From Zygnema circumcarinatum SAG 698-1b (taxonomy: Eukaryota; Plantae; Zygnematophyceae): 64,000 bases of DNA. The stretch covers positions 1,302,001 through 1,366,000 of the forward strand of contig CM074812.1 of NCBI GenBank assembly GCA_037447605.1, given 5' to 3'. Within the stretch, counting starts at the first letter, position 1. Every line of letters starts with the position of its first letter. The notes under the pieces were generated by a model. The model had not been told where the DNA came from. It worked only from the letters and a program-made list of their open reading frames with translations, and did no database searches. Below are positions 1 through 64,000 of this stretch, piece after piece. Made by a program: the position numbers and the translations under genes.

Positions 1-65
1 AGAGGGAGAGAGAGAGAGAGATAGAGGGAGAGAGAGGGGGAGAGAGTGAAAGAGGAGGGCAAACC

Positions 66-111
66 TTCGTCCTTCGCCATGGCGCCCCCTCCGCCCTCTC
101 CTCCCGCCATG
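66..111 (-). CDS. Probable first coding exon of a gene running off the left edge (MAGGEGGGGAMAKDE then GT donor)
   Basis: Minus strand reads GCC ATG GCG GGA...GAC GAA G|GTTTG, followed by a CT-rich tract like the introns of other genes here; a GTAC cluster lies upstream at 146-180. Product unknown. Confidence 0.35.
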
Positions 112-880
112 GCTGCCCGCCGCGTCCTCGTATCGTCCTCACTGTCAGTACATCAATTGTACGAACAATCCGTTTGTACGGAGGGCGCATGTGCGACAAT
201 AACGGATGTGCTGCCGCGTGGCACGTAGACAATGGCAGACCAGATCCGGGCAGGACTCACAGGAATAGAAACCTGCCCGGGGACGATTCAAGCAACAAGA
301 TTGGCTGAAAAAAGGTCACGCTGACGCCGACACTCGTTCCGGGCAGACCGAAATTGATTCGAGGACGAAACTTCGACGAAGCCCACCTTGAGGGGACGTG
401 CGTTTTCCTCTGATTTGCGACATTTGGATGACGTCGTATGATGTCCTATGCCGTCATATGTACGGAACTTGAGTGGACCAGAGGTTCTCAGCATTAAGGT
501 GAAATCGGCCAGCAACCAATGGAGACTCGCCACGTGGGCAGTTGTGTACACGTAGGACAAGTACGGTTCTAGAAGGGAGTTGGGGACCATGGAATTCATG
601 CCTAAAGACAACCAAAAGGAAATGAGGAGAACTTGGAAATTGACATTGGAAAGGGACCCAAAAGGGAAGTGGCTTGATTTAGGAATATGGAAGTGATCAT
701 GTGTATCAACCGTTGGAATGGTTGCCAACTATTGATTCGTGACCCAGCCAACCATTGCCCATGGTTGCCAACCATTGGACGACCAACCATTGCCATCCAA
801 TGGCTGTCCAATGGTTGGCGACTCCAGTGGTCCGACCACTGTTACTTTTTACAGATTGGTAAATTTAATTAAAGCCATTA

Positions 881-2117
881 GGGGGAGTCAGACCTTGACC
901 ATCGCCAAATCAATTTCGTAAGCCTGTCGGGCGAATTAAGCATTGGCTAGGTACGCATTTCTGTACGGCTGTGTACGGCGGAGCCGCGGATCCCGACCCG
1001 GAATTCGTACACGAAAGAAGGGGCGTTATTCTTCATTTCGCAGACGTTTGGCCGAAATTTTTGGCCCGGCGCAGACTATTATAGCTGTACGGAAAGCGTT
1101 AAGGAACTGCCTGGTTGCGATAACCATAGTTATGCTTGATTTCGCAGCTCGCGAAGAACCGTCGATGAAATGGGCGGACACGATGCCGCCAGGAAGGTAT
1201 TCGCATGGAGTGAATTCGCCGTTGCGTGACAAGCAACGCAACGGCTAAGTCGCCGCTTGGAGAGGGAGTGGTCCTGGTGGTTTCGAAGGCAGCTTAGCCG
1301 CCGCGTTCGCGTAGTACGCAATCCCTTGCGCGTTCAGTTCGCGCATGTGAAGGCGCGGCCCGACCCTTGGGCAAAAAAAGGAACTCACAGTATCACACAA
1401 GACACAAGCCACAATTTGAAACCAAGAGACAATTGTAAACTTGTACGAAATTGTAAAATGTGTAGAGACCAGTACATCGAGAGAACCGGACACACAACAA
1501 CTCGATGGTATGCGTTTACAAAATTCGAAACCTTGTATATATGAAATGGCTTTGTGTACAAATTTGATTGTTAAAAGTGTGAGTAGTTGCTAGTGGCTGG
1601 TATGAATGAAACCGGCGTTGTTTCCCTTGTTTGGTAGATCCTTCTGTCCAGTTTACAAACTTGTGTGCCTATAAAGGTTTGTAGGATTAGAGCCCGCCGA
1701 ATGGCATTGGTACGTTTACACAGCATTGCCTTTGTGCGCGTGGGAATGAGGGAGGGATGGAGGGAGTGTGCGATTGAGTTGAGTTGCGCGTTTTGTGTTT
1801 GTAAGTGTTTTCGAGTTTTTTTCTGTGTGGTTATAGTGCTGTTCCCAATGGAACTCGCACTCCAAAAGCCTAGCAAGATTATCTTATCGACAAATGTTTT
1901 GGCCTAGTTTATAAATTATCGGTCAAAAAGCTCTCAATGTTGAAAGTGTTGCAGGCTGGTGGCGCCTTCACGGTCTCTTGGTNNNNNNNNNNNNNNNNNN
2001 NNNNNNNNNNNNNNNNNNNNNNNNNNNNNNNNNNNNNNNNNNNNNNNNNNNNNNNNNNNNNNNNNNNNNNNNNNNNNNNNNNAATTTCGTAAGCGGTGGT
2101 CAAGGTCTGACTCCCCC
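881..2117. mobile_element. Non-autonomous TIR DNA transposon flanked by TA (contains an N gap)
   Basis: GGGGGAGTCAGACCTTGACCATCGC at 881 matches the reverse complement of GCGGTGGTCAAGGTCTGACTCCCCC ending at 2117 (1 mismatch in 25); TA on both sides; no transposase ORF seen. Confidence 0.7.
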
Positions 2118-4089
2118 TATTTGAGTACGGTAGACATTCTGAGGACCAGAATTGGAAAATGAATGGGCCGCTTAGTTCATTGAATTCTGGATACTTTTCG
2201 GAGCTGCTTTTTCGCACGCCCCGCGGCCGTAAAGGCCCAATCCGCCAAAGGGGCGCCAATCATTGCAACCATTCATTGGCAGACCAAGGGACCTCGCCGC
2301 CGAAACGGCTCGGCTTTAGGGCTGACGTCATGAAACGCTACCTGGTCACGTCACATTACGCCGAATGATCATGGTATGGGTATCCTACATTTCCTACTGC
2401 CAATAAGGTTCAGAAAATCGAACATTTTTTTGTTTTAATTGTTCAATGGTCAATTAAAAAAAAAAAAATTTCAGTTGGACGTTTGAACATAAGGATCGGA
2501 TGTTTTTGGAACTTGAGAATTTGAACAATATCAGAAAAAAAGTTTAAAAGTTGAATATTTTTCGCTTACACGTGTGGATTCCAAATCTTTATCTTGCCAC
2601 GAAAGATTCAAGCAGTCCGAGGGATTTCCTTAACTTCGGCCCAATTTTTGCCGTACGACGTTTTTCAACAGATCAACGATTACCATACGGTACAAATGGA
2701 TTCTACCAGTGTATTGCAATGTTAACCAGTAGTGGGTCCACCACTTTGCGATTAGCCAAAATCTCATCGTTGATCGGTGGATGCAAAGTAAATCGAATTT
2801 GAGCGCGATTGGGAGTTAATTGTTCAATATTTAACTGGATTCACATTGGATTCGCATTGAACGAGGACTGGATTCTCAAAAAAAAAAAAAAAAAAAAAAC
2901 ATATAGCACAAACTGTTTGTTTTTTGACCTACGGTTTTGAAAGCTTATTTTTTGAGAAGCCAAAATCTTTAATTTCTTACGCGTTCAACCTAATTGGTAG
3001 TAGGGTAGACCGTACTGTACCAGTTTTAATCCGTACAATAATAATAAAGTCCGTACAGATCTCCAAACGTTGTAAAACCGGTCGTTGGCAAGACCGCTTA
3101 CGGACACTACGAAATAGCAAAATGCCACAGCAAATACGTCAGCAGAAAATGTCCAACCAATCAGGAGCCGCTGACTACCCGTCGGTCAAGTTTTTGGCGC
3201 GTCGGATAGGGCGGTACATTTGTCGTTATGGTAAGCAACAAACTATCGTCAAATTGGAGCCGTATCGGGTATGACCGCATCACCTGCCGGCGCGGGTACC
3301 GTACTTCTGCCGGCCGAGATCCCTTTCGTACGCAATCAAACTTGCCGTCGCCGGCAGGTTTCTGTCGGCCAGATCCGAAACCTCGGCGATGTGACGATAT
3401 TATCTGGATTTCTCGAAAAAAACAATTTTTGGTCAAATTCGTACGGGTCTCTCACTTGGCAGCTTCCGATTGAAGATTTGAAAAAATGATTGCTGAGGTC
3501 TCCACTGTGCGCATAGAGATCTCTTGGTGTGCCCTTACTGCTCTTATTGACTTGACCCTCTGGCCTGCCACGTGTCGCTCTCAAACGCCGTCAGCCGTAC
3601 ACCCTTCAGATTCGAATCGGATTCGAACGCTGATGGACCCGCCCCTTTACAGAATCGGCTCTGATGCTTGTCGTTATCTGCGGGCCTCCGCCAATCCTGA
3701 CGCAGAATCGGATACGGAACCCCGCCGCCCGCGACGTTCGCAGAAACGACGAACTCCACGCTGGCGCCAACAGGACAAGTGGAGCCGGCCGGCCATTAAA
3801 CGCCCACTTGTCACGTGGCGCCGCGCCGGCTCTTCGGTCGCTTCCCCCCACTCTCGCCCTAATCTCGCCCGCCCGCCCGCCCCTCCCTCCCGCTCCCTAC
3901 TCCGTCCCCCTCGCTCCTTCCCTCCATCTCCTCCCTCCCTCCCTCCCTCCCTCCCTCCCCCACTCACTACCTCCCCCTCCCCCACTCCCCCCCACTCCCT
4001 CCCTCCCCCACTCACTCCCTCTACCTCCCCCACTCCCCCCCACTCCCCCCCACTCCCTCCCTCCCTCCCCTACTCTCTNNNNNNNNNNC

Positions 4090-5719
4090 ATGGCTTTCCA
4101 CCCCCCCCCTCCTCCTCCTCCTCCCCCGCCCCCCCCAGCAATAAGGACCCCCCCTCCCCTCCCATAGCGCGGTCTCAGTCCCCCAGCTCTCACATTCTGG
4201 GCGTTCCGTACAGCAACGTGGAGGAGAAGTACGAGCTTGGCCCGCAGGTTGGCAAGAGTCTGGGCGGGGTCGTACGGCGGTGTACTTTGCGGCGGACGGG
4301 GGAGGCCTTCGCCTGCAAGTCGCTCGAGAAGAAGAACGTGACAAATGTCGACGATGTGAGGGCGGAGGTCCGCGCGCTGAGGAAGGTGTCCAGCCATCCC
4401 GGAGTGGCCGCGCTGCGAGCAGTCGTGGAAGATGAGGAGGTGGGGGGCTCGAGTTTCTCTAATTGCTTTTTTTAGGGTTGTAGGGGGGGTGAAGGGGGGG
4501 GGAGAGAGAAAGGGGGAGGGGGGGGAAGAGAGAAGGGAGGGGGAGAGAGCGAGGTTGGGGGAGAGAGAGAGAGGGGGAGTGTGAGAGGGGGGGGAGAGAG
4601 AGAGGGAGAGTGAGAGAGAGGGAGGAGAGGAAGAGGGGGAGTGATTGAGAGGGGGGGGAGAGAGAGGGGAGGAAGAGAGAGGGCTTGGGGGAGAGAGTGA
4701 ATGGGGGTGAGAGAGGGGGGGAAGAGAAAGTGGGGGTGGAGGAGAGAGAGTGAGAGAGAGGGTGGGGGGGAGAGAGAGACAATGAGAGAGAGAGAGGAGT
4801 TAAACTGATTAAACTTAGGGTGTTGTAAGTGCATGTGGAAAAGAGCATTTGTTAGGGTTGGTGGGGCTCACATTAGAGGGGGGGTCTGACCTGCAGAAGG
4901 TGCACATCATCACGGAATTCTGTGAGGGGGGGGACCTCTTCTACCGCATCAAGCGGAGGAAGGTATTTCCGGAGAGCGATGCTGCCCAGATCTGCCGCAC
5001 TCTGCTCTCCGCCGTTCACTACTGCCATAGAAACGGCATCATGCATCGCAACTTGAAGCCCGAGAACGTGTGGATGGCCTCTCTGCGCTCCGACTGCGAT
5101 GTCAAATTGGCGGATTTTGGGCAAGCAGGTTTCTTCAAACCGGGAGCGAAGCTGAGTGAAGCTATTGGAACTCCGTGAGTTACTTCAAACCCTTCAAATC
5201 TCCATCGCCATAGCAACCCTCATTTCTCCTCTCTCTCTCTCTCTCTCGCTTTTCTTCTCTCACTTTCTCTCTCTCCCTTCCCCACCCCTCCTCTCTCTCT
5301 CGCTCTTGTGCTGTCTCACCTTCATCTCTTTGACTTATCTTTCACCTCTTTTACTTCACTACTACTACTTCTTTGACTTCTTCTTACTTCTTTGACTTTC
5401 TCATCTCTCTCTCTCCCTCTCTCATCGGCAGATATTATGTTGCTCCGGAGGTTTTGAAACGCTCATATGGCCCTGAGGCAGACGTATGGAGTCTGGGGGT
5501 CATTCTGTACATCCTGCTCTCCGGAATGCCGCCCTTCTGGGCAGAGTCACGCGAAGCCATTTTTGAAAAAATCAAAGCAGGCGTGGTCAGCACAGAAGGA
5601 GGGATCTGGGACAATATTTCTGACAAAGCCAAGCAGCTCCTGCGACGCATGCTCTGTGTAAACCCTTCTGAGAGAATCACTGCTAAAGAAGCTGAAGGTG
5701 CGTATCTCTCTCTCTCTCT

Positions 5720-5750
<31 letters not shown>

Positions 5751-7013
5751 GCTCTCATACACACTCGCTCTTTCTCTCTCTCTCGAACTCTCGCTCTCGC
5801 TCTCTCTTCCTCACTCTGCCCCTCCCTCTCTCGTCCTCCCTCTCGCTGCTGCCTCCCAAAGACAGAAAATACTGTCTGAACCACTGTCAATAGTGTGGGC
5901 TTTTACTTAGACAGTTTCACTATTCTCTTGATTAAAGGGATTCTTCCTGCTCTCGTCTCTCCTCTTGCGTGCAGATCATCCGTGGATTCTGCACCACTGT
6001 CAACCTCAAAACCTATCTCTTGCTGCCCCTCAGCCCATTCCCATTGCGGATGTGCTTCAAAGCTCTGCCTTCTTCCCCGAAGGAGGCGAACCCTCCCTTA
6101 GAATCCGCACCAATAGCGACCCAACTTCCTCCCGCTCTCTCAGCCCCATCTTCCGCTTAGACGAAGGCTCTCCCACTTTTTGGAGCCCTTTTGGGTCCGG
6201 CCACCACACAAACAATGGCAGCCCCTCTTTCCAATCCTCCGATGTGAGAGATGCACAAGTCCTAAAACCTCTCGCATCTCCTCGAGCCTTACCTCCCAGA
6301 GCAGGTCCTGTTCGTTCAGCTAATCCTAGTGGCTTCTCCCCCCCATCTCACTATAACTCAAGAAGCCAAAGCCCATCTCCAAATTCTCCTTCCTCTGAGA
6401 GTTTACTTCGTCCCATGTTATCTCCAAGAGGTCTCCCCCCTCGTGCCACATATACCCACTCTCCAAAGCGTTCAATTCAGCAAAGTGGGCCCCAATCGTT
6501 CTCGTCTTCAAGCACAGGAGATGTGGCCAGCGATCAAGATTGCTTCGCTAAGGGAGCTCCTAACTCCCCCCAGTTTCTTCCTTTCAATAGAAGTCAATCT
6601 GCTTCTTCTTACCTGCAAAGCTCTCGTCCTGTAGAGCAAGTGGGGCCGTCGTCCCCTTCGAAACCTCCGATGCGAACTGTCTTGTCGTGCAAAGGCAATA
6701 CAGGCACTTACACCATCGGTGAGAATCAATCACTCCGAAGACCCACAGTGGGTATTTGGGTTTTGGGTTAGTTGGGATTTGCCCACCTCTGTAAACATGA
6801 CCCAACCTGCGTTTCTGAAACTCTTTTGCGGCTTCGTGCTCTCCCTATCTTCCTGCAGACTTCAATGATGTGCAGGTTGTGGTGGATTACAACAAGGAGG
6901 AGGAGGTGATTGGAGTGACCCTCCTCACTCCCAACCGGGAAAGGAAGTTTCAGGAGCAGCCATGGCAGGAAATGCCGCCTGAGAGGCATGGGAGGCGCGT
7001 ATCTTGGGCCTAA
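4090..7013 (+). CDS. CDPK/CaMK-family kinase domain without EF-hands; HRN instead of HRD (probable pseudokinase); long Ser/Pro-rich tail
   Basis: Exons ~4090-4439, 4897-5174, 5432-5697, 5975-6718, 6859-7013 with GT-AG ends and matching phases. Motifs FACKS, EFCEGGDLF, HRNLKPEN, ADFG, GTPYYVAPE, DVWSLG, PPFW, DHPWI. Start uncertain: the ATG at 4090 follows an N gap and needs a 1-nt correction in the C9 run. Confidence 0.85.
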
Positions 7014-7871
7014 ATAAGGCTTCCAATAAGGATCACATGAAGGCAAATCATCACGGAATATTTTTCCAGGTGTCTTCATATTCAGACATGCGAGCCCTAA
7101 ACTGTTACCGCAGGTGGAGGTGCGCAGGTTGCATCAGAAGGTGTACAGGACGTATTTTACATTTGGTATGAGCAATAATTAATTCGACGTGCCCCTTCAA
7201 ATAATTAGGGTTTTTATGTTGCTATTTCATCAGTTTTAGTTTGTGCCGACAGATATGTCATTCAACAGCAGTTGCATTTGGATTTTGGCTTCCTTTAGAA
7301 AACGAAAAAAACGTACGCTTAGTTAAACGTGGGCTGCGGATACAATGTTTCCGAAAGCCTTCTAGTATTCAATTTATGTTTGTTCTTTGTGATTTGGGGT
7401 CCTGCTAGAATTTGATGTTGAAGTGTCCCTTAAGGCTTAAGTAATGAGCAGCCGACTCCGTTAGAAACCTTCCCATAGAGTAAAGAGGTGTGTATGAGCC
7501 AATGAACTATGGAACTGTACATCAGCTGAGAATTCTGTGATAAAAATCGCATTTTTCAGCTTTAGTTTGTTTGTTTCCCTCACATCACGTGCTATTCAGC
7601 AGCTTCTGAACCACGACAAAAGAAACGCCGACAAAGCAAGGGCCTGGGCTGATAATAGCCTGTCTCCCTCTCAGAGCCGCCAGCACATTTCCCCCATAAT
7701 TTGGTGGCGATCTTTTTAAAAAAAGAATAGAGCTGTCGAATTTTAGAAAGCCAAGCATGGCTCAAGGCCGCCATCGAAAACAATTTCCTGCTGTCATGAT
7801 GCCATGCATAGCATGTATTCATACACACTTACTCCACTTCCTTATTTTGGTAACTAAAGAAGCTGCGAGAA

Positions 7872-10800
7872 TCAGACCGCCACAGGAGCAGGCAGAGGCT
7901 GCAGGGCCTTGAGAGGATTGCTGATGACCGCATCAATCAGACCGTACTCCTTTGCCTCCTTCGCGCTCATGAAAAAATCACGATCCGTATCCTGGACGCA
8001 AGAAACAATGCGAGAGAGTGAGGGAGGGAGGGAGGGAGGGGGGGGGGGAGGGGGGGAGGGAAGGGACGGGAGGGAGGGAGGGAGAGGGAAGGAGAGAGGG
8101 AGGAGCAATATTGTCCTACGACAGGGAGAGGGACATAGTTCCGAAGGAGGCAAGTTTGCTGCAGAAAATTTAGCAGATTGAAGGTTTTCTTGGCTCAAGT
8201 TCTTAGCTTAGGTGTATTGATGCTTATTCCTTGCTGATGCTTGTTGGGCTGTTTTTTCCTCTCTCTCTCTCTCTACGATGGGCAGATCGGTGTTCGAGTG
8301 AGAGACAGACGGAGAGAGGGGGAAGGAAGTGGGAGGGCGATGGAAGGGGGAGGTAATGCGGGGAGAGAGAGGGAGAGAGGGAGGGAGGGAAGGAGAGAGG
8401 GAGAGCACACACACCTGTGTAATTCTCTCATAAGTCTGACCAGTGTGATAGGCGAGATAGCCGTTCAAGTTCGCCTTGTGATGGAGAATTTCATTGGCCT
8501 GTTAAGCAGGAATACAACGATCCACAACAACATTCTGCAACATTGAGTGGGTCATGCAAAAAGGACTTCTTCTTCTCGAGTTCATTGCCAATCGACATGT
8601 TCATTTTCGCTCAAGAAGACAGACTAGAGCACATAAAATCATAAAAACTAAATTCACCGAAGAGTCACACAACAGAGACGAAGGAAAGTTTTCTGACTTG
8701 AATTTCAATGTCAGTCTGCTGCCCCTGCGCTCCTCCCAACGGCTGATGAATCATAATTCGCGAATTCGGAAGACTGTATCGCTTTCCTGCCGAGAGAAAA
8801 AGTAGAGAGGTTTAGCCACTCTTGAAGATATGATCCGAAAACCAGCTTAAAGCCAAAAAAAAACCTGTTGAGTTACCACAGTTTCAATGAGGCCTTACGG
8901 ACTCGAGTCAACAGTTCGTGCAATATAGACTAGCAGAACCTTGTCCATTCTATAAACTATAGGAAGAAAAGAAGATCGTAAAAATACATCTGTACATCTC
9001 CACAATTGTAAAAGGAAGGGGGAAAAATCTCACCCTTAGTTCCTGCACTCAATAAAAATGCTCCCATACTGCACACAGGCAAATGCGAAAGAGGAGGCAA
9101 AAGGGTCAGTTCATTAACTCATCACTTGTTCACACACGAATAAATGGTCCTTCTAGTAACCTTTAAAGAGTATTGCGAGAAAGAAAAAAGTAGTGAAAGC
9201 ACAGACCCACCTCGCTGCAAGCCCCACACAAACTGTGCTCACATCGGGCCGAATATGACGCATAGTGTCGAATATTGCCATCCCTGCAAGCCTCAGAATC
9301 AGAGAGAAGTTAACCTCAAAAGCCTATAGACAACCGTCATTCAGAATCCCCCATACATTTCATCGTAGTTTGACCAACATTAGGAAGCTTATGCCATTTG
9401 TCACTTAATCAAGAAACAGCGCTTACCTGCAGTGACAGAGCCTCCGGGAGAGTTGACGTACATCACAATATCCTGCTCACAGAAGAGTCTCCTAATAGTC
9501 AGTTTCAGCAGAAGTAAGAATGGGAGAATGGGATTCAGAGGGGGGCAAAGAGTTGAACGAGAGATGCATCATATGACTACGCCGAAAACTGCAAACAGAA
9601 GCATTTTTTTCGACTTCACCTTATTTGGGTCGGCTGCATCGAGATAAAGGAGCTGAGCAACGATCAAGTTCGCCATGTCATCATCCACTGCCCCGCCGCA
9701 TCGAATAATACGCTGCTCCGATGCAGAAACAATACCGCCCTCATGTTAGGCATGTTAAAAGGAAAACAGAAAGCAAAGTAAAGTAAAGGAAATGCAAGTA
9801 CAACCTACATTCTGAAAGAGCTGCGTGATGACGCTCTGAAACCGCTCCTGCAACATTGGAGAGGGTTGGCCCTGCCCTGCTCTGATGCCTCCCATTAAAG
9901 GCGAATTCGGAACCTCCAAATCTCGCCTGCACGTTGCCGATGTGAAAATAAACACCGTGACACCAATAACAATGGTAAATTTAGGAACTGACAACAATAT
10001 TTGCTAACATTGAGATTGAGAAAATAGGGAAGTGGCGTGATATAGAGTGTGATTCGAGAAAATGTATCCATTCTAAACGCCGAACGCGAAAGGCACTTGA
10101 CATGGGATTCAGCCAGGTCTGCAAAGTCAACCCTGACTTTATCCTTAACCCTTTACTTCCCTACCTCCCTCTGCTTACTCCACTGTCGGCTAGAGGGAGA
10201 AATCTTAGCATACAGAACAAAGGGAGAGGTCGGCATGCTGTAGCAGTACGGGGAGGGAAGAGAAAGGAAGGGAGGGATGCAGGACTAGAAGGTTGAGAAT
10301 GGCGAAGAAGGAAAGATAATAAACGAGAAGATGAGAGGAAAAAAATGTCAAAGAAACAGCCCTCATACAACAGCTCTTTCCCCTCCACATTAACGCCATA
10401 CGCAATCCTGTTGAAATTTTAATCAGAATAGAGTATGGCCTCTTTAACATCGTGCGTGAATGGAAAAAGGAGTGAACAAACGAGTTAAGGTTCATCGAAT
10501 GAAAGCGAGTCCAAGAGACCCCAATTCACACAAATGCCTGGACTTGATGACAAAGTTAAAGGTGAAATGGAGAGCTGAAAGGGGCAAGAAACATACTTGA
10601 TAGACCACAACTGGCGATCTGAAGCATCAGAATAAAGGCCCCAGCTGCGCTCCGAACGAACGTTTGAAGAGTCAAATCCAGAATAAGAGGCGGAGGCTCT
10701 CCGAGCTGCTTGTGGGCTGCAACAGAACGCAGCTTCCCCAAGGATAACACAATGAGGAGAAGGACGTCTTATTGTGATAACTAATCCTAACAAACAGCTG

Positions 10801-11929
10801 TCAGTGCCCTTCAGCAAGACAGCAAGTTGCGAGGGCTGCAGAAGGTTGTAAATTGCTGCTGCAAAGTCTAAGTTGCAGTTCCACATGATATTCTTTGAAA
10901 GAAACTATAATGCAAAAACAGAGTCCATGGCATTCCGTAAGACTCCCGTCACTGGCAAAATAACAAGCAACCAATTTGCAAAGCTCTGCGATGCAGATTT
11001 AGAAATGAGGGTGTTGACCTGAGTCTGCTTAACAGAGTCTATTCGCGACAGATGGACCTTAGGGTTTTTGAACATTCTATGTCACCCCGTTGAAGCCTTA
11101 CTAACGCGACAATAGCGCACGCTGATATGTGCATACATACATACATACATACATACATGCACGCATGACAACACGTACTGAGCTAGAGACTTAACTGTAC
11201 GTATTTTCTCCCTCACATGGCCCCTACAACGATGATTCATTTGCCTTCATTGGCATACAGCTACTACTTCCACGCCGCACTCATTGATCGTCCCTTAATA
11301 GCTACAATACCCGGCAATTGCGAAAGACCTTGGCATCATAACTTACTCCATCACAATTCTTTCACTCTCGAAAAAATGCCTAATTGGCAAGCCACCCTAA
11401 ACTGCTTAAGACCAATCATCGATGACAGAAGACTCTGCAGAAAAACAGGCACCACTCCCCCTCCTCTATCCCTTCCTCAAATTCTGCTTCTCAGGTATCT
11501 CCAGCTTTCCCCTTTTTCCTGACCCCTCTCTCCCCTCCCTTTTCTCCCTCCCTTTTCCCACTCCCTGCCATTTCTCTCACTTATTTCTCCCGTCTCTCTC
11601 ACCTCTCTCGCACTGCCCTCCTCTCTTCTAACACTATCTCCAACTCCCCGTTCTCTCCCTGTCTATCTCCTCTCTCTCCCCACCTCCTCCTCCGTTTCCA
11701 TCCTCTCTCTTTTACCCCCCTCATCCCTCTCCCTCTCCCCCTCTCTCTCCCTCCCTCCCCCATCGTCCTACCTTTGCCGTCTCCGCAACTCCACGCTCCT
11801 CCTCCCCCTCACAGCCCCACCCAGCAGAGCGCTCCGACCCCATGTCCGCACGGGCGAAGCTTGAAGCTCGGAAGAGAGTCCCACAGAAGCCTCCGGCGAG
11901 AGCACGACGGGGCATGAGACGGCAGCCAT
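7872..11929 (-). CDS. CLPP5: Nuclear-encoded plastid Clp protease proteolytic subunit, ClpP5 type
   Basis: Spliced exons give [112 protein letters not shown]...[33 protein letters not shown], as in land-plant ClpP5. Transit-peptide-like exon 1 at 11929-11821 is less certain. Confidence 0.93.
11132..11158. repeat. (CATA)n microsatellite in ClpP5 intron 1
   Basis: Six consecutive CATA units plus CAT. Confidence 0.9.
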
Positions 11930-12636
11930 GGCGCTCGCTCCACCCAAGAAGCCCTGTTCTGGGAGAAGGGGAGAGGGACGGGAGAATTAGGTCTACGGGA
12001 GGAGGGCCTTGGGAGGGTGGGGGGGGAAGAGGAGGGGCGGGTTCAGAGGGGGCGGTGGGAAGTGTGAAGGATGGGTTTCATGACCTATCTTTGCCTGCAC
12101 AAATAGGGGGACTGTGCTTGTGGGGGAGAGCAAGGGGGTCTTGTGGGGGATGGGGAGGGATGGTGCATGGGTGTGAGCGTGTGGGCATTGCGAATGGTTT
12201 CATGTTCATCCCTTCACAATTCTTAGAACTCCTTGCGAGAATGGTGTTTTGTTGTGGGAAACATGGTTTGGTGGTTTGAATGGTGTGGTCGGGTTTGCTT
12301 TAGTTTCGTTAAGTTTTTCTTTGTTTGCTTTGGTTCATTTCTTATGTTTTTGTCTTTATACGACTGGTTGAGCCTTTTGACCCATGAAATGCTCTTCTTT
12401 TTGTGGGCCTTTGGGTCTTTTGTTGGACCATCGTGAGTAGTTCCAAAGGATTTTAGAAATTTTCAACATGGGCTTTAGGAGGAAAGTGTGTGTTGCATGT
12501 TTGCTGTCAAACCATCTGCGCACATGGTCCAAAGTGTGCTCTTGTTGAATCAAACCCATATGTTGTATGCTAATAGTTGTGCATCGTGATCCTAGGCTCG
12601 CAAGTTTTTCATAGCCAAGTAAAGCCATGCTAAAGA

Positions 12637-13214
12637 GTGTATCTTTCTAAAAAGGTGTGTATCTATCAAAAAAGGTGTGTATCTCTCAAAAATATGTGTA
12701 TACTGTACATCCAAATAAGGTACGCGTCTTTCAAAAACAGTGTATATCTATCCAAAAAAGGCGTGTGTTTATCAGAGAGGTGTGTATCTAGCCAAGTTAG
12801 GGTGTATATCTTTCAAAAACGGAGCGTATCTATCCAAAAAGGGTGTGTTCATCAAAAATATGTGTATCTACCCAAAAGAGGGTGTACATCTTTCAAAAAC
12901 GGAGCGTATCTATCTAAAAAAAAGGGGTTTCTTTATCAAAAATGTGTGTATCTAGCCAGAATAAGGTGGATATCTTCTAAAAAAGTGTGTATATATCCAA
13001 AAAGGATGTGTGTTTATCAAAATGCTGTGGATCTAGCCAAAATAAGGTATATATCTTCCAAAAGGTGTATATCTTTCCAAAACGGGTGTGTATTTTCCAA
13101 AAATATGTGTATCTATCTGAAATAAGGTGTACATGTTGATCTTTCAAAAACAGTGTGTATCTATCCAAAAAGGTGCATGTTTATTAAAAAGATGTATATC
13201 TATCCAGAAAGTGT
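12637..13214. repeat. Degenerate minisatellite, ~20-21-bp unit (GTGTATCTATCCAAAAA(A)G), with ~4-mer higher-order structure
   Basis: Roughly 28 units read by eye. The block GTGTA(T/C)ATCTTTCAAAAACGGAGCGTATCTATC recurs about 80 bp apart (~12802 and ~12881). Confidence 0.85.
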
Positions 13215-13467
13215 AAATATATATATATTCCTGGAATCTAATACAGACACTGCGTTATAATATCCATCCCCAAATGTACGGACGGTACAAAGTGGAGTGT
13301 ACGGATGCGTTGAAAAAGGAGCGGCGGAAGTTGGCGCCTTCCGCACGCGCGGGGAGTGTGGGAGAGGGAGAGGGAGAGGGAGAGGGAGTGGGAGGGAGAG
13401 GGAGGGGGAGAGAGAAGGGGAGGGGGGAGAGGGAGGCGGGAGAGGGAGGGCGAGCTGAGGGGGCAGG

Positions 13468-16400
13468 ATGTCCGCCATGGCTATTCCTCCCCAGCTCGCG
13501 GTGGGGCAGCCGTACCGCTCTCAGAATATCCTTGCTTCTGCTCGCCGCTCTGCAGGAGCCTCTTATCGAGCTATGAACAAGCGACAGCTGGCGCTTATTA
13601 CCGCGGCAGTAGCGCTTCTCCTAGCTACCATGTACAGCCTCTTGTGGAGCTCCTCCCGCGCGTGGACTTCTCCATGGCCGCGCACAGGGGGGGCCAACTT
13701 CGTGCTCTTCAGCGACGGACATGTGAAGGCAACAGATCCTTCACTGGGCGAGGGAGAGGTCAGTCGGAGTGAAGCGAGCATGGCGGGAGAGGGGGGAGAG
13801 AGGGAGAATAAAGGGATGGAGGAAGGTAGGAAGGATGAACAGGAGGAAGACGGGAGCGCCTCTGCAGGAGCTCCTATAGGGGAAGGGTTCGAGTTGGGAG
13901 CAAAAGCCATGGCTTCCATGGATTCGAAGTGTCCCCCTGGTTGCTGGGATCACGGCCATGGCTCCTGCAATGAGGAGCTTGGGCGCTGCGATTGCGTGAC
14001 GGGCTTCACGGGCCCTTCATGCGGGGATCTTGCAATGCCAGCGTGCCACCTGGCACCCGGATACTCTGCCATCTGCCAAGTCCCATCTTCCTGTGCTTGC
14101 GGGCTTCAATGTGACCGGTTTCGCATTCCCCACAAGCAGCCATGTTTTGACGAGCGGAGGGGGGAGGGGGAAGAGCCGGAGACGGATGTGGTAGCGCTTT
14201 ATAAAAGACCACAAGTGCGGATGCTGACTGATTTGAAGGGGAATGAAACGGAAGAGAGACGGCCAGCTAGTGAGGACGAGAAGTTGAAGGATGAATACAC
14301 TCATCCCGCGGAATGTCCGGAAATGTGTCATGGTCGAGGGGCCTGCGTTGCAAGCAGTAAAACTTGCCAGTGAGTGAGAACTCGATCCTACCCTATTTAG
14401 GTTCTTTCTATGTGGAGAGTGGGTAGAGAAAAAGAATTATTGTCAAGTTCTGAATTTTGGGGCTTTAAGTGTAAGTCAGAAGTGGGTGGAGAGGGGGAGA
14501 AGTTATGACAAGGTCTGACTTGGTTAAAGGTTAGAGCTTTAAAATGGGCCACACAGACCTTGAAGGTGGAACTGTCCCAAGCTCACTGCTTGACAGCGAC
14601 GATTTTTTGGTTTTCGTTAATGAAGAAGTTGACAAAGATAATACCTTTATAATATCTTTCACGTTAAGGTGGGATTTGGTGGTCGCAATTTGCCACAACT
14701 TCTCCATTATCCACTTATTTTGAGAAACGGAAAGAAACCGACGACAACGACAAATTTTATTTGAAAGAGACCTTTTCCTGCTTGAGCAAGCGCCGCCCTA
14801 AGGAAGTAGTGTTTGAAAGTGATTAGAAACAGAAAAATGTTGCATTGACATAGCACGCATTTGACCAAGGTAGTGGGAGAACCCCCCCCCCCCCTCGCTC
14901 TCTCTCTCTTTCTCTCATGCTTCTCAACAACCAGAACTTGTAAGAGGCCCATTTGCACTTCGTCATGTGTTTCCAGATGGCTGTGCAACTTGCTTGCCAA
15001 CCTTGTAGAGAGTCGTCTTTGGCGTAAGTTTCGAAACCAAAAGTGAAACTTTGAACCCCTTGTGGTTTTTGAGGGCAGATGTGTATGGGGTTGGAGTGGA
15101 ATTTCCTGCAAAGACGAAGTATGGAGCTCCCTATTTCATTGCATGAGCAACTGCAGTGGTCACGGAGACTGTTTGGGCTTCGTTTGTCGCTGCCACCGTG
15201 GATATTTTGGAACAGACTGCTCCCTATTTCTCGGTTCTGACGGAAAAGCTCAGTAAGTTCAAACATTTTCCTTGTTTTTTTCTTCTGAAGGAGAGTAAAA
15301 GGTTGTGAGAGGAATGGGAACAGGAGTGAGAGATGGAGGGACTGGGAGAGGGGAGAGGAGGGAGAGAGAGGGAGGGAGGAAAGCTGGGGAGGAGGAGCGA
15401 TGGGTGGTAGAGCGAAGTGAAGAGAAGGGGAGGGAGGGATGAAGTAAGACAAGGGAGGGATGTGCAGATACCTAAGGTGGTTCATGGACCTTCTTTTTTG
15501 TTTCTGATAATTGTGGAACGAGCAATAAAATAAAAATAAAAATAATAAGTAATAGTAATAGTAGTAGTAGTAGTAATAGTAGTATAGTTATTTAGTAATG
15601 GAAAGACGCTCAGTATCAAATGTCGGCTCGAGATTGATCCATCTTCAGGTCAGTCATATTATGGCTGAACATTCTGTTGGCTAAGGTCGACATGAAATCT
15701 CAGGTACATACTGGGTAATGCAGAATGGTGCCCCGACCGCCCTATCTTTGGACCGAGGCTGTGCCTCCAATGCCTTTGGGGAGTGTGGCAAAGCCCCGAA
15801 TTTACGTATATGAGCTTCCAGGAGAATTCAACACGTGGCAGTTTGACCATTGGCCCCACGTGGACTGGCCAGAAGAGCGCATCTTCATGGAACGCATGTT
15901 AGCGAGTCCGTACCGTACTTTAGATGGAGAAGAAGCGGACTACTACTATGTGCCCTTAGTGCTGAGGTGTGTAGTGCTCCAACCCCAAGAAATCCTTGCA
16001 TTGTTTCTGCAAACCATGGTTTGTTTACAACTTCAATTTCTGGCAATTTCTCAAGTAGGGTTTTTTCCTGCTCTGCGTGATGTCTTGCACAGGAATCGAA
16101 ACGAAGCAAAAGAAGCACTCGTGAATTGGGTTGTGGAATACATCAGCGAAACGTGGCCCTTTTACAACAGAAAGGACGGTGCAGATCACATCTTTCTTAC
16201 AAATGGGGATTGGGGGAACTGCGAAGTGAGCATTTGGGGTGGCTCGGATCCCACATTAGCAAAGAGCATCACCTTGACATTGTGGGGAAACACACGCAAC
16301 ATGTGGCTAAAGAATGATGACAAAGACTTGCTTCCATGCTTCCGTCCTGGTCAAGATATAGCCATGCCTCCCTTTCTTGACTGGAATGTCTACCAATACA

Positions 16401-19400
16401 CTCCTTGGCTAAAGGAAGATTCTGAAAATCTCCCTGCTAGAACAGTTCTTCTCTATTTTAAGGGCTCAAGTGCTAGAGATTCGCCGTTTGTTGGGCCGTA
16501 CACGTGGAGTTTTGGGGTTCGCCAGAAAATGTTTGAACTCTATGAGGGGAAAGAAAAGGAGACGGGAATTCGCGTGCTTGAGCAGAAGGGCTATGTAGAG
16601 GGCTACTTGGAGGGTATGTCGAAAGCCATCTTCTGCCTTGCTCCCTGCGGATGGGGGTGGGGGATAAGGGCGACTCAAGCTGCATCTGTGGGCTGCATTC
16701 CGGTGGTGATTCAGGTATGGTTTTTTTGTTCATCTTTGTTCTGGTGGTTGTTCGTTTACTTTTGGTGTTTTTTGTTTTGCTGTTGTTCATCTTGCTGAAG
16801 TTCTGGTTGTTGTGGTTGTTGTCCTTTCTCTTTTGTTCTGTCTCTCTGTCTCGCTCCCTAACTCTCTCCCACTTCCCTCCCTCGCCTGCTCCCTGTTTCA
16901 TTTGTAAACCTTCTGCAATTGCACTTTTTCTTTCACTGCATATAAGCTTCTTCTGTATTTGTGGTGCATCTGATGTGCAGCCGGGAGTTGTACAGCCCTT
17001 GGAAAAGGACCTTCTCGATTGGTCCGAATTTTCTGTGATGCTTCAGTTTGACGATATACCGCGCATTGCCGATATTCTGCGAGCGATCTCAGAGGAAGAA
17101 ATTCAACAAAAACGCGAGAAATTAGCACAAGTGTGGACGAGATTCGCTTGGACTTCCTCCCAGTTTAACCCCCTCGCCCTCCTCCCCAAGGAAACACAAG
17201 ACAAATTCGCCCCTCTACTTGCAGAAAAGGATGCCTTCGCCTCACTCATGGAAGCTCTCGGCCGTCGATTGGAACGGAAAACTGAACAGAGTGGAACTGA
17301 ACAGAGTGGAACTGAACAGAGTGGAACTGAAGATAGTAGGACTGAACAGAGTACTACATCGAAATGTGCAGGAAATTGTGTTCACGGTTCTTGTAATGAG
17401 GAAATGGGTGAATGCTATTGTTTAGGGGGATATAGCGGCCCCACTTGTGAAGACTTTGCAATGCCTTCATGCCATCTTGCCCCAAACTATTTCACTCCCT
17501 GCTACCTTCCCACATCTTGCGGATGTGTGGCAGAATGTGAAGCGTACCATTTTCTACATGAGACAACATGCTATGATGAAAAATTAAGCGATGGGGGAGT
17601 CGAAACGGACATAAAGCGGTTATATGCGGGTCCTCAAGCGAAGATTCAGTTTAGCTCTGAGGGGAAAGAGATTACTAGGGAGAGAATTCGACCAGAGGAT
17701 GGTTTTGGAGTTCGGTATGCGAGCCCGGAATTTTGCACTGCAAGCTGCTCTGGACATGGGGTCTGCAACACTGAAATTGCATCCTGCGAGTGAGAGCCTC
17801 TCACTCTCTCTCACTCACTCTCTCCCTCCCTCCCTCCTCNNNNNNNNNNCCTCCCTCCCTCTCTCCCTCCCTCCCTCTCTCCCTCCAACACCTTTTGAAG
17901 TCAGGTTTCGGCAACTTTAGCAGCAGGCAATTGCTCCAGCATAGCCAGTCCCATGTTTCCTTCATACCTCTGAGTGTTTAGAAAGCTTTAAAACCAACTA
18001 TTTGATGTGAATAATCTGACCCATAGTCCCTTGCAGGTGTGCGTGGGCTCATTCCGGAGAGAGCTGCTCATCTCCGGGTCCAATTCCCTTTCCATGTGTT
18101 AATCTGTGCTCAAATAACGGCCAATGCCTGGACGGAACTTGCAAATGCAACCAAGGTTTCTTCGGAATCGACTGCTCTTTACATATGGATGAAACTGGCC
18201 GTCCAAAGTGAGTCACTCGGTTTTTGGTTGTTGTTTAGAAAGGAGGAAAGCAAGTAGGAGGGGTAAAGAGGGAGGGGCTTGAAGTTTAGGGCAAATGTGA
18301 GATCTGACCCTCTCTTTTTCTCTCTCTCAGAGCCATAGAACGACCGGAACTTTCATGGGTTAAGCATATTCCTGCTAATAGAGGAGACATCCGTCCACGA
18401 ATTTATGTGTATGAGCTGCCAGGGCAGTTCAACACGTGGCAGTTTCAACAGGGGCCTTATCAAAACTACAACATGGAAGCTCCGTATTTTTTAGAACGGC
18501 TGCTTGCAAGCCCGCACCGTACAGCCAATCCGGAGGAAGCAGACTACTTCTACCTCCCTCTCTTTCTCAGGTGACTGCTTCACCTTCACCTTGTGCTCAA
18601 ATATTCATTTTGGATGACGGTTGTAAAACAGCTTTCTACTTGACAACTCTAATTGATTCGAATTTACTGCATAGAAACTGTTTGGATCATGACATAACTT
18701 GAGGTTTTTTTCACTTCTCCGATGTGATGTCGATAGGAGCCGCAAATATCAGGCAAGGGCAACTCTAAAAGCTGCTGTTGAGTACGTGAAGGAAAAGTGG
18801 CCATATTGGAACAAAAACGGGGGGAAAAATCACATTGTTTTCGCATCATCTCGGTGGGGAAAATGCGATTTAAGCATAAAGGGAGAGGGAGAGCAATTCC
18901 TCACTTCCATGATTTTCATCACACTATGGGGGATGACTAAGAGCATGTGGTTGGAGGAAGGTAAACTTCCATGCTTCACATATGGCCATGATATTGTGGC
19001 CCCTCCTATTCCACAACAAGTATTAGAAGCAAATGTGCATTTAAAGGAGTCTTCTCAGATAGAAGCAGACCGGCCCATACTCCTCCTTCTTCAAGCCAAT
19101 AAAGAGGGAGTTTCACCGGAAGAGGGAGGAGTATCTATCTACAGCTTTGGAGTAGTGCAGCGGATGTTCGAGCTGTATGAGGGGAGGGAGAAGGAGACCG
19201 GTATCCGAGTGGTTTCCACCTTTGAAGGTGACATAGTGGTGGAGGAAATGGAGCGGGCTATCTTCTGTTTGGCCAGCACTGGGGAGGGATGGACCATGCT
19301 CGCTGCGCAGGCAGTAATAATGGGCTGCATTCCGGTCGTAATTCAGGTATGCATCCATTCTGACTATCTCTCTTTTCCCCCTCTCTCTCTCTCTCTCTCT

Positions 19401-22400
19401 CTCTCTACTCTCTCCTCTTTCTCGCTACTCTCTCCTCTTTCCAGTCTCTCCTCTCCTCACTTTCTCGCTCTCTGCTCTCTCTCTCTCGCTATCCCCCGAT
19501 CTTTGCTCTTCTCCCCCTCTTCCTTTCTTTCCTTCCTTTCTGTCCTCNNNNNNNNNNCCTCTCCCTCTCCCTCTCCCTCTCCCTCACGCCCTCTCCCCCC
19601 CCCTTCTCCCCTCTCATTGCAGCTGTCCATGGACGTACGGTGGAAGGTCCTGCGAGCAGAGGGGAGCTGTCGCCATAGTCTGCTTTAACGGCTGCAGCGG
19701 GAGGGGGACATGCTTGGGAGGGGCCTGTAAATGCGATAGGGGATTTTTTGGAATAGACTGTGCACTTTATAAGGACGCGGAGGGGCGAACAAGGTGTGTT
19801 TTGTTTACTCACTTCTTCCACAAATTCTTTTACTGCTGTTACTGAGCGTATTCCTTTTTTGTTCCCCTCCTCAAGCTTGATATACTTGAATCTGGAGTTC
19901 AAAATGGTTGCGTTAAGGGCAAGTGAAATGCACCTGGCAAGCGGACTAAAGAGTGGGGTTTGTTTATTTATACATTTTTATGTTTGTTTATTTGTATACT
20001 TATGTGGGTGCTTTCTTTGCAGGGTGTTAAGGAGAGCCCCTTTTCCGTGGGTTGAGTCTCTGCCGGCCCCTTCACCAGGGCTCATTTTCCGTCCCAAAGT
20101 GTATGTGTATGAGATTCCCCAGTACTTAAACACGTGGCAATATCAGCACGAGCCATGGATGGATTGGCCGGAACAAATTTACTTTCTTGAGCGGCTGCTT
20201 TCTAGCGGATATCGCACTGCAAACCCGGAAGAAGCGGACTATTTCTTCATCCCTCTCATGCACAGGTGGGAGGATGTTCTCTCCCTCTAGCAAAGCAGAA
20301 TATGGTTAGGAAAGATCAACATTCTGTGGAAACAATGAATGTAACAATGGCATTAATTCCCCTTATTTAGGGCTGTTTTGGTGATGGGTTTGCAGGAACC
20401 GAGGAGGCATAAAAATGCAAACGATTGTAAGGGCAGTGGAATATGTAAAGAACACTTGGCCAAAATTCTGGAACAGGTATAAAGGAAGAGATCATATAAT
20501 AGTCGACAATGGGGATTGGGGAATTTGCGAGCTTGGCCCCTATGGCCAGGCTGAACCCTTCTTTGATCAGATGATTGTTATTACATTATGGGGCCATACA
20601 CGAAACATGCATCTCCAGAGAACGCAGCCCTGCTTTAGGCCCGGAAAAGATATAGTAATGCCTCCTGTTATGGTCGATGCCGTATATGAAAATTCGCCCC
20701 ATTTAAAGGAAAATTCAGAAGCAAAGGAAAGGACAATTCTGCTTTACTTCAAAGGATGGGATGCTATTGGGTCGAATCCCTTTGGACCGTATCATTGGAG
20801 CTTTGGAGTTCGACAGAAAATGTTCGAGCTCTATGCTGGGAGAGAAAACGTAACTGGAATCCGGTTAGAGGGAACGGTTCAGTTCACATATGTGGATAAC
20901 TTTATCGAGCAAATGACTCGCTCTATCTTTTGCCTTGCTCCTAGCGGATGGGGATGGGGTATGCGCACCACCCAGGCAGTCATTTTGGGATGTATACCTG
21001 TGGTTATACAGGTGAGTGGTGGGCCTCGCTTTTTCCACAATCGCTCTCTCTCTCTCTTTCTCTCTCTCGCTCTCGTCTCTGCTGCATTACTGTTGTTCTT
21101 CGTCATAAGTTAGCGTGTTGTATGTCATTCACTTCATAGTTTCTATAAATGGAGACGTCAGTCATAGAGAGAAGAGGAAAAAGAGGAAAATAGAGTAGAG
21201 AAAAAGAGAGAGTTGGAAAAGGTAGGAGTTTTTTTCGCTCCCTAATTGTTTGTTTTTGGGGTGGAGGAGCAGCCATCTGTGGTGCAGCCTCTGGAAGGAG
21301 AGCTCCTAAACTGGGAGGAATTTGCTGTCGTACTCAAATTTGAGGATATTCCCAACATAGAAAACATACTACGCTCCATTTCTCCCGATATTATCGCCAA
21401 AAAGCGAGAAATAGGGGCTCAAATATGGACCCGTTTTGTATGGAGCTCTCCCTCTGTGAACCCTCTCATAGCCCATAGCAGAGAAGTGCAGGAAATGTGG
21501 GCTCCAATACTGGCCGAAAAAGATGCAGTGGCTTCAGTTATGGAAATTTTGGCTAGGCGGTTAAAAACAAGAAATTCTCCTACCACTTGGTTAGGAGGAG
21601 CTTCACTAGAAAACTTAAAAGGCATAAAATTTGCAAGCGATTTGTTTTCAGATTTCAAACAGGCAGTTTCCTCAATTCTGGGGGGTCCTGAGACTGACAG
21701 TAATTTGAAAAATCTGGCGGAGGAGGAAACTTCTGCTACCTTACCTGCTGAAAAAATTGACCTTATTCCTTCGGCTTGTCCGGAGGGATGCTGGGATCAT
21801 GGAACATGTAATGAAGAAATGGGTCGATGTGAATGTAAGGGAGGATATAAGGGCCCCACTTGTGAAGAATTAGCTCTTCCTTCTTGCCATTTAGCCCCAA
21901 ATTACTACACCCCATGTGGGTATTTGAGCACCTGTGGCTGCACCTTAGAGTGCGAATCTTACCGGTTTCGAAAAGAAAATTTTTGTTTGAATGAAAGAAG
22001 GGCCGATGGGACCAATGAAACGGACATTGTGAAGCTTTTTGCAGCGCCCCAAGTTTTTTTGTTCACTGATGGAGAAGGCAAGGAAATTGGCCCAAGGCGT
22101 GAACTTCCAAAAGAGAAATGGAAGAACGAATTTACGTCCCCAACAGAGTGCGAAAACAGCTGTTCAGGCCACGGACTATGCACTGCTAAAGACAAGCATT
22201 GCTTGTAAGTTAATTTTTGGTTTGTTTCGAACACCTGTTTTGCTAACTAATGCCCAGAAGCAAACTGTATATTACCTTCATTGAACTGAGATATTTCGTG
22301 GGTTTGATTTCTTTCAGGTGTGCGTGGATGCATGGAGGCCGGGACTGTTCGCAATATGGGGACATACCTGTAAAGTGTTTCAATGAATGCAGCGATCGCG

Positions 22401-25400
22401 GAGAATGCTTGGACGGAGTTTGCAAATGCAGGAGACCCTACTTTGGAATAGACTGCTCCCTTTCTATAGGAGCAGACGGCCGAACAGAGTAAGGAAAACA
22501 GCATGCTTTTTCGGCAGAAAAGAAAAAGGATCCTGCGGAACTGACCTTCTTAGCCATAAACGAGCGACCTTTGCTGGAAATAATTCTAACTATTTTTGAC
22601 ATTTTTCTGCAGAATTATGCGGAGGCCCCCATTTCCATGGTCGGACGCTGTTCCTGCTCCTTCAGCAGATGAAAAACCTCGACCGCGGGTTTACGTGTAT
22701 GAACTGCCCGGATACTTCAACTCGTGGCAATTTCAACATAGCTTTTACCTCGATTGGCAGGAGCCAGTTTACTTCCTGGAGAGGCTTTTGGCAAGCCCTC
22801 ATCGCACAGCAGACCCAAAAGAAGCGGACTACTTCTACATACCACTCATTCTCAGGTGCACCTCCTTGCCCTCCCTCTCCCCTCTCCCCTTTCCCCTCTC
22901 CCCTCTCCCTCCTCCCCTCCTCCCCTCTCCCCTCTCCCTCTCCCCGCTCCCTCTCCCTCTCCCTCTCCCTCTCCCCTCTCCCCTCTCTCCTCTCCCCTCT
23001 CCCCTCTCCCCTCCCCTCTCTCCCCTCCTCTCCCTCTCCCTCCTCCCCTCTCCCCTCTCCTCTCCCTCTCCCTCTCCCTCTCCCTCTCCCCGCTCCCCGC
23101 TCCCCCGCTCCGCTCCCTCTCCCTCTCCCTCTCCCCCTCTCCTCCTCTCCCCCTCTCCTCTCCCTCTCCCTCTCCCTCTCCCCTCTCCCTCTCCCCTCTC
23201 CCTCTCCCTCTCCCTCTCCCTCCTCCCCTCTCCCTCTCCCCTCCCCTCTCCCCTCTCCCCTCTCCCTCTCCCCCTCTCCTCTCCTCTCCTCTCCCTCTCC
23301 CCTCTCCCTCTCCCTCTCCCCTCTCCCCTCTCCCCTCTCCTCTCCCTCTCCCTCTCCCCCTCTCCTCTCCCTCTCCCTCTCCCTCTTCCCCTCCCTCTCC
23401 CTCTCCCTCTCCCCTCTCCCCCTCTCCCCTCTCCCTCCTCCCCTCTCCCCTCTCCCTCTCCCTCTCCCCTCTCCCCCTCTCCCTCCTCCCCTCTCCCTCT
23501 CCCCTCGCCCCTCTCCCTCCCCTCTCCCTCTCCCCTCGCCCTCGCCCCTCGCCCTCTCCCTCTCCCTCTCCCTCTCCCTCTCCCCTCTCCCTCTCCCCTC
23601 TCCCTCTCCCTCTCCCTCTCCCTCTCCCTCTCCCTCTCCCTCTCCCTCTCCCCCTCTCCTCTCTCTCCCTCTCCCCTCTCCCTCTCCCCTCTCCTCTCCC
23701 TCTCCCCTCTCCCTCTCCCTCTCCCTCTCCCCTCTCCCCCTCTCCTCTCCCTCTCCCCTCTCCTCCCCTCTCCCTCTCCCTCTCCCTCTCCCTCTCCCTC
23801 TCCCTCTCCCCTCTCCCCCTCTCCTCTCCCCTCTCCCTCTCCCCTCTCCCTCTCCCCTCTCCCTCTCCCCTCCCCTCTCCCCTCTCCCCTCTCCTCTCCC
23901 CTTCTCCCTCCCTCTCCCTCTCCCCTCTCCCCTCTCCCTCTCCCCTCTCCCTCTCCCCTCTCCCCTCTCCCCCTCTCCTCTCCCTCTCCCTCTCCCTCTC
24001 CCTCTCCCCTCTCCCCTCTCCCCTCTCCCTCTCCCCTCTCCCCTCTCCCCTCTCCCCTCTCCCCTCTCCCAATGGACTTACCTCTATTCTTAGATGAGTG
24101 TGTTTGTTTTGAATGCTTTTGAGGACAAAACGAGGTGCTTTCATTCTGCAGGAACCGCAACGGCCCGGCAACTCTTCTATGGGCCCTCGATTATGTTCAG
24201 CAGACATGGCCTTTTTGGAACGCGTCAATGGGAAGGGACCACATTGTTATGACAAATGGAGATTGGGGAAACTGCGAGATTGGAGAGTATGGAGTGGGGG
24301 AACCTTTGCTTGACGGAGTGGTGACCTTTACTTTGTGGGGGCACACAAAGAACATGAGGCTAAAAATGGATCAACCCTGCTTTAGGAAAGGGAAAGATGT
24401 GGTTATGCCGCCTCGCATGGTGCCCGATGTCTTTTGGCATGTTCCCATGCTCAAGCGCATGTTCATAAAACATGTGAACAATTCAAAGGAGAAGGTCTTA
24501 GTAAATGAGTGGGGGCCCAAGTTGGAAATTCCGAAGCGCAAAACGCTGCTTTTTTTCAAGGGCTATCCGGCACTCGATTCTACAGTGGGACCCTTTACTT
24601 GGAGCTTTGGTGTTCGGCAAGAAATGTTTAAACTCTACGCCAATAGGGAGAACGAGACAGGCATCCGCTTATTGAGCACGGAGGGGATGGTGTGGGGCTA
24701 CTTGGAGGAGATGGAACGCTCCATATTCTGTTTGGCCCCCAGTGGGTGGGGATGGGGAATGAGGGCCACGCAAGCAGCCATTGTTGGATGTATTCCGGTC
24801 GTAATTCAGGTAACGAATGATTTCATTCCCAGCCGCTCTTCCGCTCCGCTCAACTCCCCTCCCCCCCTCCCCCTCCCCCATCCCCCTCCCCCTCCCCTCC
24901 CCCTTCAACCTCTACCTCCCCCCCTCCTCTCTCCCCCCCTCTTGCCCTCCCCCCCCACCCCCCCCCTCCCCTCCCTGTCCCTGACCCTGCCCCTCCGCTC
25001 CCCCCCCTCTCCTTCTCTCTTCCCCTTCCTTTATTGCCAGCTCTTTCTCCCTCTCCCACCCCCCCCCAGCTCCCCTTCCCCGCGCATCCCTTTTAATCCC
25101 TTTTATTTTTTTTCTTTCTCGTTTCCATTTTTGACTGAGGTGTGTCTGCAGCCTGGAGTGGTGCAACCGCTTGAACACGACCTTCTTGACTGGGAAGAAT
25201 TTGGAATACGCCTTGAATTTGAAGACATCCCACGGATAGAACAGATTTTGAGGGCAATTCCGGAGGACGTAATTCAAAAGAAGCGGGCGGCATGTCAGAA
25301 GGTGTGGACCCGGTTCACGTGGGCGAGCTTCTCTCTGAATCCTCTCAAGGAATATCCGCAGGAAATTAGAGACAAGGTGGCGCCTTCTTTAGCATCAAGT

Positions 25401-25469
25401 GATGCTTTCTCATCCTTAATGCAAGCTTTGGGTAACAGGTTAATCAAGAAAGGGAAGATCAAATCTTAG
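13468..25469 (+). CDS. Type II membrane protein with four tandem modules of EGF-like repeats + exostosin (GT47) domain; one or two genes depending on the content of the gap at 19548-19557
   Basis: Exons 13468-14369, 15079-15252, 15724-15966, 16093-16714, 16981-17789, 18037-18207, 18331-18570, 18737-19346, [gap], 19623-19793, 20023-20265, 20396-21011, 21273-22204, 22318-22488, 22613-22855, 24152-24809, 25152-25469. Each module has CxxxCxxHGxC EGF motifs, P(R/K)(I/V)YVYE, EADY(F/Y), DHI, FCLA...GCIPVVIQ. N-terminal hydrophobic anchor [20 protein letters not shown]. Confidence 0.88.
17281..17352 (+). repeat. In-exon 15-nt repeat (ACTGAACAGAGTGGA, TEQSG) in the linker between GT47 modules 1 and 2
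   Basis: Three near-perfect copies followed by two degenerate ones. Confidence 0.9.
22857..24069. repeat. ~1.2-kb almost pure C/T tract (CCCTCT-type units) filling a GT47 intron
   Basis: Only a few G residues between the donor at 22856 and ~24069. Confidence 0.95.
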
Positions 25470-25474
25470 TTCTG

Positions 25475-25597
25475 TGTAGGGTCTGCTGAATTCTGTTTTA
25501 CAAACATTAGAAACTGCAATTAAAACGGCATTATGATCTGTAGGGTCTGCTGAATTTTGTTTACTAAACTTAGAAATTACAATCAGAACGGCATCAT
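25475..25597. repeat. Tandem duplication of ~64 bp between the converging GT47 and SDR stop codons
   Basis: TGTAGGGTCTGCTGAATT...AACGGCAT(T/C)AT starts at both 25475 and 25539. Confidence 0.85.
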
Positions 25598-25637
25598 AAC
25601 ATTAAGAATATTAAGAATATCCCCAAAGCTTAATGTT

Positions 25638-28015
25638 TCACCATGGAATGTCAGATCCGTCCCAGGCAAAGAATTTCCCGTTGTCTTTCGGGCCAACACT
25701 GTTGATAATTTTCATCAAACACTCCACCGAATATTGCCTCGTAAAAAGCTTCCCATCTGGAACATTCCTTTGGAAGGGTTTGGAAAGGTCCGTGTCCACG
25801 GTGCCCGGATGCAGAAGTATAGCCACAATGGGCGACTTTTTTCTCGCTAGTTCCACAGCCGCTGTTCTCGTCACTGCGTGATAGAAACCAATAAAAAAGT
25901 TGATGAAAGTAGTGTAGCTGTAGAGCGAGAGATTAAAAAAAATAGGAATAAAATCAAAAGATTAATTGGGTTGGGTGCATAGATAGCCATGGAAACTCAC
26001 ATTGGTTAAGGGCACTCTTCGAGGCGCGGTAGGCGTACCACCCTCCCAGACTGTTATCTCCAATGGACCCAACTCGCGCACTCAAGTTTGCAATCACAGC
26101 TGCCTCACGGCCCGCCCCTCGGCCCCCCCCTGCAGCCAACAAGGCTGCCATGTGCTGCAAAAAAGAGAAGGGGAGAGAGAGGGAGGGGAAGGCGGGAGGG
26201 AGGGGGGGGAGGGNNNNNNNNNNGGGGGATGGAGAAGGGGGGGAGAGGGAGGGGGAGGGGTGGATGGAGAAGGGGGGAAGAGGGAGGGGGAGGGGGGGAT
26301 GGAGAAGGGGGGGAGAGGGAGGGGGGGGGGGGGATGGAGAAGGGGGGGAGAGGGAGGGGGACGGGAGGATGGAGAAGGGGGGGAGAGGGAGGGGGAGAGG
26401 GAGAGAAAGAGGGAATGAGAGGGGGAGAAGGAGAAGGAGTGAGAGGGGGTGAAAGCAATATGTGAGCATTCCCTCCACAGTTTGGGATTATGGTATGTAC
26501 ACAAACACGGAGAAAGTAGGTACCTTAATGACAAGAATGGGCCCCATAGCGTTGATCGTATATGTGAGCAGAAGCGCCTCTGGATTCACACGTTGTAATG
26601 ATGTCTCTGTCCGCCCCTTCCCTCCAAACTCATCACAGACAGCTTCAGCCCTCCAGGAGCTGTCTAACATTCATAGACTATGGCACAGCAATCCAGTTAA
26701 AAATGAAGCTGTGCTTGAGCCCTTGCATTGGGTCGCCAACTCATTAACCAAACGTTTAAGCAGATTTACAAGTTATATTATTCACTCAGTCGAATAAACA
26801 GCGCACCTGGCTGAAGCTGTTCTGGGATATGCAATATTCCAGCCGTGTTTATCAGCAAGTCCAACCTTCCATAGTTGTCCTTCACCTCCTTTGCAGCAGC
26901 CTATTCCCACCGCTGCCCTGCATTCTCGTTAAGGGAGCAAGCCCAGCAAAAAATAGCATCCGAGCAGGTAAGCAACCGGCACTCACTCAGACATGCATCC
27001 AGCCATGAGTTAAAGTTAGATTTAAAAAGCTTACAGCAATAGTGTCCTCTACTGTCACGTCAAGCGGTAATAGAGCAAGGCGGTTTCCATGCTTCTCCTT
27101 CAACGCTGACAGTTCAGTCGCAGTGCCGGGATTGCGACAAGTAGCAACCACGTGGCCTTCGGGACGTGTCTCCAAAAGTTGGCGAACCTGCCAAAATGGT
27201 AAATCATGGATTTTCCTCTTCAGTTCAAATGAATATCTAATGGTTGTTGACTGCAGCTTCACCTCGAAGATTTTAGAAAAATATTCAGAAATATTTCATG
27301 GGCCCATCATGGTTGTCTGCTGCTTATGCTTTTTTCTAATTGGATGCGTTTCTCAGCATTCAATTTCACTCTTTGAGCTTCGATCGGTACTAATTACCAT
27401 GCTTTCAACTTCATGCTATGAGCTTCCCATGCTTCTGTGTATTGACTAAAAAGGTCCAGCTTCATTAGCCTACTTTCATGCTATCTGTAGACCTCAAGCC
27501 TCTTCTGTTCAACAGCGAAATCATGGCTTCATTAAATTAACAGAACATCTTTAAAATTTTAGAAACCCAAAACTCACTGAAACTCACTGAGTAAGCTTAC
27601 GTTTGCTAATTGGAAAAGGTTAAGAACTGCTTTATATTGAATTGATGAAAAGTCTTGAAACCCAAAGCAATCCGATAAAGCAAAGCCCAAACTTGTTAAT
27701 GAAATTGCAATTACACAAAAATCCCACGGAGAAAAGGCGTAGGAAGCCACTAACAAACTCCAATCCTAAGCCGCGAGAAGCCCCTTGGACCAATGAGACC
27801 CCGCCAGGTGTCAAATCGCTGGAAAGCGCCGCGCTGCTGGCAGCCATGGCTCTCAAGAAGCGCATTTCTGAAGAGGGCGCGGGCCGGCCTGGCTGGCGGA
27901 GAGCCGCTGCTCCCTTCACAGTGAACGGGAGAGCTTGGGCTGCACTTGACGATGAAAATCGCCGGCAGCCATGGCTGCTTGCTGCCACAGCTATCCGCCA
28001 GAGAGCAGCAGCCAT
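25638..28015 (-). CDS. Short-chain dehydrogenase/reductase, C-factor (CsgA)-like, with organelle-targeting-like N-terminus
   Basis: Six exons give SLVQGASRGLGLEF|VRQLL...LDVT...|GRLDLLINTAGILH|NAMGPILVIK|ANLSARVGSIGDNSLGGWYAYRASKSALNQ|LTRT...LHPGTVDTDLSKPFQRNVP...FFAWDGSDIPW, with the GxxxGxG and YxxxK motifs. Confidence 0.92.
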
Positions 28016-29257
28016 TGGAGGGGAGAGAGTGGGCGACGCAGGGGTGGTGAGAAGCTGCATACAAAAAACGATGAAGGGAAGGCTTTTTTCCGATTCAGTA
28101 ATTCGACGGTTAGCTTTCAATTCTGAAAGGAAGAAATTGATGCAGGAGCCAGCGACGTGGCAAATGCAGGAGCACACAAGCAGCAATAATGTACTGAAAA
28201 AACTGGGGAAATAAACTAGACTTGTAGAGCTCTTTAATTATGAATTAACAAAACAAAAAAAGAATCTCTAAATTGGGTTGATTGGCCTCCACAACCTTTG
28301 ACATTCATACAAGCCAAAATTGTGAGTTGGGTTATGTTAGTGGGGGCAAATTAGTCACTTAGCACACAACGGTTTGGTTTGGTTAGCCACAACTCACTCA
28401 TATCATGACCATGAATGGATATTGGTCTATTCAAGGTCATGTTTTTATTAGTAACTAGTTAGGAATTGGTTTGTTAGGAACTACCTCCCAGTTAGGGCTA
28501 ATTTTTGTGACTAATTCCCTTAGGATTTCTGACTTCAGACGTTGCACTTGGCGAGGAGTTTGTTCATATAGTCATAGCATCCTGTTGGGAGTCTTTTAGT
28601 CTTCCCCCCCCACCCTCAACCAACAATTCGCCGACTAAGTGCAACCCCCGAGCAAGGGCGAACTTGTTGAAGGAAAGAAGAGGATGTGGCATTGGTCTCA
28701 CGATGGCCATGATGCCATCAAATGTGCATGGAAAAAACCATCATGGGGAACCATGAGGAACTGTTCGCAAAAGAACGTAGGCACAAACGAAAAAAGCTAG
28801 GAGCTAGGAAAACTTGTTGAAGGGCTCTCTCAAGGCGTGCACAATTCAACGGTGGAGATGCGACCGTCCTCTTGTGCAGCATCTAACGGTGGAGGCGCTG
28901 CTCTGGTGTCCGCCTGCATCCAACGGCCACGATGCGTTCAAAGCTGCCCGTGCACATCGGACGGCTCCCATGCATCCCAAAATAAATTGTCATCGGACCA
29001 CGAGGATGGGCCCCATGGCTCCATGCACGCATGGGCCCTCACACGTGCGGCATCCAAGGGCTAATTATCGATCGATTTTTCAGATCCAACGGTACAGCGC
29101 ACTTCACGTGTAGATGATATCGACCATATCGCGATACGATATTACTCCTTGAAGCAAACCCTAAAAGAAGGGAAATGCGTCGCTTTTGATCCCATCTCCC
29201 TCCCTTCCACTCCCTCTCGCTCTCTCTCTCTCCCTCCCTCTCGCTCCCTTTCCGCCC

Positions 29258-32200
29258 ATGGAGGCTGCGAGTGTGGCGGATATGTCTGCTCCACCCCCAG
29301 GCGTGTACGACCAGCTAGGAAACGGCTATGGCGGTGGGCAGAAGAGGGACCACCAGGGCGCTTACGTGTCGCATACTCGCTATCCCGGTGCGACCCTCGC
29401 TCTCCCGCACTCTCTCCCTCTCTCTCTCGTTCTTTATCTCTCCTCTCTCTGTGTATTTATACATCCTTCTCTTTGCCTCCGTCTACGGAAGTGGTGGTTT
29501 GTTTGGAGGGGCTGATTATGGTTTCTTAATGAGAGGGCTATCGAGAGTGTTATGTGAGGGCGGTGGGATGGGAGAGGAGGGAGGAGAGAGAGAGAGAGAG
29601 ATTTTTTTCTTGAAGTTTGAGTCTGATTTCAGGAAAGAGATTATGGGGAGGGATGAGGTTGAAGGGAGAAAGGATAGAAAGAGCGGAATATAAGAGCGAA
29701 GTCAAGGGAGGAAGGGAAGCGAATAAAAGTGAGGAAAGAGGTAGTTGCTGGGCGCGTGTGTAAGATCAAGGCCAGCTTGTGGAGCTGGGATTAAGTGTGT
29801 TGTAGCGACTTTCGGGATTTGTAAGTGCAGGCCTGCACACGAGGACTTTTATGAGAAACGGAAAGGCAGAGGAAATTAGGGTTTGTGGGGGAAGCTAATG
29901 ATGAACAATGCTAGCGGCTCTAGTAGGGTTCTGGATTTTTTGTGACGTTGGGAGTTTATTCACCTTTTATTCTTTCTCCGTGTTTCCTCCAATAACGAGA
30001 ATATGTTTCGCCACTCAATGCAGAAGATGGCAGCTTTGGCGGAGGATTCAATCCTGGTGGAAGCCGAGGCGGTGAAACTCCAGTGAAGTTGTTCGTGGGG
30101 TCGGTGCCTCGAACTATTCGTGAAGAAGAGGTATGTTTGTTCGAATTTTTCTTAAACATTTTTCTTAACGCCAGATGTTTGTTGGAGATCGTCTGCTATC
30201 TCCTGGCATCCAATCCCCACGCAGTGTCCCGTTAGAAGTCACTGAAAGGAAAGGAGAACGAAGCCCCCACTTTTCCTCATGGTGCCTTGCAGTTTCCGGG
30301 CATCTCTTTTGCTTTCAAGCTCAGTCACTACGGTGATCTCAAACGCTGGAATATTTACAAAGCTGTATATTTTCTTCAGGAAAATCAAGTATAAAAGTTA
30401 TGTTCTGTACTGAAGGTCTAGGCCAAATAACCACAATCTGAAAAATCGATAAATAAATCGTGATTGGATTGGCGTCATATGTGTAACCTGCAGGTGCGCC
30501 CAATGTTTGAGGAGTTTGGCAAGGTAGTGGAGGTGGCGTTGATAAAGGACAAAGCGACGGGCTTACAACGAGGTTTGTTTAAAGCCAAACCCCTGATTGC
30601 AGCGTTGGAATTCACATAAACAGTGGAGTCATCGAAATAAAAGTCCGTTCTTGAAATGAAACCTTTTGAAATTCTAAAAAATATCAGAGAATTGCATATG
30701 TAGGTTTAGATAAGGACGCCGGCCAGCCTAAGTGCTGACTCGTGCCTGAAAGAGGCAGCATTTAACAACATTCTTCTTACTATGCACAAAGAAAACATGA
30801 CAAAGTTGGTTCGGAAAGCCGCGATTTGGAAACTGGAGCACTTTGTTCATTGTAAATGGCAGGCTTGCCTGAATTGGGCAACATTGTGGTTGTCTTGCAT
30901 TCCCATGTTGTTGCAGGATGCTGCTTTGTCAAGTACGGAACTGTAGAGGAAGCTGACAGAGCGATCCGTGGTCTGAACAACCAACGGAGTCTGCCCGGGG
31001 TATGTTTGGGCAGTTCTCACAACATACTGTCTGCTTGTTCATATTTTGTATGTCGATGACTCCACACACTGTGAGTCGATGTGTGGAATGAATGGGTCTC
31101 TGATATGAAATCGCTGCAATCTGGTGTGACCTGTCAACTTGGATGGATGGAAACGCAGAGTAATGCTCCGCTGCAAGTGCGCTTTGCTGATGGAGAGCGG
31201 GAACGGCTTGGTGAGTCGTGGTGGCATGTGGGGGGGCGGAGGCCCACTGTTTAAGGGCCTCCAATCCCATGGCTATGCGATTCTGTGCTGCTTTGTGACG
31301 TGTCATCGCTCCCACTGACTCACGTGATGTTTAAGCGCAGGGAGAAAGAGGAGTAGCTGAGGGTATTGCAACTGAAAGGGTGGTTGTTTTTTCTGGGCAT
31401 CTGCTGTTATGCTGTGAAGGCATTGGGGGAGCGACGGAGTTCAAACTCTTTGTGGGCTCCTTGAACAAGCAAGCAACTGAGAAGGAGGTGGAAGAGGTCG
31501 GCTTCTCATCCTTTGTCTCTCACTTTACCATGCAATCCTAGCTGCTCAGAATGCCCTTGAATTTCAGCAAGGGGTCTAAACCTTAAACTTCAGAGTCCTG
31601 TGATTGAAGCTCTAATATGAAACCCTAAAAAGAGGGATCTGATTCGGTGAAGCAGATCTTTGCGAAGTATGGCTCTGTGGAGGACGTGTACATAATGCGA
31701 GATCAGGAGAAGAATAGCAGAGGTGAGGAGCTTTTTTTGGGACACTCCTGCATGTGGGTGTGCATGCATGGCAATGGCCATTCATGCTTGGTGTCATGAC
31801 ATCTATGCCTTTCCTGATGGTTGAAGTTCGTGTCTTGTTGTTGATCCATGAGGATGGTGTGCCATACTATGAACAGGCATATGTTGTAACCTGAAAATGT
31901 TTCACAATTTTGGGTCGTCTGCTGCAACAGGATGTGCGTTTGTGAAATTTTCGACAAAGGAAGCTGCTCAGGCTGCAATAGAAGGGCTTCATAGCACCTA
32001 TGTGATGGAGGTTTGCTCCTCTTATCTATGTACTTGATGCAATGATTGATTTGGTGACCAAACTGCACTGCTTGATAGTCATGTGACGGAATGTTCTTGA
32101 AGATACATGTGGAATATCCGTTCCATCAAGCACACTTAGTATCCATTCACATGAATGACTCTGCTTGTGGGCATGCAGGGAATGGATCAACCTTTGGCGG

Positions 32201-34384
32201 TACGATTTGCAGACCCGAAACGACCTCGAGCCGGCGAGACAAGGTGAAGCTCATTATCTAGCTAGAACATGGTTACTCAGGTCTCACAACTAATGGTCAA
32301 ATTGTATGTACATGCCCACATGTGAGTATCGCAGCGAACGATCTCTCACATGAAGCATCCCGTTGGGTAATTGGGATTCTCAGAGTGGGAGGTCCGGGAG
32401 CCGGCTTTCAAGGAGGACAGTCGTTCTCTCCCCGTGGTAGTAGGTAAGAATGCGATATGTAAAACCACTTAAAAAGTGTGAAGACAAAGCAGCATTGCCA
32501 GCTTTCGTGTTGCTTTGTCAGTTTAACTTCATGCCTAACCCTGTTCTTTTCATCTGCCTTCCTTCTTCAAGCGATGGTAGGGCTACTGCAGCTTCCTCGG
32601 CACCTGCAGGAGGGAGACCGACAGTGGGAGGGGCAGCTACAAGCTGGAGACCTATGGTAGCTACAGGACCGGGAGTCCCCCCGGGAGCTATAGCCATACC
32701 TGCTGGTCCAAGGGGCCCTTATGGAGGGCCTGTTCCTGCAGGCATGGTAAGCACATAACTATGCTCTCCCTCATCTCTATGATGATAATAATGCTCTTCG
32801 TAATGTCACGTCTTGCCACAACGACCAAGTGCTCCCTCTGCCTCTCTGTTCCTTCTACTTATTTCGTTGCTTTCTCGCAGGTTTCATGCCTTTTGTTGAT
32901 TGGTTTTTGTGGGTTTTCAGGGCTGTCACGTGCTTGATGAGTGGATTTATGGGTTGTGAGTAATTTTTCATGTTTGCTGTTTGCATGCATGCATGCATGC
33001 AGGTGCAGGGCCCTCCAATGGCAGGCCCTATGACGCAGATGCACATGCCTGGGGCACCCATGGCGGGGGCATCCATGGGGGGCATTCCTTCAAGCATGGG
33101 AGGGCCGGGTATGATGGCAGCTCAGCCACAGGTACAACCCACTCTTTCGCATAGATGTCAAAATCATATTTCAGCCCTTTCTGTTTTTGGTTGTTCTTCA
33201 GGGCTGTAAGTGTTCGACTAGCTTTTGAAACTAGGTAAACTAACTAACTAACTTGGTTTTGGTTTTGTTCTGACAAATTTTCGGTATGTAAACAGCCTTT
33301 GTTCTACCAGCAGGCTCCAATGCAACCGCAGCAGGTACAGCCACAGCTGTACGCGCCACCTCAGCAGCATCAGCAGCAGCCCCCCCTACAACATCAGCAG
33401 ATAATGACTCCCCAACAGGTGCCTAAAAACCCTAAAAACCTTTAAAACCCTAAAAACCTTTAAAACCCTAAAAACCATAAAAACCCTGCCTGAACCTTTC
33501 TGCTTTTCTGGAACAACAGATGCACACAAATTCCTGGACCATGTTGTGAACTGCATGTCTCCAGATAACCCTGAAATTCGAATCTCTGATTTTGCCCCCC
33601 GGAAAACACGTTCAGTTAGGCTCTTCTGCCTTTGCCTCTGCTCTTGTGTAAGAAGGGCCCCTCTATTTCATGCAGGGGTATTTCCAACCTGCTCTCATGC
33701 AGCAGCAAATACCTGCCCAGCAGGGCCTGCCTCAGCCTCAGCCTGCAGCTCAGCAGCAGCAGCAGCAGCCGCAACTCCAACAGCAACCTCAGCAACAGCA
33801 GCAGCAGCAGCCGCAACCACAGGTAACACTTAACAAACCCTTAACTCTTTCTGGGTTTTTCCAAATTTCAATCATAGGCCAAATGTAGGCCAGGCACTCG
33901 TCTTTCTCTTTGAATGCTCGTTCAAATTGTGAAGAAAGATGATAGTTTCTCCTCCCTCTCCGCCCCTCATCTTCATGTTTTTTCCTTTCTTGGATGCTTA
34001 TTTGCTGCACGTTGTCCTTCTCCAGCAAATGTGGCAGCAGATTCCCCCCCAAGCAATGATGCCTCCCCAGATGGCAGCTCCCTCTGCACCTGTCCAGGCA
34101 CCCACCACGTGCGATTGGACGGAACATACCTCTCCCGAGGGCCATAAATATTACTACAACAGCGTCACTCAGGAGAGCAGGGTGAGGCTGGGCGATCTCT
34201 ACACTGTATTTCCATCTGTTACAGTCCTCTCCTTTGAAAACGTTTGATTTTTTGTAATGGAGATTTCGGATGTGAATGTGAATTTCAGTGGGAGAAGCCT
34301 GCGGAACTGGTAGCCTTTGAGTCTGCTCAGCAGCAACATCACTCTCCTCAGCCACCTCAGCAGCAGCAGCAACAGCCTTCACAG

Positions 34385-34416
<32 letters not shown>

Positions 34417-35277
34417 ACAGCAGCCTATTATGACCTCACTCGCCACTCCTGTATGTCAATCATATGCAGTTTTTTAAACTCCACACAGAGAGATAGAGTG
34501 GAGAGTGAGAGAGAGAGAGTGTAGAGTTTCACATGTTCGCTGTCCTCAGGTTGCTATAGCATGCCTTTCTCCACCATTCATGTGAAAGTCCACTCATGTT
34601 TGTCTTGTTTCTGTGCCCAGCAATACGGAGGCCAACCTTTGACAGCTTCACAAGCGCCAGTACAGGTGATTGGAAACTCCTCCATATTCTATGTCTGCTG
34701 CAGATAAAACTGAAGGGCGGCATCCGTTCAAACGTGACTTCAGTTTGCTAAGACTCTTTTGGTCGGAACTGTACAGGGAATGATGTATCAGCAGCAACCA
34801 GCAGTGAGCGGAATGCCTGCGATGCAAATGCAGCAGCCAGTGCAGGTGGGCAGTCTGCCCTTTTTTTATGTGAACTATGCCTTACGGAGCCATGATTATG
34901 TCTCTGTTGATGTTGGTGATGAGATAACTCGACCTTTGCGTCCTGTCAGATGGGGCAATGCTCATGTAAGTGTGTCTTGGGGCTGCAGGGGAATCCTCCG
35001 GTGACATGGGGTTGGAATGGAATGAGCTCTCAGGGCACTATGGGTGAGCCCAACTGTCTTTGTCAAAAAAAACAATTCTGCTTGCGGCGCTTTGAAAGTT
35101 TCATCATAAGGGAGGCAAGTGGACAGGTATTTTCCTTTGAGATGGCAGTCGGAGTGCAGTTTCCTCATCCTGATACCGAATGGAAGCTGAAACCAAGTGT
35201 TCTGGAATGTGTTTCTTGCTCGGATGGACAGGTAGTTGAAGCTGCGATATCTCATATCTCTGACAGACCATCATGCG

Positions 35278-35309
<32 letters not shown>

Positions 35310-35340
35310 AACAGCAGCAGCAGCATAAAGCGGCGGTGCA
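29258..35340 (+). CDS. FCA: FCA-like RNA-binding protein: two RRMs, Gln/Pro-rich region, WW domain
   Basis: Exons spell VKLFVGSVPRT, VEVALIKDKATG-QRGCCFVKY, LQVRFADGERERL, FKLFVGSLNKQATEKEVEEIF, RGCAFVKF, AVRFADPKRPR and CDWTEHTSPEGHKYYYNSVTQESR|WEKP. The exact 3' end after ~34850 is uncertain. Confidence 0.9.
33422..33487 (+). repeat. Telomere-like (CCCTAAAAA)n tract directly after an FCA splice donor
   Basis: CCTAAAAACCCTAAAAACCTTTAAAACCCTAAAAAC... about 7 units of 9 bp. Confidence 0.75.
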
Positions 35341-37179
35341 AGGCGGCTCCATCTTACAGCCACTCTTCTTTCAATGTTTTTCTCCCATACATGGTGGTTA
35401 CGTTTCTTGCTGCTGCTGCTGCGGTGTTGGGGTCCTTACATCTCTTCCATAAAGCCGGGAAACGCGCCAGATAGGATAGGCACTGCAGGTTCAAAGAAGG
35501 ACAGCCAGGAAAAAAGCAAAGAGTATAGTAAAGTTGGGCAACGAATTAGGAGGATTCCTAGCGACATGTAGGGGGGGGGGGGGAGGGAAGTGTTCTGTTC
35601 GTTGTGAAGGGAGCTGAAGCACTTGGAAAGCGCAGACACAAAAGGAAGAAAAAATGAAAAAAAAGGCGAATGTTTCAGTTTGAATGATGGTGCCATGCGT
35701 GCATTCAACTCCCAATCTGACCATACCGGATGGCATGTTAGCGGACATTGCCCACCATGCACCATGTTGGGTGCATACAACTTCACTCCTAGAAGTTAAA
35801 AAGTGCCCATACATAGCCCTAAAGTTAAGGAACACGGGCGTCTCCCATCCCCATGGCCCCTCCCTCTTTCTAGACCCCATCATGGCATCGCTTTGTCGCC
35901 ACCATCATGGACATGACTCTGACTCGGCATGCAAAAACTGTCTCCGTGAAGTCAGTTCCAAGATCGCGTTACTGTCGATTTCTGTTCATAGAAAGCTTCA
36001 CAGTTACACAGTTGGTCCAGCCATAGAACCCGTATGACCGTCACAGTCACCGTAAGTCAACGGAAGTCCAACAACATTAAGGAAATATACCGTACGGTTC
36101 GTACCAAATTCTACGGTCGAGCTGTACGGTCAGAAAGTGTACGGGGGGCTGAGCCGTACATTTTAGGGTTGCCGGCAGCCATGGTCGGCCAGGCCATGGT
36201 CTTGCTGGAGGGGGAGGAGGCAGGGGAAGCAAGGGGGCCGCGGGGAGGGAGCACTTTTAGGGTTTATGAAAGCAGAGGGAGGGAGAGGTGAGAGGGAGGG
36301 AGAGGAGAGAGGGAGGAAGAAGCGAGAGGGAGGAAGGAGGGGGAGGGGAGAGGGAGAGGAAGAGGAAGCAGGTTTTGTACGGCAGCGGGGGGCGAGAAGC
36401 GGGAGCTGGCGGAAGGAGCTGCAGGAGGGACCTGAAGGTGCGGGAAGAGGAGGCTGGTAGTCCTGCATTCAGTGTTTCTGTGTAGTGGAGTCCGTCGCTG
36501 CTGTGAGAAGTGGGGTGGGACCGGGGGGGGGGGGTGGGTGGGGAGGGGGAGCAGGTGCAGAAGGAGGAGGGACCATGGATTGAGAGAAGGGATGTTTCCT
36601 AGAATCATAGTGTTGGATTCTAGGGATGTGGGGGTTAGGCTTGTCTTTACCACGTGGGAGAGGGGTTGGCAGAAGGAGGGAGAGAGGAACTGGGAGGGAA
36701 TGGGAAGGTGGATGACGGGACGAGAAAGAAGGAAAGAGGAAGGGGGGGTGAGAGAGGAAGAAGGGGAGGTGGGAGTGGGAGGGTTGAGTGGGAAGGGAGG
36801 AGGGTGGGGAGGGAATGGGAGTTGGGGCGAGAGAGATAGGGGGCGAAGGAAAGGGAGGGGAGTAATCCTGATATCCAGATTACTGGTTAATTGTTTTGCA
36901 CAATGAATTGGATAGGAGCTCCAAACTTACAGTCTATTGACCTGAAACGAGCTGGGGCGACCTGTATTGCAGGTTGCAGGGTTCAACCCATCTGCATATT
37001 TGCAGGTGAATCAGAAGGCCTGTACCTTATTTCTTAAACGGATTCTTTGAAGTCCAGCACGATGATCATTCGCCTTCATACTCTCATATAAGTGTCCTTG
37101 ATATTCCTTAAAGCACTTGACCGTCGCTGCCGAAAATTGAGAACGTCAATATTTCAAGCATCCTTTCTGCATCTTCAAA

Positions 37180-38562
37180 ATGACGACTCTTCATCCACAG
37201 GATACCTTTGAGGACATGGCTGCACTGCGTTCAAAGTTCAAAATGTGGGCAATGGAGAACCGTTGTCCATATATCTTTTCTAAGGGGTGCTCGAAAAGAC
37301 TGCGAGCAATATGCCCTTCTATGGCAAACAAGAAAGCTGCGCTTGATGGTCAAGGGGCCAGTTGCCCCTTCGTGATGTCTGCACGTCTGCAGAAGGACAA
37401 GAAAATCCACATTGTGAGGGCGGAATTAGAGCACTCCCCGTTCTGCCAAGTGAAGTTTAGGTGCAGTAGAATGGCCTTACAGCAAAAGTATGAGGCCTAT
37501 GTTGCAGCTTTTGGCACTGCAACCCCGAGGGAGATCATGAATCAGCTCCGCCAGGAGCATGGGGTAGACTCAACTTACATGACGGCGTGGAGAGCGATAA
37601 AGGCAGTGCAGCGCATGCATGAAGGAATGGAAACCCCACGATTAGAATATGATAATCATAACTCATCGCTCCAAGTTGTGAAGCGTAGGGGCCGCCCTCG
37701 CAAGCCTGGAATGAGGACAAGGGGTGAATTGGTGGGTGAGCGATTATTCTGCGGAAAATGTGGACAAAGAGGGCATAATATTCGCACATGTGATCGACGA
37801 CAAGTTCCGGCACTTCCTCATATTGGAGGAGTTCCGTACGCTCTTGAGGCGAGACTTACTCGACCTTCTCAACCAGCCACAGTAGTCGACATTCCTATTT
37901 CTTTCCAGAAAGTTTTTCGATTCTGGCCAGGTTCAGTGCATGTTGAATGCCACCAATCACCTACCATGGAGGAGCTTGATACTCCGCTACATGAAGCATC
38001 TCTCCAGCATGCCGACGTGGGGATTGAGAACATGAACATGCATTCCGACAATATTTCCCCAGAAGCCAATGTTTCAGTCGATGTTGTACGAGTCTCGGAG
38101 CAGGCAGAGCAGTCTCTGCTTGCCGGAAACCGCAGAAGGAGGACAGTTCGCTGTTCTGCATGCGGTCGAAATCACTACAAGAAAACTGCATGTGGGGCAG
38201 GAAACATGCCTTCTATTGCATCTCCAGGGGGGCTCCGGCTTGACAATGAAATGCTAGATCATGTGGGAATGGATAACATGCAAATGGGCAGTGTAGGGGT
38301 TGACAGTATGGGGATTGGCAATGTTCTGCTCGACAATGTTACACTTGGGAGTGTGACCCTGGATGGCATGGGACTTGATGCTGTTGCTTTCCACAATATG
38401 GGACCTGAAAACCTCGTTTCCACTCAGAATGCGCACGTTACTATGGGGTCTATGGAGGCGCAAACAGAGGCGAATCAGCTTGCTTTGATGCGTCGTAGAC
38501 GGACCGTACGGTGCCCAATATGTGGGGGTGCTCATTATAAGAAAACAGCTTGTCATGCATAA
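37180..38562 (+). CDS. Intronless Mutator(MULE)-derived protein: MuDR N-terminal DNA-binding domain, AT-hook, three Cys/His knuckles, no DDE core
   Basis: 460-aa ORF with FEDMAALRSKFKMWA..CP..CPFVMSA..EHS (MuDR-like), TPREIMNQLRQEHGVDSTYMTAWRA (typical of MULEs), KRRGRPRK, CGKCGQRGHNIRTC, and two RRRRTVRCxxCGxxHYKKTAC. Confidence 0.8.
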   Translation: MTTLHPQDTFEDMAALRSKFKMWAMENRCPYIFSKGCSKRLRAICPSMANKKAALDGQGASCPFVMSARLQKDKKIHIVRAELEHSPFCQVKFRCSRMALQQKYEAYVAAFGTATPREIMNQLRQEHGVDSTYMTAWRAIKAVQRMHEGMETPRLEYDNHNSSLQVVKRRGRPRKPGMRTRGELVGERLFCGKCGQRGHNIRTCDRRQVPALPHIGGVPYALEARLTRPSQPATVVDIPISFQKVFRFWPGSVHVECHQSPTMEELDTPLHEASLQHADVGIENMNMHSDNISPEANVSVDVVRVSEQAEQSLLAGNRRRRTVRCSACGRNHYKKTACGAGNMPSIASPGGLRLDNEMLDHVGMDNMQMGSVGVDSMGIGNVLLDNVTLGSVTLDGMGLDAVAFHNMGPENLVSTQNAHVTMGSMEAQTEANQLALMRRRRTVRCPICGGAHYKKTACHA

Positions 38563-39010
38563 GTTTAAAGCCCGGGAGGGTTGGTTTCGTGGGAGGATCT
38601 GAATTTCCGTAGCGTAGCAGTACACCACTGTACATATGTGTAAAATAAGTGGACAGTTTATGGGTTGTACCGTAAAGAGGGTGTTCATGTTCCCATGCAG
38701 GACAAGGGCCTTTGTTGTGGTTGTGTCATATAGGCTTGTAGGCTTTTTCTTACTGACTCAAGGAAGGATGTGCCAACTAATGGAGAGGCGCCACCTGGCA
38801 TCAACCAACAGCCTACTGAGCTTCGGTCGTCATTACCCGCTCTGACTTCTAGGAAATGTCACGTGGACACTTGGAATTCCACTCTGAAGTTGCTGATGGG
38901 AGTAGAGCTCGTGCTGGAGAGAGAATGAAGAGAGGGCGAGTTTCTGTATGAGCCGTCTCCGAAAGGGACTTGAGGTGCGACACTGAGATAGCACAACCCT
39001 CTCTTTCTTC

Positions 39011-39111
<101 letters not shown>

Positions 39112-39855
39112 GCTCCGCCGTTTCCTTTGTACAGATTAGCCTGGCCAGTCCTTTTCCTACTAGCTTTCTCTCACTCTACCTCCCTCCGTTGAGCTCTTTC
39201 CTTCTTTTCTCTGTTTCACACGTCTTTGGAGTTCTGGGTGCAGGAGTACCTAAAAGTGAGCAATCGAAAATTACCCGACGATGCAGGCTTTTGTCGACTG
39301 TCTATCCGTTGAACATAGAAGTGATACTCAAGATAGCGACGTGAGATGAGCATCTCTAAAGGGGAGAACTGAATGGGTTATTCCTTCCTCCCTTCAGGAC
39401 GAATCATGCTCTCTTTGGTACTCCCACCATGTCTGTCCCGCCTTGTTCTCTCCCATTCTCACCCGCTCTCAGCTCTATGGGCCTACTGAGATACCCACAG
39501 TGAGAGTGCAAGGGATGCTGTTTTTTTTTTTTTTTAAACTAGTGGATAGAGCAGCCTGTGTCCATTCCATGCAACTTTACGCTAAAGAAACGCAATTTTT
39601 GATCCTTTGGGGCGAGTTGTAATGCCGAATTTTGGCTTAAAAAAAAAGTGTCGATCCAATCAATACTTCTACCTTTCTTAGATCAACATCCTAGGCTGTA
39701 CCTTTCTTTTTTTCTTCTGTATCTTTTTTCAAACAATTCACCCACTTCAACAGCTACCTAAACACTACTTCAGTACACCACAGTGCTGCCCCGGAACCCC
39801 TCTAAAGTATTGATATACGAACCCTAATAAACAAAAGACCTACATTTTTACCGCC

Positions 39856-42800
39856 CTACCATTGGAGTCTGTCAGTTCCTGCTCTAAACTGGCTCCCACA
39901 CGTGTTCCCACTCCTCATGTGAAAAACTGCCTTAGTGAGAGTGGAGTACTGGTCTCCCACAAACCCTAAATTTGCACAGCTGCAGACCGCCTGCTCCAAG
40001 TGCAAACTCATGTCTTGAGTCTCTCCCACCCGCGGTAATCGCCGCCCCTCACTCTCGCTCTCTCTCCCTCTACCCAAAGGGGAGCCAAACTCAGCTAATA
40101 ACTTACTCGTGGATTCTACGTCCACTCTGTTTGTGAAGACTCCTAACCGGCTCCGTAGAACGTTCATACGGGCCTGCACGTAAGTGGCGAATAATATTTA
40201 AAAAAAATAACAAAAAAAAGCAAGATTTGGATTGCTTATTGCTCCGGGGAAGTTGAGAGAGCTGACCTCTTCTTCCACGGAGCGGAGCTCTGTAGCCATT
40301 CTGATGTCGAACCCGATGACCCCAAACTTCCCCTCAAACTTGCGGACCCATTCGGGGCTTGTGAGGTCGCTCATGAGAAAAAGAGTCAAGTTGCCGCCGC
40401 CCCCTCCGCTTTGCACGAACGCGTGAAGCCGCCGGAGCTGATTGGCCACCCAACTGTTGCACGACACAAATAAGAGAACCACAGAACGGGTTTCACAGCA
40501 ATCCATAAAATCATGTGGAATGGAGAAGGAGAGAGTGAGGGAGGGAGGGAGGGAGGGGAAGAGAGTGAGGGAGGGAAAGAGGGAAGGGGGGAGAGGGAGA
40601 GTGAGGAAGGGAGGGAGGGTGGGGGAGAGAGCGAGGGAGGGAAAGAGGGAGGAGGGGGAGGGGAGAGTGAGGAAGGGAGGGAGGGTGGGGGAGAGAGTGA
40701 GGGAAAGAGAGAGGGGGGGAAGGGGGAGAGTGAGGAAGGGATGGCGGGAGAGAGAGTGACGGAGGGAAAGTGGGAGGGGGGGAGGGGGAGAGTGAGGAAG
40801 GGAGGGCGGGAAAGAAATTGAGGAAGGGAGGGAGGGGGAGGGAGAGAGAGGGGAAGAAGAATGTACTTTCTGTTGACCTCCCGCGCTTCCCAGTAGTAGC
40901 CGTCTCCCCCCCGGAAATGCAGACACGCATAGTCTTCTCCCAATTGCTCCTTCGCAAAAAGTTTCGCAGAGTCCATGATGGGTCGAGTGAATCCCATAAA
41001 CTCTGTCGCACAGCTGTACGGACATCCCCAGCTTTCCAACAAGAATCAGCACCCCCAAATTCCAAGTGGCTGTCCCTTTAAGACCATAAAGTGTGGGGCG
41101 AAAAAATGGGCGATAAAGAAAAAGAAAGAATAAGAAAAAAGTGGCATTTATTTACCTTATAGCATCGATTCGGTCATCTCCCAACGGCGGATCGAGTTCG
41201 AAATAATTAAAAGTGCTTCCAAAATTTATAACTTTCGCTTTTGCAGTTTCAGAGTCAGAACTCCCCAAATAAAGTTCAATGTTGACAGGCTCTGGCCAGC
41301 GCTTTCCCATACTTTTGTATCTTTTCATCCACAATTTAAACGCTTTATGGTTCACATAAGTGGGCTTGCCCTGCTCACATTTAAAGCTTAAATCGCTCTC
41401 GAGTCGCAAGTCGGCACCCAGTTCTCCATTTTCATTTCTACAAGAGGGAAAAAACCGACTCATTTGAACATCAGTTCACCCAGGTCATGCACACTCTGCG
41501 TTCTTTAAAAAAGAGATAAAAAGCCCAGAAATATAAAGAGCAGAAGATTTCACCTTGTGTATGTGAATACGCTTTCATGGCAGCTCTTTTTAACACGATA
41601 AATGTCGTATTTACCGAGAGAATTGGACACAGTTGGAGAGTTTCCTAATGCTCCGAGGAGAATTCCGCATTGCTCCAACAAGTCTCCCTGTGACTCCTTC
41701 CCGGAAGCTTCCGGAAGAAGGGCAGTCAGAGCTTCAAGGAGAGGCTTGCACCAATCGCAGAGGGAGAGAGCTCTGGAAACATTCACTCCGCAGTGAAGGG
41801 CTGCAAACAGCCGCAAATCTATAGTGCGAACCAAACCTGCATTCATTTGAAGTCAATTTTGACTTTGTCAGGGTTGCATAGTACACATTCTTGAAGGGAA
41901 GGTTAGTTCTAATTGAGGGGTTAAAGGCTAAAAATGAAAAAGCTCATTGTTTGGAACCCCAGGGACTAAGTTCCTTCCAATTATCAGTTCAATTATCAAT
42001 TATTATCGAATGATGTGCAAAAAGAAGAGGTGATGTTATCGAGAAGTTCAAACATGACGTCAGGATGGAAGGAAGTGATGGTGGGCGGTATGTTTCACAT
42101 GGGGTTGCTGACGTCACCTTCCGGAAGCTTCGATAAGTCGACCACGTCAGCCAGAGAGACATATTCCGTCGAATCGAGCTTTCGGCTGATGGCTCGCCAC
42201 GCCATTTCGCGGTACTGAAACACCCCATTTATACCCAAAAAATGGAAATCAATTGCCATTTTCTTGGACCTTAAAAAAGCTCTCATTTTCAGGAGTACGT
42301 TTTTTTAACTCACAATGAGCCTTTTTTTATTGTGCCGAAAGTTTTTTTTTTGTCATATTTAATCGCGAAAGCTCACCTCATCCTGCGTTTTGGCCTCCCC
42401 TATCACGCAGTCTCCTCCCTTCACATCGTAGTGGCCGAGAATTGGAGGAACTATCAAAGTCCTGCCAGACATCAATAAAAAAGTTTTTAGGATTTTTAGG
42501 GTTTTAGGGATTTTAGGGAAAAGAGAATAAAAATATCTTATTTAACTAAGAATTAAATGAATAAATAATCAACAAAGCGTCCTTCCACATTCAAAGCAAG
42601 AAGCGTATAATAAAACATTTTTTTTTTTTACCGGTTTAAAATTCCGGCGACTCGAAGCACGTTTCGGAACGCGATGGCTTGATTGCCGAACCCATCGTGA
42701 GGAGCGTAGAATAAGTAATTCTCGCCGGGATCGATACTCAGCAAACGGTGAAAGGCATTCGCAAATGTCGCCGTCTCCGAACTCGCAAAAGGAATGGCCC

Positions 42801-43365
42801 CTGTTGAAGGGAGCCCTTTTTATTTTTATTTATTTTTTAATTCTCTCAAAGAAAAATCAAAGCTTTTTAAGTAGACAAACTGTTCAGCTTCTGTCTTTCT
42901 TTAAATTTCTTAAACAGTAAGGAATAAATAAGCGTATTTTTTATCGGAGTCGCCCAATTGCTGTATTTCAACTTAACCCACAAGTTAAATCAAATTAACT
43001 CCATTTCCCACACTTTCTCCACTAATGTGAAAGAAAGCCCACAGTGTCATTAAAACCCCTTATCTCTGAAATGGGTTCCAAATAATCTCTCGATTCAGGC
43101 AAGACGCATATGAATTTTTTCTTCAAATTCTTCATATTTTTCTTCATCTTCGTGTTCCGTTCGTCATATTTCTTCATAAAATCAAAAAGGCCCTTCGCCC
43201 TAAAAATAAAAAAAGAGAAATCCTAGAAGCTCTTTAGCCTCTCGCCCGCCGTCCCTCCCCCCTAAAGACCCAAAACAAGAATGCACTGGGACAGAGCCCA
43301 CCTCCATGCAGGAGCGTGACCAACAACGCAACTGTGGCAGCGCATCGAACGCTCACAGCCCCCAT
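39856..43365 (-). CDS. GDP-fucose O-fucosyltransferase-like glycosyltransferase (PF10250-type, GT-B fold)
   Basis: N-terminal hydrophobic exon MGAVSVRCAATVALLVTLLH; then YAPHDGFGNQ...GILNR|TLIVPPIL, YACLHFRGGD, LFLMSD, and LEQAVCSCANLGFVGDQYST, which are hallmark motifs of this family. Confidence 0.8.
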
Positions 43366-44412
43366 CGCTGGCGGAGAGCTCCCCTCCGCAGCCGCAGAAG
43401 CTGCGGCATGGAGGGATGGAGGGAGGGAGGGAGGGAGGGAGGGGATGCGAGTGGTATGGGAGAGGGACAAATAGGGACGGGAGAGAAGGAGATGGAGAGA
43501 GAAGGAGAGGGAGAGGGGGAGGGGGAGAGAGGGGGAGACCGAGAGAGAGAGGGAGAGGGAGAGGGGCGCAGAGGGAGTGCGGGGAGGGAGAGAGAGGGAG
43601 AGGCAGTGGGAGGGGCCAACTGCCGACACGTCCGTACGGTAGTTGGGGGCGGCCGTCGGTCCCTAGCCGTTGGCCGTACACCGTATGGTCCCTTTCGTAC
43701 ATGTTTTGTACTTTTCCATTTTTCGTTCCTGGTTTTCAGCAGGAAACTAAACAATTTGGACCGCGCTAACGACACAGCTAACAAGCTCTGATACGCGCAC
43801 ACTGCAGAAGTCATCAAATGTCGGCCGTCAATCGCCTCTCCGCTGTGGCCTTAAGCGCCTTAGTTTAGAGCGATCGTAGGACTCATGTGCAACATCAACA
43901 TTGCATTGTACACAACATTGGAAGCACAACAACTTAGTGCTTGTTTGCCCAAATTTCAAAGTAATTTGGCACCAAGACTTTGTAAACACAGACAAGCACG
44001 AAGGCTTTTCATGAAACCAGCATTCAAAATGAAGAACAATGGGATGGACAAGAAACTCTATGTTCATGCCATGATCATCCCCTCCTCCATGATCCCATGC
44101 CCATGCTCCAAAACCACCCCATCTTTCTGCAATGGTTTCACGTTGATCAATTCAAAATGGTGACATCTTAAACAACAAATGAACAATGGCGGATCCTCAG
44201 CTGCCTCTGGGGGCCTTAGCCTGACCGCCTCTAAAGGTTGAATTGCAAAAATACCCACCCGAATTCCAGATTCCTTTTCCCCACTCACTGCTCCCCCCCA
44301 CCCACCCCTATCTAAACCNNNNNNNNNNCCCCCCCCCCCCCCCCCTCCCTTTACAACCGAATGTACACACAACATTTTTCACATCCTATCCTATCCTATC
44401 CTTGAAGCTCTC

Positions 44413-46442
44413 CTATCCATGGGGTCCCCCCTCCCCCTCTCCCAAGCCCCCCATGGTCCTCTCCTCCTTGAGCGCCATGAAGTAGAGGAGCGCCCTCGTG
44501 ATGGTCCGCTGCCGGAAGGTGTCGTCCCCGACGGGTCCCTTCCAGTAGTGGCGGACGGCGCGGCCCTTGAACCCCGTCATCTCCTTTAGGGGCACCACCG
44601 CGATGTGCCGCTTGTACCGCCACGCGATGTCGCTCAGACGGCCCTGCTCCCACGGCCATAGCCGGTGAAACCGCTCGCTCGGGTCGTTGAACCACTCCTC
44701 CAGAAACTGCACACACCCACGAAAAATAAGATGAACTACAAAGAAACGATTAGATCTCTCTCATTTCTCTCGCACTCACACTCCCTCTCTGACCAGTCTC
44801 TCAACCTCTCTCTCTCTCTCTCTCTCACCCCCTCTCTCTCACATCAGTCTCTCAAAACTCTCTCTCAACTCTCTCTCATCCCTCTCTCATCACTCTCTCA
44901 CCTCTCTCAAAACTATCTCAACACTCTCATCTCTCTCTCATATCTCTCTCATATCTCACTCATCACTCTCTCATCTCTCTCTCATCACTCTCTCCCCTCT
45001 CTCAAAACTATCTCAAAACTCTCCCATCTCTTTCCCATCACTCTCTCTCCTCTTTCCCACCACTCTCTCATCTCTCATCTTCCAACACATCCGTCCACGC
45101 GAAAGACCCCCGCTTCCGAGTGGGCCCCACCATGTCCATCCATATCTCTGCCGCCATGGCTGCCCCACCTACTCACTCACTTACCTCATGCGTGAGTGAC
45201 GAATTCCGAAGCAGGAAGGTCCCCGCGTTGACGAACCCGTCCCCGCACGTCCTCTTCCCCTCCTCCGGAAAAAACTCGTCGAGTCCTTTGGGCCTGTGCC
45301 CCCCGCACGCGTCGTCGCGGCTGTCTCCGTTCCGGGGGACGAGCGCTATGAGGCCGCCCTCCTCGCTCCAATGCTTTAGAAGGTTGGAGGGGGGGTGGGG
45401 AAACCATGTTTGGTTGTCCATGTTCACCTTCATGTCTTCTATCCACTTGAAGTAGCCCTAGAGACGCACATGGTTAAGGTTGGGTTAGGGTGAGGGTTAG
45501 GGTTAACGCAAAAGCTAGGGTTGGGGTTAGGGTTAGGGTTAGGGTTAGGGTTAGGTTTAGGGTTTAGGGTTTAGGGTTAGGGTTAGGGTTGGGGTTAGGG
45601 TTAGGGTTAGGGTTGGGGTTAGGATTAGGGTTAGGGTTAAGGCAAAAGCTAGGGTTGGGGTTAGGGTTAGGGTTAGGGTTAGGATTAGGGTTAGGGTTAG
45701 GGTTAGGGTTAGCGTTAGGGTTAGGGTTGGGGTTAAGGTTAGGCTTAGGGTTAGGGTTAGGGTTGGGGTTAAGGTTAGGGTTGGGGTTAGGGTTAGGGTT
45801 GGGGTTAGGTTTAGGGTTAGGGTTAGGGTTGGGGTTAGGGTTGGGGTTAAGGTTAGGGTTAGGGTTAAGGCAAAAGCTAGGGTTAGGGTTAGGGTTAAGG
45901 CAAAAGCTAGGGTTAGGGTTAGGGTTAGGGTTAAGGCAAAAGCTGGGGTTAGGTTTAGGGTTTGAGGAAAGAAAGAAAGAAAACCCACATGTGTATGTCA
46001 GAAAAACGCAATTTTTTTGGGGGGGGGGAGATTAACGGTATCCGATGAGTGAGAATTTTTTTCCCTTTTTTGGGTGAAGATGTTGAGAGTTTTACTTTGG
46101 TGGGGAGCCTGGCGAGCCAGTCCTCGACCGACAGAGAGTGGTCCTCCATTCGAAAGTACGCGTCGGAGTCGATGTAGAAGACCCACTTGCAGCAGCACTG
46201 AAGCTGCTGTTGAGCGAATTTTATCTGCAAGTAATGAAAAATAAAACAATCGTTATCAATCGTTATTCCTATCCTCATGCCATTAGGGCTATAAGTCGAT
46301 ATTTTTTCGGGAAAAAAAAAACATCTTAATACAGGAGAATGCGAGCTCCTTCTCATGACCTGTAAATTAGGGTATCCCCCTCAAACCTCACTCCCCCAAA
46401 ACCCCCCATTGCCCAACAAACCTCCTCCAATACTTCTTTTTT

Positions 46443-46483
<41 letters not shown>

Positions 46484-46493
46484 NNNNNNNNNN

Positions 46494-46534
<41 letters not shown>

Positions 46535-47689
46535 CGAAAGCGAGCTGATTTCAGTCTCCGTTGTCGGGGGAAAAAAAACCCCTTTGTTGCCACCGTTCAT
46601 TGCTGCTTTTTCAACCCTAACGCAAGATAACCTTGAAACCCTAAAAACCCTAAAAGAGAGAGGGTTTTAGGGTTTTGAACCCTCCCCTCCCCTTCACCTT
46701 GTACCACGAGGTGTGCCGCGCCCCGAACTTGGCGAACTCTTTCCCCGTCGTCGCGACGAACCTGTACTTGTGCCGCTCCGCGTACGCTCTGGAGAACACG
46801 TGTGGGGGGAGGGGGTAGGGTTTAGGGGGTAGNNNNNNNNNNGGAGGGGGTAGGGGTTACGGTTTAGGGTTTAGGGGGTAGGGTTAGGGTTTAGGGATCA
46901 GGGTTAGGGTTAGGGCTAAGGGTTTGGAGAGAGAGGGGAAGCCACTGAGAGAGCGTGGATGGATGAGATAGAGAAAGAGGGAGAGAGAGAGAGGGAGTGG
47001 GAGGGAGAGGGAGGGAGTGGGAGGGAGAGGGAGGGAGAGGGTGTGGGAGAGGAAGGGAGGGGGAGGGAGAGGGAGGGAATGGGAGGGAGTTAAAGGAGAG
47101 GGAGGGAGAGAGGGAGGGAGAGGGAATGGGAGGGAGAGTGGGGAGAGGGAGTGGGAGAGGAAGAGAGAGGGAGGGAGAGGGAGGGAATGGGAGTGAAAGA
47201 AAGGGAGAGGGAGGGAGAGAGGGAGGGATGGGGAGGGAGAGAGCGCACCTGTTGATGATGCGCGTGGCGAGCCAGTAGGGCAGCTCCGCGTTGCTCTGGT
47301 CCTCGAATGACGCAGCGCCACGTGGCTCGAAGCGCCGGTCTTCCATGTACAGCAGGCAGCCCTCCCCCTCGGCCCGCCGCGCCACGTGGCGCTCCTGCAC
47401 CGCCCGCCCGGAGAGAGGAGGGAGGGGACAAGAGATATGGGACTGGGCGCTTGAGGGAGAGAGAGGTGGGGGAGAGTGAGAGAGAGAGAGAGAGAGGGAG
47501 AGGAGAGAGGGATGGAAGAGGGAGAGAGAAAGAGAGAGAGGGGGACGAGAGAGGCGCGCCCACCTCCCCCAGCAGCGCGTCCAGGTCCGACACCCAGTGA
47601 TGCCCCTGCGCGCCGCCGCCATGGCGCCCAACTCGCGCCGCCGCCGCCACGGCCACCATGGCCAGCGCTGTCACCACAGCGCGCCACAT
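44413..47689 (-). CDS. GT34 / galactosyltransferase GMA12-MNN10-like glycosyltransferase, paralogue A
   Basis: Six exons: signal anchor; [14 protein letters not shown]; [11 protein letters not shown] (DxD); [12 protein letters not shown]; EEWF...WEQGRL...AVRHYW. Confidence 0.82.
45476..45962 (+). repeat. Interstitial telomeric array (TTAGGG)n inside an intron of GT34 paralogue A
   Basis: About 480 bp of TTAGGG with TTGGGG/TTAAGG variants and five GCAAAAGCT interruptions; lies in the intron 45458-46095. Confidence 0.95.
46816..46925 (+). repeat. Second intronic telomere-like tract (TTTAGGG/TTAGGG mix, contains an N gap)
   Basis: GGGTTTAGGG...GGGTTAGGGTTTAGGGATCAGGGTTAGGGTTAGGG. Confidence 0.8.
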
Positions 47690-48218
47690 GGCGCCCTCCC
47701 TCTGCGCCACGTGTCACCAGAGCCGCGCCCTCCGCCTTCCACCTGGGCCGGAACCTTCGTCTCCCATTGCAGGTAGGGCAGCAGATGCGACCAAAACTGC
47801 TGCCCAGGCGGCCGGGGAAGAGCCCACCTGGCGAGGCCCCATTGCTGGCGGGATTCGCGGACCTAGGACCTAACTGCTCGTGTACGGCATTGTAGGAACC
47901 GGTATGTCGGTGAGCGTTTGACCAACGGTGGGATTGAAATACGACAAAATACAGTTATTCGATGAACGGTAACTGCTGTACCAGGATGCGTTGGCAAATA
48001 CGCCAAGTCCACGTGTGAGCATGATAATTCTCGTACTTCAAAAAGACAGGTTCGCTGGTCGGTAATGATAGGCTGGCTGGACTCAGAGCAGAGTCCCGAC
48101 AAGTCTACACGTGCGTCATCGCTCCTGCCGGAGCAGTTATGATATACGACAAAGTAGTCGACCCGTGTGAAGAAGTACGAACAGGGACTCTAATGTACTT
48201 TATTTGTCGTTTTCTAAT

Positions 48219-49165
48219 GGGTAGTGTTATTTCCACCCCTTTTTTGGATCCAAACACCCCTTCCCGGCCGGGCAGATTTCAGAAGGGATTAAAAGCGGAA
48301 AATGCTTTTTCACACTTTTTTGGAATCGATACCCACCCTCCATCGGCAGATTTTATTTTTGCGAAACAAGGAAAATGATAACCCATCACCCCATTTGAAT
48401 ATCCCGCCTACCTGAATTTTTTTTCACGCGTGCGGTCAATCGCAGCCGTCGATTCCCTCGCAGATCGCAACACGGCAGATCACTATTTGATCTGCAGCCG
48501 GGCTCGGTCACAGCGCATGGCACGTGCCCACGTATCCCGCCAAAGTCGTCTCAAAAATTTGTCCGTACAAATGTCGTACGGTCGCAACTTGAGGAATCCA
48601 AAATTTCGTACATTGAGATCTTGGACCAATCAAATTTCCACGTCAAAAATGTAACACGTGGCAAATGTTGATTGGCTGGGAGCTGACAATAGAATAAGAT
48701 CTCGTGCCGAGGTACGCGCGCACTCGCACCTGCGATCCGGCTTTTACGGGACTCGTGGGCGCTTTCCCTTCGCTTAGATCGAGCCCGGCTGCAGATCGAA
48801 CGGTGATCTGCAGTGGTGCGATCTGCGAGGGAATCGACAGCTGCGATTAACACACACGTGTGAAGGACGGACACCCGCGAACGATCTCGTGGCGGACGGA
48901 TCTTCCGCTCCGAGCGGATTCGGGCAGGCAGATATTTCTTTCCCTCGAAAGAAAAATTCAGGGAGGCGGGATACAGTATTCAAAATGCGGTGACGGGGTA
49001 TCATTTTCCTTGGTTAGCAAAAATAAAATCAGCCGACGGAAGAAGGTGGGTATCGATTCCAAAAAGGTGTGAACAAAAGCATTTTCCGTTTTTAATCCCT
49101 TTTGAAATCTGCCCGGCCGGGAAGGGGTGTTTGGATCCAAAAAAGGGGTGGAAATATCACTACCC
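48219..49165. mobile_element. Non-autonomous long-TIR (Mutator-like/foldback) element, copy 1
   Basis: Starts GGGTAGTGTTATTTCCACCCC and ends GGGGTGGAAATATCACTACCC; inverted arms of ~290 bp in total with one indel block. Flanks are TTTTCTAAT and CTTTCTAAT (8-9-bp TSD). Confidence 0.9.
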
Positions 49166-50208
49166 CTTTCTAATAGTTCCTTAGTTTCTGTTTGTCGTTT
49201 TGCGTTTGTCTGACCATTAGGAGCCGACAAATCGGAAGGACTGGGCGTGGGATCGTTGTACGGCAGTTAACATCCATACCAGAAAAGCCTGCGCCAGAAA
49301 ACAATCCCACAGCGCTAGATGACAAACAATATTTTCAATCACTTTTGTCCGGTACAGCCCATTCTGTCGGCCACGTGTCGCACTGACTTTTGGATTTTTC
49401 CGCATCAGCGGAGTCTGCGGTTGCCTCGTTAGTCCTGACCGTACGATCAAAGCGTCGTGACAAAAATCGACGGGCGAACCCTACCGTACATACCAATACG
49501 ACAGATTGTCGTATGAACTTGTACGGTTGGACAGGTAGGTATTTTGTTGGCCCGCTTCAGTGGAATCCTGCCCCACTATAGAGACACCCCAGATCCAGTA
49601 AACCCCCAAATAGCTCCAGCCATTGATTCCAGGATCCACACTCATTCTATCGACGGTGGAACCATCCCTGACGTCCGTCCATCGGACGGTTAAAATGTCA
49701 CGTGGAAAGTTAAACCACTCCGTGGATTCAGCGACTATGGATCTGCCGATCCACCCATCCTGTCACGTCCCGTGACGGTGACGCACGGTCTCCGATCCGT
49801 CCAGCGGAGCCTCCTTCGTGGGACTTTCAAAGGGGCTCTTCCTCACCTCCCCTCTCCCTCTCCCTCTCCCTCTATACTTTCCCTCGCCCTCCCTCACCCT
49901 CCCTCTCCCTCCCTCACCCTCCCTCTCCCTCCCTCTCCCTCTCCTGTACTTTTCCCCTCGCCCTCCCTCTCCCTCTCTCCCTCTTCCCCTCTCCCTCTCT
50001 CCCTCTCCTTATCTATTTCCCCTCGCCCTCCCTCTCCCTCTCTCTCTATCCCTCTACCCTCTCCCACTCCCTCTATATTTTCCCTCGCCTTCCCTCTCCC
50101 TCTCTGTCTATCCCTCTCTCCCACTCTGTCTCTTCCTCACTGTCTCTGTCTTTGTCTTTCTCCCGATCGCTCTCCCGCTCCGCCCCCTCGGCCCTCCTTC
50201 AGTCCGCC

Positions 50209-52578
50209 ATGACCAAGAGGCTCTTCCCTCTCTTTGTAAGGGACAGAGAGGTGGGGCAGCCATGGATTCTTCTCCTCTCTCTCTCCCTCCTCTTCCCTCC
50301 CGCCGCCGTCTCGCACGACCACTGGACGTCCAGTTTCAATGAAGTTCTTAGACGGAAGGTAGTGTCACCCATTCTACTTTTTGTTTCTTAACTATTCGAA
50401 CCCATCATGTCCTTACTGTACATAGGGATGATTTCAATTCTTTGTTTAATTTCTGCCTCGGAAATTTACTACCTTTCCATCTATCCTTCTCCAGGGGTGA
50501 CCTCCCAAAGGTAAACAAGTTAATGAGATTTCTGGCGATTACCGATTTTTTCCCCTTTTTTTGGTGGGGGGTATTTTGGGTCTTTCAGGGAGGATGCATC
50601 CTCAGCATCGACAGCCGCGAATACGAATTCAATGCGAAAGGTGTCCCTTCTTTGCAGCGCTTCGAAGAGCGAGGGAGAGACGTCCCCTTCTATATCTCAT
50701 CGCGTTTCATTAACAGGTGCATGCAGGTTCTGCCGAAGAAGAAGGTTCCTTTACTTTTGAGCCTCTTTTTTCTTGTGCGCGCTTCACTGTTTTCCAGACA
50801 GCGTGGCAATATGTTTGGGTATTCTCCATAGTGTTACGGATTTTCCTTTTTAGGGTGTTGTTGTCCCACCGCGTCTCTCAGCCCGCCCTCTTTGGAGCAG
50901 GGCCTACGCGAGGCGTCACGGCTACCGCTTCATCGTCGGACGCGCCGACACTCTGCACCGCGACGTGGCGGACAGGCACCCCGCGTGGAGGAAGGTNNNN
51001 NNNNNNGGGAGGGAGGGAGGGAGGAAGGAAGGGAGGGAGGGGAGGAGGGAGGGAGGGAGCTTGGAAAGAAGAGGAAGAAGGAAAAGAAAACAAAAGGAAC
51101 ATAAGGAGAGAATAGCAAAAATAACAGAAATAAGGCGTGGAAAAGACAATGAGGGAGAGAAAGGCGAAAGGGGGGAAAGGGAGGGGTGAGAATGAAAGAG
51201 AAAGAAAAGATGAAAGAAAGACATGAAAGAAGGAACGAGAGAGAGAGAAAAGGGGGGGGAACGGGAGGGAGGGAGGGAGGGAGGGAGGGGCGGGGGTAGG
51301 GGTGGGGGGTTGTGCGTGTGGGGGGGGGTGGTGGAGGGAGTGGGAGGAGATGGGAGGAGGGGTATGGACGGGGAAGGGGAGATTGAGAGGAAGAGGGGGC
51401 GACAGAGCGGCAAGGGGAGAGGCAAAACGTGAGGAATTGTGATGGGCAGAGGAACAAGAAAGAAACAAACATTAGATAGAGTGAGGATGGAAGCAACGTG
51501 AGAGTGAGGGTGAAAGTTTTGACGTTCTCTACTTGCTCTCGGTTCTGTGCAGATTCTCTTCATTCAGCAGCAGCTGCAGTGCTGCTGCGAGTGGGCTCTT
51601 TTTTTAGACTCCGACGCGTACATTCGAATGAATGAGCACCGGCTCTCAATGGAGCATTGGCTGCGCCTTCTTGATGAACCGGTAAGAACACCAAAAAACA
51701 TTTTAGGAGACATGAAACTAGACATGAAACCCAAAATTATGGTGGGGCATTAGCGTTCTCAAGTGGGTTTTTAGTGGGTTCTCAAGTATTTCAGATATGG
51801 GTTTTTCTTCCTTTCAGAAGCTGATAAAGATGGGAGTGCTGCTGGGGAGGGGATAAACAGAGCTATCTGAAGTGGATAGAGAAAAGGAATAACTTCACTT
51901 TGGAAGAAGGAGGGCAACTATGGCTGCCTCAGCCGGCTACGTCGATATTGAATCCTCCGGAAGAGGAAAATGGCTTAATTATGCTCGCACCTCGGAACGG
52001 AGATCCGTATCACGGATACGGAAAAACTACATCTCTGTTTCCGACATCAGAAACATGTCAGAGAGAATGCGACTTTATCAATTCTGGGATTTTGTTGTTC
52101 AGAAACTCGAGCCTCACACACAAGGTAAAGAATCTTCTTCCTAACTTTCTACCCTCACTTCAGAACTAGAAAAAATTGAAGGGCTTTGTGAGACCTATTT
52201 CTCATCCAAGAAAATTTGAAAGTTCCTTACTATGAACCTGTCATTTTGGTGTAACCAATGCAGCTTTTAGATGAATGGTGGGACGAGCCCGTATCGCGGA
52301 GGCATTTGGAGCATCCCTGGGAGCAGCCCCGTTTGAGCAAAGTGGCCCTAAAGTACAAGTCACATGTGGGCGTCGTTCCGTATTTGGAAGCAACTGGGCC
52401 CAACGGAAACCAGATGCGGCATCTGTGGGTGGTCAAGAATCCCTCTCAGTTGGCTCGGCAGGAGAAGCAGGAGAGGTGGAGGAAGGAGCAGTTGGCCATG
52501 GCGGTTTTGAGTGTGGCAGCGCTTTTGGAGGAGGAGCACACACTGCATGACTCAAGGAGGAGGAGGGATGCATTCTAG
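50209..52578 (+). CDS. GT34-like glycosyltransferase, paralogue B
   Basis: Exons 50209-50358, 50589-50718, 50901-50994, 51553-51681, 51861-52124, 52264-52578. AYARRHGYRF..AWRK, WALFLDSDAYI, FINSGILLFRNS, DEWW..WEQPRL..MRHLW; same exon layout as paralogue A. Confidence 0.85.
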
Positions 52579-53618
52579 TTGGAGAATTTTAATTGGGTTT
52601 TTTTTTCCGTTTGGGGGTTCGATTGAGGAGAATGGGGGTGGGGAGAAGGAGGAGAGGGGTCTCTATCCGTTGGATGTATTCAATTTGTTCATAGCTGTTG
52701 GGGGTCAGAGACACACGGAGAGGAGGAATGGCGGGACGGAGAGGAAGAGAGAGAGAGAGTGAGAGAGAGCGAGAGGGGGAAGAGTGAAGGTTTTTAGGGC
52801 ACGAGAGATGATGCGCGCACTCGCATATATCCCCGCAAGATTGGGGAGACCCGTGAATAAGTTAATTAGCGCTCAATTTTTTCAGTGAATCCCATGAATT
52901 TGCAAACTAGAAACTTAATTTTCCGCTTTGGACTGAGGTGGAACGAGTTGAGTCTGAAAAATGGACCAACTTGGTCGACTCAACGATGCTGTTCAGTGCA
53001 TCGAGACTCCTCTCCTGTCACCCTCGAGAAAGAGAGAGAAGAGAGAGAGAGAGAAAGGAGAGTAGGTCAGTTTTGATGGAAGGAGAGGATAGTCATTAGC
53101 TACTTGAGTGCGTTTTCTTTTTCATTGTTTTTTTCAAAATAAGAATTGCAAATAGTTTACAACCATTGTTCAGCATAAGCACGTCTATTTATTAAGATAA
53201 AAAAATCTGATTGTTTTTGGACTGGAGGACATGAGCACAGTGAAGCTTCTTTCTTTCTTTCTTCCTTTCTTTCACAATGAAGACAGTCCCCGGCCCTCTT
53301 CTTTCTCTCCTTTTTGGTTCAAAATTTGGTGGCTGGTTGCGCCACTTGTAGAATTGGGCAGGTACAAACAAAAACCGTTTCAACTTCTGCCATTCTTTAT
53401 TTGGAAATAGCAACAGAAAAATGTATATGATGTCGCTGAGGCTCCTTTCTCCAATCAGAACAAAATGGTCAAACTACTCTTGCTAAGAGATCCCGTTGCT
53501 AAGTTTCAGTTCTTGTCTTTCAAAGCCATTCGATCAAAGATCTCCCTCACTGCAGTACAAGCCCATCCCCATCCCAACGAAATAGCAATTAGGAAATGAT
53601 GAGCCCAGAACCTCCTAT

Positions 53619-54000
53619 CAGGAATGGCCGCAAGTGCGAAATATATTTTTTTTTTCGTTTTATATTTCGTTATAAAACTCGGACTTTTAGAACTCTAAAA
53701 GTAGGGTAACTTTTACTTTCTTAACGCCATAACGGTATGAATGAGTGTACGGTCCCATACGGACGGTTCAAGTGCCGTGATGGGGTTGCCATTCGCAACC
53801 ATTGGCCGCAGTCCAACCATTGCTGTGACGTGACATGACGTCACCAATCCAACCGCGGTACTGACATTGCCATGACGTCATGTGACATCATCCTAAAGTG
53901 TTATAAATTGCAAAAAAAAGTGTTATAAAAGTGGCCCTACTTTTAGAACAAGTTATAAGAGTAATAAAAAAGTCGAAAAATAGTCTTACGGCCATCCCTG
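53619..54000. mobile_element. Non-autonomous hAT element (382 bp)
   Basis: TIR CAGGAATGGCCGCAAG versus reverse complement CAGGGATGGCCGTAAG (14/16); exact 8-bp TSD CCTCCTAT at 53611-53618 and 54001-54008. Confidence 0.92.
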
Positions 54001-54069
54001 CCTCCTATATTGACGATACTTTTAAGAGAAATGAAAACAAACACAGATATTCAGAGCAAGCTTTCATTT

Positions 54070-56406
54070 GGACCCCATCTCTCACCCATCTCAGGGGGAA
54101 TGCAGGGCTCGTCCTCTATAGCTGCCTGCAGAGCTGCCAAATCCTCCTCCCTGCATCGACCTCCCCTCAGAAAAAGTAATGAAAAAAAAAAAAAAAGTTA
54201 TCATCTCTTTCCCCTAACCATTCTGTTTGTCCACCCCAAGTTCCTTGTATCCTCAACTTAAGTTCAAATTAAACGACCAAAAAAGAAATCTCCATACCGA
54301 GTACTATATCCGATTGCAGAGATAATATCGACCTCCAGCTGCCACCTGTCCCCTCTCCTCCCACACCAAAAATCAGAGGGAAAGATCCCCACCTTAAGTT
54401 ACTACTTGATCTCAATAGCAGAGCATTGAAAATTCATACTCTTCTCGATGCATTTTTGCTAGAAGCAGGAGGCCCTCCTTGCAGTCGCCAAGGCTCGGTC
54501 GAGGGCCCCATCTTCTATGAATCTGCTCTTCTGTTGCTCGTGGTTTCGCCCTCTCTAAAGCCCAAGTCCCCTCCTGTGCAAGTCTCTCGAGAGCTTTGCA
54601 TACACTCTCCCGCTCCTTCCTGCAACGAATATGGAACAAAGATCAGCTAATAAAGTTTAATAAGATAATTAAGTTGGTTAATTAAGTTGATCAGTTTATA
54701 ATTTAAGTAATAGCTACCTCAATTCAGTTTACGAGCGTTTCTATCCGGTCTGTTATGGGAGCTAGCAAAGATTATGAGAAGGACATGAGAATCCATTTCT
54801 CCAGACCCTGAATTGCGAGAGAAGAGCTCAATATCTAGAGAAAGGAAGGGGGAGAAGCGAGATAGGGACATTCTTACAGAAGTGATTGAATGGCCTTCAA
54901 AGCTGTCTCGAGTGTCACCATCTGTTTTCCAATAAGGAGGGATTGGAAGTTTTCATTGATTGCATCATCATTTGGGGATGGCAATGGCAAGGACATTGGA
55001 GTACGAGCTAACACCCCATATTTAGTATGGTCTTGCAGGACCTGCAAAGGACACAAAACTTGTCTGAGGGAAATTCTGGTGGTTTTGGAGTGAAAAAATT
55101 GTCTTTGCGTAGTTACGCTCTATTCCCCTTTTTACAGATACGATTTCTACTTATCGTCTTTTCTATCTCTGCCTTTCCCTCTCTATCGCGCTTGCACGTC
55201 TGGACTGTCCCTCTCTGTCCCTTTCTTTTCTCTCTCCCTATCCCTTGTCTCACACCCGCCTCTCATATTTTCTCACCTTCCCACCTCCCCACTTTGCTTT
55301 TCTTTCCCTGTGTAGTTTCTTTTGCTCCCTCTCTTTCTCTCTCTCTCCCTCTCCTACTCTCCTCAGTACCCCTCAGTACACAAAATTTCAGAAATTTGGA
55401 GAAAATTGGGTTTGATTTTGAAGGGTCTACAGTTGCCTTTTATTTTGGAGTCCCCGGCCAGGAAGCGTTCCATCGATTAGGTTTAAACCAGCGACTCACT
55501 TATATGTTTTCGACCCTTCAAATTCTGATCATCTGATTAATAATCACTGGGAGAGCATAGCGGGCCAATAAGAACTGAGGCTCGGGTCATTCTGCAAATC
55601 CATCCATGACTGCACCATGATCTTAACTTTAATCTATTTCTCTGCAACATCAACATCATCCCCCGTCCTCCCTCCTTTCCTCCCTTTCCTCAGTAAAGCC
55701 TCCCTTGAGCAATTTGAGCGATTTTCTACGAATTTTAGACACCGACTTCGTACTTTACCCTCTCCACTCACCTCTCCCCCTCCTCCCTCCACCCCCCCCT
55801 CCCCCTTTCCCCCCTCCCCCCTTTCCCGCCCCCCTCCCCCTTTCCCACTCCCCCTTCCACCCTCCCTCCCTCCCCCTCCCCCCCTCCCCCTCCCCCTCCC
55901 CCCCTCCCTCTCCCTCCCTCCCCCCCTCCCCCCCTCCCTCTCCCCCTCCCCCCTCCCCCTCCCTCCTCCCCCTCTCTCCCCTCCCCTCTCTCCCCTCCCC
56001 CTCCACCCTCCTCCCTCCCCCTCCCCCCTCCCACCCTCCCCCTCCCCCTCCCACCCCCCTCCCCCCTCCCCCCTCCCCTCCCCCCTCCCCCTCCACCCTC
56101 CCTCCTCCCCCTTCCCCCTCCCACCCTCCCCCTCCCCCTCCCCCTCCCACCCTCCCCCTCCCCCCTCCCCCCTCCCCCTCCCTCATCTCATCTTCCTCAC
56201 CCTCGTCTACTATCCCTTCAAAACCCTTCTCCCCAAACCTCACCCTCTCCCCCCAGCATGAGCTCAAGACTAACCGGCAGGCGCTGCAATATGGCGGAAG
56301 CAGAAGCGAGGAGCGAGAGCAGGTCGCCATGCAGCTGCCTCCAGCGCGCCACGTGTCCCTCCGCTCGGCCATACAGCTGGCCATAGCGCCCCTGCACGTG
56401 CTGCAT
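54070..56406 (-). CDS. At5g43822 / C1orf109 (CA109-like) family protein
   Basis: Exons 56406-56275, 55041-54878, 54619 onward, and two small exons give ARWRQLHGDLLSLLASASAILQRLP|VLQDHTKYGVL..LIGKQMVTLE..ALERL..RWGPRPSLGDCKEGLLLLAKMHREE..DLAALQAAIEDEPCIP. This resembles the plant family as I recall it; 3' end uncertain. Confidence 0.7.
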
Positions 56407-56908
56407 CCCTCTCCCTCCGCCTCCCGGCGGGCCCCACCGCCGGTACCAGCCTGGGATATATCCGATATCGATATATCGTATTGTACCTTACAATACAGTA
56501 TCATATCGCATCGTATTGTTTTGTTTGCATTACTTTACTATATCGGATGTATCGGCGTACCCGATATCGAGGTCCCTTTTTTGCTGAAAAATTGGTGTGC
56601 GGTTAAAACGGTTCGCGTGCGGTTTTGTCGATAGCAACTGTCCAGCCGTACGGTGGTGATGGCCGGCGACGGCCAGCGACGTTGCGGTCGGCAACGGCCG
56701 GCACCGACCGGCGACTTTTTCCCCCTACCCGCCATGGTTCCGTCTTCGTAAAAGTGATAGGCTGACAAACTAAGTCAAACTAAAATGTTTAACCAAATCT
56801 TGGTTATGCCTCGTCCACTTATTAACTGAACACTTAACACTGCTCGAGGAATCGATGTCAAGTACCAAAAGGACAGAATTTTTTAGGGAGTCACGGACGA
56901 GCCGCGTA

Positions 56909-57617
56909 CAGTGGGGGGTCCTCATATTTTCGCCATGGTATTGGCCAAAAAGGGGCGAAAATATTGATTTTGCAAATAAAAGGTTCGTGTTACCAATAGA
57001 CTTTCGGTACCATGTTAGAGTTCATGCTTGTTCGTACGTATCGTATCGTCTAATATCGTACCGTATCGTACCATATCCTTCAGTATCTAGCGTACCGTGT
57101 CGTATCGTATCGTACCATATCGTACCGTATCGTGCCGTATCTGTCGTACCGTGCCGTATCGTATCGCATACACGTAGTTTTTCGCTCTTCGCGTTGTTTT
57201 TCTCATTGATGATGCTATAATTATCAATAGTGGAAGAGCACACCCATGATAAAAGAAATGAGTGAGTTAATATTAGGCTGGGGGTTGACGGGCTTCCACG
57301 GCAATGAAACAAAACGGGTGCCTTGTGCGACTTGGAAGACGCTCAATACCAAAACACCGCTGAAAGTCAATATGCTTGCCGTGTAGATGGTTGATGTGGA
57401 TGGTATATGGAGCAGACGAGGAGAGGAGCGAGCGCCTCTTACGGCGGACACCTGTGGGAAGATTCTACAACTCGTACGGCTAGTACGGACAGTACGGGCA
57501 GTACAAACAGTACGGCTAACATTGAGTTACCGTACAAAAAGGTGGTTTCGGCAAAATCGGGGCGAATTTCTTGGGAGCGCACTGTACAGGGGGGGAAAAT
57601 ATGAGGACCCCCCACTG
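56909..57617. mobile_element. Tc1/mariner-type MITE (709 bp)
   Basis: Perfect 23-bp TIR CAGTGGGGGGTCCTCATATTTTC; TA on both flanks (56907-56908, 57618-57619); subterminal CGTATC and GTACGG repeats. Confidence 0.9.
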
Positions 57618-58032
57618 TACCCGTCCAGGACAACCCTCGAACCTGCCGCCTTGCTCTAGTTTTTGGACAAGGCTTTGTCCGACGTGGCGCGCTTTCGATC
57701 GCTCGATGCAATCGACCCTTATTCACGGCCGTTCGATTTGCGGCCCGCCGCGAGATGTTGGCTGCGCGCCTCCCTCGGCGTCCTCAAAAATGTGATTGTA
57801 CCACTGCCAGCTTTTGCTCCACAAACTCGAGAATCTTTTCCGTTTTGCGGGTACTAGTTTTGTGCCTCGTGACTTCGTGAGGTAACGTAGCGACTTTTTT
57901 CGTCGTTTTGCGCACGCAGTCGTGCTGTCACCGCCCAACTGGATGTACGGCGGCGAAAAAATCTTAGCACACATGTCCGTATAATTTCTTTGTCGTTAGC
58001 GCAGCGTGGACAGCCACGCAGGCAGAGGACCT

Positions 58033-58489
58033 CAGACGGAACAGGGGACCCCGACGTAGTGCCGAGTTCCCTGTTCGGTTCTGTACCGTTAAACTGAACG
58101 GTTCACGGATCGGCTCCCCAGGATGAGGGCCATGTGTCCGTTGTCGCGACCGATGACCAAGAGATTGGAACCAATTACAGTAACCAACCAACCAAGAATT
58201 GAATTGCCAACCATTCCATTCAATCGCTGGCTGGTTTGCCACAAACCAATTGCCGCAACCATTGGCAATGGTCGACCATTGGTTCCAATGCTTGGCACTC
58301 ACAAGCAACCGGTTGTTGGTTCAGCTGTTGGCTCAGTGAAGATTGAGGAATTTGGAGACCGTTGACAGAAAATCACCCGCGTTGACCAAGAAGTGCTGCA
58401 TGTGCGCGTGGAGGGGAGCGACGACGACCCCAGACGGAACAAGGGACCCCGACGTGGTTCCGAGTTCCCTGTTCGGTTCGGTACCGTTA
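58033..58489. repeat. Pair of 59-bp direct repeats (58033-58091, 58431-58489) enclosing a CAACC/CCATTGG-rich core
   Basis: CAGACGGAACA(G/A)GGGACCCCGACGT..CCGAGTTCCCTGTTCGGTTC(T/G)GTACCGTTA, 55/59 identical. Confidence 0.85.
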
Positions 58490-59605
58490 GTGTATGATAG
58501 TTAGTCAGTTGAATAGTATACACTAACCATGTTGGTGTTTGTGTGACGTGGGATGTGCTCGTAGTACTTCTACTATGTATGGCAGCCATATCGACTTCGA
58601 TGGTGTGCGCTTAGCGCGCTGAGAATGGCGGCGCCAGGAGGCGGCCCCACGTGGAACCTTATTAGAGGGGTCCGCGGCTCTGCCGAGGACAACTGAGAAG
58701 GGGACTGAGTCAGAACTTGCACGGGCGGCGTACATGCACGAGCGGGCGGCGGACGTGTACGGCCGGGCGGCAGAACAGAACGGAAGGCCTGGCGTCACGT
58801 CGCCAAGAGCGGTTCCATGTGCGGCTCGACAGCGGGCTTCCGTGTGCCCCTACCGGCCGACAGTTTGCCGCGCGGCGGCGGCCGGCCGGCGGAACGGACC
58901 GGCGCCAAGCCGGCCACGCCTCAGTCGGCAGGCATTTCCGGGCAGCTTCAGAAAACGATTTTACTGAAAAAATAAAGTGCTCGAAATATATTTTGGGCCA
59001 GATATCTTAATTTAAGTTTCCAACGAGTCCAATCGAGGCCGTTTTCTTGAACACGGTGAATATTTTTCACCTAGCGTCGAAAATTTTTAGGGGTGGTTGT
59101 GTTTTTTTCATCCTCCAGATTGTCGCGCGTTTGACCGGCCGGCAACGCTGCCGGCGGACTGTCGGCAAAATGTACGACAATGTACGAACGAATGGGGCTT
59201 AACGGTACGGTCTTGGCCAAGTGATGGCGTGCCAGCCCACCGAATGCGACACGCCAGGTGTACCAAAAATGTGGAGCTGACAGTTGCATGACACGTGGCG
59301 AGTTCTAATTCGAAGATAGATGCATGCCGGATTAATTTGTAATTTTGCAGTCCCTACTATGACGATGCTTTTCTAAGTCTGCGACCCCCTATTATTGAGG
59401 CGTTTTTGGCGCCTCAATTTTGCGCTTTAGTGCGAGCTAATTGAACAACAACAACATGCGACTTCATGTACTATTGAGTTCCTGTCAAACAGCCCAATCT
59501 CATCTCATTCCATTCGATTCGATTTAAGTTAATTTCGATATGCCGTGCCAAATAAGCCCTAGTTCTAGCCCTGAGCGCGCGCCTCCATTTTTGGAAAAAA
59601 AATAA

Positions 59606-60922
59606 GGGTAGTGATATTTCCACCCCTTTTTTGGATCCAAACACCCCTTCCCGGCCGGGCAGATTTCAAAAAGGATTAAAAACGGAAAATGCTTTTTTCA
59701 CACCTTTTTGGAATCGATACCCACCCTCCATCGGCAGATTTTATTTTTGCGAAACAAGGAAAATGATAACCCGTCACCCCATTTTGAATATCCCGCCTAC
59801 CTGAATTTTTTTCCACGCGTGCGGTCATCGCAGCCGTTGATTCCCTTGCAGATCGCAACACGACAGATCACTATTTGATCTGCAGCCGGGCTCGGTCACA
59901 GCGAATGGCTCTTGCCTAGGGATGGCCCGCGTTATAAATTCCGAATATATTATATAATTTACAACGGGTTTACAAATAGTAATATATTACAAAGTAAAAC
60001 AGTTTATTACATATATTATACCCACTCGTTTTGAACAATTAACGACCGTACGGTCGTACGGTCGTACCATACCAAAGTTAGGTCGTTTTGGCGTTGGCGT
60101 TGCGAAATGCGTCCGTCTGGTTCACACTGTCTTCACCGCATAATACCGTACAGTCTTACGACCGTACGACCGTACATGTTGTAAAGGCGTTGTAAATTAA
60201 TATATATCAGCCGTTATCTAGTCGTCACAGTTGTATAATATAATATATATTATATAGTCGTAACTAATCCATCCCTACTCTTGCCCACGTATCCCGCCAA
60301 AGTCGTCTCAAACGTTTGTCCGTACAAATGTCGTACGGTCGCAACTTGAGGAACCCAGAATTTCGTACATTAAGAGCTTGGACCAATCAAAGGTTTCCAC
60401 GTCAAAAATTTAACACGTGGCAGATGTTGATTAGCTGAGAGCTGACAATGCACGAGATCTCGGGCCGAGGGACGCGCGCACTCGTACGTGCGATCCGGCT
60501 TTGACGGGACTCGTGGGCGCTTTCCATTTGCTAAGATCGAGCCCGGCTGCAGATCGAACGGTGACCTGCAGTGGTGCGATCTGCGAGGGAATCGACAGAT
60601 GCGATTGACACGCACGTGTGAAAGACGGACACCAGCGAGCGATCTCGTGGCGGACGGATCTTCCGCTTCGAGCGGATTCGGGCAGGCAGATATTTCTTTC
60701 CCTCAAAAAAAAAATTCAGGGAGGCGGGATACAGTATTCAAAATGCAGTGACGGGGTATCATTTTCCTTGGTTAGCAAAAATAAAATCAGCCGACGGAAG
60801 AAGGTGGGTATCGATTCCAAAAAGGTGTGAAAAAAGCATTTTCCGTTTTTAATCCCTTTTGAAATCTGCCCGGCCGGGAAGGGGTGTTTGGATCCAAAAA
60901 AGGGGTGGAAATATCACTACCC
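59606..60922. mobile_element. Long-TIR foldback element, copy 2 (same family as 48219-49165) carrying a nested hAT
   Basis: Same termini GGGTAGTG...CACTACCC and collinear interior; exact 8-bp TSD AAAAATAA at 59598-59605 and 60923-60930. Confidence 0.92.
59917..60277. mobile_element. Nested non-autonomous hAT element (361 bp)
   Basis: TAGGGATGG...CCATCCCTA termini (Ac/Ds-like); 8-bp TSD CTCTTGCC at 59909-59916 and 60278-60285; absent from foldback copy 1. Confidence 0.93.
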
Positions 60923-61322
60923 AAAAATAAAACAACAAGACCAATCGAAACCCGCCACGTGTCGTAAGCCAGAACAACCACCTGGTCGGCACGGCCCGCG
61001 GCCGCGATTGCCTCGAGGCCCCTCACCAGGTGGCGGCCGCCCATTCGACGACTACAAATCAACTGTACGAAACTTTGTCGCGTGGGGCACGTTTGGCCCC
61101 TTCCGTTCGGTGTCGTTTCACGTGTGCCGCTGTCGGCGCGGTCCAATCGAGGGCGGCTGTATAGGCCGGCAGCTGGGGACCGAGCGGGGAAATTTGGAGC
61201 ATTTCTCCTGGACAGCTGCCGACGACATATAGGGACAAACGTGTTGTACAGCGAATCACCGGAACAATCTTGGCCGATTTTTGTCGCGTTTTGCGGAGAT
61301 GGTAACATGTGCAAACGTGTGT

Positions 61323-61325
<3 letters not shown>

Positions 61326-61365
<40 letters not shown>

Positions 61366-61510
61366 GGTTGTTGTGGTTGGCATTCATGAGTACAATTTTG
61401 CTGTTGTATTTGGCATTCATGATTAAAGTATTTTTGTTGTTGTTTCCACTCATGACTGCAATGTCTTCGTTGTTTTTTCATTCATGACTACAATGTTGAC
61501 GATGTTGTTG
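61326..61510. repeat. (GTT)n microsatellite followed by degenerate ~32-bp CATTCATGA..GTTG repeats
   Basis: GTT run at 61326-61379, then four (C)A(T/C)TCATGA-anchored units. Confidence 0.85.
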
Positions 61511-62138
61511 TACTCGCATGTTCCATTATGTGAACTTCCTCCGATCCTCCGCCCTCAACAAAGTAGGTTGGGAGCACCAAACTGCGCTCCCCACCGAGTT
61601 CAAACAAGCCTCCAGCCGCCGGCCGTTGTAACGGCCTTGTCCTTTCCGGCCAACCGCCGCGCTGTCGTATCTGCGGGTTTGGCGCGTAGCCATACCATAC
61701 GTACGGACACTTGACCTAACTGACAGTCGAGAGCAGACCAAGATTTGTCGTGTATCGCCCCGGTCTCGAAAAGTCCAACTAAAATAACTGCCGTTCCCCT
61801 GAACCAAACCTGCCGCGCAATTCCGCCTCCGGCCAACACGGAACGCCACTGTGAAGCGTTCCCAATACCGCTAAACTGCCACATGCGTTGACGACACCTA
61901 GACAAAACTAGACCTGCGGCGGGGATTGAGCCACGTGGCAGCCTCCTCGACAGCCGCCACTTAGGCCCGATCTCTACTCCGATACCCGTCAGACGCACTT
62001 TTCTGACTGCTCTCCCTCCCTCTCCCCCAATCCCCCTCTCTCCCTCTCCCCCAATCCCCCTCTCTCCTTCTCTCCCTCTCGCCCTCGCCTCTCTCCCTCT
62101 CTCTCTCCCCCTCTCTCCCTCTCGACCTCTTGCCCTCG

Positions 62139-62169
<31 letters not shown>

Positions 62170-62228
62170 CCTCTCTCTCTCTCCTTCTCCATCTCCCCTA
62201 CATTTCTTGGTTACTTCCTCGCGAAGCC

Positions 62229-64000
62229 ATGGCGAAGGGGCCTGGTCCTTCCCCAGACTACCTCCGTGCCCTCCTCCGCCATGGCTTCCTCGTGATGTCA
62301 GTCGCAATGCTGGCGGGGGCGGAGAGTGAAGGGCGGGGCCGCGGAAACCACCGGTGGATCTCCGACATCGACGAGATTCTGCATGGTTCGGCCCCTGCGT
62401 GCCCTTCCCCGTTCATCGATATCTTCACATGATTTTTTTTGCCGTGGAAATTTCTAAACTAATAAGTTATTTCTCACATATTCGCAAATGGGTTGTCATT
62501 CTTAATGCATAAGTGGGTTTTCTCAGCTAAATATTATAGCAGATGTGAAGGATGCTATGCAACGTCATCATTAGTGTTGGCGTAACAATTCATTTTAAAA
62601 AAATTCTTCCCATCATTTAAAGATCAAGCAAAATCAGTTCTGGAATCCATCATTAAGTCCAAAAATAACCAAACCGTTCCGAATGTAGGGCTTCCACAGG
62701 CATATCATCTTTTTCTTCTTCTTCCCTTTCCACTTCCCTTCTCCCCAACTCCCTCTTCCCCTCCTCTCTTCCCTCGTTCTTCACCCATCTCGCCTATCCG
62801 TCCTCACTCTCATTTTCACTCACTCCCTCCTCCCTCCCCCTCCCNNNNNNNNNNAGCCCAAAACCGCCGTTGACCAGAGAACAAACTTTCGCTCTTCAGT
62901 CGCCCTCTCTCCCAGCCACATTTTGCCGCTGTTAGGTTTTGCGGAAACTGAAACTGTGGCATGTGAACAGGCCGTACGAACCATCGCTTCGACGGAGTGG
63001 CCCTGCCGGAGGAGTTCATTTACGTGTACGACATTGGCAGCGAATACAATGTGGACCTCATGGAGAGGGAGAGTGCGTGGTGGAGCTCTCAGTATGAGGG
63101 AGAGCTGCAGGTCTACAAAATGTTGGCGGAGGAAAACATTGGGCGGACATTTGACCCAGAAAAAGCAACCCTCTTCTACATACCATTCTTTAGCACCCGC
63201 TACGCTCACGTGATTTTCAAAGATCACATCAATTATTCGGACAATAGGGAGTGGAACCGCATATCTGTAATGTTCAACTTGACATCGTCCGCTTACGGAG
63301 AAATTCTCAAGAAAATTCGGAGCCAGTCTCCCTATTTTGATCGGAATAGGGGGAGAGATCACTTTTCTGTGCTGACGCATGACCATGGTAGATGCTCCGC
63401 CCTCACATTTATCGATCCGAACTTGTATGAAGAGATGTTTTTCTTGACGGTAAGTCCAAGAAATTTCATGCTGCTCACCTGCTCCCTTTCCTGAAACCCT
63501 ACCCTTCCCTCTCTCTCTCTCTCTCCCTCTCTCCCTTTTGGTTGTTTATGAAGTCCTCCTCCGGTCGAGCTTATTCCTGACGAATGCTCTTTCTGCGGTG
63601 CAGCTAAATGGAGACAAAATGGTTAGAAGCACACATGCAATAACCGCACGAGAAATGCAGGTTTGAAACTTTAACTCCTCCTTTAACTCCAATCTCTCGG
63701 AAAGAATAAGGGAAGAAGATCTAAGATTACAGGAAGAGATGGAGAGAGCATGTTCTTGCAAATTATCCGTCTTTTGTGAAACATTACGAAATGAAACATC
63801 TAACGGAATCGATCACTTTGTTGATGCTGTTAAATGGGCTATTCTTTCATTTCAGGTTCTAACTTATGATTGGAGCAAACAAGGAAATTGCCAAATTCCC
63901 GACATCCCGTGCTACATGGCAGACCGAGACATTGTTGTCCCTCCGGGTCCCATTCATCTCGCGGAGGAAAAATCATCTCCGTGGGAACATGAAAGAAACG
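62229..64000 (+). CDS. Exostosin-family (GT47) glycosyltransferase, single-domain type, truncated by the window end
   Basis: Exon 1 62229-62385 (signal anchor); FIYVYDIGSEYN, RTFDPEKATLFYIPFF, PYFDRNRGRDHFSVLTHDHGRC, CYMADRDIVVPP. Confidence 0.85.

Follow-up and report, generated by a model that had tools for sequence, protein, structure and literature searches.

Positions 13468-25469 of the + strand, within a 64,000-nucleotide stretch of the genome of Zygnema circumcarinatum SAG 698-1b (the window), hold four copies of an EGF-like region followed by a glycosyltransferase family 47 (GT47) domain. The question raised by this locus is whether the four belong to one gene and one protein or to several, and whether all of them are enzymes. 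GT47 members have a GT-B fold and are inverting transferases; they make xylan, xyloglucan, pectin and extensin side chains. In plants the forms described have a single domain, and in animals GT47 is paired with GT64. An earlier note on this DNA, made from its letters alone, had proposed a single four-unit glycosyltransferase polyprotein of the Golgi. The observation of an EGF-GT47 array is real, and the array is a four-module form of the ExAD-type architecture.

The spliced model comprises 16 visible exons, with GT-AG borders at every intron, and encodes about 2661 aa, rather shorter than the ~3000 aa first estimated. It agrees with the earlier reading in that there are four EGF+GT47 modules with identical intron positions and phases. 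An exon set, A (or E1)-B-C-D, recurs in all four: exon A/E1 ends with two bases of a split codon, exons B and C each have the form 1+3n+2, and exon D (1+3n) ends at a codon boundary. Exon 1 (13468-14369), recognized by its open reading frame and translation, an EGF_2 match and a GT donor, carries the start codon, a cytosolic tail of ~40 aa, the membrane anchor, an acidic stem and the first EGF/Cys-rich region of module 1, and its N-terminus is homologous to the ORF of transcript L001. The single N-terminal anchor and single stop that had been reported are both borne out: residues 41-59 form the only hydrophobic segment of transmembrane strength (hydropathy 2.25), and the sole stop codon lies at 25467-25469. 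Module 1 continues with exon B1 (15079-15252), a second EGF-like region with AG/GT borders, phase 1+3n+2 and 41-43% identity to B2-B4, and with exon C1 (15724-15966), which by splice model and alignment encodes the N-terminal part of GT47 domain 1 with its RIYVYELP motif. Exon D1 (16093-16714) is the GT47 core; it ends with CIPVVIQ at the codon boundary and is joined in RNA from 16711/16714 to 16978/16981.

The corresponding exons of module 2 are B2 (18037-18207; EGF-like, from RNA contigs and the splice model), C2 (18331-18570; N-terminal part of the GT47 domain, with RNA joints from 18207 to 18331 and from 18568/70 to 18735/37) and D2 (18737-19346; a core that is degenerate by motif alignment). 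Those of module 3 are B3 (19623-19793; RNA contigs and splice model), C3 (20023-20265; RNA joints and splice model) and D3 (20396-21011). Module 4 has B4 (22318-22488; RNA joint from 22204 to 22318), C4 (22613-22855, whose start is the loose contig end behind 22488) and D4 (24152-24809), and most of the intron between the last two is a (CCCTCTC)n microsatellite of ~1.2 kb (22873-24070; ~182 copies by TRF, GC skew -0.63). The last exon (25152-25469) supplies the C-terminus of GT47 domain 4 together with the stop, and is 52-62% identical to the matching parts of the junction exons described below. No further EGF or GT47 pieces were found by tblastn in the whole window beyond 13825-25466, and a Pfam scan of 10 neighbouring long ORFs gave nothing useful.

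The modules are joined by exons that span their borders. Junction exon A(1→2) (16981-17789; 809 nt) runs from the C-terminal ~100 aa of the module 1 GT47 domain through a linker of TEQSG repeats into the EGF/Cys-rich region of module 2. Junction exon A(3→4) (21273-22204; 932 nt) runs from the module 3 GT47 C-terminus through a linker of ~75 aa, containing a conserved WLGGA motif, into the EGF/Cys-rich region of module 4, where EGF_Teneurin and EGF_2 match. Both are free of stops, as had been claimed for these two passages, and both are covered by RNA contigs. The visible reading frame is unbroken for ~2370 codons.

Two 10-N assembly gaps interrupt the locus. The first (17840-17849) is situated in a CT microsatellite in the intron 17790-18036; the RNA contigs of runs X1, X2 and X6 join 17789 straight to 18037 at consecutive contig coordinates, and the gap conceals no coding sequence. 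The second (19548-19557) hides junction exon A(2→3). A linker exon had been postulated here from the phase clash between 19346 and 19623, and contig arithmetic confirms it: the X1 and X6 contigs have 1274 letters between 19346 and 20393, of which 863 nt are left once B3 and C3 are subtracted, and the length of the X2 contig is consistent with an exon of this size. At 287 codons + 2 (3n+2), this is the length that preserves the frame. After 19346 the contigs run on with CCGGACGTA followed by 21 letters identical to 21282-21302. The hidden exon begins CCGGACGTAGTGCAG... (PDVVQ...), its first 30 nt being the letters read; it opens with the family motif QP.V.QPLEG and, as with the other junction exons, introns are removed on either side of it. 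Beyond these 30 nt it would carry the module 2 GT47 C-terminus, then a linker, then the opening EGF region of module 3; the EGF part of that module is visible only in part because its first portion falls in this exon. Continuity of the frame through the 863 nt is strongly suggested, though short of proof. A loose contig end behind 19346 (CCTGGAGTGGTG...) might be taken for the beginning of this exon, but at 30 of 30 positions it is identical to the opening of the last exon (from 25152).

The RNA support consists of de Bruijn contigs rather than single reads. A spliced contig of X1 (7028 nt) extends from 17302, in the middle of A(1→2), through modules 2, 3 and 4 to beyond the stop; the X6 contig that crosses the hidden exon measures 5828 nt. 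The contigs, which come from three studies or more, show no differences from the exons in the pieces shown, and every predicted splice site that they cover is used. The upstream contig breaks off in A(1→2), within its 15-nt tandem repeat (17280-17352); none bridges this repeat, and the overlap there is only 8 nt. Contig depths over modules 1, 2 and 3-4 lie within ~2.5-fold of one another in X2 and X6. The module 1 contig of X1 is ~7-fold shallower than the remainder (13.4 versus 98.6), which could reflect 3' bias or an internal start. The four modules are one expressed gene with a spliced transcript, in keeping with the single gene first proposed. An in-frame isoform in which D2 is joined to the last exon, leaving a protein of two modules, was rejected as the main reading because D2 and D4 share an identical last 18 nt, pieces down to 21 nt get placed, and the main contigs carry different letters after 19346; it may exist as a rare form. 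A joint that 'goes back' from 18445 to 16600 and a loose end before 18398 are no rearrangements; they are cross-placements of exon C of module 1 on exon C of module 2.

Protein collections gave no counterpart from the organism itself. An exhaustive protein search with exon D2 returned no match from it (the best was 41% identical), word-index protein searches with P0151, P0003 and the junction exon 21273-22202 found none of its proteins, and the product of ORF 20415-21110 had no exact match. As P0151 shares 202 five-residue words with the gene model, the word-index searches would have caught such proteins of this organism, and they are absent from the collections searched. The first 30 nt of the hidden exon had no exact match in the scanned metagenome contigs.

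The Pfam scan that had been suggested places all four modules in the family. The D exons of modules 1-4 match PF03016 (Exostosin_GT47; cut-off 33.4 bits) with 87.2, 66.0, 78.3 and 74.2 bits, respectively, and exons C3 and C4 reach 29.1 and 37.5 bits. Pfam EGF models match the A-type exons; no GT64 match occurs in any exon translation, only GT47 and EGF models being hit. Against solved structures, a single exon as query gave no match, and a profile of 20 relatives matched EXT2 (3.7e-18), EXT1 (3e-13) and EXTL3 (2.4e-8).

Whether there are four working glycosyltransferases is another question, and here the answer is probably yes for modules 1, 3 and 4 and probably no for module 2. Module 1 keeps 46 of 48 near-invariant family positions and modules 3 and 4 keep 47 of 48. 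All three retain the Asp of NGD/NDD-WG, the Arg of G-V-R-Q and the Arg of G-x-R-x-T-Q, and they are probably active sugar transferases, as judged from these residues. Module 2 retains none of the three, keeps 31 of 39 near-invariant positions and has a long branch in the module tree (1.22). Five of its changes fall in strictly invariant columns (D→R, F→L, G→A, R→V and R→L). The Arg of G-x-R-x-T-Q aligns with the Arg of the EXT1 RFLE motif, in the region of the sugar-donor site. Since the five strictly invariant residues that are gone include this Arg, module 2 is probably a pseudo-enzyme.

In characterized GT47 enzymes a conserved Asp or Glu on helix Cα4 (Glu349 of EXT1) binds the donor ribose (PMC9178029). 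At this position, the Glu of the EXT1 RFLE motif, all four modules have Gln. So do all streptophyte-algal relatives, while chlorophytes have Val and the land-plant relative has Glu-Asp. A Gln common to all streptophyte-algal relatives is a trait of the clade rather than a sign of decay of this gene, and it leaves the enzymatic activity and the donor of all modules uncertain.

The module tree covers EGF-GT47 relatives collected through homology searches, including a single land-plant sequence on a long branch. Among named proteins, the closest are GT47 members with EGF domains from green algae, from a haptophyte and from a land plant; those sampled from other green algae, the land plant and the haptophyte are single EGF-GT47 units. 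The proposed search for relatives with several GT47 domains was successful, and multi-module EGF-GT47 proteins were found in Closterium sp. NIES-67 (GJP79125.1; 2517 aa, annotated 'hypothetical protein'), Closterium Naga37s-1 (2041 aa) and Mesotaenium endlicherianum (ME000147S01071; 1631 aa). These have the same fusion order of GT47 C-terminus, linker, EGF and next GT47, and they form one clade with the Zygnema modules (support 87/96). Degeneration is shared with Closterium, in which one canonical module stands beside two degenerate ones. These relatives differ in having three modules (Closterium) or two (Mesotaenium) instead of four, and in being predicted gene models, whereas the Zygnema gene is supported by RNA. 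In the literature searched, no published description of these two- and three-unit proteins was found. Open GT47→EGF junctions are also present in transcript L001, in fragment P0004 (a transcript-derived junction of the 3→4 type, with a WLGG motif) and in fragment P0009 (before a module 3-type unit), and module 3 is sister to module b of P0151 (support 100/95). The shared intron phases, the 40-62% identity between modules and the module tree agree in pointing to internal duplication followed by divergence, as the earlier note had supposed.

One transcript need not mean one protein, and it is conceivable that the hidden exon contains a stop, an alternative promoter or a first exon, so that an anchored protein of modules 1-2 is made and modules 3-4 yield a product of their own or a tail that is not translated. 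We regard this as very unlikely. The exon has been read for 30 of its 863 nt, the contig depth differs among the parts of the gene, and the frame of L001 stops in a linker of the 3→4 type, which a retained intron may explain; however, the length of the exon is precisely that required by the phase, and its opening motif and its splicing on both sides leave no space for an intergenic region. The open junction of transcript-derived P0009 lies before a module 3-type unit. Furthermore, modules 3 and 4 are so well conserved with neither a start codon context nor a hydrophobic anchor of their own that their conservation makes sense only with translational read-through. An assembly artefact, separate tandem genes misread as one, or a decaying pseudogene can be given almost no credence. 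The two assembly gaps invite such a reading, but the modules, at just 40-62% identity, are too different to be collapsed or duplicated copies, two of the junctions lie inside single exons, and neither the agreement with the RNA contigs at every covered splice site nor the long open frame is what these readings would predict.

The word polyprotein, in the sense of a cleaved precursor, has fared less well. A secretory-pathway protease might cut the linkers, for example at RRLE/RRLK-like motifs, and set modules 2-4 free as enzymes that are soluble or bound in complexes. Such a basic motif does close each GT47 domain, the low-complexity linker coming next, and plant Golgi subtilases cutting R-x-L-x-type sites are known. 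The same motif, however, closes the gene's own terminal module and the single-unit or terminal modules of Klebsormidium, Closterium and P0004. Its presence at true C-termini makes it more likely to be the last helix of the fold than a cleavage site, and freed modules would have no anchor to hold them in the Golgi. Cleavage of this kind is unlikely.

In our judgement, then, the locus is most likely one nuclear gene for one type II protein of ~2661 aa, with four tandem ExAD-like units that arose by exon-set duplication and with a module 2 that is probably non-catalytic. The type II anchor fits the Golgi enzyme envisaged in the earlier note, and the protein would presumably reside in the membrane of that organelle. 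Its lumenal part would consist of four ExAD-like units on flexible linkers, each with an EGF/Cys-rich region and then a GT47 domain of the clade E type, produced by duplication of the whole exon set and later diverged. Module 2 would probably serve as a spacer, a scaffold or a binding unit, for which the inactive GT47 domains in EXT2 and EXTL3 offer a precedent. We infer an open hidden exon, a Golgi location, a hydroxyproline-rich glycoprotein or wall-glycan substrate and cooperation between the modules, and the same standing applies to an assembly-line function. A bolder picture, which is possible but rather doubtful, is that of a covalently tethered glycosylation line in the algae most closely related to land plants. 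Two to four ExAD-type units with EGF-like recognition regions would share one Golgi anchor; the active units (1, 3 and 4), diverged in specificity, would place sugars one after another, or next to one another, on repetitive wall proteins rich in hydroxyproline during a single pass, and the dead unit (2) would be a spacer or a lectin-like substrate holder. Land plants would have reverted to, or kept, the single unit.

An architecture of four complete EGF+GT47 units in one chain is absent from the searchable literature. Forms with two to four units are conserved across Zygnematophyceae, and the ExAD type is known in land plants only as a single unit. The gene offers a natural test of what physical coupling does for transferases of the Golgi, a way to study what the EGF-like domains do in ExAD, and a plant-lineage counterpart to the enzyme/pseudo-enzyme pairing of animal exostosins. 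There is also a practical lesson: the 10-N gaps of this assembly can conceal entire exons, and assembly-based models are likely to break or frameshift this gene.

Heparan sulfate is not known from plants, so the substrate must differ from that of the exostosins. With EXT1, EXT2 and EXTL3 (PDB 7SCH, 7ZAY and 7AU2) the Zygnema protein shares the GT47 domain and a multi-domain build in which some GT47 domains are inactive, such inactive domains being known in EXT2 and EXTL3 (PMC13389171). In the HMMER alignment EXT2, like module 2, is without the Arg aligned to that of the EXT1 RFLE motif. The exostosins pair GT47 with GT64 and form dimers, whereas the Zygnema chain has four GT47 domains with EGF spacers and no GT64. 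The closer comparison is with ExAD (Arabidopsis At3g57630), a GT47 clade E protein with a membrane anchor, two EGF-like domains and a C-terminal GT47 domain, which transfers the fourth arabinofuranose in α-1,3 linkage onto Hyp-Ara3 of extensins (PMC5371791). Each Zygnema module resembles enzymes of this type, having EGF-like Cys-rich domains and then GT47, and with its type II anchor module 1 has the complete ExAD layout; modules 2-4 have the EGF and GT47 parts and are anchor-free. At the acid position of Cα4 the Zygnema modules have Gln, unlike the Glu-Asp of the land-plant relative. ExAD has one catalytic unit in ~790 aa, whereas the Zygnema gene has four units in one frame, three of them anchor-free and one degenerate.

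The gene at 13468-25469 on the plus strand carries one protein pattern four times over in long open stretches. Exon borders, placed from the homology of the repeats to one another and from splice signals, give 16 visible exons whose introns are all GT..AG, and the exon set recurs from module to module. Exon A encodes the C-terminal ~100 aa of GT47, a linker and the first EGF/Cys-rich region, starts on a codon boundary and ends 2 bases into a codon; its three examples measure 809, 863 (seen in RNA only) and 932 nt. Exon B (171-174 nt, phase 1+3n+2) encodes the second EGF-like region, exon C (240-243 nt, also 1+3n+2) the start of the GT47 domain and exon D (610-658 nt, phase 1+3n) the GT47 core, ending CIPVVIQ. 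In module 1 the place of exon A is taken by exon 1 (13468-14369, plus strand), with the start codon, a tail of ~40 aa, the anchor and an acidic stem, and the last exon (25152-25469, plus strand) is of A type, shortened by the only stop in the gene. Residues 41-59 (hydropathy 2.25) form the only segment of transmembrane strength, the next peaks being the conserved GCIPVVIQ strands. The PF03016 scan called for in an earlier note matched Exostosin_GT47 in each of the four modules, with EGF models matching in the A-type exons; Pfam, hydropathy and open reading frames agree with the four EGF+GT47 modules, one anchor and one stop proposed there. The size of ~3000 aa was too high: the coding sequence of 7986 nt gives 2661 aa if the hidden exon is counted in as unknown residues. 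No additional gene pieces were found by tblastn in the rest of the window. A 20/80-nt tandem array (12637-13211), in which a GTGTATCTATCCAAAAAGGT-like unit recurs about 28 times, lies some 250 nt before the start codon, and a (GGGAGA)n run (13351-13454) ends 14 nt before the ATG.

Two of the module junctions lie within single exons, as had been claimed. Exon 16981-17789 passes from the end of one GT47 through (TEQSG)n into the next module, and exon 21273-22204 from module 3 through a linker into module 4. Neither holds a stop or a hydrophobic segment, and at least two two-module fusions are therefore certain from the DNA alone. The module 1-2 linker, (TEQSG)x5, is encoded by a 15-nt tandem repeat (17280-17352), whose length could vary between strains. 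The linker of exon 21273-22204 has the motif T/S-W-L-G-G-A/G-x-x-E...K/R-F (about residues 1990-2015 of the model), which lies outside recognised domains and is kept between species in three related sequences (P0151, P0004 and P0009).

The junction between modules 2 and 3 depends on RNA. Contigs of four public runs from the same organism, among them X1, X2, X3 and X6, were aligned to 16600-22550. They are spliced exactly at every predicted site that they cover, and therefore represent RNA; the pieces shown differ nowhere from the exons. The gap 17840-17849, inside intron 17790-18036, conceals nothing coding, because 17789 and 18037 fall on consecutive coordinates of the contigs that join them. 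The gap 19548-19557 lies between D2 (18737-19346), which ends on a codon boundary, and B3 (19623-19793), whose first base completes a split codon, so that joining the two directly shifts the frame. In the X1 (7028 nt) and X6 (5828 nt) contigs 1274 letters separate 19346 from 20393, of which B3 (171) and C3 (20023-20265; 240 after 3 ambiguous bases) account for 411, leaving 863 nt hidden; an X2 contig of 2544 nt runs 1035 letters past 19346, which fits 863 + 171. Past 19346 the contigs read CCGGACGTA, then 21 letters identical to 21282-21302, and the opening translates to the 10-residue family motif of A-exon starts. As 863 is 287×3+2, the phase is that of the other A exons. The assembly therefore lacks one junction exon and parts of two CT-microsatellite introns at this gap, where the earlier note had placed a linker exon; the hidden exon very probably reads open throughout. 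A loose end behind 19346 was considered as the hidden exon and rejected, because 30/30 of its positions match the opening of the last exon. Since D2 and D4 (24152-24809) share their final 18 nt, a cross-placed D4/last-exon junction is the best reading of it.

On the sense strand, the introns (17795-17891, 19364-19615, 21044-21080, 22873-24070 and 24854-25026) are crowded with CT-rich polypyrimidine microsatellites, the longest being a 1.2-kb (CCCTCTC)n run. Both gaps of the locus fall in such repeats, and the 863-nt exon was lost in one of them. Exons may also be concealed behind other 10-N gaps in this assembly.

The X1 contig begins at 17302, within the exon that joins modules 1 and 2, covers modules 2-4 and extends about 1.3 kb beyond the stop, and an upstream contig of 1851 nt reaches back into exon 1 and stops at 17309. 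All the RNA contigs break within the 15-nt repeat, where the exon is unbroken in the genome, a break typical of de Bruijn assembly failure. Contig depths for module 1, module 2 and modules 3-4 are 63.5, 59.6 and 147.2 in X2 and 49.2, 32.9 and 63.7 in X6; in X1, module 1 has 13.4 against 98.6 for the rest, an imbalance read as 3' bias. In X3 only, one contig of low depth (2.77) connects 17750 directly with 18071 across non-canonical TG..CA ends, dropping 73 exonic bases, which would shift the frame; the joint probably reflects an artefact or rare aberrant splicing. Past the stop, the X1 contig (25470 to about 26770) implies a long 3' UTR that would cross a 63-nt repeat (25475-25594), GA-rich repeats (26167-26455) and the assembly gap 26214-26223; another reading is that the extension is spliced or overlaps the transcript of a neighbour. 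The locus is expressed and spliced as predicted and, given an open frame in the hidden exon, encodes one anchored chain of four units resembling ExAD (Arabidopsis At3g57630), three family-intact and one degenerate.

An exhaustive protein search with exon D2 ranked multi-domain proteins at the top, and multi-GT47 proteins do occur in related genomes. Predicted proteins with three modules are found in Closterium sp. NIES-67 (GJP79125.1, 'hypothetical protein', 2517 aa, the first and third degenerate) and Closterium Naga37s-1 (2041 aa), and one with two in Mesotaenium endlicherianum (ME000147S01071, 1631 aa). The searched collections, which lack the window's own organism, contained no four-module protein, and a full-text search of an incomplete literature library found no description of multi-GT47 proteins. 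A 5146-nt transcript contig (L001, run SRR8128907) encodes a homologous N-terminus with anchor, then module 1-type and module 3-type units, 65-67% identical to modules 1 and 3, with which they pair as sisters in the tree (support 100/100 and 100/95). Its ORF (392-4885) joins the two units directly, without module 2; it may be a paralogue from the window's own organism or the orthologue of a different species. The frame ends within the WLGG linker, and the T-rich 4886-5146 that follows resembles a retained intron, so the true protein may be longer. Transcript fragment P0004 holds the end of one module, the WLGG linker, EGF and a terminal module 4-type unit; P0009 holds the end of a divergent module, a linker, EGF, a module 3-type unit and the WLGG linker. 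Other transcriptomes therefore carry open 3->4-type junctions and junctions before a module 3-type unit.

The modules are 40-62% identical, compared region by region, and are old duplicates rather than assembly copies. Relatives in Klebsormidium, Mesostigma, chlorophytes, haptophytes and land plants have a single GT47 domain, and all zygnematophyte modules form one clade in the module tree (support 87/96), so the duplications took place within the zygnematophyte lineage. Identity, the shared exon set and phases, and the tree all bear out internal duplication with divergent modules.

Divergence is greatest in module 2. At 48 near-invariant columns drawn from 20 clade relatives (haptophyte, chlorophytes, Klebsormidium, land plant and zygnematophytes), modules 1, 3 and 4 keep 46, 47 and 47, and module 2 keeps 31 of the 39 visible. 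Five columns identical in 20/20 relatives are altered in it: Asp to Arg in NGD-WG, Phe to Leu and Gly to Ala in (Y/F)FKG, Arg to Val in GVRQ and Arg to Leu in G-M-R-A-T-Q. The last Arg aligns with that of RFLE in the animal exostosin EXT1, 3 residues ahead of the Glu349 position, a region where inactivating EXT1 mutations concentrate (PMC9178029). EXT2, whose GT47 domain is inactive (PMC13389171), has no Arg there in the HMMER alignment. Because of these lost residues, the EXT1/EXT2 comparison and a branch of 1.22 against 0.21-0.29 for the other modules, by far the longest, module 2 is probably a pseudo-enzyme.

The earlier note was confirmed in its observation and supported in the structural part of its interpretation. 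Of its 'polyprotein', the single chain is supported; nothing supports a cleavage that would yield separate enzymes, and the basic motif closing each module also closes terminal and single-unit relatives. From knowledge of the ExAD family (PMC5371791), the chain would lie in the Golgi with its units in the lumen and may glycosylate hydroxyproline-rich wall proteins or related glycans. Tethered units might act at neighbouring sites or in successive steps, the EGF region of each being a possible recognition part and the dead unit perhaps a spacer or holder.

Among solved GT47 domains, a profile of 20 relatives matches EXT2 (3.7e-18), EXT1 (3e-13) and EXTL3 (2.4e-8). Characterised GT47 enzymes have a donor-binding Asp/Glu at the Cα4 position (PMC9178029). 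Gln stands there (motif R-x-T-Q) in each of the four modules and every streptophyte-algal relative, Val in chlorophyte relatives and Glu in the haptophyte and land-plant relatives; the Gln is on this distribution a trait of the clade. ExAD, the extensin arabinosyltransferase of GT47 clade E, has two EGF-like domains followed by GT47 (PMC5371791), and every module of the window is built likewise.
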